Part shown: positions 1-64,000 of the stretch, piece after piece
How the letters are laid out: each line of letters begins with the position of its first letter
Numbering within the stretch: the first letter of the stretch is position 1
Source of the DNA: Epiperipatus broadwayi
Taxonomy: Eukaryota > Animalia > Onychophora
Direction: 5' to 3'
DNA: 64,000 nt
NCBI GenBank assembly: GCA_028023455.1
Contig: JAQFVV010000010.1
Location: forward strand, 13,950,001 to 14,014,000
The notes under the pieces: model-generated
Database searches by the model: none
What the model was told of the DNA's origin: nothing
Seen by the model: only the letters and a program-made list of their open reading frames with translations
Position numbers and translations under genes: made by a program

Positions 1-1937
1 GAAATGTTTATAGAATCAAATGCCTTTTCATAATCTACAAATCCAAAACATAATGACAACTCATATTCATTTGTCCTTCCTATAACTTCTCTCAATACTT
101 GAATATGATCTACTGAACTAAAACCACTTTTAAATCCAGCTTGTTCTCTTGGTTGGTGAAAATCCAAGGTTCTCTGTAGACGAGTTGTAATTATCTTGGT
201 AAAATTTTTATATAAAACTGATAAAAGGCTGATAGGTCTGTAATTTCTAATATCTTCTTTATCACCTTTTTTAAATATTAATATTATTACTGCATTCTTC
301 CAATCATCCGGTACATCTTTATCATTTAGACATTTGGTATATAACTTTGCTAATATTTTTTCTGTTTCTTCACCTGCTTCTTTTAATATATCAATTATAA
401 TTCCATCATTACCTGGAGCCTTTCCTTTTTTCATACATTTAATTGCATTTCTCACTTCTTCATTTAAAATTCTGATCAATTCGGAAGATGTAATAGATAT
501 AGGAGGTACTTGTTCTTTATTACTATATAATTCTTGATAAAAATCTTCTACCAATTTCATAATGTCATCCCTCTTTTTAGCAATAATTCCATCTTTTTTC
601 CTTATTGCAGATATAAATTTCCTACCAATACCAACATGTTGTTTTACATTCTTAAAACTTTTATTTTCTTCTACAGCTTTTCTTGCTAGTTCACAGTTAT
701 ACTTTCTTATATCATTTTCAACTCTTTTCCGCACCATTTTACAAAATTCGAGATATTCAATTCTTTTTAATGCATCATTCTTGCATATCTTCATATTCCT
801 TCTTTTCTTCATAAGTTCTCTAGTCTCAGTAGAAATTTTATTAGTCAATTGCTGCTTTTTTCTACCAGCTATCTTTGTTGCAGTTTTTAAAAGTGTATCA
901 GTTATTTTCATATTAATTTCATTCAAATCTGAATCATGTTCAAAATCTACTAATACTTGAAACCGATTTGTAAGTTCTAATTTAAATTCATTAGAATGTT
1001 TCTGAAGATTAGGAATATCAACTGTAAATATAGTTTTTCTTAATAATTTTTGTCTCTCTAGTTTTACATTAACATGTATCTTACCCCTTACTAATCGATG
1101 ATCACTTCCTGTGTTAAATTTATTAAGAACATTACAATCTTGAAATATGTATTTCCTGTTAGTCAAAATATAATCCAATTCTGCTGTACCTTCATTTGGA
1201 TGCTTCCATGTCCATTTCCTTCTAACATTTTTCTCAAAAAAAGAATTCATAATATAAAGTTTTTCCTTCTCTGCAAACTCCACAAGTCTATGTCCTCTCT
1301 CATTTCTATTACCATAACCAAAATTACCTACAACACTTTCATCTTTCATTTGTTTACCAATTCTAGCATTAAAATCTCCCATAACAATTTTAAAATGTTG
1401 TTTACTCTGATCAAAAGCCTTTTGTACATCCATATAAAAATCTTCTACTACTTCATCACTGTGAGAACTTGTTGGGGCATAAACCTGAATTATCTGCATT
1501 TGATATCTGCAATTAAGTTGTATAACTAATCTTGCCACTCTGTCTGATACACCATCAATCTCCACAATATTGTTCTTCCACTTTTTATTTATAATGAATC
1601 CTACTCCACTTGTATTTCCAATATTTGTGCCTTTATAATAGAGCATATGTCCACTTTTTAAATCAATTGTCTCTTCACCTTTTCTTCTAACTTCACAAAG
1701 TCCAATAATATCCCATTTAATATAAGAGAGTTCTTCTTCTAATTCTTGCAATCTTCCTTCACTTGAAAGTGATCTGCAGTTGTAAGTACCTAAATAAAAA
1801 GTCATCATCAAATGGCAGCCTGGGTCCGCCTCCAGGATATTCTTAGCACCCTCCGCCTTCGGCCACCAACCGCTGCCTTGGTTGGTGACTTTACAGCCTC
1901 CTGGGATTAAGGGCCATGCTTTATTTTTGTCTGTCAT
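1..1937 (-). CDS. RTE-clade LINE ORF (AP endonuclease + N-terminal reverse transcriptase), open at the window edge
   Basis: Manual translation from ATG at 1937 gives 645 codons with no stop down to base 1. Motifs: YLGTYNCRSL, WDIIGLCEVRR, GVGFII, IQVYAPTS, MGDFNARIG, WTW, LDYIL, SDHRLV (APE); KAPGNDG, KKGDKEDIRNYRPISLLS, EQAGFKSG, FVDYEKAFDSI (RT). Absent from the ORF track, probably because it has no stop inside the window. Confidence 0.95.
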   Translation of the reverse strand, partial: MTDKNKAWPLIPGGCKVTNQGSGWWPKAEGAKNILEADPGCHLMMTFYLGTYNCRSLSSEGRLQELEEELSYIKWDIIGLCEVRRKGEETIDLKSGHMLYYKGTNIGNTSGVGFIINKKWKNNIVEIDGVSDRVARLVIQLNCRYQMQIIQVYAPTSSHSDEVVEDFYMDVQKAFDQSKQHFKIVMGDFNARIGKQMKDESVVGNFGYGNRNERGHRLVEFAEKEKLYIMNSFFEKNVRRKWTWKHPNEGTAELDYILTNRKYIFQDCNVLNKFNTGSDHRLVRGKIHVNVKLERQKLLRKTIFTVDIPNLQKHSNEFKLELTNRFQVLVDFEHDSDLNEINMKITDTLLKTATKIAGRKKQQLTNKISTETRELMKKRRNMKICKNDALKRIEYLEFCKMVRKRVENDIRKYNCELARKAVEENKSFKNVKQHVGIGRKFISAIRKKDGIIAKKRDDIMKLVEDFYQELYSNKEQVPPISITSSELIRILNEEVRNAIKCMKKGKAPGNDGIIIDILKEAGEETEKILAKLYTKCLNDKDVPDDWKNAVIILIFKKGDKEDIRNYRPISLLSVLYKNFTKIITTRLQRTLDFHQPREQAGFKSGFSSVDHIQVLREVIGRTNEYELSLCFGFVDYEKAFDSINI

Positions 1938-2260
1938 AATTGTATAATTGGGAAAAATCTTTATCATTTACACAAACATTCATTCTGCCTTATCAGGCAC
2001 TGAGAAGAAAGACCATGGTGTTTCTTGATCTTAAACTCAGAGGTAAAAAGCCAATAAACTCACCACGCTGGCTAATGCGTGTTGGTGAGCAGCCCATCCA
2101 TGTTTGTATACTATATGAATAAACATATAGTAATAACAGCTGCAACGACAAGAACGTATGGAGTGGACATTAGGAATTTGCCCTGCTCGGTTCCTTTAAG
2201 GCCTCCAAGAGGAATCAAAGGGTCTCCTTTCAGTTAATAGAAAACTCCTTTCTGCAGCCA
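1..2260 (-). mobile_element. 5' half of a young RTE LINE including a probable 5' UTR
   Basis: Intact ORF plus a GC-richer leader at ~1938-2260; the 5' boundary is approximate. Confidence 0.8.
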
Positions 2261-2268
2261 CATCTCCA

Positions 2269-2462
2269 ATACTAGCACATAATTGTTTATAAACAAAGCA
2301 AAGCAAAACTCCATATAGTAGTGCCACCGGTGCTAAACAGAGTAATCAATGGATGCCAGAAGGCATTAGATAGGGATTTTATGCACAAGCCTTCTGGCAT
2401 CCATTGATTACTCTGTTTAGCATAAGTGGCACTACTATATGGAGTTTTGCTTTGCTTTGTTT
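2269..2462. repeat. Family A fold-back: 74-bp arms (2291-2364 / 2389-2462), 24-nt loop, no ribozyme core
   Basis: Arms are reverse complements with 3 mismatches; the sequence matches the family A segment downstream of the hammerhead. Confidence 0.9.
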
Positions 2463-3021
2463 TTAAATAAACCTTCTTGCTTTGCTAGTAAAGTTTTATA
2501 AAAACAATTATATCAATCTTAAACCATGACATTTTTATTTACTGGAATAGTCTTAATTTTAGTTTTAAAAAATCCTCAAGCAAATTTAACACATTTTAAG
2601 CAGATATTACTGAATAACATAAGATATTTATCTTTCTGATTACCATCACTTCCTTTACATTACTGGTATTACAACTATTTTTATCAGTTAAATGAGTCAG
2701 ATATAGAAATCTAATCAGATTTACTGATTATTTTTAGACTAAATTTTTTATGACCCGTTCGTTGTTGATTATATTGCTTAATACAAATAAAGATTTTCAG
2801 TCTTCTAAATTCACCTCCCTTCCCCCATCACCCCCTCCATTCTTCTTTCTTAATGTAGACAGATTGGATACATTCTCATATAATTTCTGAGCACACTTTT
2901 GAAGAATTTTACAATTTAGACAATACCATAATTATTAATAAAAGATAATTAATTGCATGAGAAGATCACAAGACATGTCCTACACCCAGTCTAAATAATT
3001 GAAGACAAAGACAAAAAAAGA

Positions 3022-3137
3022 GTCAAGCATTGTTAACCGAGAGGTCATCACAGCCGCCTTGCAAGCAAGTAGTTGGTTGCAGACGGTTGTGGGTTCGCAT
3101 TCCGGCCGATGCTATGACATATGAGGGAAAAAAAAAG
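3022..3137 (+). mobile_element. tRNA-Gly-derived short SINE (expanded anticodon-arm subtype)
   Basis: GTCAAGCATTG...GGTTCGCATTCCGGCCGATGCTATGACATATG + A-tail; near-identical copies at 50291 and 58231. Confidence 0.85.
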
Positions 3138-3794
3138 AAGAAAAAGAATTTAGAGCAAGAAGACTGCTACTAGTAAAAACACATGAAAATTTTGGTGATA
3201 CAACATTATAGCCTCAAAAATACAGAAAATACTCCTGTTAAGAATTACTTAGAGATTATCTGCAGTTAAATAGGTCGTCACATGACTATTTGATTGCTCT
3301 AGAAACTGTCAATAGATCATATGTAGCAGTCAATATTTCCTTTAAAACATTCATTTTAAATCATCAATATAATATTTATCAAGAAAGATTCTAGAGTTAA
3401 AACACTTTTGATTATAGTTAAGTATTTTCAGTATGTATAATCTATTAAAAATTGATAATACATTGGAATTTTTTGAAGTGGATATACACTGGGTCACTAA
3501 TAAAGATTTCTATTCAACTTAATTTTTACTTTAAAACCACACTTTTCTTTTGAAAGTGATTCATGGATGAACTATTGCTTTGTTTTTTACTATTAACTTT
3601 AATGACTTGTTCTACTGTATATGCTTTTGGTGTTTTTTTTTCTTTAATGGATAAATAAGCTGTTATGGTTAAGGCTTTAATATATTTTATTACTCTGAGC
3701 TTACTTATTACTTGACAAACTCTTATTCACCTCAAAAATATTTAAAAATAACTACTTTCCACTTACAAGAATTGATTAGTGTTAAACCATTAAG

Positions 3795-3860
3795 CATCAC
3801 ATGATCACCATCTCTTATACTAGCACATACTACTGTATGGAGAGTTTTGCCTTGTTTATA
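3795..3860. repeat. Family A fragments joined in opposite orientations
   Basis: CATCACATGATCACC...TACTAGCACATA followed directly by CTACTGTATGGAGAGTTTTGCC. Confidence 0.7.
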
Positions 3861-5189
3861 AAGAATTGATTGGCCTATATTTTTTTAATTTTAAATGGAA
3901 TATGCAAAATCCAAACTAGTTAAGTGTTTCAGGCAAAAATTGTTGAGAATGACTTTGTGGTATGGGTGTTATTCCCTTCAAGAATCTGCCATATGTACAA
4001 AAGTAAAATATCAAAATGTAATAAGCTGATGGCCATTTCTCTTCCACATTGCAATGGAATGATTAAAACTGTTCTATTCATGTCCTTTATTTTAGTCTTT
4101 ATGGCAGTATGCTTACAGTCTCTAATGTAGTCTCAAAAATATTTTTCTGTGTAACATTATTTCATGTCAAATTTTTTTTTATCCATTAGGAATTGATGCA
4201 ATATAGTGCAGCTTATTTTTAATAAATTGGAAGAATGATACCAATAAATTTTATTATTTATTTTTATATAAAATAATCCATAGCCTAACATTCATTCTTT
4301 CTTCTACTTTATTTGTTAAAAAAGTAGGTTTTCCTATTTCATTTTCTTTATCATATTTAATTCAACTTAAATAAAGCCAAACAAAAACTATATGACATTC
4401 TCAGTTTATTTGTATCATCTTTATTAGGATCAGCACCAAAACAGACCCCAATATAAAAGTCAGTATTTTTAGAACATGAGAACAACTTGGCCACAATTTT
4501 GATCCATTCACTATCAAAGTTGTTTGTGCTGAGTGCAATGATCAAAAGAGAAAATATAAAGAGGCATGATTTGTCACAAATATTGTCCAAGCGATGAACA
4601 AAAAAGACTCGTGTATTGCATTATCATGCAGATGGTATACATCAAATATGTACTTAGAAACAAATGTTTAATAATTTTATAAATGAAATAATAGCATACT
4701 TTTTCTATACACCCATATTAGTACTATGAATATTTCTGACTTGGTTGAAAGCAGTGCTAAGTTGTAAATCTGTAAAGGAGTCATAAGTTTATATTCTTTC
4801 TGGCATAGTGTTCCTTCACTATATATTGAGTTACAAATAAATAAAGAAAAAAGATAGATTGAGTTATATTACTTATTCTAAAGCCATCTTATTGTAAGTA
4901 TGAACAATCAATGGACATGGGATGAAATTACCAGATTAATTTGGGATAATTGACCTTCATCAGGAAGAGCATTGGATTTGCAAATGCACATCAGCATCTT
5001 TCATTTCTCATATTATAATCTGGAGATTATGTTGATATTACTATATGAATTTAATTGATTACTCAACCCAAAATTTTATGATTATGGAATAATTTACATA
5101 GCGTATACCTATTATCACCATTATTATTTATTTTGTTGTTAAAAGATTTGAAAGTAATTAAGAGAAAAAGGTTAAGGATAGAGCTAATA

Positions 5190-5700
5190 ATTGCATTGTG
5201 GAAACTAGGTGAATATAGTATCTCTCTGTTTTTATGAATAATATGAACATTAATGGAAGTGTAAAATTAAAGGACAGAAAATAGAAGCTATCTAGATTGA
5301 AAAAGAAGAGATATATTGATATTTAGAGGTCTTATCTAAACAAAGAAATTATATAGACAATTGGAAATTAGAGTTAAGACAAAAAAAATAGAATTGATTT
5401 CTCATGATTTTACATAGAAAATGTAAAGTAAGTAGAATAATTTGAAAAAGAATTTTGGATTATGCTTTAATATTGGAAAATGAAACATTTAGTATTGGAT
5501 AAAGAACTCGGAAAATTTTAAGTAGGATTCATAAAGAGGTAAATAAATATGTGTTGGATAGTAAATTGTGGACAGCAAATGAGACTATTTAAAAGGAAAT
5601 GGGATTAATATCTTTTTGAAAGAGACTAATTAAAAACAAATTAATAATGTTTGGAAGGCTACAAAAGTGAAAATACATTAACATAGTAGTGTTTTATTGG
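5190..5700 (+). mobile_element. Heavily decayed non-LTR retrotransposon RT-like remnant
   Basis: Purine-rich, codon-like stretch with LW.LG and I..KG-like fragments; many stops. Confidence 0.3.
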
Positions 5701-5987
5701 ATTATGTGTAGATGTCAAAAAATATTGTAGACTACAAGCATTATAGTAAACATAAAGAGAAATTTCTAATACAATAAGATGTTTTAACCTGATTATATTT
5801 GTTTTTAGCAAAATAAATTCTATAAATTATCTGAAATATAAAATACTGCCAAAAGGTAAGCAAAGAAAACTGATTAAATATATTCCTAACAAATTGATTT
5901 TTTTCACATCCAAAAATAATTTTCAGCACATAAGTTTGTGGTCTTTGCAGATTTAAAACTACATTAACCATACAAAAATACAATCAA

Positions 5988-6733
5988 CCCCTAAACATGG
6001 CATGATCACCATTTCTTATGCTTTCTCATAACTGTTATTAAAACAGGAAAAACTGCCACTCAGTGCAAGTCAGAGTAATCAGTGGATGCCAGAAGGCTTA
6101 TGCATAAAATTCCTATTTAGTGCCTACTCATCCAATATCTACAGACTAGTTTCTAGCTTGTGGCTTTCATCAGTGAGGAACTTTGGATGATTAGGCACTA
6201 GATAGGGGTTTTATGCACAAACTTCTGGCATCCATTGATTACCCTGGCTTACACTGAGTGGCACTACTGTATGGAGAATTTTGCCTGTTATGAGCAAGCA
6301 TAAGAAATTGTGATCTTGTGATGTTTAGGGAATTAATACCAATCCTACCTAATAGGATAATGGTGGCTATGGTTATTAAAGAACCAAAGATACCAAAATG
6401 CATGGGTATTGAACTGAGTTCAGACCTATATGACTATCTAAGTTAATGAGCTTGGATTAAAAAATATTATTGTGTTTTTAATTTTAGACTCATAGTTTGT
6501 AATTAAATAGAGATAAAAAGTGACTGTTAGAGGGTTGCATTAGATCCTAAGATCTAGATGCATTGCTCTCAGATCTAAAGCTCCTCACTGACAAAAGCCA
6601 CAAGCTAAAAAATAGTCTGGGGATATTGGATGAGTAAGCACTAGATAGGCATTTTATGCACAAGCCTTCTGGCATCCATTGATTACTCTGGCTTGCACTG
6701 AGTGGCACTACTATATGGAGAGTTTTGCCTGTT
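5988..6733. mobile_element. Family A hammerhead element: inverted segment plus partial tandem (period 443 nt)
   Basis: GCACTAGATAGG...TTGCCTGTT occurs at 6195 and 6638. Inverted arms ending at 6135 and starting at 6183 enclose a minus-strand hammerhead. A degenerate plus-strand core is at 6583-6622. Confidence 0.88.
6139..6178 (-). ncRNA. Minimal type I hammerhead ribozyme motif (family A), stem I degenerate
   Basis: CCTCA CTGATGA AAGC-CACAA-GCTA GAAAC TA GTC TGTAG. Confidence 0.7.
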
Positions 6734-7479
6734 TTAAAAGTACAATAAATCATACAACCAATAAAAGATAATTTACAATATATCTGAAACATAATATTTA
6801 TTATAAAAATGAGTATATGTAAAAAAAAAAAGTATCTATTAAATAATTCACATGATAAGATGATAATGTTATTTACAGATTTTCTTTAAAATAATAATTT
6901 AAAAAAATTAATACTAAAAGCAAACATTTTACAATGGAAATGTGGAAAATATTAATCATTGGAAGCTTAATACAAGTAACATGTTTTAGAAGTATAGTTT
7001 TAGATTTATATTTACTAAAAATTCTTAGTGGTCATTAATAAAAAATAAAAAAAATCCACAATAGCCAAATGGCAAAAAAAAAAAAAGTTTTCAAAAGTGA
7101 TCAAACAATAGAGGATAGACAACAGAGCCCTGGTAAACTTTAACATTAATTATAGCCGGATTATTAATTGATAAGTCAGTATGAACCTTTAAAATTTTAT
7201 TCCATAAATTTTTTTCAGCCAAAAATAAAGTATCCCTTTAAATTCAAAATGGTAAACTTTTTTTAATATTATCTTATGACTTACTTACTGCATTGAACAT
7301 TTTACAAATATCTGCACATATTGCTAACATCTTGAAGATTTTCCCTGATGACTCACTGATGTTACTGACATGCGATGATGTGGTGTAAAATGATTTCTCC
7401 TTAAATGAAGTTAGACTTTTTTATGCAGAAGCTATATGTCCGGAAACTCTGTTAGGCAAACATTTCCTGCCTGCAAAAC

Positions 7480-7920
7480 TCTTATGTAATCTTGTCTACT
7501 TTTTACTATTCCCAATTTAAAGAAATTTGTTCCAACAATTTCAATACTTTACCATTATATATCCCCATTTCATTATAAAGACCTAAACAAAAAATCATAA
7601 ATCTCTATCTCTTTATTTTTTACTTTCTCTCATTAACCATACAATTTATCCTGATTGGCTTTCATCATTCTATATTCCAAAAATAAATGTTCATCATTCT
7701 CCACTTCTATATCCTTTTTTATCTTCTTTGTCTAATGTCTAAACTCCTGTCCTTGCAACAAATAACAATAAGCTTCCTTTAGTATTATCATACATCCTTT
7801 CATATTTTACATATTTTTTATTCTTATATAATTCCAAACTATTTTTTAGTCATATTAATTTTTCATAATTTTTAAAATCATATTGATTCTTCATAATTCT
7901 ATTTCTTTGTCTAATTTATC
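7480..7920 (-). mobile_element. Decayed 3' end of a non-LTR retrotransposon
   Basis: Minus strand reads ..YDNTKGSLLLFVARTG.. and ..VENDEHLFW.., resembling the C-terminal zinc-knuckle region of LINE ORF2; frames broken. Confidence 0.4.
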
Positions 7921-7969
7921 TATATTTCTCACCTTTTATACTTTTGTACCTGTAATATATTATCTAGAT

Positions 7970-9638
7970 CAGAGATTACCAAAATTGTAAATTATGACTC
8001 ACTGCTAGAATGCCAAGATGATTTTGAGGTGGGTTACACTAAATATCAAGACATGAAAGTATTTTACGTTTATTAAAAAAGGAAAATATTATTGCAGCAC
8101 TATGTATAGAGCCCATTTGAATATATATTGTTGGTCAGTGCTCAATTTGAGCATGCAGCAATGAGATTCTAATGCGATAAAAATCTGTATGCATGACATT
8201 CATAAATTCTTTGTTAATGGCGAACTTTCTAAATCTAGAACATAAATACATTTCCTTAATTTGTTTCTATTATAGTATAAATATATGACGTCTCAGTCAA
8301 AATTTATCAGTTTTAGATTCATTGTTGCATATTAGTTGTTTGTACGATACCAGCAATTGTCTGCAAACACAAATAAAAAAGTATTTTATTAATTAAATAA
8401 TTGACTGGTTATGTAAATAATAACAAAACTTTGTATTAGTATCTTTTTATATTTATCATAGTAATGGAGAAAATGCTAAAAATAAATTTGGCGGGAAGAC
8501 AAGTCACTGAAAAGAAAACGTTCCCTGACGAAACTAAAAATTAAAAAAAAAAGATGACGAAAATGTTTCAACAAGTTTTCCAATCAAAATAGGTTAAAGT
8601 AATAAGAAAATACGACCCTGATTATTTAAAATTTGGATTTATGTGGAAAGATGACAAAGGATATCTATATCCACAGTATGTTGTCTGCTGTGAAATTCTT
8701 GCAAATCACAGAATACATCCAAACAAGTTACTCTGACATTTCAAAACAAAACATGCAGATTTAAACCCAAGCCACTTCATTTTTTTAGAAAATAAACTGA
8801 AAAAACTAAATATTAAAAAAAAAAAAAAGCTTTCTCATTTTACCAATATTAATGAAAAAGCTATGCATGTCTCTTATCAGTTTGAGAATTGCACAAACTG
8901 CTAAGCCTCCCACAATTTCTCCGTCATTAGTACTTCCAGTGATGAGAGATGTATTAGAGTTATGTTTGGTGGAAAATGCATGAAAGAAATTAAATCAATT
9001 CTATTTTCCAATTATACAGTTGCATGATGAATTGATGACATGTCTGTATAGATAAAAGATCAGCTTGTCAGCAGAGTTAAAAGAAGTCATTTTTTCCCTC
9101 TACAATTGGATGAGGCTGCAGATGCGCAAAGTTTGCCCAATTTATATGCAATAATAAGTCATATAAAGAGGTATTATTTTGTGAACCAATTATCAAACAT
9201 TTTGAATCTGAAAATAACATATATTGATGTAAATCTCAAAGATGTCATCGGTGAATATAGAAAACAAGTCCATTCTTCTCATATACATCATTATGTATTT
9301 AATTAATAAATTTCAAAAACTTTGATAGACTTTTTTTATAGATACTTTGTATGTATTTGTTTCTTGAATCAATTAATAAACATAAATATAATTTTAAGTA
9401 TAATTATAGGAAACAAACCCATAATTTATATAAATGTTTATATATCTCATTAGATATCTAATGATTAAGAAATGTTAATTTTAAGTGTGTTCAACAAAAA
9501 AAAATTTAAGTAATAAAACTTAATTTTTTATTTACTTCTCTTTCTCTTCAAATATATATATATATCAAGTAAGTGAATCCTGAAAAAAATATTGTTTTTG
9601 AAAATGGATCTCAATCTTCAAAAATTTGAGAAATCCTG
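7970..9638 (+). mobile_element. Internally deleted hAT (Charlie/Buster, ZBED5-like) transposon
   Basis: Termini CAGAGATTACCAAA / CAGGATTTCTCAAA; TSD ATCTAGAT / GTCTAGAT. Remnant peptides RKYDPDYLKFGF..CCEILAN..HFKTKH (BED finger) and FPLQLDEAAD. Confidence 0.85.
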
Positions 9639-9889
9639 GTCTAGATATTTACCCCAACTCTTATTTAAATATATAAAAATAAACTGACAGATTATTAACA
9701 TTACATATTATAAAATCTTTATGGTCCTAAGAATTTTCAGCTTCACTATTTTGTACAAATCTACCCTAAAATTTTGATTATACTTATATATTATCAAAAT
9801 TGATATCACACATGATTTTATCATTGTTTCTAACAGTTTAGAAAGTGAGGACAGCATGGATATCAGTCTAATTTTTAGGGTATTTTTCC

Positions 9890-11990
9890 TTGTGAGTAAT
9901 AACATACCCCAGAAACTTTATCTCTGAGATAATTCATATACACTTTGCTATATTCAGCCTAGCCCCAAATTTGTCCAATTTTGAACAGACTTGTATGAAT
10001 ATTTTAAATTCTCATTCTGATTGGGTCCCATAAGGTTATCTTGCAGATACAGAATAATTCTCTCCATTCCTTGAAATAAACACCCTATTTTGGCCTGGAA
10101 GATATTCAGAGCAACTGTGATCCCATAAGGCAATTTATCGCACTTGAAAGTCCTACATGAGTGCTAATTATTAGAAACTATGCCATTCTCTCTGCAACAG
10201 GTATTTTGTAGAAATGGACTTGATGATTTAAATATGATGCTTTTTGTAGCAAAGCTAAAAATTCATGCACCCTTGGGACAGAATATGCTCCTTTGTTGAT
10301 GTATTTATTAAGTGTATCTCAGTAATTACCACAAAGCATCAATACTACCAGTGTACCCATGATCGGTCTTCTACTGGAGACAACACACATTTGGAGACTA
10401 AATCCTTAATTGTCCTCAACTTTTGGTTTTAAGGCAAAAGGGACATTACACAGTTTAAACATTATAGGCTAGGCATCTCTCAGTAATTCAATATCTACCA
10501 ACCATGTTTTTAATTAAGCCCATCTTGAATTAAATAAAAGAGGAAACTTATCTCTGATTTCAGTTTACAATTGAACTTTTTAAATTATCTTATGACAGGC
10601 CAAGGGTCCCCAACCCTATGCCCGTGGGCACCATGGTGCCCACAGACCATTTTATGTGTGCCCGCCGCTATCTGAACACAATAAAAAAAATATTTATCTG
10701 ATATAAATAAATTTAATTTTTAAAATTTCTTGTAAATTATTGTATTATATTGTAATCAAATGTTAAAATTTTATTTTTGAAATAAATATTTTTTTTTACC
10801 ATATGTGTATTATTAACAATATCCAACTATAAATTTATATTGAAAAAATAAATGGTGCCTGCCACCTGGCCAGTATTATAGAATGTGCTCTTAAGTGCAA
10901 AAAGGTTGGGACCCCTGTCTTATGACATATTCCTGATGGATCAAAATAGTTTCTCTCCAATAATTGGCTTACTTTTCTTTTTATTATAAATAAGATTAGA
11001 CATTTAATCCTGGCATTAAATTTTATAGGTATCGTCACCTTACCACATATGTCTGTCTTATTACTATTTACATCTATAGCCAATATGTATATAGTTTCAA
11101 TCACTAATGCTATTCCAATCTTTTAATGAGAGCAGTGATAATTCCATGCCACTGTTGACTTCCATATTTATTTTCTTATCAAAGATGGTCATGTCAGAAA
11201 TAATACAGCCATTATTAGTGACATTTATTTTCATGACTACTTCTCATTCCATTCCCCTCCTACTGATTTAAAATCCAGGCATGTTTTACCTTTTTATACT
11301 ATTGCCTTTATGATGACAGACACAAGTTAAATGTTTTTTTGTATTACACTTATGATACTTTTCCACTTTAATCTTGACAAAACTGCAGTAGCAACAGGTC
11401 AAATTCTTTGCAGGTTTTGAACTTGGAGTTACAATTTGTGTTTGGTCACACGTATCATATTATTCTGATCACAAGATGTAGTTTGGAATTCTGATGCATT
11501 CTTTAACACATTCACTTGTGCAATAATACACTATTCAATTGCTATCTTATACATCAGGTTTGGCTATCTCAATAAAAAAATTTTAAAGTTGTGATCTGAC
11601 ACTCTGAACAACAGTGGATCTAGTAGCAAGTCTTCCAGCTCAGCATCAAACTGACATCATCTCATGAACATACACAATGTCAAAAAGTAATCCTGATACT
11701 GCATTCATGATGACCATTTCCCATGCGTGCCATCCACTTAGACACTACCGACTGAAAATAAACATTCAGGCTTTCTATTATATCTTGATATAGAATGTCT
11801 TTACGACTTTTATGGTCACATAACTGTTTAGATAATTGTAAAATGTCTTTATCAGCAAAGAATAGCAGAGTGACCACCTTAACATTGTTATATATGACTT
11901 TATTTATGAACATATAATGCTTAGTGTGTTCAACATATAAATTCCATGCCAAAGCATTATTGCTGTTGAACTCATGTGTTTACCATATTC
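9890..11990 (-). mobile_element. Decayed Ty3/Gypsy LTR-retrotransposon internal region (gag, protease, RT)
   Basis: Gag-like WNLYVEH..YMFIN..KV..LL (track ORF 11680-11952); protease-like MEVNSGM.LSLL (~11131-11165); RT fragments VPFALKPKVE, THVGLFKCDKLPYG, IFQ, KC..IKFLGY (9890-10470). No LTRs identified. Confidence 0.8.
10596..10917. mobile_element. hAT MITE nested in the Gypsy remnant
   Basis: Perfect 8-bp TSD TCTTATGA (10588-10595, 10918-10925); imperfect TIRs ..GGGTCCCCAACC / GGTTGGGACCCCTG. Confidence 0.85.
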
Positions 11991-14319
11991 GGTACTAATT
12001 ACATATAGGTTCTTCATAAGCTGTCAATTGCAGCCATGCTCCTGTGTACTCAGAGATATTTCAAATGATACCAGCTGGATAAGCATACACTGAGACAAAC
12101 TAAGACTCAACAAACAAGTTTATTCACTTGTTTACTTTATTCTTTAAAATTAGTAATATATACTGTCATATGGGAATATGCTATATCCACACACAGCAAT
12201 GATAATAACATAGTCTACATATCCAAAAGTTTCCACTATTAAATTTTCTGCACACAAATATTATAAACTTTAACATGACAGCTTTACATCCAATCTTCAC
12301 CATAAGCCATTAGTTTTGCTTATCAGTCCATTGGCAAGCCTATAAACAGTTCAGACTTAACTCATGTTTATTCTCTCTCATGCAGCTTCTGTCTACTATC
12401 AGTTCATTTGCATAATGATGGCTTATTAACATAATAACTTTATTACTGTTTAATATAATAGTTCTGTATGCTAATTTTTTAGAGTGAGGGGAAGGGTGGA
12501 CTGTTTGTATGCAACTACAAAATTTCTACAAACTTTATTTTCTATCTATATATGCATAGAGACAGTACATTAGTATATTAGATTTGACAACTTAACTATT
12601 AATAAAATATCATGAAAAATCTTGTAGAGATTCCAATCAGTATACAGATTCACTGTTCCATTTTATCATCATATCCATAGATTCATCAGTCATTAAATCT
12701 GTGGTTTATGTTGGGTTTGCACACATCTACATAGAGTAGTAGATATTAAATTTATTTAATAAATATATGAATGCAACTACCATGAATTGTTAAGAGTCTG
12801 TTGATGAGATTCTAGTTATGTCAAGGAATATCAAATCCAGATGGCTTTATTATTGGATCTGGAAAAAAAAAAAACTTATAAAAATGCATTTTTTACATCA
12901 TAATTCTTCACTTACAGATTCTTGGTTAAACATCCAAAAAGAGAATCTTGTTTTGAGATGAATCTTAGATGATGAAAATTTAACTTGAATTATTGACAAG
13001 TTTAATCTATTTAACATAGGTTTTTATATATTTTCTATGAATCAGCTTTTCTTTGATATCTGATGATATGAAAGAACAGGAAGTAGATTTGTAGGTGCCT
13101 CTTATGGTGAAAATTTTTCATCAAACAGGTACACAGAGCAGAAGATTATGCTAATGTTAAAGAAAAGAAGCTGTCTGTAAAATTCTTGCATCACAACCTC
13201 AAGTAGTGTTAGTCAGCATTTCATGGAGATTATTCATAAAAATTTAGATTTAATCTTATAAAATAATGAGAAAAATAATTTAGGTTACAATCTGTAGTTA
13301 TTTCTAAATAATATGTTGTAGAATTGTGTTTGTCCATATTCACAAAGTACTTAGATTATGAGATTTTTCTTGTAGCACAGAGGAATTGAGCATAGTGACT
13401 TCTTTGGATTAAAAATAAGACCTGTCTTTTAAAAAGATTTCTAGATCTTTTCATATCTTTATTGGGAGACTCGTCTATTTCAGGTAAGGATCTCCTTTGG
13501 GAAGACAAAACAATATCATTTGCATAAATAAAATCCCTGCATTCTGTTTATGGATAACCACACATGAATATATTAGTTTAAATTCATTTTTATTTATGTA
13601 TATAGATGACCTGGAATCTTTCATGAAATCTTCTATGACTTCCATTTTATAATTGTACAATTATTTGATAAATTTTTCTAGTAATAGTTATGTTGTGCAT
13701 TTTAAATTAATTTTTTATTTTATTGCTAAGAAATTAACACAAATATTCTTAAATTTTAACTTCTTTCTATATCAATTTTTTTTATTTATTTTCCTAATGA
13801 CATTATCTGTTATCCAATGAGATCTATGCTGATGTCTTCTATTTGAAACAACTTAAGAAATAGTATATTTTAGGACTTCAATTTATTTTCAAATGTATAC
13901 TGCAAAATATACTTAATCTCAACATTGGTTTACAAAAATATTACAAATTTGTTTTATAAGAAACACCACTTCTGTTATTTTTCTTAGTTGTGACTTTATT
14001 CCTGTGTTCAAAATAATTGAATGATTTATCATTTGGGAGTTCATATAAACTTTGAACACCAGAAATGATAGAATTAATCCACCATTGATTGACTTTAAGA
14101 TTGTACAATCTGACATTCCACCGATGCATTAGATCACATAGTACTTTAATCTCATTTTTAAAACAAAAAGATACTAATGATTAAACACTAGTGTTCCACT
14201 GAGCATGTACAGAAATATAAACCGTTTAGTATCACCACGAGTCTAATACATGATACAGAAAGCACTTGGCAAAATAGTATTATTGTTTAATATTTTTTGA
14301 ATATTTTCTACTCTAGTTG

Positions 14320-14605
14320 TCACACATGGTGTATCTGAACTTAGTTCAGTTCCATATGGCTATTTAAGTTAGATAGCTGGATTTAAAGCCATATGGAGGT
14401 CTGAAAAAATTTGAGATTATCTACTTAATAGATAATTATTACATAAATGCTGGGGCCTGGTATTTTAAATCTAATAGTTAAATGCTCTAGTGCCTCACTG
14501 ATGACAGCCAGAGCTAGAAACCAGTCAGGATAAGGATATTCAGAAAAGTTTGTTAAGAGGAATAATATTAGCATGCTCATTATATAATATTTTATACATG
14601 TACAA
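14320..14605 (+). mobile_element. Family B hammerhead element, partial copy
   Basis: Aligns to 53070-53375. Core at 14493-14530: CCTCA CTGATGA CAGC-CAGA-GCTA GAAAC CA GTC AGG. Confidence 0.8.
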
Positions 14606-14675
14606 TAATTTACATTATTTGATAGAGTCTTTGTGTTATTTATTTATTAAACAATCAATTATAAAAGTATTCAGT

Positions 14676-15390
14676 ATAGTATATACTTAAGTTTGATGTA
14701 ATTAGAGGGGATTTTAACCAGATTTTCAAGCTCCCTTCAGTCATCCACTCCATCTTATACTACAGATACAATTATTTCCAATGTAAGTATTTCATGCTGA
14801 AGGAGCACTCATCAGTTAGTCTGGATCATCATCTTCCACACACATATATATATAATCAGTGCTCAGTTAATATTAAGATAGCAAATCTTCAATCTTTAAT
14901 GGACAGGCTTCAATCTTCTCCCCCCTCCGATTCTTCAACCATTCATATCATTGAAATCTGATGTTGGCATGTTCAAAGTCCATATTGACTGTAAGTCACT
15001 TTAACCCCTCATATGTAGGATTTTATGACCATTTAAATACATAGAAGAAGGATGAGCAGAATATAGACCGAATCTGTGATATTTAAATACTAGTATATAT
15101 ACTTAAACTAGATGTAATTAGAAGGGGTTCGAACTCAGACTTTCAAACTCCCTTCAGTCATCCACTCCATCTTATACAATCAATACACATGACCACATAC
15201 ATGTGAAAAGAATAAATGATCTCCAATACACGTATTTCATGCTAAGCCAGCATTCATCAGTGTGTCTGGATCATCATCTCCCCCCCCCCCCACATATATA
15301 ATCAGTGCTTGGTTTATATTAAGATAGCAAATCTTCAAACTTTACGGACAGGCTTCAATCTTCTCCATTCTCCATCTAACTAGCCATCCA
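14676..15390 (-). mobile_element. Family G hammerhead element, partial tandem (core-to-core 445 nt)
   Basis: Direct repeats 14676-14925 and 15091-15365. Minus-strand cores at 14778-14819 (CTAA CTGATGA GTGCT-CCTTC-AGCAT GAAA TACTTACA TTGG) and 15223-15264 (CACA CTGATGA ATGCT-GGCTT-AGCAT GAAA TACGTG TA TTGG). Confidence 0.8.
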
Positions 15391-15922
15391 TATCTTTTGT
15401 GTGAATATTGTCAATAAAATGACTTTCATCCTACATATGCATTGTTTACTTTCTGTCTTTATAGAAACTTAACTGCATTCTAATATGAAATATTCTTTTT
15501 TTTTTTAAGAAAACAAAAACTTTTATTAAAAATTTAACGATAATTTGCATTACTTCATAGAATACATTTATTTAGATGAATAAGAAAATTATTAATTTAA
15601 GTTAATATTTTAACAAGATCTTTTTCCTTTTTTTTTTTAAAAAAAAATCGGCTCTCAAATAATCCTATAATAATGATTCTAATAATGATGTCTCAAGAAA
15701 TGTTTTTTTTTTAAAATTCACATTTGTTTTATCAGAAAAAAAAAAAAAATCAATCCTTTTCTAGAAATGATTCATTGTAAATATAGATTAAATTACCAAA
15801 CATCACATCATAAACATTTCTACTACTGTATGAAGAATTTTGCCTGTTTACATATAGATTGCTAAATGAAAGTTTATTATAGTAAAAATAAAGTATTCAA
15901 GTTTTTTTAATTAGCTCATAAT

Positions 15923-16241
15923 CAGGGCCGGATTTTCCTATAAGCTAACTAGGCTTCAGCCTAGGGCCTCAAGATCAAGAGGGACCTACATTCAAATTGT
16001 TAGCAAAATTAAAATGACACTATTCTAAAAACAGTGAACACTAAAACACTGAACCGAAAATAAGGAGAAATTCTACGCTTATGACTAATAAACAAATATA
16101 AAAATGTATTGGTTAAGATCTTAGCGTTCTGCTCATTGGGTCTGTTCTTTGGATATACTAGATTACAAACTTAAAAATGGGAGGTGAAAGGCCCTCATAA
16201 GTGGAATAGCCTAGGGCCTCTTTTCATTAAATCCGGCCCTG
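15923..16241. mobile_element. hAT MITE (CAGGGCCGG termini)
   Basis: TIR CAGGGCCGGATTT / AAATCCGGCCCTG; perfect TSD CTCATAAT (15915-15922, 16242-16249). Confidence 0.92.
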
Positions 16242-16274
16242 CTCATAATATACATATAACCATAATTACAAAGA

Positions 16275-16528
16275 AATCAAGTCATATGTCACATGACCTA
16301 ATTTAACAAGTTTGTATTACAAAAGTTATATATAGAGCTCGCAAATAAGCCCTTAACAAGCTTTTCAGAATATCCCCAATCCCAGAACTGATTTCTGCTA
16401 CTGGCTTTCTCAATGAGGTGCTAGGATATTCAAGCACCTCACTGAGGAAGCCAGTAGCAGAAACCGGTCTGGAATTGGAGAAATTCTGCAAAGCTTATTA
16501 AAAGCTTATTTGAGAACTCTATATATAA
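16275..16528. mobile_element. Family B head-to-head fold-back with a hammerhead core in each arm
   Basis: Arms 16326-16422 / 16433-16528 with a 10-nt loop. Plus core 16437-16472: CCTCA CTGAGGA AGC-CAGTA-GCA GAAAC CG GTC TGG. The minus core is mutated. Confidence 0.85.
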
Positions 16529-17477
16529 CATATAACTATATGTATTACAATGCATATAAGGTAAAGATAAAAGCAAATTTTTTATAACTCATTGCAGGAC
16601 AAAGGTGTGTCCAACATTTCCTCATAAAGGAATACAATGCTCACCAGACTTGCCAATTGTCAAGGTAGTGAGGTTCGAGCAGCTTCCTATCCTTGTTTTA
16701 ACCTTTAGCTGGATATTCATTCAGCAGCCAATATTGGAGCATTAAATGAATTGGCTATAGGCCAGAAATTTGAAAGAGAATTCTGTTTCTTGGAAAAAAC
16801 TTTACCCAGTCCACATTGTAAGCATCACAGGCAGATGTGTACTTGTGTATAATGAGGATCTTATGACATGAAGACTTGTTTGTCATACTCATTTAGTATG
16901 ACAAATTTATATTTTGTTTATTTTTTAATGTTTTAATTTGTATTTAAATGTCTTGTCTTTAACAATAATTTATTCTATTACTTCTATAAATATCTTTAGC
17001 TTTAATATGGACCATTTTAATATTTAATTCCTACAATCTCTTCATACATTTTATTTGATAAATTTTCTAATCATCTAGTTCCAATTTTACAAACATTATA
17101 TGTTGAATAAGGTTATGATAAGTTTAACGTACATTTTTGTTTATTGAAAATGTATTCACCATCTAATCCTTTTGCATATTTTGATACTCACCTCAAATAA
17201 TTAGTCCAACAATAACTAATCAAATATTTTTCTCTCAATTCTGTTCAATTCATAAACTGTATTTTTCCAAACTTTTATTCTCAATTGTATTTTTATATTG
17301 TATTTTTATCTAATATGAGTTGCTCACATGACAATGGTAAAAATCCCATAAGCCAACCTAGTGTGACTATACATAATGTATGGAAAACACTAATCAACTT
17401 TGCACTTAGGAAAAAGTGGAGAAATCAAAAGAAACATCATAGATAAGTATATGGAATTTCTATTAACTGTTGCCTTT

Positions 17478-17870
17478 GGAAGGATGGCTCAGTTGGTTAG
17501 AGCATTATCTTAAAATTCAATAATTAAAGATCCAAGTTCAAATCCCATGCTAGTACTGTCACTGGTTAGGCCAACAATACCTGAAGAAGAAGGGAGAGGG
17601 AATAATACATTTCGAAACGTACTAACCGGTTTGATGTGCTATTACTAACAGTTGAATATGTTGGGAATATTTAAATAAAGTTAAATTTTTCTAAAGACAT
17701 TCAATACGCATATTAGATAATGGAAATAGTCCAATATAAAAATACAACTAGAACACCATCATCACAAACCTTCAGGAAAACACATTTACTTTCAATATTT
17801 CTCATGGAAAAAGGACTGCCTGCATTCCATATAACAATACATAACTTATCAGTTGTAACTGAAGACCACC
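17478..17870 (+). mobile_element. tRNA-headed SINE-like repeat (family F)
   Basis: A box TGGCTCAGTTGG, B box GTTCAAATCC; body TTTTCTAAAGACATTCAATA..ATTAGAT.ATGGAAATAGTCCAATATA shared with 33686-33930. 3' end approximate. Confidence 0.7.
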
Positions 17871-18840
17871 CCCCGTCCTTTAATTTCAATTAATAAAACT
17901 ATTTTTACGTTTTTTTTTTTATAGTCACATTTAAAAGTTTACCAAACTTCAATATTATTCGTCTACGATTTCTCTTTATAGAAAACTCTCATGACGCAAA
18001 TGTTATTTATAATTATCTACATAATGGATATGCATACACTTTGAACTCGATATATTTTATTTTTCCGACAAAATAAAGTTTGTTTGCTTTTGACTAAAAA
18101 AAAAAAAAAAACGGAATAGCTTTACATTTCTAAAAATCGTAAAAAAAGGCAAACTTCTGAATTCATTTGATGTCTCAAAAATATAGGCGAATTTTTATAA
18201 TTTTTTAGATTAGGAAAACTTTTTATAGTATCTCAAAATGTTAAACTTTAACAGAGCTTGAAGAAAAAAAAAGAAAATCGAAGTTTAATTTTTGTCAAAA
18301 AAAGATTTCAAAATAATTTACAATAAAGTGATAAAATTAAATTGTAATAATTTTAAGTTACAAAACTGTATGAACGGAATAAAATCTTTTTTTCTGATCT
18401 TATGGAGGGGAGGGGGTATTTTATAAACTTATTATACTATTTAATTTTAATAAGAAACCAACGGAGAACTTTTCTCATACAGTGTTACAAATATTAATTA
18501 ATATTTAAATTATTATCATTATATATTATCCTTAAGAGTCATCCTTCCTCCCCTTCCAATATTTTATTGTACTTACTCTCTCTCCTCCTATATTATATTT
18601 AAAGGATGAATCAGCATCCCTTTTTAAAATAAATGTGTGGCATATTTAGGTAGTGGATAAAAAATAAAATATTTAAATATATATTTTAAAAATGAATTCT
18701 TTTTTTTTTCATTTGCAGGATAAAAAAAAACAATGATCAAAAATAACAGTATATAATCAATCAAACATTGGTATTATCTCAAAATATAATACGTAAAATT
18801 AGAATATAATAAAATTGTTGTAATATCATTTTATATCCTT

Positions 18841-19010
18841 AGATGGCGACACTATTTGAAAACTACGGTGGATATTCCTGTCATGTGACTTCCATCTTGG
18901 TGGGGTGGTGTACACTTCACGCGTTTTGGAAGGCTGAATCCACCTTTTCGCCCTGGTGTCATCCTTGTGAGGGCTACTTACGTAGTTTTTAAAATTCGAA
19001 CAGAATATAG
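18841..19010 (+). promoter_or_regulatory. Probable alpha-actinin promoter / 5' UTR region
   Basis: Local CpG/GC enrichment directly upstream of the ATG; YY1-like AGATGGCG (18841) and palindromic E-box/M-box GTCATGTGAC (18880-18889). Confidence 0.55.
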
Positions 19011-19115
19011 ATGATGGCTAACGAGTATTTGAACGCTGATGGGTATATGGAGCAAGAAGAAGAGTGGGAGAGGGAAGGACTTCTCGATCCTGCTTGGGAA
19101 AAGCAACAGCGAAAG
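19011..19115 (+). CDS. Actn: Alpha-actinin, first coding exon (35 aa)
   Basis: MMANEYLNADGYMEQEEEWEREGLLDPAWEKQQRK matches the conserved invertebrate alpha-actinin N-terminus (YMEQEEEWEREGLLDPAWEKQQ[KR]K). It is followed by a phase-0 donor AAG|GTTAGT at 19116. Confidence 0.95.
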
Positions 19116-22100
19116 GTTAGTGTTTTTTCTTGTGTCCGTGTAATATTTATTATTATGAAAATTATTTCGCCGAGAATATTTATGCTTATACAATTTGGAA
19201 AGGCAAACAGTTGATTTATTATGAGTTGATCTTATTTGAGAAAAAATAGAATAAAAAATGCTGAAACAAAGAGCTATTTTTATCTTCAAAAACGAGTTCA
19301 CCGGCAGCGCCGGTAAGCCTGAGAATATCGTAGTATATCTAGGAATGTGGAGCTGAAATAGGATAAGTTAAAAATATTATCTAGAATGAACGTTACCGTA
19401 TTGGGTGTAATTCAAACAGCTGGTCTTTCCGTGCGTAATTCACTAGGAATGATTTTTGTTAATGAATACTCTTAAAATTTAATCAAAATACCAGAGCTGT
19501 TGGGTGATCTTTTCAGACAAGTACCTTTAAATTCACGCAGACAAAACAAACTGATTTTTTAATATTATTTATTGATACCATGAGCCTTATGTAACGTTTG
19601 CATATATTTTGAATTAACTTGTAGCGCCAAGGTTTTTGGTTTTGATTATTAGTTCATTATCTATGTAATAATATCTGCGTAGTTAACTTTATATATAAAG
19701 GTAATTAACTAATACATACGCGTTATTTATAAGGATGTGACACGGATTCTTTATTGTTAATATAGTCTATCATTAGTCTAATTCGCATCTGTAATTACGA
19801 TTTTATTAAATTATTTAATAATGTAATCAACTTCTAATAAGATCACATTTTGACTTATTTATTTCTAGTCTTCATGTAACGAACCAGAATGTATGCAAAT
19901 CGCCATGACATATTGATTTCAGCTCGAACACAGGTGAAAGTAACTAGGCAATAGGGTATTTTGACCAAGCGATAATACTATCATTGCTAGAGATAGTTTA
20001 CCCGGTTATTAGCATAATTTATTCTGACATGTTGATATTTAGAACTGCAACGTAAACTTTAACATGCCCATTACTTTATTAATGTGTAAAATTACAGCAT
20101 TGATCAGAAATTATTCTTAAAATTTGCTTTTACTATTGAACACTTAAGAATGAAATTTATTTTCACAGGTCAAGTTGTACTGATTTCATGACATAACGTG
20201 GGTGCAATGATAACGTGTTATTGGATTTACTTTTTTAATTTCATTTACTATTAAATTTTATTGAATTAAACTATCAAGTTATTCCGTCCCCCTCACTTTG
20301 AATCTATCTCTACTTGTCCAATATATTCTTTTAGCGCTAAATTATTAGCATATATATTATGTTACCTACATGCCCAAAAATGGCAACGTCGCTTGCTAAG
20401 CGCAAGCCTTCAATAAATATCAGGAAGTAACCTTATTACTCCAACTCCAGTGTGCTTATTCCTCCACGTTTAATACTATAGATCTAGAAATAAACGTGGT
20501 TAAAGCAAAAGGTGAACTTGTAAATATATTAACATTTCAATTTTTTTCACGCTATTTGAGTGGAATTTCTTTTTAAAATTATTTTAATTTTGTATTCACT
20601 ACTCCTAAAGATTAAATGTCTGCTGATATCGAATTAAATAAAGGAAATACACACCTGTTATTTATTTTCCTTTCCTGCTATTACGCTAGCGAAAAATGTC
20701 CTACACTACAATCATTACGTGAAAATCTTTTCTTTAATTAAAAATAGTGACAATAGTGGTAGTGGGGGTGGACGAATCTGTGTTTATAAATCTTACAATT
20801 TCTTGAATTTTGAAGTATTTTTCAAAAAACAAAAAATATATATGATTTATTTCATTTTCTGATATTAATAAATAACTCCTCCCCCATTCTCATAATTTAT
20901 TATCGTTTTAAATTTGTGTCTGGAATTTTAAAAGTAAACATTTTTAATTAAATGCAAAATTAAAAAAAGTAAATAAACAGGAAAAATAATTTGATTCTTT
21001 TTATTTAAGTCTTATTTACCACCTGCCCTATCCCCCTTTAGTTTTTTTTTAAACTCTTATAATAAACCACATTATAAAGAGCCGCAAAATATATATATTA
21101 AAAACAAAAACTATCCTAGATATAAGTTGTGGTTCATTTACGTGTAGATTCAAAGGTTTGCAGAAAAGGAGGTTCTTTATTGTATATTTTAAATCAACAC
21201 AGATGGTTTTTTTTTTTTTAAACTAGTGAAAGTATTTTCTTTGATTTGGCTACAAGTTTAGAACTTATATAGAACTATAATAAATATATTAAAAAAAATT
21301 AATTCAGAATTTCAAATTTAAATTTCTAATGTAATTTGTTCACTAATAAATTAGATATCTGAAAAGTATACTCTGATATTTTTTAATAGGTTATAACTTT
21401 TACATTGAATGTAAACAATAGCCATAATACCTATAGGAATATCAGTATGCCATTTTCACATGTAATTAAAACTACTTCATTATACAATTGTACTTTGTTC
21501 TGCAAGAAGCATACCAACATTATTTTGGCCAATCAGGATTATCTTGGTACCATTATCTTCCTGCTAAAAATAGTTAGCACATATTTACTGACCAATAATT
21601 GGACTGGTTATGAATCAGTTATCTGAAAGAAAAAAATATGATTTTACCTATAATGGGTATGGTAGACACACCTGAGACCTATTTTTTTTCTGTATTAATA
21701 TTTATTTACTTAAAATCATTTCTTGCACAGATGAATCTATATGGTTAAATATTGCAAACCAACAAAGATGAATAGAAAAAGAAATCTGATACCAAATTGA
21801 CATTAATGGTGTTATTATGACTAAAGCATTTAAAGAGACACAGGTTATTATGGAAAAGAAAATTTTGCATTTATCATGATATTTTGGGAGAAGTGTTTAA
21901 AAAGATTTTTGAATCTGCAATGAACTATTAAAAATTGACTTGATGATATAAGTATAAACTAGCAAAACATTTGTGATAACATTACATTAAATCTCTAGTG
22001 CTTCATTGGACCTCTTTGATTTTTCTCTTTCTCTCTCTTTGTAATTACTGTAAGTAAAAATATATGTTTAATATTTTCAAATTAATTTTGTCAGTTTTTT

Positions 22101-24345
22101 TAAAAAAAATTAATGGATATTAAATAACATTTTTTTAGTATTTTGGGATTAGCGCTATCATGACATAATTGGCCAGCCATATTCTAACTTCGCGAATTAT
22201 TCCAGTACTTTAGGTTTTCATAATAATCACAACTATGATATTTTGCCGTTGGAAACTACAGAAATAAGTTATTAAAAAACCCCAGTATACTTATAAAACA
22301 ATTCAGAAATGTTGTGTCTTGGCTTTGGATCAATCTATAGTTTTTTAAAGTCATTTTTTCATATTAACTTTATTATCTATTCAGTATTAGGGAAATAGTA
22401 AAGGTAAAAAACAGATTTACACACATGTTCGTATACCTAAGTATATGCTTATGCCTACACATCTAATTGAAATTTCAATAATAATTATTTGGCTACCAGC
22501 GTTATAATTTTCATTAAGATAATAAACTTAATTAGATCATTATTTTAGTTATCAAAAACATTTAATGTAATTTGATTTGAAATCATGATATATTAATATC
22601 TGCTTATGAATATTATGATTATTGAAGAATTATGAAAAGTAAAGCTTTTATTTCTTTGGAATAGTTTTGCTACAAGCGGATGACATTTACAAATTTTAAT
22701 TATTTGTAAAATAAATAAATAAATTATAATTTTTTGAAATCAGTCATAAATAATCATAAGCATGCTTCTATTTTCTCTATGATCATTCAGGACAATATTT
22801 GCTTTTGTTTGGGTAAGACTAAAACATCATTTCATTATTATTGATTAGAATAAAAGAAAACCCTTTTATTTTTTTAAAAATATTTCAGTAATTATATAAA
22901 AAGCAAATTTTTGAAATACCAAATTTAATACAATTGATTTTATAAATTAAATTTTATACTCTTCTAAAAAAAATATTTTTTTTTGTTAAAATGCGAAATT
23001 ATAAAACATTGCAGTACAACAATAATTAATATTTAAAAGAAAAAATACTTAGTATATTATAAATGAAATGATAGTTAAAGTTTTGAAAGCGTAGTAAAAG
23101 TAGTAGTTCAGTTTATTTTATTCATCTTTATGGTTCCATCCCATAATATCAAAAGTGTAATATAATATGGCAGTATTTATTTTAAGTTAGTTTTTACAAG
23201 AAATGTCATGAATTATATTCAGTAGTAGTTTTTAAAATATATAATGTGTTGAAATGGTATTATATATCATTATACAATGATTCATTTTTGTTTTAACATT
23301 GAAATTTGATCAATTAAAGTATTTTTTTTTTGTTATATGATAGGCAGAATAATCTTTTTATTATAATTGATAGATATCTTCATATTTGAAGGCAGCGAAT
23401 AATCTAGAAAAACCATTTTAAATCATTATGATTGAGCAGTGCTAGTTGTTGATCATTAATTAGAGTAGTAAAAATAATTTATCTTCTTTAACGCAATATA
23501 TTAATGTAATGTAATATTAATGTAATGTAAACTGAATCACACATATATAATTATGATTTAATAAAATAATGTTGTAGAAGGATTGGACAAAATCCTAAGC
23601 ATGAAAATGGAAACACCAACTAACTTGTCATATTTTTTTATAGTGGATAACATGAAATTGATATCTGTTTCTTAAGCATATCAAAAAAATGTTTGATCCA
23701 TTACAATTTAAAAGAAGTCTAGTTGTTGGTATTCCTGATTAATTGGATTATCGGTATTTAATGGTTCAAATTTTCCAATCCTAAGAATAATGAGTGCTTT
23801 TATTAAAGATAGAGGAATGAAACTTGCTAGAATCATAGTTGAAAGTGAGCGTTTACAGAAAGAGATTAATGATGAACATTATGGATTGTATTCCCCCCCC
23901 CCTTCAAAAAAAATCTCAGTGAAATAAATTATATCAGAAGTCAACCCACATCAGAACACTCCAGCGTCTTCTTAAACAATCCATAATAATCTTTGTAAAT
24001 AAAACATTTATGACCAAATTGCCATTTCGGAATTGCTGATTTATGATATGAACACTAACACAGAAGCAGTGGCACCACAAGCAGAAATGGTGAAGGGTCA
24101 CTGTAACATAGTGAAAAATATAAATATGGAATCATTACTTATATTTTTTTAGCCATTGGAAAAGTGTATTTGGATATCTATTTCATAATATTTTGTTTTG
24201 ACTTTGAATGGATGCCACTTAGGTAATCTGAACATTTTAGTAGACTTGATTCACATATATGGCTTCCGAGATGATAATATTCTCAATTCATATAATGCAT
24301 GCAGTTTAATATTGATTTGTAGAATTTGAGATTGATGTTGTACAT

Positions 24346-24648
24346 AAACAGTGAGGATTGCCAATTCCTCTACAAGCTTTATGGTAAATGCTTAGCCAGA
24401 GCCAGCACTTAAAATATCTCTGTCAGGAACCCCTCCCCAAACCCCTGACACCTCTCTGAGGAGTGCCAAAGCACGAAACCATGGTCAGGGGTTTGGGGAG
24501 GGGTTCCTGACAGAGATATTTTAAGTGCTGGCTCTGGCTAAGCATTTACCATAAAGCTTGTAGAGGAATTGGCAATCCTCACTGTTTATAACTTACAAGC
24601 TTAAGAGATAGGGTCATGTGATCTATGAATTGATCTATGACTTTTATT
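24346..24648 (+). mobile_element. Family C hammerhead element: fold-back insertion with 14-bp TSD
   Basis: Perfect 106-bp arms (24344-24449 / 24484-24589), 34-nt loop, ~59-nt 3' extension; direct repeat TTGATGTTGTACAT at 24332-24345 and 24649-24662. Confidence 0.92.
24450..24492 (+). ncRNA. Canonical minimal type I hammerhead ribozyme, predicted cleavage after C24486
   Basis: ACCTCT CTGAGGA GTGC-CAAA-GCAC GAAA CCATGG TC AGGGGT. All core nucleotides are present, with G10.1-C11.1, a GUC triplet, 6-bp stem I and palindromic stem III ACCATGGT. Confidence 0.92.
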
Positions 24649-27224
24649 TTGATGTTGTACATCTTTTATTTTCTCTTCAATACTTGATTTAAATATTATT
24701 GAATCAGCATACCAGTCTTGAAATCTGAATGAGAAGTCAATATTTCTCTTCTCAAAAATAATATATGTAATTTTTGATGTCAATAGTGAATTTATATCAT
24801 GATAATAAAGGAATTTATTATTTTGCTTAATATCTATGTTCATAAAGATAATTTATTTTTGTACTAATAAAAATGCATATATTATATATATAGTATAATT
24901 TTCAATATTTTATGTATTTGATATTATTTGTATATTTGAAGATCTTAAATAAAACAAACCGGCAGTTTGGTATTTTTAAATTTCAAAAATTATGTTTTTT
25001 TTTTTTTGTCCTTATTTTCTCTAAATATGCTAGATTGAAATTCTATGCAAAAATAATTCTGAAATGTAAAATATGGTTATTAGTTTGAGAGTATTAGTTA
25101 ATTTAAATATCTTGGTAGCTTTTAGATAGAAAGTTGAAAGTAAGAACTTGGAATTGATGTGTAGTTCACATTCTCATATATGGTTAATGAATTTAGAAAG
25201 TTAAATGATAGGGGTTTATTGGTGAAATATTGCTGAAATAGATACAATGAAAACCTATAATTAGGCAAGATATTTCAGGCATTTAAAAAATAGCATTGCA
25301 ACGTATCAAATCAACAAATTAAAAATTAGTTTGTAACACATTTATTATTTATGGATTGGTTTGCAAAATTTAACTTTTTATATTCTATCTTTTTATCCTT
25401 ACCATTAATTTTTTCTGTCCATAGAATGACCTTACTCATTTGCACATGGATATTAACAATGATTTTAAATGAATTTACAGTAGTAATGTAAGCATATCAG
25501 ACCATAGATAAAAGCGGTACAACCTCTATTGTTAAAGGAGGCTGCCTTGACTACACGTTGAGATTGTTGATAGCTTAAAGATTGATTGTTACCATTAACA
25601 GTATAATCTTTATATGAATTACTTCTCAATGTACTTATATAAAATTGAAAAATTTCTACATACCTTTATATGTTCTAATACAGTTGTGTTGGAAATATAA
25701 AACAATTGCGTACACAAAGTCTTGGGCTATCATTCTTTGCATAATTCATTTTCTTACTGATTTTGTCAATTTTTTTCAGTCCAAAAAATTGGCATCATGT
25801 AAATATTAATTTTTCTTACATCCATTGCTTCATATTGACTTTTCTTCACACAAATTATAAGTTCCCAATATAACATTTTTTCGCATAGATAATTTTTTTT
25901 TATTTGCTAAATCATACAAATAAGATTACACCTGCATTTTATAATTAATTTGCTCATTATTGCATAATGTTCTTTAAATATTTTAATAAACTAAGGTAGA
26001 TACAAAATAAAATCTTACAATTTTCTAAAACATTTTGATTTCTTTGCTTATAATTTTTTTTTCATATTTCTTTTATATCTAAGAGCTTACTTATGAACAT
26101 AAAATAATTAAATGTAGTTTATTGAAATTTACTTAACATTTTTCAAAAATCAATTACAATATCATTCTCAGAATTAAAACAAAAATGGCTCCCCCCAACC
26201 CCTCTTTTTTTTCACCATAATGCACTAATTATCTTATTTAAAATATGTGTGATCTTTTTCTAATTAAATCAGCTACTGTTTTTGTTTGAAATAGTGAGGA
26301 AGGCAGATAATTCTGAAAAAAATAAAAATAAAATCAAAATTATCAGTCTTAGATTGACTTCAAATATACTAAACTTCTTATTTTGAATTGAGGCATAAAG
26401 TTTGCACAAAGAAAATATCCATAAGAAATTATTTTTTAAATAAAAATTAATTAGAAAATAAAACCAGATTGTTATTTTTTTTAGTAAGATTATTAAAAAT
26501 AATGCTGTTATCTAATCACTATAATTAATATTAACCTGTTTTTAAACATGAAATTGTAACATATTAAAATCATATATATATATATGCAAATAATAGGTGT
26601 GATATATTTTGAATTATATTATGAGTTGTAATATCTAAGTTGTTTTAATATATTTAAGCAATGAATAATAATCATCAAATTAGTCATAATTTTTATAGAT
26701 TTTTAATATTATCACTATTCTTTGTTTTATTGTCTCTATCCCCTTGAAAACCAATGAATCAAGGATTCACGCATTTAATAATCTTAATAGATCTCAGTAA
26801 ATTATCATTTCAGATTATATTTCTATTTAATTCATCTTAATATATTTTAGCACATATTCTTTTACATTCTAAGTATATTCTTCCAATTTTTCATATTTTT
26901 CCAAGTCATATCTTTATAGCCTCAAATCTTTTGTTTAAAATTTTAACTATATTCTTTCCATAGTCAACTTATGTTCTTTTATTCATTTTTATTGATTGTT
27001 TGACATTGTTGTATTACAAAATAAAACAAAATTTAATCTAATTTTATTTACATGTAATTCTAATATCACTATATATAGTACATATACATTTAAATTAAAA
27101 GCAAAAATCATTTAAGAATAGGATATAGAAAAATAACTGTAAAGGAACTTGGATTCTTCTATACTGAATAAGATCCAAGTGTAAAAGAAATCATTATATT
27201 ACTGGAATACTTATAGCTATAGAT

Positions 27225-29812
27225 CAAGTATGTCAAACTCATTCAAACAACAGGGCATTTATTGCGACTAGTAAGATTCTCGCGGGCCACATCACACAAA
27301 TTTTCTTAAAATTTTATTTTGAAATGAGAATACAGGAATATAGGTGGTGTAATTAAAGCATATTATGTAGTTTAGTGAATTCAGTTCAATAATATGCAAT
27401 TGATATAGTACTACTTTCATTTAAATTATTATTTTATTCGATTACATATTTATATAACTACAATTTATTGTTTTTACTGGAAACTTGCCAGCGCTTTCCT
27501 CCTAGTAGTTTTCCAATATCTTGATTCAAAGACTGAAAACAAACAATTTTCATTATGGCAGGTAGATGTTAATCTTGATCCGTAAGCTGTTTTATTTAAT
27601 TTTTTGCATGAAAATAATTGCTCACATCAGTATGTATTTCCAAAAAAGCATAAAATTTGTGCAGCAAATTTTTAAATTTTCGGGTATCTTTTACCTAAAT
27701 AGGAATATATTTTGGGAGTTCCTACTTCTCGATATTTGTTTTTTAAAATCGAATCACTCTGGAAATCAATTATTTCCAGTTAAGTTGGAGCTTTTTCAAC
27801 TTCAAAGGCAAAAGGTCTGTTAAAAAGAGAAAAAATTTCTTCTAACTCTTTGAAGTCATCAAAACGTAAATTCATTTTTTATTTTGAAACTGAGCATCTT
27901 TGATTTTGTGCTTTTAACTACTCACACATAAGAAAATATATCAAAACATTCTTTTGCAAATGATTTTTAAACAAATTCAGTTTTTGTACAAAGCTTGCAA
28001 TTGCATCTTACATGTTCATTATCAATTGATCTTTGCCTTGCAATGTAATATTAAAATTATGCAGATGGCCTGCAATATCTGTTAAAAATGCTAGGTCTTG
28101 TACCCACAATGGATCTTTTATAACTGATATATTTTCGTTGTTTTCATCTTTCATTTCAAAAAATAATATTATTTCCCCCAAAAGCAGAAAGAAGTTATTT
28201 AGGACATTGTTGCAGGACAATCAACAAACTTTTGTGTAATAAGGAAGGAACAAAGTAAATTGGCAATGGTTAAGTGCTCTCGATTGAACAAAGTTGATTA
28301 TCTTTGTAACTGTTTTAAGTACTTGGTCCATTTTTAATAATTTTAAACAGAGAACTTTGTTGGGGAATGAGGCAATGAAGAGTTTTGTTTTCGGTTTATC
28401 TGGATACTCATCTTATAATTTCCTTATCAGTCATGACACAAAACTTTTAGTTTCACCCATCATCGATTTAGTGCCATCAGTTGTCACAGAAACAAGCTTG
28501 TCAAGAGGCAAGTTAAATTTTTCTAAAATGCTCCATACTGCATCAAAAATATTTTCACCAGTTTTTCTGTGAAGAGGGATGAATTTCAACAATTCTTCGA
28601 TGATCCTCATGTTATTATCGCAACCATGAAAAAAAACCAGCAACTTGTGCAACATCCCTTATATCCATGCTTTCATCAATTGCAATTGAAAAGGAACTGG
28701 ATTTTGGTAGATATTTCCTGTAGTTACGAAGTGATGTCATCTGCCATTTCAGTAATTCTATCTGCTACCTTAATTCTTGATAATGAAATGTCTCAAAATG
28801 CCTGTACCTTTTCTGGACAGACAAATTTGGCAGCTTTTATCATACATTCCTTGATTAAAGAACCATCAGAGAATGATTTTGAATGGTTTGCTAATAAATA
28901 GCTTATTTCAGAACTAGGTCTTGTTACTGATTCATTGCTTTTCATGAATTTTATAAGCACTCCTTGCTGGCTACTTAATGAATTCTTCATTGTTTTTAAT
29001 TTTTCTTATCTTATTTTTGCTTCAAAGCACGGAAATTGTTCTTCGTGATTACTGCTATAATGTTGCTTAATGTTGTATTCTTTTGCGACACTAATTGTTT
29101 CTGTGCAAATTAAGCACATAATATTATTGTTCAATTCCACACAAAAATAGTTCAGTTCCCACCTTTCTTAAATTTTCTTCCTTCGTTATCAATCTTTCAT
29201 TTTTTATTTAGCATTGGAAGTGGCATTTTCTGTAATAAAAATAAGGCTTTAGATTTAAATTTTAAAAATTATAAAAATTGCAACTACGTTTACTTTCATT
29301 TTTTGAACGAGTTATAAAAGAAAACAACCCACAAATTTTTAACACACCCATCGGAACAAAGAAATTAGCGCAACTGCCTTTTGTTACAATTCTAAGAAAA
29401 ACCCAACATCTGCAGATAGGATTGCTATGTTGGCGCAAATAGCTGACTAAAGTTTAGCTGGAAGGTATTTATGTTCTCAGAAGCACAGCAGCACATTATT
29501 AATGTTGCCAGCTTTGGTGTTCATCATATATCAAATGCTTCATCATCATAAAAGCATGTCATCAAAAATATTTAGCTGTGTGTAACTGAGAATTATAAAT
29601 TAGCTATGTATGTAGCCAACAATTATTGTATATATTTTAGTTCATGTAATTAAATATAAAAGTTTGTTTTTTAAAAAGTGTTTTAAAATTAATTTATTGT
29701 TTGCAACATATTGTTCTGTTTTCATTTTATTGCATAGCACCTTAGCAGCGGGCCATGAAAAATCACGTCTAGGACTGCATGCGGTCTGTGGGCTGCCAGT
29801 TTGACATGTCAG
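27225..29812 (-). mobile_element. hAT transposon with decayed GTF2IRD2/Spin-Buster-like transposase
   Basis: TIR cores ATGTCAAACT; TSD CTATAGAT / CTGTAGAT. Fragments CLICTETISVAKEYNIKQHY, SKSFSDGSLIKECM, LVSVTTDG, DLAFLTDIAGHL..NITLQGK; several stops and frameshifts. Confidence 0.9.
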
Positions 29813-30417
29813 CTGTAGATTATTGATCGGATTATAGATTTGAATGTTTTAAGATTAAAGTTATAATGGTATTTCAAAAAGTAGACTGTTATTTGTGCTA
29901 GATTTTAATAGGTATTAAATAATATGTAATATAGGGAGCGTACCAAAATCTGGGGAAAGAATATTCTAGATAGAGAGTTTAAATATTTTCTCTTACTGCA
30001 CTTATTAAAGAAAAGCTTGTTTGAGTTATTGGTAAGCTCCCTATATTACACATTTGTAAATACACGCTTTTAAAAGCAATGTCACATTATATATGACTTG
30101 CTTTATTGACTATTAAATAATAATATTGCTAATATAGAATGTTGGATTAGAGCTAAAAGTTTTTGATCCAATTATCAGCTGAATAATAAATTAATCTTAT
30201 GATGATTATTCTTTTATTATCAGAAGCAGAAACAGTATTTGAAATTTTAATTATGGTTGAGATTTTTATGTTTTTGTCATGAAGCATATATCTTTGCATA
30301 GGGTGAGGAACAATAGTTAATGATTTTATTTTATAAGAGATAAATAAATGTTTCAGTTGGTAGCACTCGAATCAGAACTGTTGTTTATGGCAGGAAATAA
30401 TATTTGCTACATATATA

Positions 30418-31031
30418 TTAGTCTGGCGGTGAGATTTCTCATATGTATTAGTCCGGCAATATTTATTGACCTATAATTTTATTTACTGGAAATGATGCAA
30501 ACATCTTCTAACACACATTTACGTTTTTTGTGAGAAATTTATCTTCCTCCATCTAAACTTATAAAGATTTTTTGTTTTGAAAAATGGCCGCCTATAACTT
30601 TATTTAGTGGAAATGAAGCACATGCATTTATATTTTTGCGAGAAATGATCTTCCAAGAAGTAAATTTTTAACAGTCTAAATCTATTACAAACGGTAATCA
30701 CATCAAATAAAAAATATACATATATGGAACCATGCAATTATGTCCATTTGTTTTTTAGCATCACTGCTGTTGATTGAACTTTTTATGTTGAACGTTCCGT
30801 TACAAATGGCTACTCTCTTTCGACACTTCTGAACAAAACACCACCATTGTTTGGATTAAAATTAGCTGCAAAATCAACATTTTGACTAACAACTTTCTTC
30901 TCGTTGGAATATCATCTAATATTCACTTACAAAATTAGTTCTTTTCTTTTTTTAGAAGATTATAAATATGTTTAATTCAGTCCTTATATACACAATTGTT
31001 TGTGTGGCAACTTTCATCACCGCTGGACTAA
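30418..31031. mobile_element. Tc1/mariner-type non-autonomous element
   Basis: Terminal inverted repeats TTAGTCTGGCGGTGA / TCACCGCTGGACTAA, each flanked by TA. Confidence 0.6.
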
Positions 31032-32485
31032 TACATAAGTACTCAATATTTTTTTTATATATGCTGTTTTGTAAATAAATACATGTTCTATGGAAAAATT
31101 ACTGTTATTTATCATATTAGCAAAATGCTTTTAGGTAGAGAACATTTTTATATGTGATCATTTTTAAAGTCTATGTACATATCAATATATATAGCTAACA
31201 TTACACTTTTTGTAAGAAATGATATAGAACTTTTATTTGATAATAACATATCTTTGTATTTGTAGTATCTGAATGATAATCACGTTCTTCTTCTTACTTT
31301 AATGTCATACATGTAGTAATTACATTAGTTACAGTTTAAGATCTTTGAATATTACCAATATCTAAAAGCAGTTGAAAAGAGTATTATTGACACAGATCAT
31401 TTCCCCACTTTTCTGTTGTTTTTGTTTAACCATTAAAATTATTAAATACTAATGTTTTCTCAATAACATTCCAAATAAAGGTCAGTTTTTTTTTGTAAGC
31501 ATATCTTTTATGTATTGTTTAGAAACCATAATGCATAGTAAACATTAAAATAAGGTATTCACCATAGAGTTAAAATTAGATTTTAATAATGTTTTATGTA
31601 AATTGAATATGAAATAAAATTTTTATTTGTTTCTATATTACTATTATACAATATTTATGATTTTTTTTTTTTAAAAAGAAAAAGAAAAATAAGATTATTA
31701 TAATTTAATATTGAAAATTGCAATGTACAGATTTAATTCGTAAAATCAGCGATATTTCTTGCTTTCTGGGTATGAATTGTTAAATAAATTAATGATGTTG
31801 GATTTAGATATTTAATATGCAAATTAATCTACTAAATATGGGGATTATCTGTTTATTGATTTTGCTTTGACTTTTTATGGCTCTGGATCAAGGACTCTGA
31901 ATTAAATAATATTGACATACATTTTGATAAAGCGTAATAAAACATGAGATTCAGTCTTAAACTGTAGCAGCTGTTAGAAAAGTAAGAGGGATATTAATAG
32001 CTATTATCTCATTACCTTAGGTAATCTTAATGATTATTACAATTTTAAATATTTTCTGAACATAAACAAGCCATCACCCTATTCATTTTTTAAAATTTAC
32101 ATAAATACTTTATATGGTAATTTGAGCGGGAAAATATTGTCATCTTTTACCTTTTTCTTCTCCATTTAATCAGCTAGTTTGTTGAAACTCTTGTATACTT
32201 TAACATATCTTGAAAAAGAGATTGTTTTGGCCATATAACTGTCCTATTTTTTTTCTTCTTTTAAACTCGATATCAAAAATTTCCATGTTCTAGTTTTATT
32301 TAGACTATATATATGTTTATTGTAACAATTGGTTTTATTATTTTGCGATGTAGCTGCAGGAAAGATTATTACTATGCAATAAGATACTACGACCAAGCAA
32401 TAAATTTATGTCATCTTTGATTGTTGCATTTGCTTACCACTATTCTTGGCCTGAACATGGTTTGATTAACGAGACAATAGATTAT

Positions 32486-32780
32486 AAAACTCTTCATACA
32501 GTATTGCCGAGTGCAAGTCTTTATAATCAATGGATGTAGGAAGGTTTGTGCATCAAATCCCTCATGCCCAAACCTTCCTGTATCCATTGATTATGAAGGC
32601 TTGCACTTGGTCACACCACTTTATGGTGAATTTTAATGAGTAGGTGTTAGATAGGGACAAGCCTTCTAGCATCTATTGATTATGAAGGCTTGCACTTGGT
32701 GGCACTACTGTATGGAGAGTTTGGTACTCTTATTAGCAACATACGTAAGTGTATGAAATGGTGATCATGTGATGTTTTGA
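32486..32780. repeat. Family A variant: short fold-back (32507-32547 / 32570-32610) plus direct repeat, no ribozyme core
   Basis: ATTGATTATGAAGGCTTGCACTTGG occurs twice; ends in GGTGATCATGTGATGTTT. Confidence 0.8.
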
Positions 32781-33685
32781 TGGTTTTCAGTCAATAGATT
32801 ACTATGACTAAATGGTAACAATTATACATAATAGTTTGTCATTGTTTGATATGTTTTTTTTAATTTATTTTAACATCTTAAATTTTAGGCTACATATTAT
32901 AACTAAGAAGCATCTAACCATAATATGCATATTTAAGAACAATGAAATATTGATATGTGAAGAATTTTTATTAATCAATATTGATCTACTGCTGGATGAA
33001 GACTGGATTTAATCCAATTTTATATATCTATAATTTCTTCATTTCAAACAAATTTGTTTGTCAATAGAAAGAGCTACAGATAAAGAAAGGAAAAACTATG
33101 TCAGATGATTATTAATAAAAAGAAGAGTGAGAATATCAGCTGTATAAAGAATTTAATGAATAAATTATGTAGGCAATGAAAAGTGTAGTATTGACTCGAT
33201 AGTAATAGCTTAAAATTTTGATTGCTAGATATAATTTTGGCTGAAAATTTAATGTCATTATAAGCAAATTAAATTAGATTATGATTTGCCCCAACTGATG
33301 GGTGCTTATTCTGCATGAAACACGTATATTGGGGATCATCTATCAAATTAAATAATGTTGGTTTTATGAGCATCATTGTGTTTCACTTATGTGTAATTAG
33401 ATTTCAGAATTAATCTCGTTTGGAAGCTTAATACCTATTTCTATCTAAAATAAGTTTGTTGCCTTAAAAATATGATACATTTCATACCAGTATTTTTTTG
33501 ATGGTTTGTGACAATGATATTTTAGTATTAATTATAAGTTGGACTATTTCCATCATCTAATATTAAATATTGAATGTCTATAGAAAAATTCAAGTTTATT
33601 TCAACTTTCCAAATACATTTAACTACTGGTTATAGTATTACCTTAAAATTCAACATTCACTTATCTAACAAGGTCTGGGTGCTTT

Positions 33686-33930
33686 TGGAAAATAGCTCAG
33701 TTGGTTAGAGCAATAATGTTAATGAATCTGAAAGATTCAAATTCGATGTGTCTCTGATCAGGCCAGCTACACATGAAAAAGAGAATAATACTATTCAAAA
33801 CATGTTCTATACTTCCTGTGTATTATTTTTACTGATTGAATGTATCTGGAAAGTTTAAATACAGTTTGAATTTTTCTAAAGACATTCAATATTTAATATT
33901 AGATGATGGAAATAGTCCAATATATAAGTA
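33686..33930 (+). mobile_element. tRNA-headed SINE-like repeat (family F), older copy
   Basis: TAGCTCAGTTGGTTAGAGC head and body shared with 17478-17870. Confidence 0.65.
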
Positions 33931-35753
33931 ATAATATTCCATATCAGTGATGTACATTATATTACTATAGGATTTTTGTTGTTTAGCAGTACATGAATAT
34001 TTACTTGATCAATACAAATCCTCAAACTAAAAATAGTTATGAACTAACTACATGAAAGAAAAATCTGTAGTCTGATTACAAGTCAGTGCGATTTACTATT
34101 GAATCTGTTTTCATTATCATTTGATTGTACAAATATCATACAATATTCTAAGCAATATTGTCATATTAAATTATTTCTATCTGCTGATCACTTAGGATGT
34201 GTGTGCATATATGTGTATCCATACAGGACAGTTTCATGTGCATTGATATATATCAATGTATTGTATTTTCTAAATACGTTCATCCACACATATATGTATA
34301 ATATTATTTCTTTAAATTCAGTTGTTCATGGATGAGGTATTAATTAATTGAATTTTGGTTTTGAATATTAAATTTATTTGTAAATGAAGTTTTAAAGACA
34401 GAAAAATGCAAAAAAAAATTATAATCAATACTAGTTGTGAATTTTAATTATCCTTTAAAGGAAATGATTTTTAATAAACTGAATATTGTATCACTTTCTT
34501 ATACCTTATTAAGTATTTATAAAATTGTGAATCATTATAGACTAAGGAATTTATTTTAAGAAAACGTTTTATTTTTCTTTCATTAAGAGTATATTACTTC
34601 TTCACTTTCTCTTTTTTTTTTTTGCCTTTTCTGAAAAAGTTAAATTATTCTTTTAATAAGTTTTATATCCGGCCAAATTTGAACTTATAAAATTAATTAA
34701 GATGCTTGCAAGAATATACATGCATAAAAATTCAAAAATGGAGCCGGAAGTAATTAACAATCATGAATAAACTATAAACTTTTATATATATTTTGTATAG
34801 TTATGCATATCACATTTAAATAATTAAAAGGATTTATTATTCATATAAATTTATCAGAGAAGGGTCTCTTGCCATAATGATTAACACATCTGCGTCAATT
34901 TCCATGATCTGGATGGAATTTAAATGAACATCTATATATTGATTATAAAAAAAAAAGTATAATTATAATGTGATGCAGTTCTTACTCTGGTGTATGTGGT
35001 TGACTCCTAAATAGGATTAAGTCCATAGGTACTTGGATTGCATTAAAGGGTATCGAGGAATGATTAGTTAACACTAATGGTGATTAAATATATTGGCTTT
35101 ATTCCTGGATTTGCATTCAACAAAGACACACACACACATATATATATATATATACCCACACAATCATTATATGTATTGAGATAACTAGGAAGAGGAGTAT
35201 TATCATTGATAATATTTGATCATATGGTTTCTATTGTTTGGGATTTTTTTAACATCATTTTTATTTTGCTACTTAATATTTAAAGCTATATCATAAGATT
35301 TAATGAATTCTTTTGGAGAATTGTTGAGATATATAATATTTATAAGCTATAATAGTCTTTACATAGTCATTTCAGGGCAACAACTCCCCAAAGAGAAATG
35401 TGAAGATATTACTCACCAGTTGGTGAATTTCAAACAAATTTTCTTTTCTAGTAAGAATAGTTCTCTACATGATTTGATGCAGTGGTAGAATGGCACTTGA
35501 GTTCTTAAAGTCTATGGATCATGCCCAGCTCAATCACTTCTGGTATTTGAACTTCCCATAAACTCTTAAGCAATAAAGATATTTGGTTATTTATTTATTT
35601 ATTTAATCAATTTGAATTTTTAAAAAATATCAAAATTTGTTGTAACCTGCATTTGAACCCAAGATCATGGGTGTTGCATATAAATCAGCTAACTACTTCA
35701 CCATAAGGTGCTTTTGCATAATACAAACACTTTCGTAACTAATAATAGTTACA

Positions 35754-36040
35754 TTTTTTTGTATTAAATGCTTTTATTGACCGTAGAAAGGAAGAAAAAA
35801 AATGTTTCTTCAACTACAATTGGGGTTTTTTAGATTTAACTTCAAATAAAAGCATGAGAAAGTCCAGAAAATAAGTCAATTCCTTGTTATAAAAAATAGA
35901 GATTAACTTAATTAATTTCTGGATCCCCTCTCCCATGCTTTTATTTAAAGTTAAATTTAATAATCCCAATTGTAGTTGAAGAAGCATTTATTTTTTCATT
36001 TTAGTGCTCAATCAATAAAAGCATTTAATATAAAAAAAAT
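35754..36040. repeat. AT-rich imperfect inverted repeat, MITE-like
   Basis: TATTAAATGCTTTTATTGA / TCAATAAAAGCATTTAATA and CTTCAACTACAATTGGG / CCCAATTGTAGTTGAAG pairs. Confidence 0.7.
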
Positions 36041-38065
36041 TTTTATCTATTATTTTTGTATTTTAAAATTGGCACCATAAATTGACTAGACACTTATAGT
36101 TGATATATATGTCACTAGATATTTCTAAAATTAAAATGTTTATCCTTATGTATATATGATATTTAGTATGTGTACATAATATATAAGTGATTAAAAATAT
36201 GAAATATTCAAGTGAAAAATGTTTAACATTTTTACTTAATTTTTTTTTTAAAAAATGACATCTATTTAAAAAATGTATCAGTTTCATAAACATTTTAAAC
36301 AAATGTACAAAATTTCAACAAGTTATATTGAACTTGAATACATTAAATGCCAATTTTTAAAATTAAAAAAAAAATTATACTGCTCTCTAGCTAGTTAATA
36401 AATAAACAAATAAATACAGATTTTTCAACTTCAGTAAAAGCATTTAAAAAGTATATTTGCTACATTTTTATATACATGACAAATGGAAATTTTTTTGAGG
36501 AAAGCAAGTTATTTATTTTTGTTGCTGATTGACTGCTCCATTTTATTTATTTTCATATCCCTTTTACAAAGTTTCATTGATAGCAGAATGTGATAATGTG
36601 TCCTTAAATATATGAAAGTTTAGCATTACCATTTTGTATTAAAATATCTTTTATTTGAAAAGTTTTTTAGGTTTTATAAATATTATAAACTTTATTTCTG
36701 AATTTTTGGATTATTAGTTAATAATAGTTAGGAACCAATTAGAGAAGAGGATAATTTATATGCCAAAAGTGTAGGCAGAGTTTCTTCTTCATGCATTTCT
36801 GATTTATCAGAAGATATATCCTTTTTTTTCAGTTTATTCTCTATTTGATTCGTGATTTATTACATTTTTATTTATTTGATTCATAATTTTTTATATTTTT
36901 AATGGAAAATAACTATTTTTTTTTTTTTTTAGATAATCATTTATTAATATCAAAATTGTTGGGTATATGCTGCATTTCATAAAATCACTCAAATGAAAAT
37001 GAATTTGTCAATATATTTTTTTTCAGAAAAGTATTGTTGTAAGGAAATGATAAGAATACAATAATTAGATTCATTTGATATTGAAAGCTTTACTCCATTA
37101 AATTATAATTTTTTGAAATTTTAATAAGCTAGATTGTCTTACTAAAAAGAAAAATAAAGGAAGATATATATGATTAAAAATTAGATTTTTTTTTTTTTTT
37201 ATAATTCCTCTGTAAATAAAAAATTTACAAAATAATTATTATAATGTATCATTAGTATTTTGATTTCTATTGCCATTTCAATTTTTTTTAAATAATTGAA
37301 TTCATTGATTCTAAGTTTGAAGCCAAGATGCCTTTATTTTCTTTTTATCATATACTTAATATTGATAAGATATTTTCTAATTATTTTTTCTATACAAGTT
37401 AATCACCATTAATCTTAGATTTTTCATCATTGATGAATTAAAAATTTTGCTGGATTAATCTTTTCTCAGGGATTAAATGTAATTAAAACTAGGTTTAAAA
37501 TGTTTGATTTATTTGTTTGGTATATGCAACCTTTACATTGAATAGAGTTGGTAGCAAAATTAAATTATTTTTTTGTAATTAATATTTAAAGTATTTATAA
37601 AAGTAATTAAAACATTATTTTAAAGATATATTTAAATTGTATTAAGAAAAAAACAACAACATATAAACCTAAGCCTCCAATTAATATCAAATATGTAACA
37701 TAAAATTATATATTTTTATTAATAAAAATATCATTGAAATAAATGGAAGTATATTTGATGTAAAAAATAAGCTTTGAAATTAAATTAAAATTTACTTTTT
37801 GTCTTGACAAATTTAAGAGTTATGCAATAATAAAACAATATACTGTTTACTCTCATTATACATCTCTTGAGTTTAAAGTACTAAGCTCCTAAAAACTATT
37901 AATTCTAAACATCACATGATCACCATTTCCATACTAGCACATAATTGTTGTAAACAAAGGCAAAACTCTCCATACAGTAGTGCCACCCTGTGCCAAACAG
38001 AGTAATCAATGGATGCCAGAAGGCTTGTGCATAAAATCCCTATCTAGTGCCTACTCATCCAATAT

Positions 38066-38105
38066 CCCCAGTTTAGTTTCTGGCTTGTGGCCATCATCAG
38101 TGAGG
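38066..38105 (-). ncRNA. Family A hammerhead with mutated cleavage triplet
   Basis: CCTCA CTGATGA TGGC-CACAA-GCCA GAAAC TA AAC TGGGG (GTC replaced by AAC). Confidence 0.7.
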
Positions 38106-38596
38106 AGCCTTGGATCTGAGAGCACTGCACCTAGATCTTAGGATCTAATGCAACCCTCCAGCAGCCACCTTTTACTCTACTTTACTACAAAACTATGAGA
38201 ATGAAATTGAAAACCTTGTTAATATCTTCAATCTAAGCTCAATAGCCTATATAGTCATATGGGTCTGAACTCAATTCAGCACCCATACATTTTGGTGTCT
38301 TTGGCTCTTAAACAACCATGTGGTTATCATGTGATGTTTAGTAGTTTAACACCAATCCTGCCTAATGGGATAGTGGTGGCTATGGTTGTTTAAGAGCCAA
38401 AGACACCAAAATGTATGGGTGCTGAATTGAGTTCAGACCCATATGACTATATAGGCTATTGAGCTTAGATTGAAGATATTAACAATGTTTTCAATTTCAT
38501 TCTCATAGTTTTGTAGTAAAGTAGAGTTAAAAGGTGACTTCTGGAGGGTTGCATTAGATCCTAAGATCTAGGTGCAGTGCTCTCAGATCCAAGGCT

Positions 38597-38635
38597 CCTC
38601 ACTGATGATGCCACAAGCCAGAAACTAGTCTGAGG
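38597..38635 (+). ncRNA. Family A hammerhead, near intact (1-nt deletion in stem II), predicted cleavage after C38630
   Basis: CCTCA CTGATGA TGC-CACAA-GCCA GAAAC TA GTC TGAGG; perfect 5-bp stem I. Confidence 0.8.
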
Positions 38636-39189
38636 ATATTGGATGAGTAGGCACTAGATAGGGATTTTATGCACAAGCCTTCTGGCATCCATTGATTACT
38701 CAGTTTGGCACAGGGTGGCTCTACTGTATGGAGAGTTTTGCCTTTGTTTACAACTATTAATTCTAATGTGTATTGCATAAACAGTGGAACCACAACTCCG
38801 CAGTATCTAAATACATAACTTCAATTATAAGCTTGCCAAAGAAAAATGTAAACAAACAATTGTAAATAAACAATTTTAAAAAAAAACATTAAAATTCTAT
38901 AATTTAATATTTCAGCAGCATTATTATTTCTCTGAGCACCATTCAGGATTATATTTACATGAATAAATTTCTTTGGTTTATATTGAAAGCTCATATCTTT
39001 TATTTTTTCCCAAATTTGATGTGCTACATTTTGCATAATAAATTATTTACTAAGGGAAAATACTTAAATATAATATTGCCTTAAAAGAAATAAAGATGGA
39101 ATTTCTTAGATTGATCTATTGTTTCTAAAAAAAAAAAGTTGTTAAAAAAAATAAATCGCCCCAAGTGTTATTTTGAAAATAAGTTTTTG

Positions 39190-39283
39190 TTTTTTTTCAT
39201 ATGTCAAATGCGTTGACCGGGAAACGAACATGGGCCAGCTGTTTGGAAGGCAGCTATGCTAACCACTAGGCCACCAACGTTCG
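39190..39283 (-). mobile_element. tRNA-Gly(TCC)-derived SINE / pseudogene
   Basis: CGTTGGTGGCCTAGTGGTTAGCATAGCTGCCTTCCAAACAG...GTTCGTTTCCCGGTCAACGCATTTGACATATG + A-tail. Confidence 0.85.
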
Positions 39284-40201
39284 GAAAAAAAGTTTTTTTT
39301 TTTTGCTTCATTGAAAACATGAGTGTACATTCATTCAGTAAAATAAATGTCCGTCTGTATTTTTCATTAATGATTTTTTTATTTTTAATTTTGTTTACAC
39401 ACACATATGGAAAAGCATTATCTGTGTTATATATACATATGCCTGTTGCAATGTACACTTGTAATTATTGTTTTCTATTCTAATGTCAAAAGGTGAGCTA
39501 GTATATGCTATATACCTTGACTGCAAGGGGGCTTAGATCAAAATATTCGTGGCTCAACTGTATATTATACAACTTTGTTTATTTTATTTAAAATAAATAT
39601 TTTTTGAAATACAAGCATAATTCATGTACTTGGATTAAAATAAATCTTTAAATCTATATATTTAGCAATTATAGTTTTTTTATTTCATTCTAGCTTTTTA
39701 ATGAATGAAGTTTTTTTTTTTTTTAATGCTTCCTTGTGGTAAAGTTCCTATTAGTTTTTAAATAACATTTTAGTGAACAATTTTTGGAATTGTATTTAAA
39801 TGAGGTATTGATTTAAGTTTTTTTAAAATCTTTATTCATTGATAATTTATGTAAAAGAAGTAATGGCTCTTTTTCACATAGTGAAATTGTATTTTTTGTT
39901 TTGGTTTGTTTACCAATGCTTATCTGAACAACCTAGATTAATCTGCCAGATTATAGCTGATCAGTATTGAATATTATGTTGGTTATAGACTGGTTATTTA
40001 AAATAAAAATTCTAAGCTTTTATATTACCTGAATTTTTTTTCCAACATTTACCTGACTGGATTCTAAACCTAGGTTATGTCATAGCAAGCAGATATTTAA
40101 TTACCATACCACATATCTCTTTAGATAAAAGCAAACTATAATTAGCCACATTCTGTATGATAACTCCTTTATAAGAGCTGGAAACCACGATTCATCTAAC
40201 C

Positions 40202-41719
40202 CAGCATTTCCCAACCTTTTTTGGCTCGCGTACCACTTGGTAGTACATTACGCTAAATTGTACCACTTCGTAAAAATGATTGTATTTTGTGAAATTTATT
40301 GCGAGTGTGTTATTTTATTTGCATTATAAATATTATAGGGTGACCATGTATTCACATCACAATGAGACAAATTACATTGAAACACGCTTAAACGATTATA
40401 AACTCACTGAAAATATAAATTCACTGTAACATATATATATATATGTTTGTTCAAAGTTTCATATTTATCTACTATTTTGTCATATTTCGTTTACTAATAA
40501 ATGGTTTTAATAAAAACACAAAATTATAAAAAACCAATTAATATATTTTACCATAATCAAATATTTTTATAAAATAAATTTAATGAGATCCTTGTGCTTG
40601 TTTCGAAAAACATAATTTTTTGAAATTTGGTTCAAAAGATGTGAGGTATACCCTTAAGTCTACAGCTGCATTAAATTTGTTTCAATACTTTTTTTTTTTT
40701 AAAAATATATGAAGAAAAAGCTCTTTCTCTACTAATTTCATACTAGTAAATGGTAATAATAATTTAAGAGGTTTCTCAGAAAGTTGTTCATAATCTTTAA
40801 TGTTTAACCAAAATTAATTAGATTGTGTCGATAATTCTATTAAATTTTCTTTCTCTTTTATTGATAATGATGTAGCTTTTTCTAAATTTTCTTCATAGAA
40901 GGGGTTTGAAATCCACTTATCATTTGTGTTTTCGGATTTTGCAAAATATTCCATTAAAGACAATTTTAATCCTGTTAAATGTGCTATTATATTTTCTCGT
41001 ATATCTTGAGACAGACTAACCTTATTTTCAAACAAAAAAATATGTAGAGTTTTGAATACTTCCGGTTGATTGTTTTCAATACACTGCTTCCAAAAATCTA
41101 ATTTCTTAATCATATTTTCAATTTTATCATTAACATTAAAGATCGTTATCGAGTTGTTCTGAGGTGTCAAATTTAAGTTATTTATTTGCAAAAAAATATC
41201 AGTTAAATATGCAATCACCTGAATGAAGCCAACCAAAATCATACAATTTCGAAGAAAGATCAAAAGAATTGTCTTCAAAAAAAAAAACTGTCCTTTACTA
41301 AATTCGAATAAGCGGGTTATATGGGGATCAATGAATTTTAATAAACAAAGACGATACAATCACAAACAATAACCTGTCATTTGTAAGCCGCGCGGTGAAG
41401 TGAACAAGAGTGCAGCACCATGACAACAGTGGCGGCAACATCTCAAGTTACTAATGGCTAACGGCTAATTTAAAAAAGCACTCCAAAAAAACGATATCGA
41501 TTGCTGGATTTTCGATCATCGACTGTACATATTAACAACTTTACTGTATAATATTATTAATTAAAATAATTTTTATGAATTATAGGAGAAAACGTTTCTA
41601 TGATATTTTTATGATTTGATTTTTTTTTATGTCTGCCATTATTGATTATTTTTCGCGTACCACCAACCAGCAACTCGCGTACCACCAGTGGTACGCGTAC
41701 CACAGGTTGGGAAACGCTG
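40202..41719 (-). mobile_element. Internally deleted hAT (Buster/ZBED5-like) transposon
   Basis: TIR CAGCATTTCCCAACCT / CAGCGTTTCCCAACCT; perfect TSD ATCTAACC. C-terminal transposase remnant IAYLTDIF..INNLNL..Q...KLDFWK...WISNPF...E.LIELS (track ORF 40814-41359). Confidence 0.92.
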
Positions 41720-41959
41720 ATCTAACCAATCAGTTTAATCTGGTATTTTCTAGCTAACGATAATTAGATACTTATTTAGGTTGGTTATAGGCTGTCTATC
41801 GAAAAAAAAAATCGTATGTCTGCTTGGGATCTGAAAATTGAGGAAAAAATGAAAAATATGATCATTAGAATAGTTATTATTATTTTTAATTCAAAAAAGA
41901 TCAACTGATTTTAGGTGGAGGGGGGGGTGATGAGCTCATGTTATTTACTGTAATAATTA

Positions 41960-42195
41960 TGTAAGTTAGAGGAATTTGAACTCAGAGTTTTTCAGTCTGT
42001 ATGTCTTCCATTTCATCTCAACCAACTGATGCACATGATTACATGCATGTGAAAAAGATACATGACCCCCAAGATACATATTTTGTGCAGGACCAGCACT
42101 CATGGATGGGTTGGGCTAAATCATAATCTCCCACACAAATATACTATTAGCGCTTGGTTTATATTAAGATAGTCATTCCTCAAACTTTAATGAAT
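41960..42195 (-). mobile_element. Family G element, degenerate copy
   Basis: Aligns to 15110-15350; core decayed (CATGA GTGC-TGGTCCT-GCAC AAAA TATGTA TC TTGG). Confidence 0.7.
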
Positions 42196-42688
42196 AGGTA
42201 ATAGTTATGAAAAATTCTGTAATTAAAACAATTTGTATATTTATTTGGAATCATTTTCTAAGTTAGTATTCTCTGAGTTAGTTAACATAAACGACTATTT
42301 TCATGTTTTGAAAAAGTGTGTAAAATATGCCACATTTTTACAAATTTTTTATTTAATAATTGATTTTCTTTAAAATAAACTAATTTTCTTCATCATATTT
42401 AACAAGTATTTTTTTTTGTTTACATAATTTGATCAAAAACAAATCTAAATTCTTTTTCGTTTTTATTTCTTTCTAAACATCAATTACCAATCAAGAATCT
42501 TTTTGCAGTTATAAAAATGCTACTTAATATTGTTTTTGTTTTATTCATTTAAAAAACATTTTTATAATTGCATATAGTTTTTTAGAAAAAAATTTTTTTT
42601 TTAAATGTATGTGTATTAAGGATAAAAAATTTACTGAAATAGGTAATATAATTAATTCCCGCCAAAATAAAATTTAATCTAGATTAAA

Positions 42689-43050
42689 AGAAAAGTCTTC
42701 ATAAAGTCCTTTTTTTTTCTTTAAACAGTATGTGCATAAATTGGAAAGTGGAAGTGGGTGTATATATATGCTGTTATTGCTGATTTACATAAAATTTAAA
42801 TATTAAAATTAAAAGGAGGCCATCTTTTTGAGAAGAGCAGGTATGATTCTTTTTTCACCTCTCAAAAAGATAGCCTATTCTCCTTAATTAATTTTCATAT
42901 TTAAATTTTATGTTAATTAACAATAACAGTATATATATACACCCACTCCCACTTTCCAATTTATACTATGTTTATGACTTATAATAATAGAAAGTCGGAT
43001 ATGCACATACTTTATTTTTAAACAAAAACGGACTTTATGAAAGCTTTTCT
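42689..43050. repeat. Imperfect fold-back (~150-bp arms), MITE-like
   Basis: AATTGGAAAGTGGAAGTGGGTGTATATATAT / ATATATATACACCCACTCCCACTTTCCAATT and CATAAAGTCC / GGACTTTATG pairs. Confidence 0.8.
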
Positions 43051-43302
43051 CTATACGTCTTGTGTATTTATGATTACATTAGTCTGAGTTAAAGCTTATA
43101 TTTTTATAATTAGATTAAAAGATGTACAGAATTACTAGCTGGGGACTCATTGCTATTTAACTATTACATTTTTTTTCCAGATAAATATATTCACCATTTA
43201 TCTTGTTTCAAGAAATTTACATAATCATAATTTTATTTGGTATCCAAATAATTTTAGCATACAGCAAAGATTCTGATTAAAGTGGGTTTAAAATGTGACA
43301 TT

Positions 43303-43411
43303 GTCAAGCATTGGTGGTTGAGAGGTCAGCGATAGCTGCTTCACAAGCAGTTGTCCCGGGTTAGGGGTTCGCTTCCCGGCTGATGCTATGACACTTGAGG
43401 AAAAAAAAAAA
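43303..43411 (+). mobile_element. tRNA-Gly-derived SINE, intermediate subtype
   Basis: GTCAAGCATTGGTGG...GGTTCGCTTCCCGGCTGATGCTATGAC + A-tail; TSD GTGACATT (43295-43302, 43412-43419). Confidence 0.85.
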
Positions 43412-46400
43412 GTGACATTTGGTCCCAAAGCTGTTTAGTGGGTAATGTGGATCAGGGTGGTCACACTTTTTCAAGGCAAGGGTTATTTGTAATTTCCTTC
43501 AAGTATAGTGACTCACCACATATATTACAGGCATGGGTTTAAAATATCTTTAAATGTTTTCATTTTTTGGAAAGGATACACTGGCATCAGGTATATAATA
43601 TGCATATTTTGCGTTCATCATTGTGAAGAAAAACTGTTTTTCCCATTCTGTTTCTAAAATTGTCTTTCTTTTCTTTGCAATTCTTTCAGATGTTATACCG
43701 CAATCTTAAAATATGAGAAAATATTAATTTTTCCAGATAAATAAATTCTATGCAGCTATTATAATAAAAAAAATATAGAAGTTAGCCTTACAACTAATTG
43801 AACATATTCAATGCTTTCGGTTGCACCTTTATGTTGCACAGTGAATGTATTTGAGCCAATAAATTTGTAATTGATGTGTGCATTATCATACATTTTAATG
43901 TTGCGAATGTCATCTAACCCATTCATTGTCAAATACCAACTACATACAGCTGTCTCAATTATGAAGAGCCAATTTTTATTTATAGTAACAATATGTATGT
44001 GAAAAAATATATTTTATGCATATCTGTATAACCTAGGGTAATGTAGCATCGATTACAGTTCCTTTTTTTTGAAATTTAGGCCATCACTCCAAAATGTCTT
44101 GGCAGGCTATCCATTGGTGGACCACGATCGATGTCTTGCCCACTCCTATGTAGATAATAATGATTGCTATATATATAATAAGAATATTTGCATATAGATT
44201 TGATCTCTTTTAATAATTTAAAAATATATATACAGGAACAAAAAATTAATAAAAAAATACAATACTGTACAATATGGCATGGTTTTTAAAATGTGTTTAT
44301 TTATTGATACAAATATTAAAAAAAGTCATATATAAAAAAGAAATTACTTTAAATAGACAAAAATATATATTTATAATTAATGAAAGCAGTTAAATTTTGA
44401 AAGGAAATAGAAACAAAGAAATTTAATTCAAATTAATATTAGTGTTACAGAATTTTGAAAATTAGGATGAAACATATTAAGAAAAAACAAAACAAAGTTA
44501 TTATTTTATTTTTTATTTTTGCTTGCAATATAAAAAGATATATAGATGAAATACACAGGCTTATATATACCTGTGTCTATATATGTAATAGACAGGGTAT
44601 GGTGTGGAGAGTGGTGGGTCATGTGAAAGTCTGTGCTCATACCCCGTTTGCAATATGAACTAAAAAGTTAAAATTTCATTTTTTTTTTACCCATTTCTAA
44701 TTTTTTATTTTGCTTATTATTATTATTTTTTCAATAGCTTCTAGATGAACCATGAATTTTGAGAAGGCGGCCCATATATAATCACTTTTCATTATAATTT
44801 TTTTTGAATTATTCTCATTGTGTTCACTGACCAATTCCAAACTATAAATTTTGTAAATTAATGATGCTATGTATTCACTATTTGATATGAATTCAATCGT
44901 TTCTATTTTCTTGATTGCAGTTTATCATCTGAAAAAATTAAGGACGGTATGTATGACCTTCTGTAGTCAGAATATCATTATATACAGTCATGACAATATT
45001 TTCTTGGATGTACCACTCACAGTATAACTGGCTTTTCAAGAGATTTAGATATCATATAATAATACGGGGAGCCTGCCATTTCACCTTACGCTGTAAGGAT
45101 TAGTACAATTATTTACTTGAGTTTCTGTGCACTTATAAGAAAGTGTGAAGTTATTTTTGTATTTTTTAACTACTTAGCAATATGTATATATGTACATAAT
45201 ATAATAAACATATCTGGGTATATTTAGAAAGCAAATGTAAACCATTATAAAATAAAGTTTAGTGAAATTTTTTTTAAAAATACCAATATATATATAATTA
45301 TTTAATAAGAGATACGGCTTTAACAAAAAGGCTTCTAAATTTTATAAATGGAAATAAATATTTTAAAAGTTGGTGTTTATGTTTCTTCCTTATGAGGATT
45401 TCCTATGATGGTATTCAGGAAAACTATTTGTTTCAGAATTAAACGATACTATTTTTTTGTCATTTTTATTTCAATACTATAAATATTAATTATACACTTT
45501 TTGTATGGTAAATTCTTCACAGAGTATTATATAGAAATCCATATGAATTGTTTGTCAGCTCAAGTTGGTAGTAATTTTCTTTGAATATTTTCTTCAAATA
45601 ATTTGTTAATGCATCTTATTTTTGCAGTCATATTCTCTAGTCATTTTCTGCCCAGAAGCCGATTGATATAAACGAAAATCTCTTTTTTTAATCTATATAA
45701 AAATAGTAAAAAAACATTTCCATAAATTTTATATGTGCATATTTGGATTCTAATAGAAACATGTGAAAAGTCAAAAATCTATTTATAACCCAAAGAAAAG
45801 TTTTTGCTATTATTAAATACATAAAGAGTTCTGGGTATTGAATTTTTTAAAAATAATATTGAAGTTAAATATTACTGACTTAATCAAAAGATTATTAGTT
45901 GTTTACAGGTCTTTGAAATTGTTCTTATAGCCAATCAGGTTTTTTTTTAATATCCCTTTTCTCCATCTCAACATTTAAATGTGTGTGGTAAGGTAATAAA
46001 TGTTAGATATGCCAGAGATTTAAATGTTAGTTAAGCTAATACTGTAAAATTAGATAAACTACCGGAAATTGATTCTTTGTGAATTTTCAATTTAATTTTA
46101 TCACTATACTTTTTGTTTTTAAAATCATTAATATCACATTAAGAAAGTTTATTAATAATTTTATTAGCACATTGAATAGTTTCAGAACCATTGTACATTT
46201 TATATATATCTGCAAGTGTTTGAGATAAATTTTTAAAAACTTTTAATTTACACTGGCATTAATTTAGTTTTGTGATTTGTTTTAAATTATTGCCTAATTT
46301 TTTTAGTACACTCTCAAAATTTTTTGTCGTAAGACTTATATTCTTCATTTTTTTGAAGACTCCAAGATTATTTTAAATTATGTGAGATTTTGTGATTCGT

Positions 46401-47730
46401 AATTATTGATGTTCACCATATTGGAAATTAAAACTGAAAATTTTTAAAAATATTTATTATTTGTTTAAAAATTTCACTAATAAACCATTACAAAGATTAC
46501 ATGTTAAAATAAACAATAAAATATTTTTTAATTTTAAAATAATAATAGATTTTGATAAAATGAAAAATATTATAACAGTATGAAGTGGATGCTTTGTTGT
46601 TCTGGATTGGTGTAGGACAAATGGGATTGCAAAATAAATGGAAGATGGGTCAGTAAAAATACAGAGAACAAAATGAATCAATCTCAAAACATACTTATTT
46701 ATTCAATTCTAATGTTACTGGCTTCTAACATTCTGGAATTCAAGTTTGTGTGATTATATCGTCACATTGTTTTGAAGAACTCTACATGTATTCCAAAAGA
46801 CAATGAAGTTGAAAAAGATTAATAATATCGTGGGATTATTATGCATTTGTTAATTATGAAAATAGTTTTTGGAGATTCTGTGAAAGGATTTTGAGAACTC
46901 CCAAGGGTTTGCAGTAGAGAATTTGAGAATCATTGGACTAGTGGATTAAGTATTGTTTGCTTCCATGAAGGTATTTCTGCTTTTCACATCACAAACAATT
47001 GCTATAACGAACGTAAGAATTTGCTAAATTATGATTTACTGTTTTTGACGTTGGTGATGCTTTAGTTGCTGTTATATGAAAGATTGATATTTTGATGTAA
47101 TTTCTCACTTGGTATAGAATGATTAAATTCATCAAAGTTGTGTTAAATTTGAGATATCTGATATTTCTATTTTGTCTTGGCTATTGAATTAATAATGACT
47201 TTGATATGTATAAAATTTGTTTATGAAGCTAGATATAGAATGTATATGAAATTGTTTAAATTTATGCCTAAGAATTAGAAAATTACATTGAAATAAATAG
47301 CAATTATTTTAGTCATTTTCATACTGTTCATTTTAAATATTGTTGATTAGGAAATTGCAATTAAGTTGTGGATTGAAAGTAATCAAGAGATAATATTTGG
47401 AAAAGTTTAAGCATATTATTATAAAGGAAAATCAAATTAATAGGGTTAATCTTACACTTTATTTAACAATTTATATTGATGTTTTGGGAGATTTTTTAAT
47501 GTTATAAAAGAATATAATTAATTTATATTTAAAAAAAAAACATTCTTTTATATTGTGAATATTACATTTATGATTGTGAAATGTAGATCTAAAAAGATGT
47601 TAAAAGTGAATTCATAATCACACAATTAATTTGGCAGAGGGAATTAATTACATGGTGGAAAGAATCATTCAGAAATCAAATACCAAAAATATAATAGTTT
47701 GCTATATGTTTGCTGCATATTATTATTATA

Positions 47731-47967
47731 GTCACATGATCACAATTTCATATGCATAGACATGCTGTTAATATGAGTATCAAACTCCATACAGTAGTGC
47801 CACCAAGTGCAAGTCTTCATAAGTAAGCAATAAATTCAGGAAGGTTTGTGCATAAAATCTAATGCCTACTCATCCAACATTCCCAGACGGGTTTCTAGCT
47901 TATGGCTTTCATCAGTAAGGAACCTTGGATTTGAGAGCACAGCACCTAGACCTTAGGATCTAATGCA
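47731..47967 (-). mobile_element. Family A hammerhead element, single partial copy
   Basis: Core 47881-47920: CCTTA CTGATGA AAGC-CATAA-GCTA GAAAC CC GTC TGGGA; ends in the TCATGTG box. Confidence 0.8.
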
Positions 47968-48763
47968 CTTGGTGGTATTTCTGTGTGGAGTTTGGTAACA
48001 TTATTATTGGGTTGGTGATCGAAAAAGAATTAGTGTTATTATTTCATTCTAAATACCTATAAATACTCCATTTTTTCTTTAGACTGCATTCATATGGAGT
48101 TATAATAAAATACTATGAGAATGAAGGATAAATCAGCATTTTAATGACTTGAGGTATTTTGTTATTTTGTAACGCAGCTGTAAGATGTTAGTAGAACAAA
48201 TTGCATTAAGTTCAAATCCATTACTGTTGACAGCCACTTGTAGGACTTTTTTTGACCATAATATACTATTAGTTTGATTCTCTTTAATAGAAAATATGTT
48301 ATCCAATTATAAGAGTGGAATTTGTTTAAGAAATCATTAGTGTGCAATCTTTCATTTTCTGATATAGAATTAATGGGTTATTCAATCTGCAAAATTGAGG
48401 TAACAAAGTCAGTGTTTCATGTATTAGAAACGGGATGTATTTACTTCCTTTCATTGATAAGATTTTGTAATTTTACTATTAGAATAAAAAAAAACAAGAG
48501 TATATTCTTGATGTTTTTGATTTCAACAAATCCAATTTGTTGTTTGATTTTTTTTTTTATAATGTAAAAGTTTTATAATAGTTTTATCTATCTTCTAAAT
48601 TTTTAAGATAAAAATATTATGGATATTTTGGTTGGGAGAAATGATAGCATTTATTGTGAGATCTGATTTTTGATAGATTGACTAATGATGATGGTAACAA
48701 AAAGTGTATAAAAAGAATTTTTGGTATATGAATATTAGCCCTGCTATGATGAAACTCTACCTC

Positions 48764-48800
48764 AACCTAACCCTAACCTAAATCTAATCCTAACCCTAAT
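48764..48800. repeat. Short degenerate (CCCTAA)n telomere-like tract
   Basis: AACCTAACCCTAACCTAAATCTAATCCTAACCCTAAT. Confidence 0.6.
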
Positions 48801-50290
48801 CAATTATGGCTGTGATATTTCACTGCAGGTCTAATACTAAAGTACCAAATTTTTAAACTTTACAAAATGTTTAGAGAAGCTATGTATAATGAACAACTAA
48901 GCAAAGTTAAATAATATTTTCTTGAGTCAGTTTAACACAGATTAAGTTCTTTTTATTATAATGCTATAAACTGATATCTGAATGTGGAATATCCCCGACA
49001 CACTGATGTAGTGTTTTTAAAACATTTATTATGATTATGCAATTACTAATAAAAATGCATAATCAGCTGGAATTTTCTAAACTTTTAGATTCCAAGCTAA
49101 ATGCTTCTGTTGTAGTTGTCTATATGAATGAAAAAAAAATAATGTTCATATTTCTGCAAGTTATTTTATTTGACTTTTGATTATAAGGATTAAAGTTAAC
49201 AAAACAAAAAATGAAGTGATGAAGTTAGAGGGAAATATAATATCTGAATGTGGAAATGTAAGATGTATAGTAGAGGTTGAATTATGAAAATACTTTGGGT
49301 ATATGTATAACTGAGAAAGATCAGAAGTGAAATTGAAGAAAAACATATGATGTTAAAGACAAACACTGCAAGTAAAATATCAAAAAAGTAGAATATTCAA
49401 AAAGAAAAGATAACTATGACTTAATTTTTGGATAGCTAGAATTTTGTGTCTACCAGAAAGGGGGGGGGGGATGTCCTTTAATTATAGAAGATAAAAATAT
49501 TTTGAAAAGATATAAAAACTTGTTGATGAAAAAGATGGAAATGTTTGAAAAAGAAATAATCTATGAGAAATGTAAATTAAAGTAGAAGTTGAGAGATGTG
49601 ATATGAATAAATTGTTTTAAAGTAGAAAAAGAATATTGCAAAGATTATAAGGGAAACAAAAATGAACTTGGTAAAATTGTAAAAGAAATGTTGAAAGCAT
49701 TAACTTGCCAAATATAGAATTGATTTTTTATGATTTAATGATTATAAAAACTCAGTTAATTGATTTTCCTTTTTCTGGAAGTAAAAAAAAAATCCCGTAA
49801 ATCTTTTAATAAAAGATATATTGTTTTGTATTAATGTATATGTACACTTGTTATATATATATTGAAAAATTTATATGGGTGCATTAATATGCATGGTCAC
49901 TATTAAATGTAGTTAATCCATGGCAGATGTCATCATGAGTTAAAGTATTAGACCAAAAAAAATACTATCTTGTAATGTGTTTTAGTTTACATTTGCTATG
50001 TCAGTTTTTGTAACTAGTAGAATAAAATGTCCAGAATAATATCTATTGTGATCAGAAAGAAGTCTGAAGTTTTAGGGATGAGATGAGATTTTACAAATGT
50101 ATTTATAATAGTGGGTTATGGACAATAGAATTGCAATCATTCATGGCTACAACAAGTTTATTTCTGGAAATTAGCAGAATAAATAGTTTAGAGCACTGGT
50201 TTTAATTTAAAGATTACTAATCTCAAATGATTAAAAAATAAATAAAGCAGTAACAAGCATTATTAAACCAATTAAAAGATCTGTTAATTT

Positions 50291-50400
50291 GTCAAGCATT
50301 GTTAGCTGAGAGGTCATCGCACACGCCTTGCAAGCAAGTAGTTGGTTGCAGACGGGTGTGGGTTCGCGTCCCGGCCGATGCTATGACATATGAAAAAAAA
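50291..50400 (+). mobile_element. tRNA-Gly-derived SINE with 17-bp TSD
   Basis: TSD AAAAGATCTGTTAATTT (50274-50290, 50401-50417); poly(A) tail. Confidence 0.92.
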
Positions 50401-50849
50401 AAAAAGATCTGTTAATTTAATTATTGTGACTTGTCTTATTTGTGTGAAAAATTTTGCTAAAAGCAAAACTGTACTACTATTCAAAATCTTGCTCTGTCAT
50501 TCAAAAAGGATCCTTCTTTGTAAATTTGTTTCTTAAAAAATTAATAGCACTTAAGAAAAGAAAAAGGTTATTATAGTTTGTATTCTACATAATTTGGATG
50601 GTCTACCTGACAGGTGAAATTATGAGTATTGAATTTACTAAGCAGTTTTTTAGGAAAGTATTACAAAAAATATTTTAACAATAATTAATTGTCAACAATG
50701 TGTTCAATAAAATTACAGTATTCCATGAAATAAAATGTATGTATTAATTGCTGAATGTAGATCTGCCTTGAAAATAATTTACATCCCAAAAAGCAAGTCA
50801 TTTATAACATGAAGTGCAAAAAATAAAATAATTTATGTCATTAAGCTTT

Positions 50850-51858
50850 TTTTTTTTTCAGAAATAAAATTTATTAGCTAAAAAGATACATGAATAAAAG
50901 CGTTTATATAAACTTGAGTTTTGACTTAAATATTGATGCTAGACATTATTATCTCTTTATACAAGTGAAACTGAGGAGTATTTAATTTTCTTAGGACAGG
51001 TTGACGCCGGCCCAGGATTCAGTATGTAATCTATTGGGTGCCAGAAGTCGATTTCTGTCACGAAAGTTTGTCAAAATTTTGATAAAGGTGTCTCTGACAT
51101 TATTATCTGAGCACCTGAAGATGTGCTTGCATCTGGTGATGCTGAATGCAAACGTGAGAAATATGGAAGTTCTGATGGTGGAAAAAACTCCCATCTTGAT
51201 AGCATTTGGATATAGAGGGAGTATCTGTAGTCAAAGGACACCTGTTGGCAGATGTAGGATCTAAGTGAGTTGAAATAAGGACAGGAATACAAAAGATAAG
51301 TAATAGTTTCGTCTACAGTTGAGCACAGCTGACATAGCGTATTGAGCTTGGCAAATCCTCTTCTTGTGACCAAGAAGTGATTTGTAGTTAGGGAGAATAG
51401 GTTTAATTTTATCAGAAAGTCTATGTACTTGGACTCGATGTACCAGTTCTTTGATTTACATATCAGTGATTTGTTATTTAGCCCTAGTGATTGTTGAGAT
51501 GCAGTGAGGTTTGGGTATCTTAATTTATACATCTGCCAATATGTTTTCTTTGCATCTAAGATAGGTTTTGTTAATATTATCGTATTAGTGATGTGCTTCC
51601 ATAGCTCTGTCAGTCACTCGCTACAAAATGGTGGTGGGGTGTCCGTTGGATTTACTGGAATAAATGGTTCTTATTCCAGATATCTGTGATATGTGGATCT
51701 TATCACGCCCATCGCTTTTTGAAGGAAAAGTGTGGATACGGAATGGAGGCCTAACCCTTTGGCTTATGTATTTTGAATATACTTATAGCAACGACTTTGC
51801 CTTTCCATAAAAACCAGGAGCATAATGAGTTCATTGCAGTTTCAAAGCCTAGAACATA
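50850..51858 (-). mobile_element. 5'-truncated L1/Tx1-like LINE
   Basis: FLWKGK..., GLGL and CQLCSTVDETITYLLYSC (zf-RVT-like); AATAAA + poly(A); TSD ATGTCATTAA(G/A)CTTT at 50835-50849 and 51859-51873. Confidence 0.8.
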
Positions 51859-52535
51859 ATGTCATTAAACTTTAAAGTAACTTTTTAACAAATAAAATTG
51901 GAATCCCACCTTTATTTATGGTCTATTATATTTATATAGATACTAAAGATTGCAACCATAGAGATTGAAAAATTATTGATACAAAGAAGCTTAAATAAAT
52001 CCCCTTAAACAGACAAATATAACTTGTTCTGAAATGCAGACTAATAAGTAACCAATTATAACATTACAAACCACAATTATAATATTGAATGTAAGTCTTA
52101 TTTGAAAATAATTTTGTTACAGGATGATAAATTATGTGAAATTTATAATTATATACATTTTATAAAATTAATAAAAGCATATAAAAGCGATTTATCTGCT
52201 GACAAAGAAGCTGCAAAAACCAAAACAATTAAATAGGCTGAGCGCTTTCGAGGTTTTCCCTCATATTCATGGCCAACATAAGTTATAAATCATTTATGAT
52301 GTTGCTAACTAATAAAATATGCAAATGTGAAAGCAAATTAGTTTGTCCATTTTTTTGAGATAGAAAAACACGTGTCGCGTCTATTGATGGAATTGTTATC
52401 ACTGATAACAAAATACGCCTCTTTGATTTTTCTTTTGCAGTCATTGGCTTCAGAGCATACTATCTTGGAATTGCCGGATTCAAACACATGGCCAGCCTGC
52501 TTCTCATGTTCGAAGAATATTGAGGGAAAAAAAAA

Positions 52536-53378
52536 ATCAAGTCATACATCACATGACCTAATTTAATAAGCTTGTATTACAAATGTAATATAATGAGCAT
52601 GCTAATAGTTCTGAACAAGTTTTACCGATAAATGCCACAAGAGAAAGTTTTGAAAAATCTATCTAGAATTATCCCTATTTCCATATCAGTTTCAAGCCAC
52701 TGGTTATCCTCAGTCAGATACTAGGATATTCGGACACTAAATCTGAAATACCAGCTCAAGCTCAGCGTTTATCAAATACTTAACTATTAAGTAGAAAATT
52801 TGAAATTTTCAGACGTCTTTATGACTTCAAATCCAGCTATCTAACTTAAATAGCTATATGGGCCGAACAAACTTCAGCTACACCATATATTAGTAATATA
52901 ATATCACCAAAGCCCCGAAAACCAAACTATAATAGTAAAAAAAAGTCAAATCATTTGCAATACAAGCTTATTAATTTAGGTCACGGGCTATATGACTTGA
53001 TTCTTTTACTATTATAGTTTGGCTTTCAAGACTTTGGCAATGATATTTTGCGAAGACTATTAATATATGGTGTAGTTGAAGGGTGTTCAGGCCCTTATAG
53101 CTATTTAAGTTAGATAGCTGGATTTGAAGACATAGATGTCTGAAAATTTTAGATTTTTTACTTAATGGTTAAATATTAGATAAATGCTGAGTCTGAGCTG
53201 GTATTTTAGATCTAGTGCCTGAATATCCTAGCACCTCACTGAAGATAGCCAGTAGCTTGAAACTGGTTTAAGGATAGAGATAATTCTAGATAGAGATTTT
53301 TAAATGCTTTCTCTTGCGGCATTTATTGGAAAAGCTTGTTTAGAGCTATTAGCACGCTCATTATATTACATTTTATAA
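52536..53378. mobile_element. Family B large fold-back (~380-bp arms), degenerate hammerhead in each arm
   Basis: Arms ~52570-52952 / ~52994-53378. Cores: minus ~52681-52718; plus 53234-53273 (CCTCA CTGAAGA TAGC-CAGTA-GCTT GAAAC TG GTT TAAGG). Confidence 0.88.
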
Positions 53379-53381
53379 AAT

Positions 53382-53558
53382 GTATATTAATTTTTATTAT
53401 TCATTAGACTAGACTAGTCATTATCCATTTAATGAATAATATTTCTATAGTGCAGTCTTCAGTCTCATGCAAGTGGTATAGTGAAAATTGCACTACAGAA
53501 ATATTCATTAAATGGATAATCTCTAGTCTAATAAATGACTAATAAAAAATTAATATAC
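53382..53558. repeat. Short fold-back, MITE-like, abutting the family B element
   Basis: GTATATTAATTTTT / AAAAATTAATATAC and TTATCCATTTAATGAATA / TATTCATTAAATGGATAA pairs. Confidence 0.75.
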
Positions 53559-55251
53559 TTCTATTAAATGGTTTGGGTCAAAATTGTGCGGACAGTAAGT
53601 TTGACAGATTAGTTAAACTGTATTAATTGGCCATCCAAATATATTGAACAATGATAAAGATATATGTAAAAGATTTGGTCTAGGCCAACAGGTGAGTACT
53701 TGTTCTGCACGAAATGTGCATCTTAGGGATCATACATCTTTTTCATATCTTTGGTTATATATTTATAATCTCACCCCTCCACAAACTATTAAAAGCAGAT
53801 AGAAATCACTCCCTATCTTGTGTGAGAGTGGTGTAGTGAAAATTGCTCTATAAAAATATTTATAAAATTTATATACAGTATACATTTTTTTACCCAAAAC
53901 AAATTCAATAAATACCTGTTTATTAATGTTATTTCATATTTTAAATGAGATATAAATAGCAAAAAAAAAACAAAAACATTAAAGATAATTCATCACTAAA
54001 AAAAATATCTTTCTGGTTTGAAGTTAATAATAATCAAATACTTCTTAATTTTATTGTTATGGTAGAAAAAATTACATTTGCCAGGTTTGCTACTGTAACT
54101 GAAATTGTTTTCCTTTTTTTTTTTTTGATCAAAGAAATATGTCCAATTTACTATTATTTTAGTATTTTCTTATCGATTAGTTTTTTCAAGGGTTCTCCTG
54201 TGTGGTCATTGGCAGACGGAGTATCTAATTTCAGATAGAGCACATGCTATAATAGTACCTAAGATAGAACCGCATGCTATAATAATACCTAAAAAGTATT
54301 CAGAAGCCTTTTAATATGGACATGAAAGAAAAAAGTTAGGAAAGTTTAGATATACTTTTTGGTATTACAAAAGTAGGGAAATTACAAATTGGATACATAT
54401 AAAAAGTAGAAGGAAGGAAATGTAGAGAAGTTAAACAGATGTGTACTTCATTTCCAATTAAAATGGAATAATAAAAAAATATATTTGGAGTACAGGGGAG
54501 CTGCTCTAAGTAGACTCATATGATAATTATGTGGCTTCATGGACTTACATAATTTTTTTATGTGTAGAATTTATTTTCTATTCATGTACAGATATTATTT
54601 ATAGGAAATCAGTTTCTTAAGTCTCTTGCAAAATTCTGTAATTTTTTTAATGCAAAAATAATTGAATTATTTTATATTTTTTGTTCAACTATTATTAATC
54701 TATTAGTTTTGATCTGTAACTGCTAGAGTTCTTTTATTTATCAATCAAGATATTAGTAGTAATTTATTTAATGACGTATTGTTTTATTTTTTAAAAGTAA
54801 TTTCACCTTGAAAATAAACTAGTGTAATTGTTAAAAGTTTCCAGGGACCCCTCCCCTTCATATTCTATATAAAAAATCTAGTTAGTTAGCTTAATTAATC
54901 AGTTCCATAGCATAAACAAGAAGAAACAAAATTCTAAGTTTTGTTTTTAGGAAACGCATTGTTTATACTTGAGTAAATAGAATATTTCAAATGCAATAGT
55001 AATAAATATTTGGATTATTAGTGTAAAAAGTTTGTCTATTTATTATTATTTTTAAAAAATTTCTGTAGAGTGTAATTATAATTTATAAAAAGCTTATTCC
55101 TGGTAGCTAATACTATGGTTTTTTAATCTGCTATCTTAATCTTATATAAACTTAATAGAATTTATTCTGTAGTTCCAAATTGAATTGTTAAAATACTTTG
55201 TCAAGAAAAGATTGGCATGTAATGGCAACTAATACCCATAATGATCAAGAG

Positions 55252-55557
55252 CAGTGGTAGTCAGCCTGGTCCCTTTATGGTGGGCAGTAGGGGTTTTGTC
55301 AGACACTGAAGCACTTTCTTCTTTTTTAAATTTAATTGACTTTTTAAAAAAAATTCATAGAGATTTATATGCTTTAGTTTGCTGTATCATAGAGATTTAT
55401 ATGCTTTAGTTTGCTGTAACTCTGCTTTATAAATTTTATAAAGTTACTTCCCTACTTTATAAATCACCATTACTGTGGAACTGGTGGGTGGTTAGAAAAT
55501 TTTATTACTAACAGATACAAAAATGGGCGGTAGGGATAGAAAGGTTGACTACCCCTG
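55252..55557. mobile_element. hAT (Charlie-type) MITE
   Basis: TIR CAGTGGTAGTCAGCCT / CAGGGGTAGTCAACCT; TSD ATCAAGAG / ATCTAGAG. Confidence 0.88.
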
Positions 55558-56005
55558 ATCTAGAGGATCCTCAGTTATTTGCAAATATTTAGGATCAAAT
55601 CAAAATATCCAAAATCTATTGCAATGTATAAATATTTGGTATATATTGTTAGAAACTTTTTAGAAGCTCTTGAAACTTTTTAGAAGCTCTTGAAATCCTG
55701 CAAAATTTATATATCAAACTCGCCAAAGTATTTCAAGTGTTTACGGTTTTATGTGCATATATAATGGTGGTATATACATGTACAAACATTTATGTGAAAT
55801 TTTGTTACTGGATTATATTGTGAGCATTTTCTGAAATACTGTAAAAATATATTTTATTACAGTATATTAACTCTTGTTTAATTTATATAAATAAAAAATA
55901 AATTCTAGGAATTTTACCATATCCATAGTTTTAATTTTTGTGAATGCTAGAAATTATCAGTGTATTACTGATTCATTTCTATAATTAAAAACTTTTTTTT
56001 TTTTT

Positions 56006-56108
56006 TTGGATGAGTAGGCATTAGATAGGGATTTTATGCACAAGCCTTCTGGCATCCATTGATTACTCTGTTTAGCACAGGTGGCAATACTGTATGGAGA
56101 GTTTTGCT
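56006..56108 (+). repeat. Family A fragment starting just 3' of the hammerhead
   Basis: TTGGATGAGTAGGCATTAGATAGGG...GGAGAGTTTTGC. Confidence 0.85.
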
Positions 56109-57064
56109 CTTTATTTAAATAGCTTACTGCAAGGGCAAGCATGGTTCTACAGAATAACGAGATGACGATACACATTAGTGTAATCAAATGCCCCTCCTTG
56201 AGAATTTATGGTTATATAGTTATTGATATAACAAAATTATACTGCATTATTCTAAAGTTGTTGTTTTTCCCGATCACATTCATTAAAGTTTACATTCAAA
56301 AGAACAAGCTTTGGATTTATGGATTTTACTCTATATTGTAGATTAATGGCTATCATTTTGGGCTTTTCATATAAAGCCAATAAGTTATATATATAAGTGT
56401 AAATTTCTTTTGATTCCAAGTGCTTTTTTAAAGATTTTGGCCAAAATTATTAATTAATATAAATGGAGTAAATTGAAAAACTCAACTAAACTTTTTTTTT
56501 TTGAAAGTAAATTTGACTAATACATTTTTTGAGTTATAGCTGCAAAAACAATATTGTTGTTTATCATTAGAAAGCAAGTCATCTAGCTCACATTTAATTT
56601 GCATTTTTAAAATAATAATTTATCATATACAATTGTGTTGCCATCTCTGTAAGCATGTATAATTAATGGATATACCATGGTATCAAAACCCTCAGTTTAT
56701 TTCTGGATTGGCTCTCTTTGTCTTGAAGCTTTTTTTTTCATTACAATCATTTAGTTAAGCTAATAATTTAAAATTTTTAAATACCCCAGATTTTTAGACT
56801 TGAGACTATTTTTTTGTTTAATTGAAAATCTGACAAATCTGTAATTATGAATAAATTTCTAACATCGAGCTTTTATTTAGCCATAGAAATATATATATTT
56901 ACTACAGAACCAGAATACTTTAGGGATAACAGGTGGTAATGCTAAAATAGCATAATGGAATAATAGGTGGTTCAAAGATCAGTGTATATATTTCCAGCCA
57001 AAGAGGGTAAACAAGTCATAAAATTATCTGGAGCGCTGATTCAGGCAAACAATACCTATTGATT

Positions 57065-57123
57065 ATAAATAGTCAAAATAAGAGTCAAAGATCCAATTCA
57101 TAGATCACATGACCCTATCTCTT
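57065..57123 (-). mobile_element. 59-bp 3'-terminal fragment of family C with 14-bp TSD
   Basis: Reverse complement matches 24601-24652; flanked by AATACCTATTGATT at 57051-57064 and 57124-57137. Confidence 0.85.
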
Positions 57124-58230
57124 AATACCTATTGATTCTCTTATTTGCAGAGGTGGCTTTGAAATTACAAGAGAGATATGTTAGTCGAAATTGTTGCCAA
57201 TCCTGTTTAGCAGTTTTAGAATGACATGATTTTCTGAGCAAATAATATGATTATTAATATCTGCTCATAATTATTGAACTTCATAGTCCCTAAATTGTGT
57301 TACAAAATTAAAATAAATAGACAAAAAACCAACAAACACTTGTATTCCTCATATATGTATAGTCCCATATTGTAATCAGTTTATTCTTTTAAAACTTGTT
57401 CCTTCATTGAATCGAATTGTTCATCAACTTGCTGCCCAATGCTTCACTACTTTATGACCATTGTCAGAGGGCTTCTAAAAATACTGTACAACAAATAAAA
57501 ATCTTACACATTTTAAAATATATTTATTTATCATTCATACTATATATATTATAATACATTAAAAACTATAAAATTAAAATTTTACAACCATCATGAATAA
57601 TCATGTTCTTTAATTAATAAAAAGACTATTTATTACAGTAAAATTCAAAATTCACTTATAGGTGATTAAAAATGAGATTCTATTTCTCTCCTATTACAGA
57701 GTGAATAAGTTTGTACAATTTATTAAATTATAATTTAAAGCCCTGATTTTAGCATGGTGAATAAAGGTTGGCTTATTAACAATAAACTCTAAGCATAAGT
57801 GGTTCACTTGTGCCTTTAAACTCATGCTCAAGGGTTAACACACATAAATTCATAAAAGTGCATGACCTGAGATTTGTTACCTTATGTAATCTTTCTAATT
57901 TTTTTTTTGTTGACTTTTAAAATTTGCTATTCATTTTCCCTCTTATATTATTATTTAAATTTTATATAGATTTTTTTTTTAATTAGTAAGTCATTATTCT
58001 TCATCCTTCCCCTCTCCAGTCTGTCCATTTTATTTGAGATTGTTTTTTTTTTATTCCTTATATATAACTATTCTTTAATTAATCATTCTTATTAATTTCC
58101 TATATTTTGCATCATTTTAATACTGCTATAATAATGTTAACACCCATTTTTTTGTATGCTTATTTATACTGGATACAGTGGTGTTATTAAACTTATATTT
58201 TAGCTAATGGATTAATCTTTTACTACTACT

Positions 58231-58348
58231 ATTTTTTTTTCTTTCCATATGTCATAGCATCGGCCAGGGAGGCGAACCCACAACTGTCTGCAACCAACTA
58301 CTTGCTTGCAAGGCTGCTGCGATGACCTCTTGGCTAACAACGCTTGAC
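58231..58348 (-). mobile_element. tRNA-Gly-derived SINE (expanded subtype)
   Basis: Reverse complement of the 3022/50291 type. Confidence 0.88.
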
Positions 58349-58999
58349 ATTTTGTTCTACTTATTTTAATTTTATAGTATTTTTTATTTGCTTTAAAAAC
58401 AATTTTTTTTTTTTTTTGTAATACAAATATGTTCATAACATATGTTAATAAATATGTCCATCTTTTATCTGACAAAATAGATTGGCATTTATATAACAAA
58501 AGGTCGGAATTATTTACAGGCATATTTAAATGATTTTACGGGAATCTTGCTTGTAAATTATCTTAGTAATATATTTGGAATTGTTTGTTCTGTGAAATAG
58601 GTTTACATATGTTTTCTAGTTAATAGTAGATTTAGACATCTGTATATTTATACACACCCATTCTATTATATATGTAAATTTTTACCATCTTGTGCAGTGA
58701 GTCTCTTTTTGGCCGATGAGTAGGATTTTGTTTAATATAGGAAATCTTGGTATATATATATTAAAATATTTCTTTATAATAATAAAAAGGAGGGGCAAAC
58801 AATAGGTGAAGAGAATAAAAGATCACGGGGCATCCATTTAAACAATGCTGATTAGATTTATTTATATGTTGTTTAAAATTAATAAAAGTAAAATAATAAT
58901 TATCCAGTATTTTTGTTTTGCTAAAAAAATTAAAACATATATATTGCATACATTCATATAGTTAGCCACTCACAAATAAGTATAGTCATTTCAACTCCA

Positions 59000-61900
59000 A
59001 GTAAAAAAATATTCTAGAACTGAATTTTGCAATGACTATATAAACTAAGTTGTGAATTACAAATGCATTCACATATAGAACATTCTGGTCTGTTTTTCTA
59101 TTTGATATTTTGTGATGTTGTCTTTTAACTTTTTCTACAGAAAACTTGTCTTTATGCAGGATTTCAACACCATATCTAATTGTAAACTTTCTAGAGTATC
59201 TATCTTTCTAATGAATACAATCAATATTGTACTTCTTTAGATGTTTTTACATCTCCCATGAAAATCATGCTCAAACTCATAAAACATCCTTTTAGGAAGT
59301 CTTATATTTTTCATTCTTTTTACATTTCCTAGCCAAAGAAGGTGTGATTAAAAATTTTAACATCCTATGGATGCAATATAAAGACATTAAAAAAGTTTCA
59401 ATTAAGGATGTCCTACACAATTTTTAAAATATAAAGGCAAAACCATAAAACCAATCAAAATATACTTCACCTTGTAGTTATAATTATGATGGAATTTATT
59501 ATTGATAAAATTTCACCATCTTTGGATTGAAAATATAAAAAAGAAAGAATAAAATGAGCCTTTGATTCCCTATCAATGCAATATAAGGACATTAGATAAG
59601 TTTCGTTTAAGGATACCCTGCAAAGTTTTAAAATATAATGGTTACATCTCATTATCATACAATAAATTTGGTAAAATAACTTGTATATATATAGCTAATT
59701 TAGTTACAGTAGTTATTTGATAGTGAATTATCCTATTTTTTAAAAATGGCGGCAGCATATTGGGAACTATGCTGCTTATCTTGGCATCGATGTCCATCTT
59801 TCTACTTATAAAACTGCCAAGAAATTACGACTGGTTATGTTTTCAAATTGATAATTATCCAAGCTAAAAGCTGTTGAGAATTTTTTTCTTTCACTGGCTA
59901 CTAAAGAACATGAATTTTTTGAACATTAATTATTAAAACCAATCTTTATATGTTGCGTTCAAAATATTGAATAAATTTTGGTCATTTTTTGAACTGGCAA
60001 TCATCAGAAAATTGTAAGTCCAGAATTCAAAAAAAGATGATAGTTCTTGTCTTAACTTCTAATGGCATTCTCAAATTAAAAGTTCTATCATCAAATCTGT
60101 ATTACATTTTGATTTCTATTTTATAAAGCTGCCTGCAATAGTTCCAAAGACTTAAAAATCAAAAGGAATGTTGAAGGAAATATATATCCTTGTTTAGCAT
60201 CAGTTTTCATTTCAAATGCCACAGATTTTCCACTTATAGTGTTAACATTTCATGTCATTCCATAATGTATAAATTATATAATAGGAATAAATTTTGTTGA
60301 AAAACCAAATAATTTCGAACAATAACATGGACACTGAATTGAGTTAAATGCTTTGACCAAATCAATAAAAGCATTATATAAAGCACCTTTAATGATCCCT
60401 ATACCACATTAAAACTGATTGCTTTCAGCTATGACTGGAAATGACCTATTCAACAAAATCCTTAAAAATACCTTTGTTGTAATGGATGATAGTAATATTC
60501 ATGATAATTATTACAATCTTGCCTCTTCCCTATATTTTTAAAAATTCGGAACAGTAGAAGATTCTTGAGATCAGGAGGTGCAACTTTATGTGACCATATA
60601 TTTCTAAAATATTCTAGTTTTTTTTAAAGCTAATACATCACCAGTATATTTTTAAAACTCCTTCAGGTATTTCATTAGGACTTGCAACTGTACTATTTAA
60701 TGTTACTAAGGTGGATATCTTTATCTAAATTCAATTAGTAGTTAAAAAATAAACATATCTTTAAAAGTCATTATGTCAATTTTTGTATCATTGTTCAAAA
60801 GATGATAAATATATAATTAGAAGTCATCATCTCACTTCTTGTATCATTGTTCAAAAGATGATCAAAATACCTTTTCATCTATTCAAAATATTATTGCCAT
60901 GTAAGAGTGGATTATTGATAGTATTTTTTAGATCCATATATTGCTTTCTGTGCATCAAAAAAATGTCTTAAGTGACCACAATGAGGAAATATCTGTATCT
61001 CCTTTGCAGCTTTAAGTCATTAATCATTTTCAAGCTTTCTTGGCAGTTATTGGACTTTTGTCTTTAAATCTCTATTTATCATGAAATTGTATTATTTATT
61101 CTGCCAAATTCAAAATTCTATGTTTCCTTTTATGAATTACTAAAAAAAAGATAATTGTCACAAAAACTTTTTTAGTGAACTCAATTAATAAACTTATATA
61201 TATATAACAACTTCTTAAGAGAATTCCACATCTCAGTAATGTGATCAGCCTGAAGTCCAAATTAGGATAATTTTCTAAAGAATGAACATCAGCTTTCTTT
61301 TCTTTTTTCACATGTTAAAGCGTTGACCGGGAAGCGAACCCGGACCAGCTACTTGGAAGGCAGCTATGCTAATCACTAGGCTGCCAACGCTTGACAAACA
61401 TCAGCTTTTTTGTGAATGGGATAAAATGTATATTTTTTAATGCAATTATTATTTAAACTTGGAGTGCAGTATCTATGATCTGTTTAACAATCCATGCTTA
61501 TAAATGCGCATGAATTTCTATTTGGACTTCTAACTTAATATAATCTATTAAATGCCATTGTTTTGAGTCTGAATGTATCCATATTCCTTATAACAGTGTT
61601 TGTGATAGTCAATCTATGTGTTGTACATAAATTCAATAGTAACAAACCATTTGAATTCACAGTATCAATACCATTATTTTCAACAACTTTTGACCATGAC
61701 TAATATTTGTACGAACATATATGCATTAATATCTAAGAACAAAAAAATTATTTTTAAGGGCATGCTGTAATAATGCTATCCAGTAAGTAATGGGAATTTT
61801 TCTTCTTTGAATTCTTTAAATCTAAGGTTGGAGCATAAGCAACAATAAAATGAGCATTAATATCTTGATGCAAGGCTAGTTTTAACGTCCTTACTTTTTC

Positions 61901-62300
61901 ACCGATACAAAGAATTTCAACAGTAGAAAATACTAAATGTAGACTTTGCAACAAATCTAATCTTGTGCATTTTTTTTTCATTAACTGACCTGCCTTTCCA
62001 AAAAAAGTTTTATCCATCCACCTTTGGGAGACGAGGGCACTAAGAACCGCTAAATCAGTATTAAATATCGACAACTTTTTAATCACCAGTGCTGTCGTCC
62101 ATTATAAATTTTGAAGTTTGTATCAAATAAATTTCACGTATTCTGTGAAACTTTCATTAGAAAAAGAAATAGATCTATAATAATTACCTTTAGAATAAGC
62201 ATTATTTCCTACTTTACGATTGTTACTGATAATATTCTTATTTCTGTTGTTTTAATGAGTAATCTGCCAGGGAAATCAGACCATTTTTAGACCACATTTT
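59000..62300 (-). mobile_element. Decayed near-full-length RTE (BovB-like) LINE
   Basis: Endonuclease FIVAYAPT (track ORF 61754-62086); RT fragments AFIDLVKAFNS, KQGYIFP, QFSDDC (~60000), FLGS..S...IDA; many stops. Boundaries approximate. Confidence 0.75.
61297..61395 (-). mobile_element. tRNA-Gly(TCC)-derived SINE inserted into the decayed RTE, 12-bp TSD
   Basis: GTCAA GCGTTGG..AGCATAGCTGCCTTCCAAG..GGGTTCGCTTCCCGGTCAACGC; TSD AACATCAGCTTT (61285-61296, 61397-61408). Confidence 0.9.
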
Positions 62301-64000
62301 TTTTAGATTCCTTCACTTCATAGTAGGCAAGGAAATTCCTAAATAGGCTTACCTACTAGCTGAAATTCTTGTCTCAAATCCAATTCCAAACCAAGATCAC
62401 AACTAAAGACTTCTAATCTACTAAGCCTGTCCCTCTTATTGCTTTGTTAATACTTGATGGCTTGAACTAAAAATGTAGTTAAGAATGGAAATGTGGTTGC
62501 ACAAATACTGAATGCCATTGTCACACTTAGTATATGAAGATGATGACCAGGTCCTACAATAATTTAAGTGACTGAAGAAGGAAAAAAAGGAGGCAAAAAG
62601 ATTGCTATCAGAAATACTACTTAGCCTTTAATGAACCTACACAATAATTACAAGGCAGCAGGAGGTACTCTTAGTCAGGTACTGTTTGTTATTTATAGTT
62701 TAACTATATCTGAAAGTTATTACATTATCCGCCTCTTATGGAAACCATGAATAGATAACTGTTTTTTAACAGAAGTTATTGTTTTGAAATAAAATTATGA
62801 ATTTAATACTTAATATTGTGTTTCTTACTATGATTATTAAATTTAATATATCTCATTCATATTCACAATCATAATGTTGGTACATTTAGTTAAAAATATT
62901 AGTAATTATTATTTAATAGAATAGGATTAGAGAAATGGATTATAGAGATGATTAATTCTGTCACTTTTATTACCCAAATAATGATGATGATCATAAAGAT
63001 AATAAAAAATGTGACTTAGTTGTCTTATCTTTAATTCTATCATTTTTATTATATAAATAATAATAATTATGATATTAGCATGTAAAAGCACAGAAATGTC
63101 GACAATAAGAACTAAGTCACAAACTTTAATGTCTTGTATTTAATATTTACATCATTTTTAAAAAAAAATTATATTTACTATTGAATATTCATTCACCCAT
63201 CCTCTTTCATGCTGACCTTCATCTTGCTTATATGCATAATCAAGAACGTTTTTGTAATTGCTTGTCCTATCCCATTAATTCCAAATAATAACATAGATGG
63301 ATATATTTTTAAAAATTCTCAAAAACAAGTATCAGTGAAGATTTTTGATTACTTTTTCAACTTGAGAAGTCAAAAAAATTAAGATATAGATTTCATTTCA
63401 TGTGAGGTTTTCAAACTATTGACAATCATTTAAAATGGGTAGACTGCTAATGCTTTCAGAAAACATTATTTTTTTTAGGAATGTAAGTTATAGCATAAAC
63501 ACTCCACATTTATTTTTTATTCTCATATATTATATTGAGAATTACACAACCTTGTCCTTTATTTAAAGATGTATACAATATTAAAATTGGGTTTTTAACA
63601 CACACTAGACAACAGAAAGCCTCCATTATAAATTAACAGAATTGAGCAATTGCGATAAAATGCACAGTAAAGCTGTTGTCTAATTTATTTCCAATGATTT
63701 GTTCCTGTAAACAGAATGACTCTCTTATATCAATCACTTAGCAGAAATCAAAGCTTATTTGAACAAATAGTATAAATAATGTATATATGTAGTAGAAGAC
63801 AGTATTATAATTAATATATATTAAAAAAAAAAGAGTCGATTCTATATCTAAAGATTAAAAAGGTCAAAGCTTTCAGCACCTTTTTGGCTCTAATGGGTTG
63901 TTATACAACCCTTTTATGGATATATTTGTTATCGAGCGTACATACCTTGTAAACCTGGTCAATAATTGTTTTGTCTTGTAACATAAACACTTTGTAATCC

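Follow-up and report, generated by a model that had tools for sequence, protein, structure and literature searches.

Here, we describe a fold-back insertion in the genome of Epiperipatus broadwayi, located in a 64-kb window (the whole stretch of DNA analysed). With a probability of roughly 60%, it arose when a hammerhead element that is very abundant, non-coding, and of retrozyme or SINE type was recently retro-inserted; the reverse transcriptase and GIY-YIG endonuclease would most likely have been supplied in trans by a Penelope-like element (PLE), and two cDNAs would have been joined at a 7-nt complementarity. The fold-back is real and is a clear further example of the known PLE-type insertion pattern, here in an element that is short, does not code for protein, and resembles a retrozyme or SINE. 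The original prediction of a retro-insertion with Penelope-type fold-back anatomy and a sequence-intact type I hammerhead is retained, except for its proposal that the fold-back was made at the ribozyme cleavage site.

The two arms of the palindrome (24344-24449 and 24484-24589) are 106 nt long, 100% complementary and separated by a 34-nt loop, exactly as had been predicted, and because the bases next outward and inward are unpaired, the limits of the arms are exact (Table 1). The palindrome is thus perfect over 106 bp, but the newly made duplication comprises 99 nt plus a 7-nt overlap, with the innermost 7 bp being present in ordinary copies of the element. The proposed 14-bp target site duplication (TSD) is likewise found at both sides, with a chance of about 5e-8 for one 14-mer match at a single fixed offset. 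TTGA at the start of the right TSD, however, also continues the normal 3' end of the family, so that the true duplication is 10-14 bp. On the other side, 2 nt are common to the left arm and the TSD. The shared TTGA could be a priming microhomology. The tail lacks the last 8 nt of the family (CTATTTAT) and contains a private 12-nt duplication at 24619-24642; its 3' module also occurs in other hammerhead-like families of the window. No direct repeat of the unit, i.e., neither a partial tandem nor a pLTR, was found at 24346-24648.

Table 1 Features of the fold-back insertion and of a second family copy in the window
Feature	Position	Strand	Description
Insert	24346-24648		303 bp, GC 43.6%
TSD, left copy	24332..24345	.	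TTGATGTTGTACAT; final 2 nt (AT) overlap the left arm
Left arm	24346..24449	-	Inverted, 5'-truncated, tail-less element copy; exact palindrome from 24344
CCCTGAC junction microhomology	24443..24449	+	7 nt, common to the left arm and the canonical sense unit 5' of stem I
Type I hammerhead ribozyme	24450..24492	+	RF00163, 34.3 bits; core pattern match
Right arm	24484..24589	+	Sense copy 3' of the ribozyme core; begins GTCAGGG, complement of 24443-24449
3' tail	24590..24648	+	59 nt, one side only; bears the 3' module
TSD, right copy	24649..24662	.	TTGATGTTGTACAT; first 4 nt TTGA
Second family copy	57052..57137	-	60-nt 5'-truncated 3' end (57065-57124) between 13-bp TSDs AATCAATAGGTAT
3' module blocks			ACAAGCTT / AGGTCATGTGA / TATGA.TTGA

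As judged from its sequence, the ribozyme at 24450-24492 is an intact, predicted self-cleaving type I hammerhead, in agreement with the earlier claim of an intact ribozyme in the loop. The Rfam covariance model RF00163 (Hammerhead_1) matches the + strand at gathering level (34.3 bits, with the gathering score set at 34, a marginal pass). E was 5e-7 when 401 nt were scanned and 7e-8 for a stretch of 51 nt; a whole-window Rfam scan at default settings missed this match, which was recovered by local scans. CUGAGGA, GAAA, and GUC were aligned with a posterior probability of ~1, and every core position is present. The three helices, with helix I open, consist of stem I (ACCUCU/AGGGGU, one G-U pair), helix II (GUGC-CAAA-GCAC), and a palindromic stub as helix III (ACCAUGGU), and the predicted scissile bond is 24486|24487. 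The active hammerhead fold is not favoured by thermodynamic folding alone, and in a transcript of the locus both the GUC site and stem I's 3' strand would be sequestered within the 106-bp hairpin. The exact pattern of the ribozyme core had no match in metagenome contigs or viral contigs. Rfam microRNA-precursor matches over 24393-24540 and over other palindromes, all far below the gathering score, were rejected because hairpin models respond to long perfect hairpins.

In contigs from public runs, summed word depth was 1-3.6 million across the element as compared to ~26 in the flanks. Near-identical canonical copies are present in two related organisms, and contigs from RNA runs contain element sequence. 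Canonical copies are non-palindromic and carry CCCTGAC immediately 5' of stem I; they match the locus from 24443 on and have a different sequence upstream, as apparent from loose contig ends at 24443 in several runs, including those of related organisms. This canonical upstream segment is absent from the 64-kb window. A subfamily with CCCTAGC, without the 7-nt complementarity, also exists. The second family copy, 5'-truncated and flanked by its own TSD, supports retro-insertion and ends with the canonical ...TTTTGACTATTTAT. In 22 contigs, the sequence diverges after 24591, the mirror of the outer end of the left arm, which is therefore a recurrent tail-less terminus of the family, while 33 contigs end at the tailed terminus; these two terminus classes fit two start sites of reverse transcription. 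Further loose contig ends lie at 24628 and 24652.

This anatomy closely follows what is described for PLEs. Their insertions are 5'-truncated, are often joined at the 5' end to an inverted copy that is 5'-truncated as well, and bear a one-sided tail of 30-40 bp (PMC8557442), their inverted junctions show palindromes and a 15-bp overlap (PMC3846280), and a PLE protein, when purified, cuts both strands of the target and extends them, with reverse transcription starting at two internal positions by which the tail is delimited (PMC11167929). In vitro support for both-strand priming comes from this one vertebrate PLE (PMC11167929). The locus shares with PLE insertions (Evgen'ev and Arkhipova 2005, via PMC8557442; PMC3846280; PMC11167929) the TSD, the 5' truncation and an adjacent inverted copy with its 3' ends outward, and also the overlap or palindrome at the inverted junction, the one-sided tail and the position of the hammerhead in the repeated part; all elements of the TSD, inverted truncated copy and one-sided tail pattern were found. 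Unlike a PLE, however, the locus has neither a reverse transcriptase (RT)/GIY-YIG frame nor a pLTR, its unit is a non-coding sequence of a few hundred nucleotides, and its ribozyme is a canonical type I rather than the minimal PLE variant. Its tail of 59 nt (67 nt canonically) exceeds the published 30-40 bp, which counts against the PLE-driven retro-insertion preferred here. Without an RT/GIY-YIG frame, the insert is non-autonomous and not a PLE proper. No PLE reading frame was found in the window, whose four ORFs of at least 120 aa gave no RT or GIY-YIG domain above threshold, and no partner element sharing the 3' module was identified among the window's ORFs and domains.

Anatomy, TSD, copy number, canonical family sequence, and 7-nt overlap are observations; which enzyme acted, in what order the steps took place, and that two templates were used instead of one, we infer as follows. 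Both target strands would be nicked, ~14 bp apart. The bottom strand might then prime cDNA synthesis near the RNA's 3' terminus, 8 nt in, via the 4-nt TTGA match, thereby giving rise to the sense copy with its tail, and the top strand might prime at the internal start site of the family via a 2-nt AT match, producing the tail-less inverted copy. The two antisense cDNAs would finally be joined at the self-complementary CCCTGAC/GTCAGGG flanking the ribozyme core, which would leave the core as the 34-nt loop. Upstream of the TSD, the target resembles the 3' end of the element at 6/10 positions; this stretch was considered as a primer and dismissed, since the resemblance is marginal and a primer would have to lie on the other side of the nick.

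Related arrangements are known from other retroelements. In L1 twin priming, both target strands are reportedly primed, which is said to yield an inverted 5' segment within a TSD-flanked insertion and a microhomology join, with the inverted piece reportedly being a different, more 5' part of one RNA. Unlike in twin priming, where inverted and direct segments differ and adjoin, an identical 106 nt is found on both arms here. Metazoan non-LTR retrozymes (Cervera and de la Pena 2020, PMC7229834; bioRxiv 10.64898/2026.07.22.740005) resemble the element in their type I hammerhead with a helix I of 6 bp, a helix II of 4 bp, and a short palindromic helix III. The element is also retrozyme-like in being a short, highly repeated non-coding unit without LTR, PBS, or PPT, with a GC content below 50%, a TSD of more than 4 bp, and presence in RNA, and a dependence of retrozymes on PLEs has been proposed (PMC7229834; bioRxiv 10.64898/2026.07.22.740005). 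Retrozymes are, however, defined by head-to-tail tandem arrays and circular RNAs, whereas the locus consists of a single partial unit and an inverted copy, and no head-to-tail tandem repeats of 150-450 bp were found at the locus. Sm-alpha of schistosomes and other hammerhead SINE-like repeats are likewise dispersed, high-copy and non-coding with a type I hammerhead (PMC4209133); Sm-alpha differs from the element in sequence. In Schistosoma mansoni, ribozyme pairs occur on opposite strands 100-700 bp apart (PMC4209133), and no base-level description of an inverted junction in Sm-alpha-type repeats was found in the literature consulted.

The original prediction placed the inversion point at the ribozyme cleavage site. 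The right arm indeed starts at G24484 of the GTC triplet, but the predicted cut is at 24486|24487, so that the inversion point lies 3 nt upstream of it. The reverse complement of 24484-24490 is CCCTGAC, and because ordinary copies carry this complement of GTCAGGG, the junction is a 7-nt microhomology. This intrinsic inverted repeat explains the coincidence with GTC without cutting. Moreover, the sense copy is continuous across the GUC site, and its template was therefore uncleaved there. Judging from these sequence relationships, ribozyme cutting is unnecessary to explain the position of the turn. The other fold-backs in the window turn ~20-45 nt 3' of a hammerhead-like core, at the 5' end of the element, or inside an extended stem I, and short overlaps are present at their two resolvable junctions. 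Given the 7-nt repeat, the uncut sense copy, and these turns elsewhere, the notion that the fold-back was generated at the ribozyme cut does not find support in the form proposed. An unrelated fold-back, at 37909-38751, is flanked by a 15-bp TSD and bears a tail, of 41 nt, on just one of its arms. Ribozyme or ribozyme-like cores lie in the loop of 2 of ~7 fold-backs of the window, in two unrelated families. Turns at the ribozyme were counted in 2-3 of ~7 fold-backs, as compared to roughly one expected by length, and no enrichment can be claimed from these numbers. The comparator was the larger family of the window, with copies at 38 kb, 6 kb, and 47 kb. Its cores fit a simple hammerhead pattern and gave no Rfam hammerhead match, even in local permissive scans; they are hammerhead-like only and possibly represent minimal PLE-type variants with a palindromic ACUAGU.

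The main competing explanation is that a single cDNA snapped back on itself. One cDNA would have been copied from the RNA, beginning at the 3' end of the latter and passing the uncut ribozyme as far as the position opposite 24443. The 3'-terminal GTCAGGG of this cDNA would then have paired with the CCCTGAC lying 34 nt back in the same molecule, and the RT would have copied the cDNA into a perfect palindrome that the top strand joined later via the AT overlap. When the nascent cDNA (24443-24540, reverse complement) was folded as DNA, the minimum-energy and centroid structures alike placed the 3'-terminal 7 nt in precisely this helix, and self-priming has been proposed for the palindromes that PLEs show at their inverted junctions (PMC3846280). 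The two arms do not differ from each other and have in common the minority alleles 24384G/24549C and 24351G/24582C, which fits one template slightly better than two, unless a single young master locus supplies all RNA; as the outcome would then be the same, we judge these alleles weak as proof of a single template. Snap-back leaves unexplained, however, why the left arm stops at a terminus common to many copies, i.e., the one at which the 22 contigs diverge. In addition, one contig from the public runs joins 24449 to 24492 with GA between, suggesting an inverted arm with sequence that its sense arm lacks, which would require a second template. We thus consider snap-back unlikely, albeit a serious contender. 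Clearly less probable is that the ribozyme cut itself set the inversion point. In that case, an RNA cleaved behind C17, with AGGGG... at its 5' end, would have yielded the inverted arm as a run-off cDNA, with no more than CCCT (4 nt) linking it to the sense cDNA. The 7-nt ambiguous zone contains the expected run-off position 24446|24447, and in a second family, 4 of ~12 5' ends lie 9-20 nt 3' of the predicted cut. Yet no 5' end of family A falls exactly at the predicted cut, and the best-supported loose contig ends show no 5'-end pile-up at 24487. The 7-nt complementarity accounts for the position on its own, the sense copy passes through the uncut site, other turns lie elsewhere, and in the only in vitro PLE system, abolished hammerhead cleavage left insertion unaffected (PMC11167929).

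Explanations outside retrotransposition fare far worse. Perfect palindromes are a known artefact of long-read data, and no contig was shown to span the entire structure, as might be expected if the palindrome had arisen from a chimeric fold-back read or a mis-join. The structure, however, is internal to its contig, is bordered by unique sequence and a 14-bp TSD, has a one-sided tail as at other loci in the window, and the flank contig of the home sample breaks where a branch between insertion and empty alleles would be located; an assembly artefact is therefore very improbable. Hardly worth entertaining is a DNA-level element, whether MITE or foldback transposon, bounded by terminal inverted repeats, although long inverted repeats plus a TSD would suit it. 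Between the right arm, which stops at 24589, and the TSD, which starts at 24649, lie 59 nt, and hence the inverted repeats are not terminal; ordinary family copies are non-palindromic and 5'-truncated with TSDs, and TSDs of 13-16 bp exceed the usual length for DNA transposons.

The preferred retro-insertion of two joined cDNAs appears recent, as originally proposed. The arms have accumulated no mismatch, and the flank contig of the home sample ends exactly at 24345. Logan contigs cannot span a perfect palindrome inside a high-copy repeat. Contig geometry is consistent with an empty-site allele carrying a single TSD copy in another sample and probably also in the home sample. The empty site for which the original prediction suggested a check is in accordance with this geometry, which makes the insertion look both recent and polymorphic.

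How PLEs build tandem and inverted structures and what purpose their hammerheads serve are open questions (PMC8557442, PMC11167929). The locus is a young and clean case in this respect, with 0 mismatches, both junctions resolved to the base, and a likely empty allele, and its 7-nt self-complementary join and two distinct outer ends match the prediction of the in vitro model of both-strand priming from two start sites. It is tempting, if rather improbable, to view the hammerhead as the hinge of Penelope-type integration, in which oppositely primed cDNAs are joined either by the 5' end that self-cleavage produces or by the complementary sequences closing stem I. If true, this would give the long-unexplained ribozyme of PLEs and retrozymes a role in head-to-head insertion structure, and with tens of thousands of copies the genome could test the idea statistically. 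The value of the locus lies in pointing to a genome with a very abundant and apparently still active family, which may be used to separate both-strand priming, snap-back, and run-off.

The focal insertion at 24346-24648 is real and well preserved, and it is probably still polymorphic. The palindrome, its 34-nt loop and the 14-bp target site duplication (TSD) of the original prediction are all borne out by the exact complementarity of the two arms and the twofold occurrence of TTGATGTTGTACAT. The arm limits are sharp, as the adjacent bases, both outward and inward, do not pair. Given the base composition, the probability that two 14-mers at a set distance agree by chance is ~5e-8. The 303 bp between the TSDs have a GC content of 43.6%, compared with 27.9% for the window. 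Numerous Rfam microRNA-model matches over the palindrome, all far below threshold, were dismissed as hairpin noise.

Features of the focal family, the larger family and a shared 3' module (window coordinates; fold-back turns by approximate locus)
Feature	Position	Strand	Details
Left arm, focal insert	24344-24449		106 nt, exact reverse complement of right arm around 34-nt loop
Right arm, focal insert	24484-24589		106 nt, exact reverse complement of left arm
TSD copies, focal insert	24332-24345 and 24649-24662		TTGATGTTGTACAT
Second focal-family copy	57065-57124	minus	60-nt 5'-truncated 3' end, ending TTTTGACTATTTAT; own 13-bp TSD
Ordinary copy, run X6 record 17	matches 24443-24652		one difference
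Ordinary copy, run X7 record 29	matches 24443-24524		zero differences
Unrelated hammerhead-like fold-back	37909-38751 (with TSDs 37894-38766)		843 bp; 15-bp TSD AACTATTAATTCTAA
Larger-family turn	38 kb		at element's probable 5' end
Larger-family turn	2.3 kb		~20-45 nt downstream of core; 4-nt AGGC overlap
Larger-family turn	32.5 kb		~26-37 nt downstream of core
Larger-family turn	47.9 kb		asymmetric
Larger-family turn	6.1 kb		inside extended stem I; 6-nt ATCCAA/TTGGAT overlap; core left in loop
Shared 3' module sites	24570-24665, 57055-57150, 16262-16345, 52520-52610, 52940-53030		

A type I hammerhead is recognised by Rfam model RF00163 at plus-strand positions 24450-24492 with 34.3 bits (gathering score 34), a motif missed by the default whole-window scan. 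The alignment comprises CUGAGGA, a 4-bp helix II (GUGC-CAAA-GCAC), GAAA, a palindromic helix III stub and GUC, together with a 6-bp stem I (ACCUCU/AGGGGU) that includes one G-U pair. Judged by its sequence, the motif follows the canonical type I layout of metazoans, in which helix III is too short to act except as a dimer (PMC4209133). The description of the ribozyme as intact holds for its sequence only, including the full core; the transcript of the whole insert is predicted to fold into a 106-bp hairpin (-231 kcal/mol) in which stem I's 3' strand and GUC are buried. In the sense unit alone, the minimum-energy RNA fold pairs CCCUGAC with GUCAGGG (24443-24490) in preference to the active fold. 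This helix, which would hide the cleavage site and compete with stem I, may act as an off-state of the ribozyme; it is absent from about half of the canonical, i.e., non-palindromic, contigs.

Comparison of Logan contigs from four public runs with window positions 23900-25100 shows that the focal family is extremely abundant, with a summed word depth, which is not a copy number, of 1-3.6 million across the insert and ~26 on either side of it. Near-identical ordinary copies are present in two related organisms, and sequences of the family also occur in RNA runs of two organisms. Ordinary copies agree with the window from 24443 onward only, and their upstream sequence is roughly ...TAGATCTAGTGTCTGAACCTA, unlike the left arm; on the 3' side, they are 8 nt longer than the focal copy and end in ...TTTTGACTATTTAT. 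The 5' truncation, the 13-14 bp TSDs and the non-palindromic ordinary copies mark the family, at the sequence level, as a target-primed retroelement rather than a DNA transposon. Core-pattern scans of public metagenome and viral contig collections yielded no further copies of the focal ribozyme element. In RNA run X5, contig depth over the 3' tail (24556-24637) was 4-9x that of the remaining element, an excess not seen in the DNA run, although contig depth is a poor measure here and the 3' module is also present in other families.

The two arms of the insert are identical, and its ribozyme has kept a CpG at 24474 that is lost in 41% of the family by depth in the Logan contigs. Record 9 of X5, a run on a different sample of this organism, is 200 nt long (depth 3.87); its first 147 nt correspond to 24185-24331, the remaining 53 nt would fit 24649-24701, and X5 depth in the bin 24679-24719 is 2.17, equal to 3.87 x 23/41. 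Judging from the geometry of the contig table, this agrees with the prediction for an empty site carrying a single TSD copy. In the sequenced animal's own sample, the left flank contig stops exactly at 24345 and the right flank contig has 16 extra unplaced letters past 24649, which equals the count of 31-mers that only an empty allele would have (31 - 14 - 1). If this reading of the geometry is correct, the insertion is polymorphic, the sequenced animal is probably heterozygous for it, and an assembly artefact is unlikely.

Insertions of Penelope-like elements (PLEs) are strongly 5'-truncated, often carry an inverted 5'-truncated copy at their 5' end and have a 30-40 bp tail at one end only (PMC8557442). 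Their inverted junctions show overlaps and palindromes, read by Arkhipova and co-workers as self-priming (PMC3846280). In work with a purified PLE protein, both target strands are cleaved and extended, and reverse transcription begins at two internal sites whose spacing equals the tail (PMC11167929). The focal locus fits this signature point by point, as the 3' ends of both copies face outward and the right end is tailed whereas the left is tail-less. The tail-less end is a terminus common to many other family copies (22 Logan contigs diverge at 24591 and 33 at the tailed end), and short matches are present at both outer junctions (AT left, TTGA right). The unrelated 843-bp fold-back shows the same plan, with arms 96-99% alike, a 41-nt tail confined to the left (inverted) arm and a 62-nt loop resembling the element's true 5' end.

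Turn points in the window are variable, and their excess at the ribozyme (2-3 of ~7 fold-backs) is not significant. In the larger family, whose reference 38320-38751 has its hammerhead-like core at 283 and its predicted cut at 311|312, the cores match a simple pattern only, with no Rfam hammerhead match in local permissive scans. The core lies in the loop of two fold-backs from two families, the focal insert and the 6.1-kb locus, as is to be expected, since a type I hammerhead is by design closed by sequences complementary to each other. None of ~12 larger-family ends lies exactly at the predicted cut. The 5' or inner ends at 2350, 6174, 32636 and 56006 correspond to reference positions 312-331, 9-20 nt downstream of it, which could hint at cleavage-shortened templates or could reflect the usual bias to short 5'-truncated copies. 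At 52530-53375, a related family forms a complex cluster that is both inverted and tandem. The right portion of this cluster (about 53190-53270) shows homology to the upstream segment of the focal family's ordinary copies and holds a decayed hammerhead (CTGAAGA core, GTC to GTT). A possible partial tandem lies shortly downstream of the 14.5-kb hammerhead-like core, in the form of long direct repeats at 14731-14925 and 15148-15370, ~417-446 bp apart.

The original prediction that the fold-back was generated at the ribozyme cleavage site is better replaced by a built-in inverted repeat. The right arm does begin at the GTC triplet, but the inversion point is not the cleavage site, as the predicted scissile bond is 24486|24487 and the arm thus starts 3 nt before the cut. 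CCCTGAC (24443-24449) belongs to the ordinary copies and pairs exactly with GTCAGGG (24484-24490), so that the junction is a 7-nt microhomology inherent in the element, which explains the apparent start at GTC without RNA cleavage. We favour a route in which each target strand would have primed an antisense cDNA and the two cDNAs would anneal by their 3' ends through CCCTGAC/GTCAGGG, given the in vitro PLE data and the fact that the left arm stops at a terminus recurrent in the family. Less favoured is a single cDNA that snapped back on itself through this repeat, although the minority alleles shared by the two arms (24384/24549 and 24351/24582) lean slightly this way. In the predicted DNA fold of the nascent cDNA, the 3'-terminal 7 nt lie in precisely the CCCTGAC/GTCAGGG helix, whether the minimum-energy or the centroid structure is taken.

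Run-off on a second, ribozyme-cut template, joined through CCCT alone, would fit the sequence equally well at base level, and the 4 of ~12 larger-family 5' ends beyond the predicted cut are in its favour. Its probability is nevertheless low, since the 7-nt repeat accounts for the turn position without cutting and the sense copy is continuous across the cleavage site, so that its own template was uncut there. The literature searched contained no paper linking a hammerhead to an inverted junction. Copies with CCCTAGC, which is not complementary to GTCAGGG and replaces CCCTGAC in about half of the canonical contigs, provide a natural control.

Other retroelement-like features of the window include a 16-bp direct repeat (TTTTTCCAGATAAATA, 43172-43743) around a 540-bp segment (43188-43727), a candidate tRNA-headed SINE insertion with a tRNA-Val-like sequence at 43307-43388 (Rfam 33.2 bits, also found by ARAGORN). 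A second tRNA-like Rfam match (61319-61390, minus strand, 32.7 bits) has no ARAGORN call. A 153-aa ORF (51071-51532, minus strand) with a weak, sub-threshold zf-RVT match (19.8 bits, cut-off 27.5) may be a retroelement remnant.

The 64-kb window has no PLE reading frame, and a PLE partner is accordingly inferred rather than demonstrated. The focal insert is a non-autonomous, hammerhead-carrying, Penelope-dependent or retrozyme-like element of a known kind, in standard fold-back configuration. Its 3' module is conserved in three hammerhead or hammerhead-like families of the window (alignment A2; blocks ACAAGCTT, AGGTCATGTGA and TATGA.TTGA), and a similar GTGATCATGTGAT occurs in the tail of the 38-kb family. 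The common module suggests that one enzyme serves all three families, and it may be the recognition site of one common reverse transcriptase.
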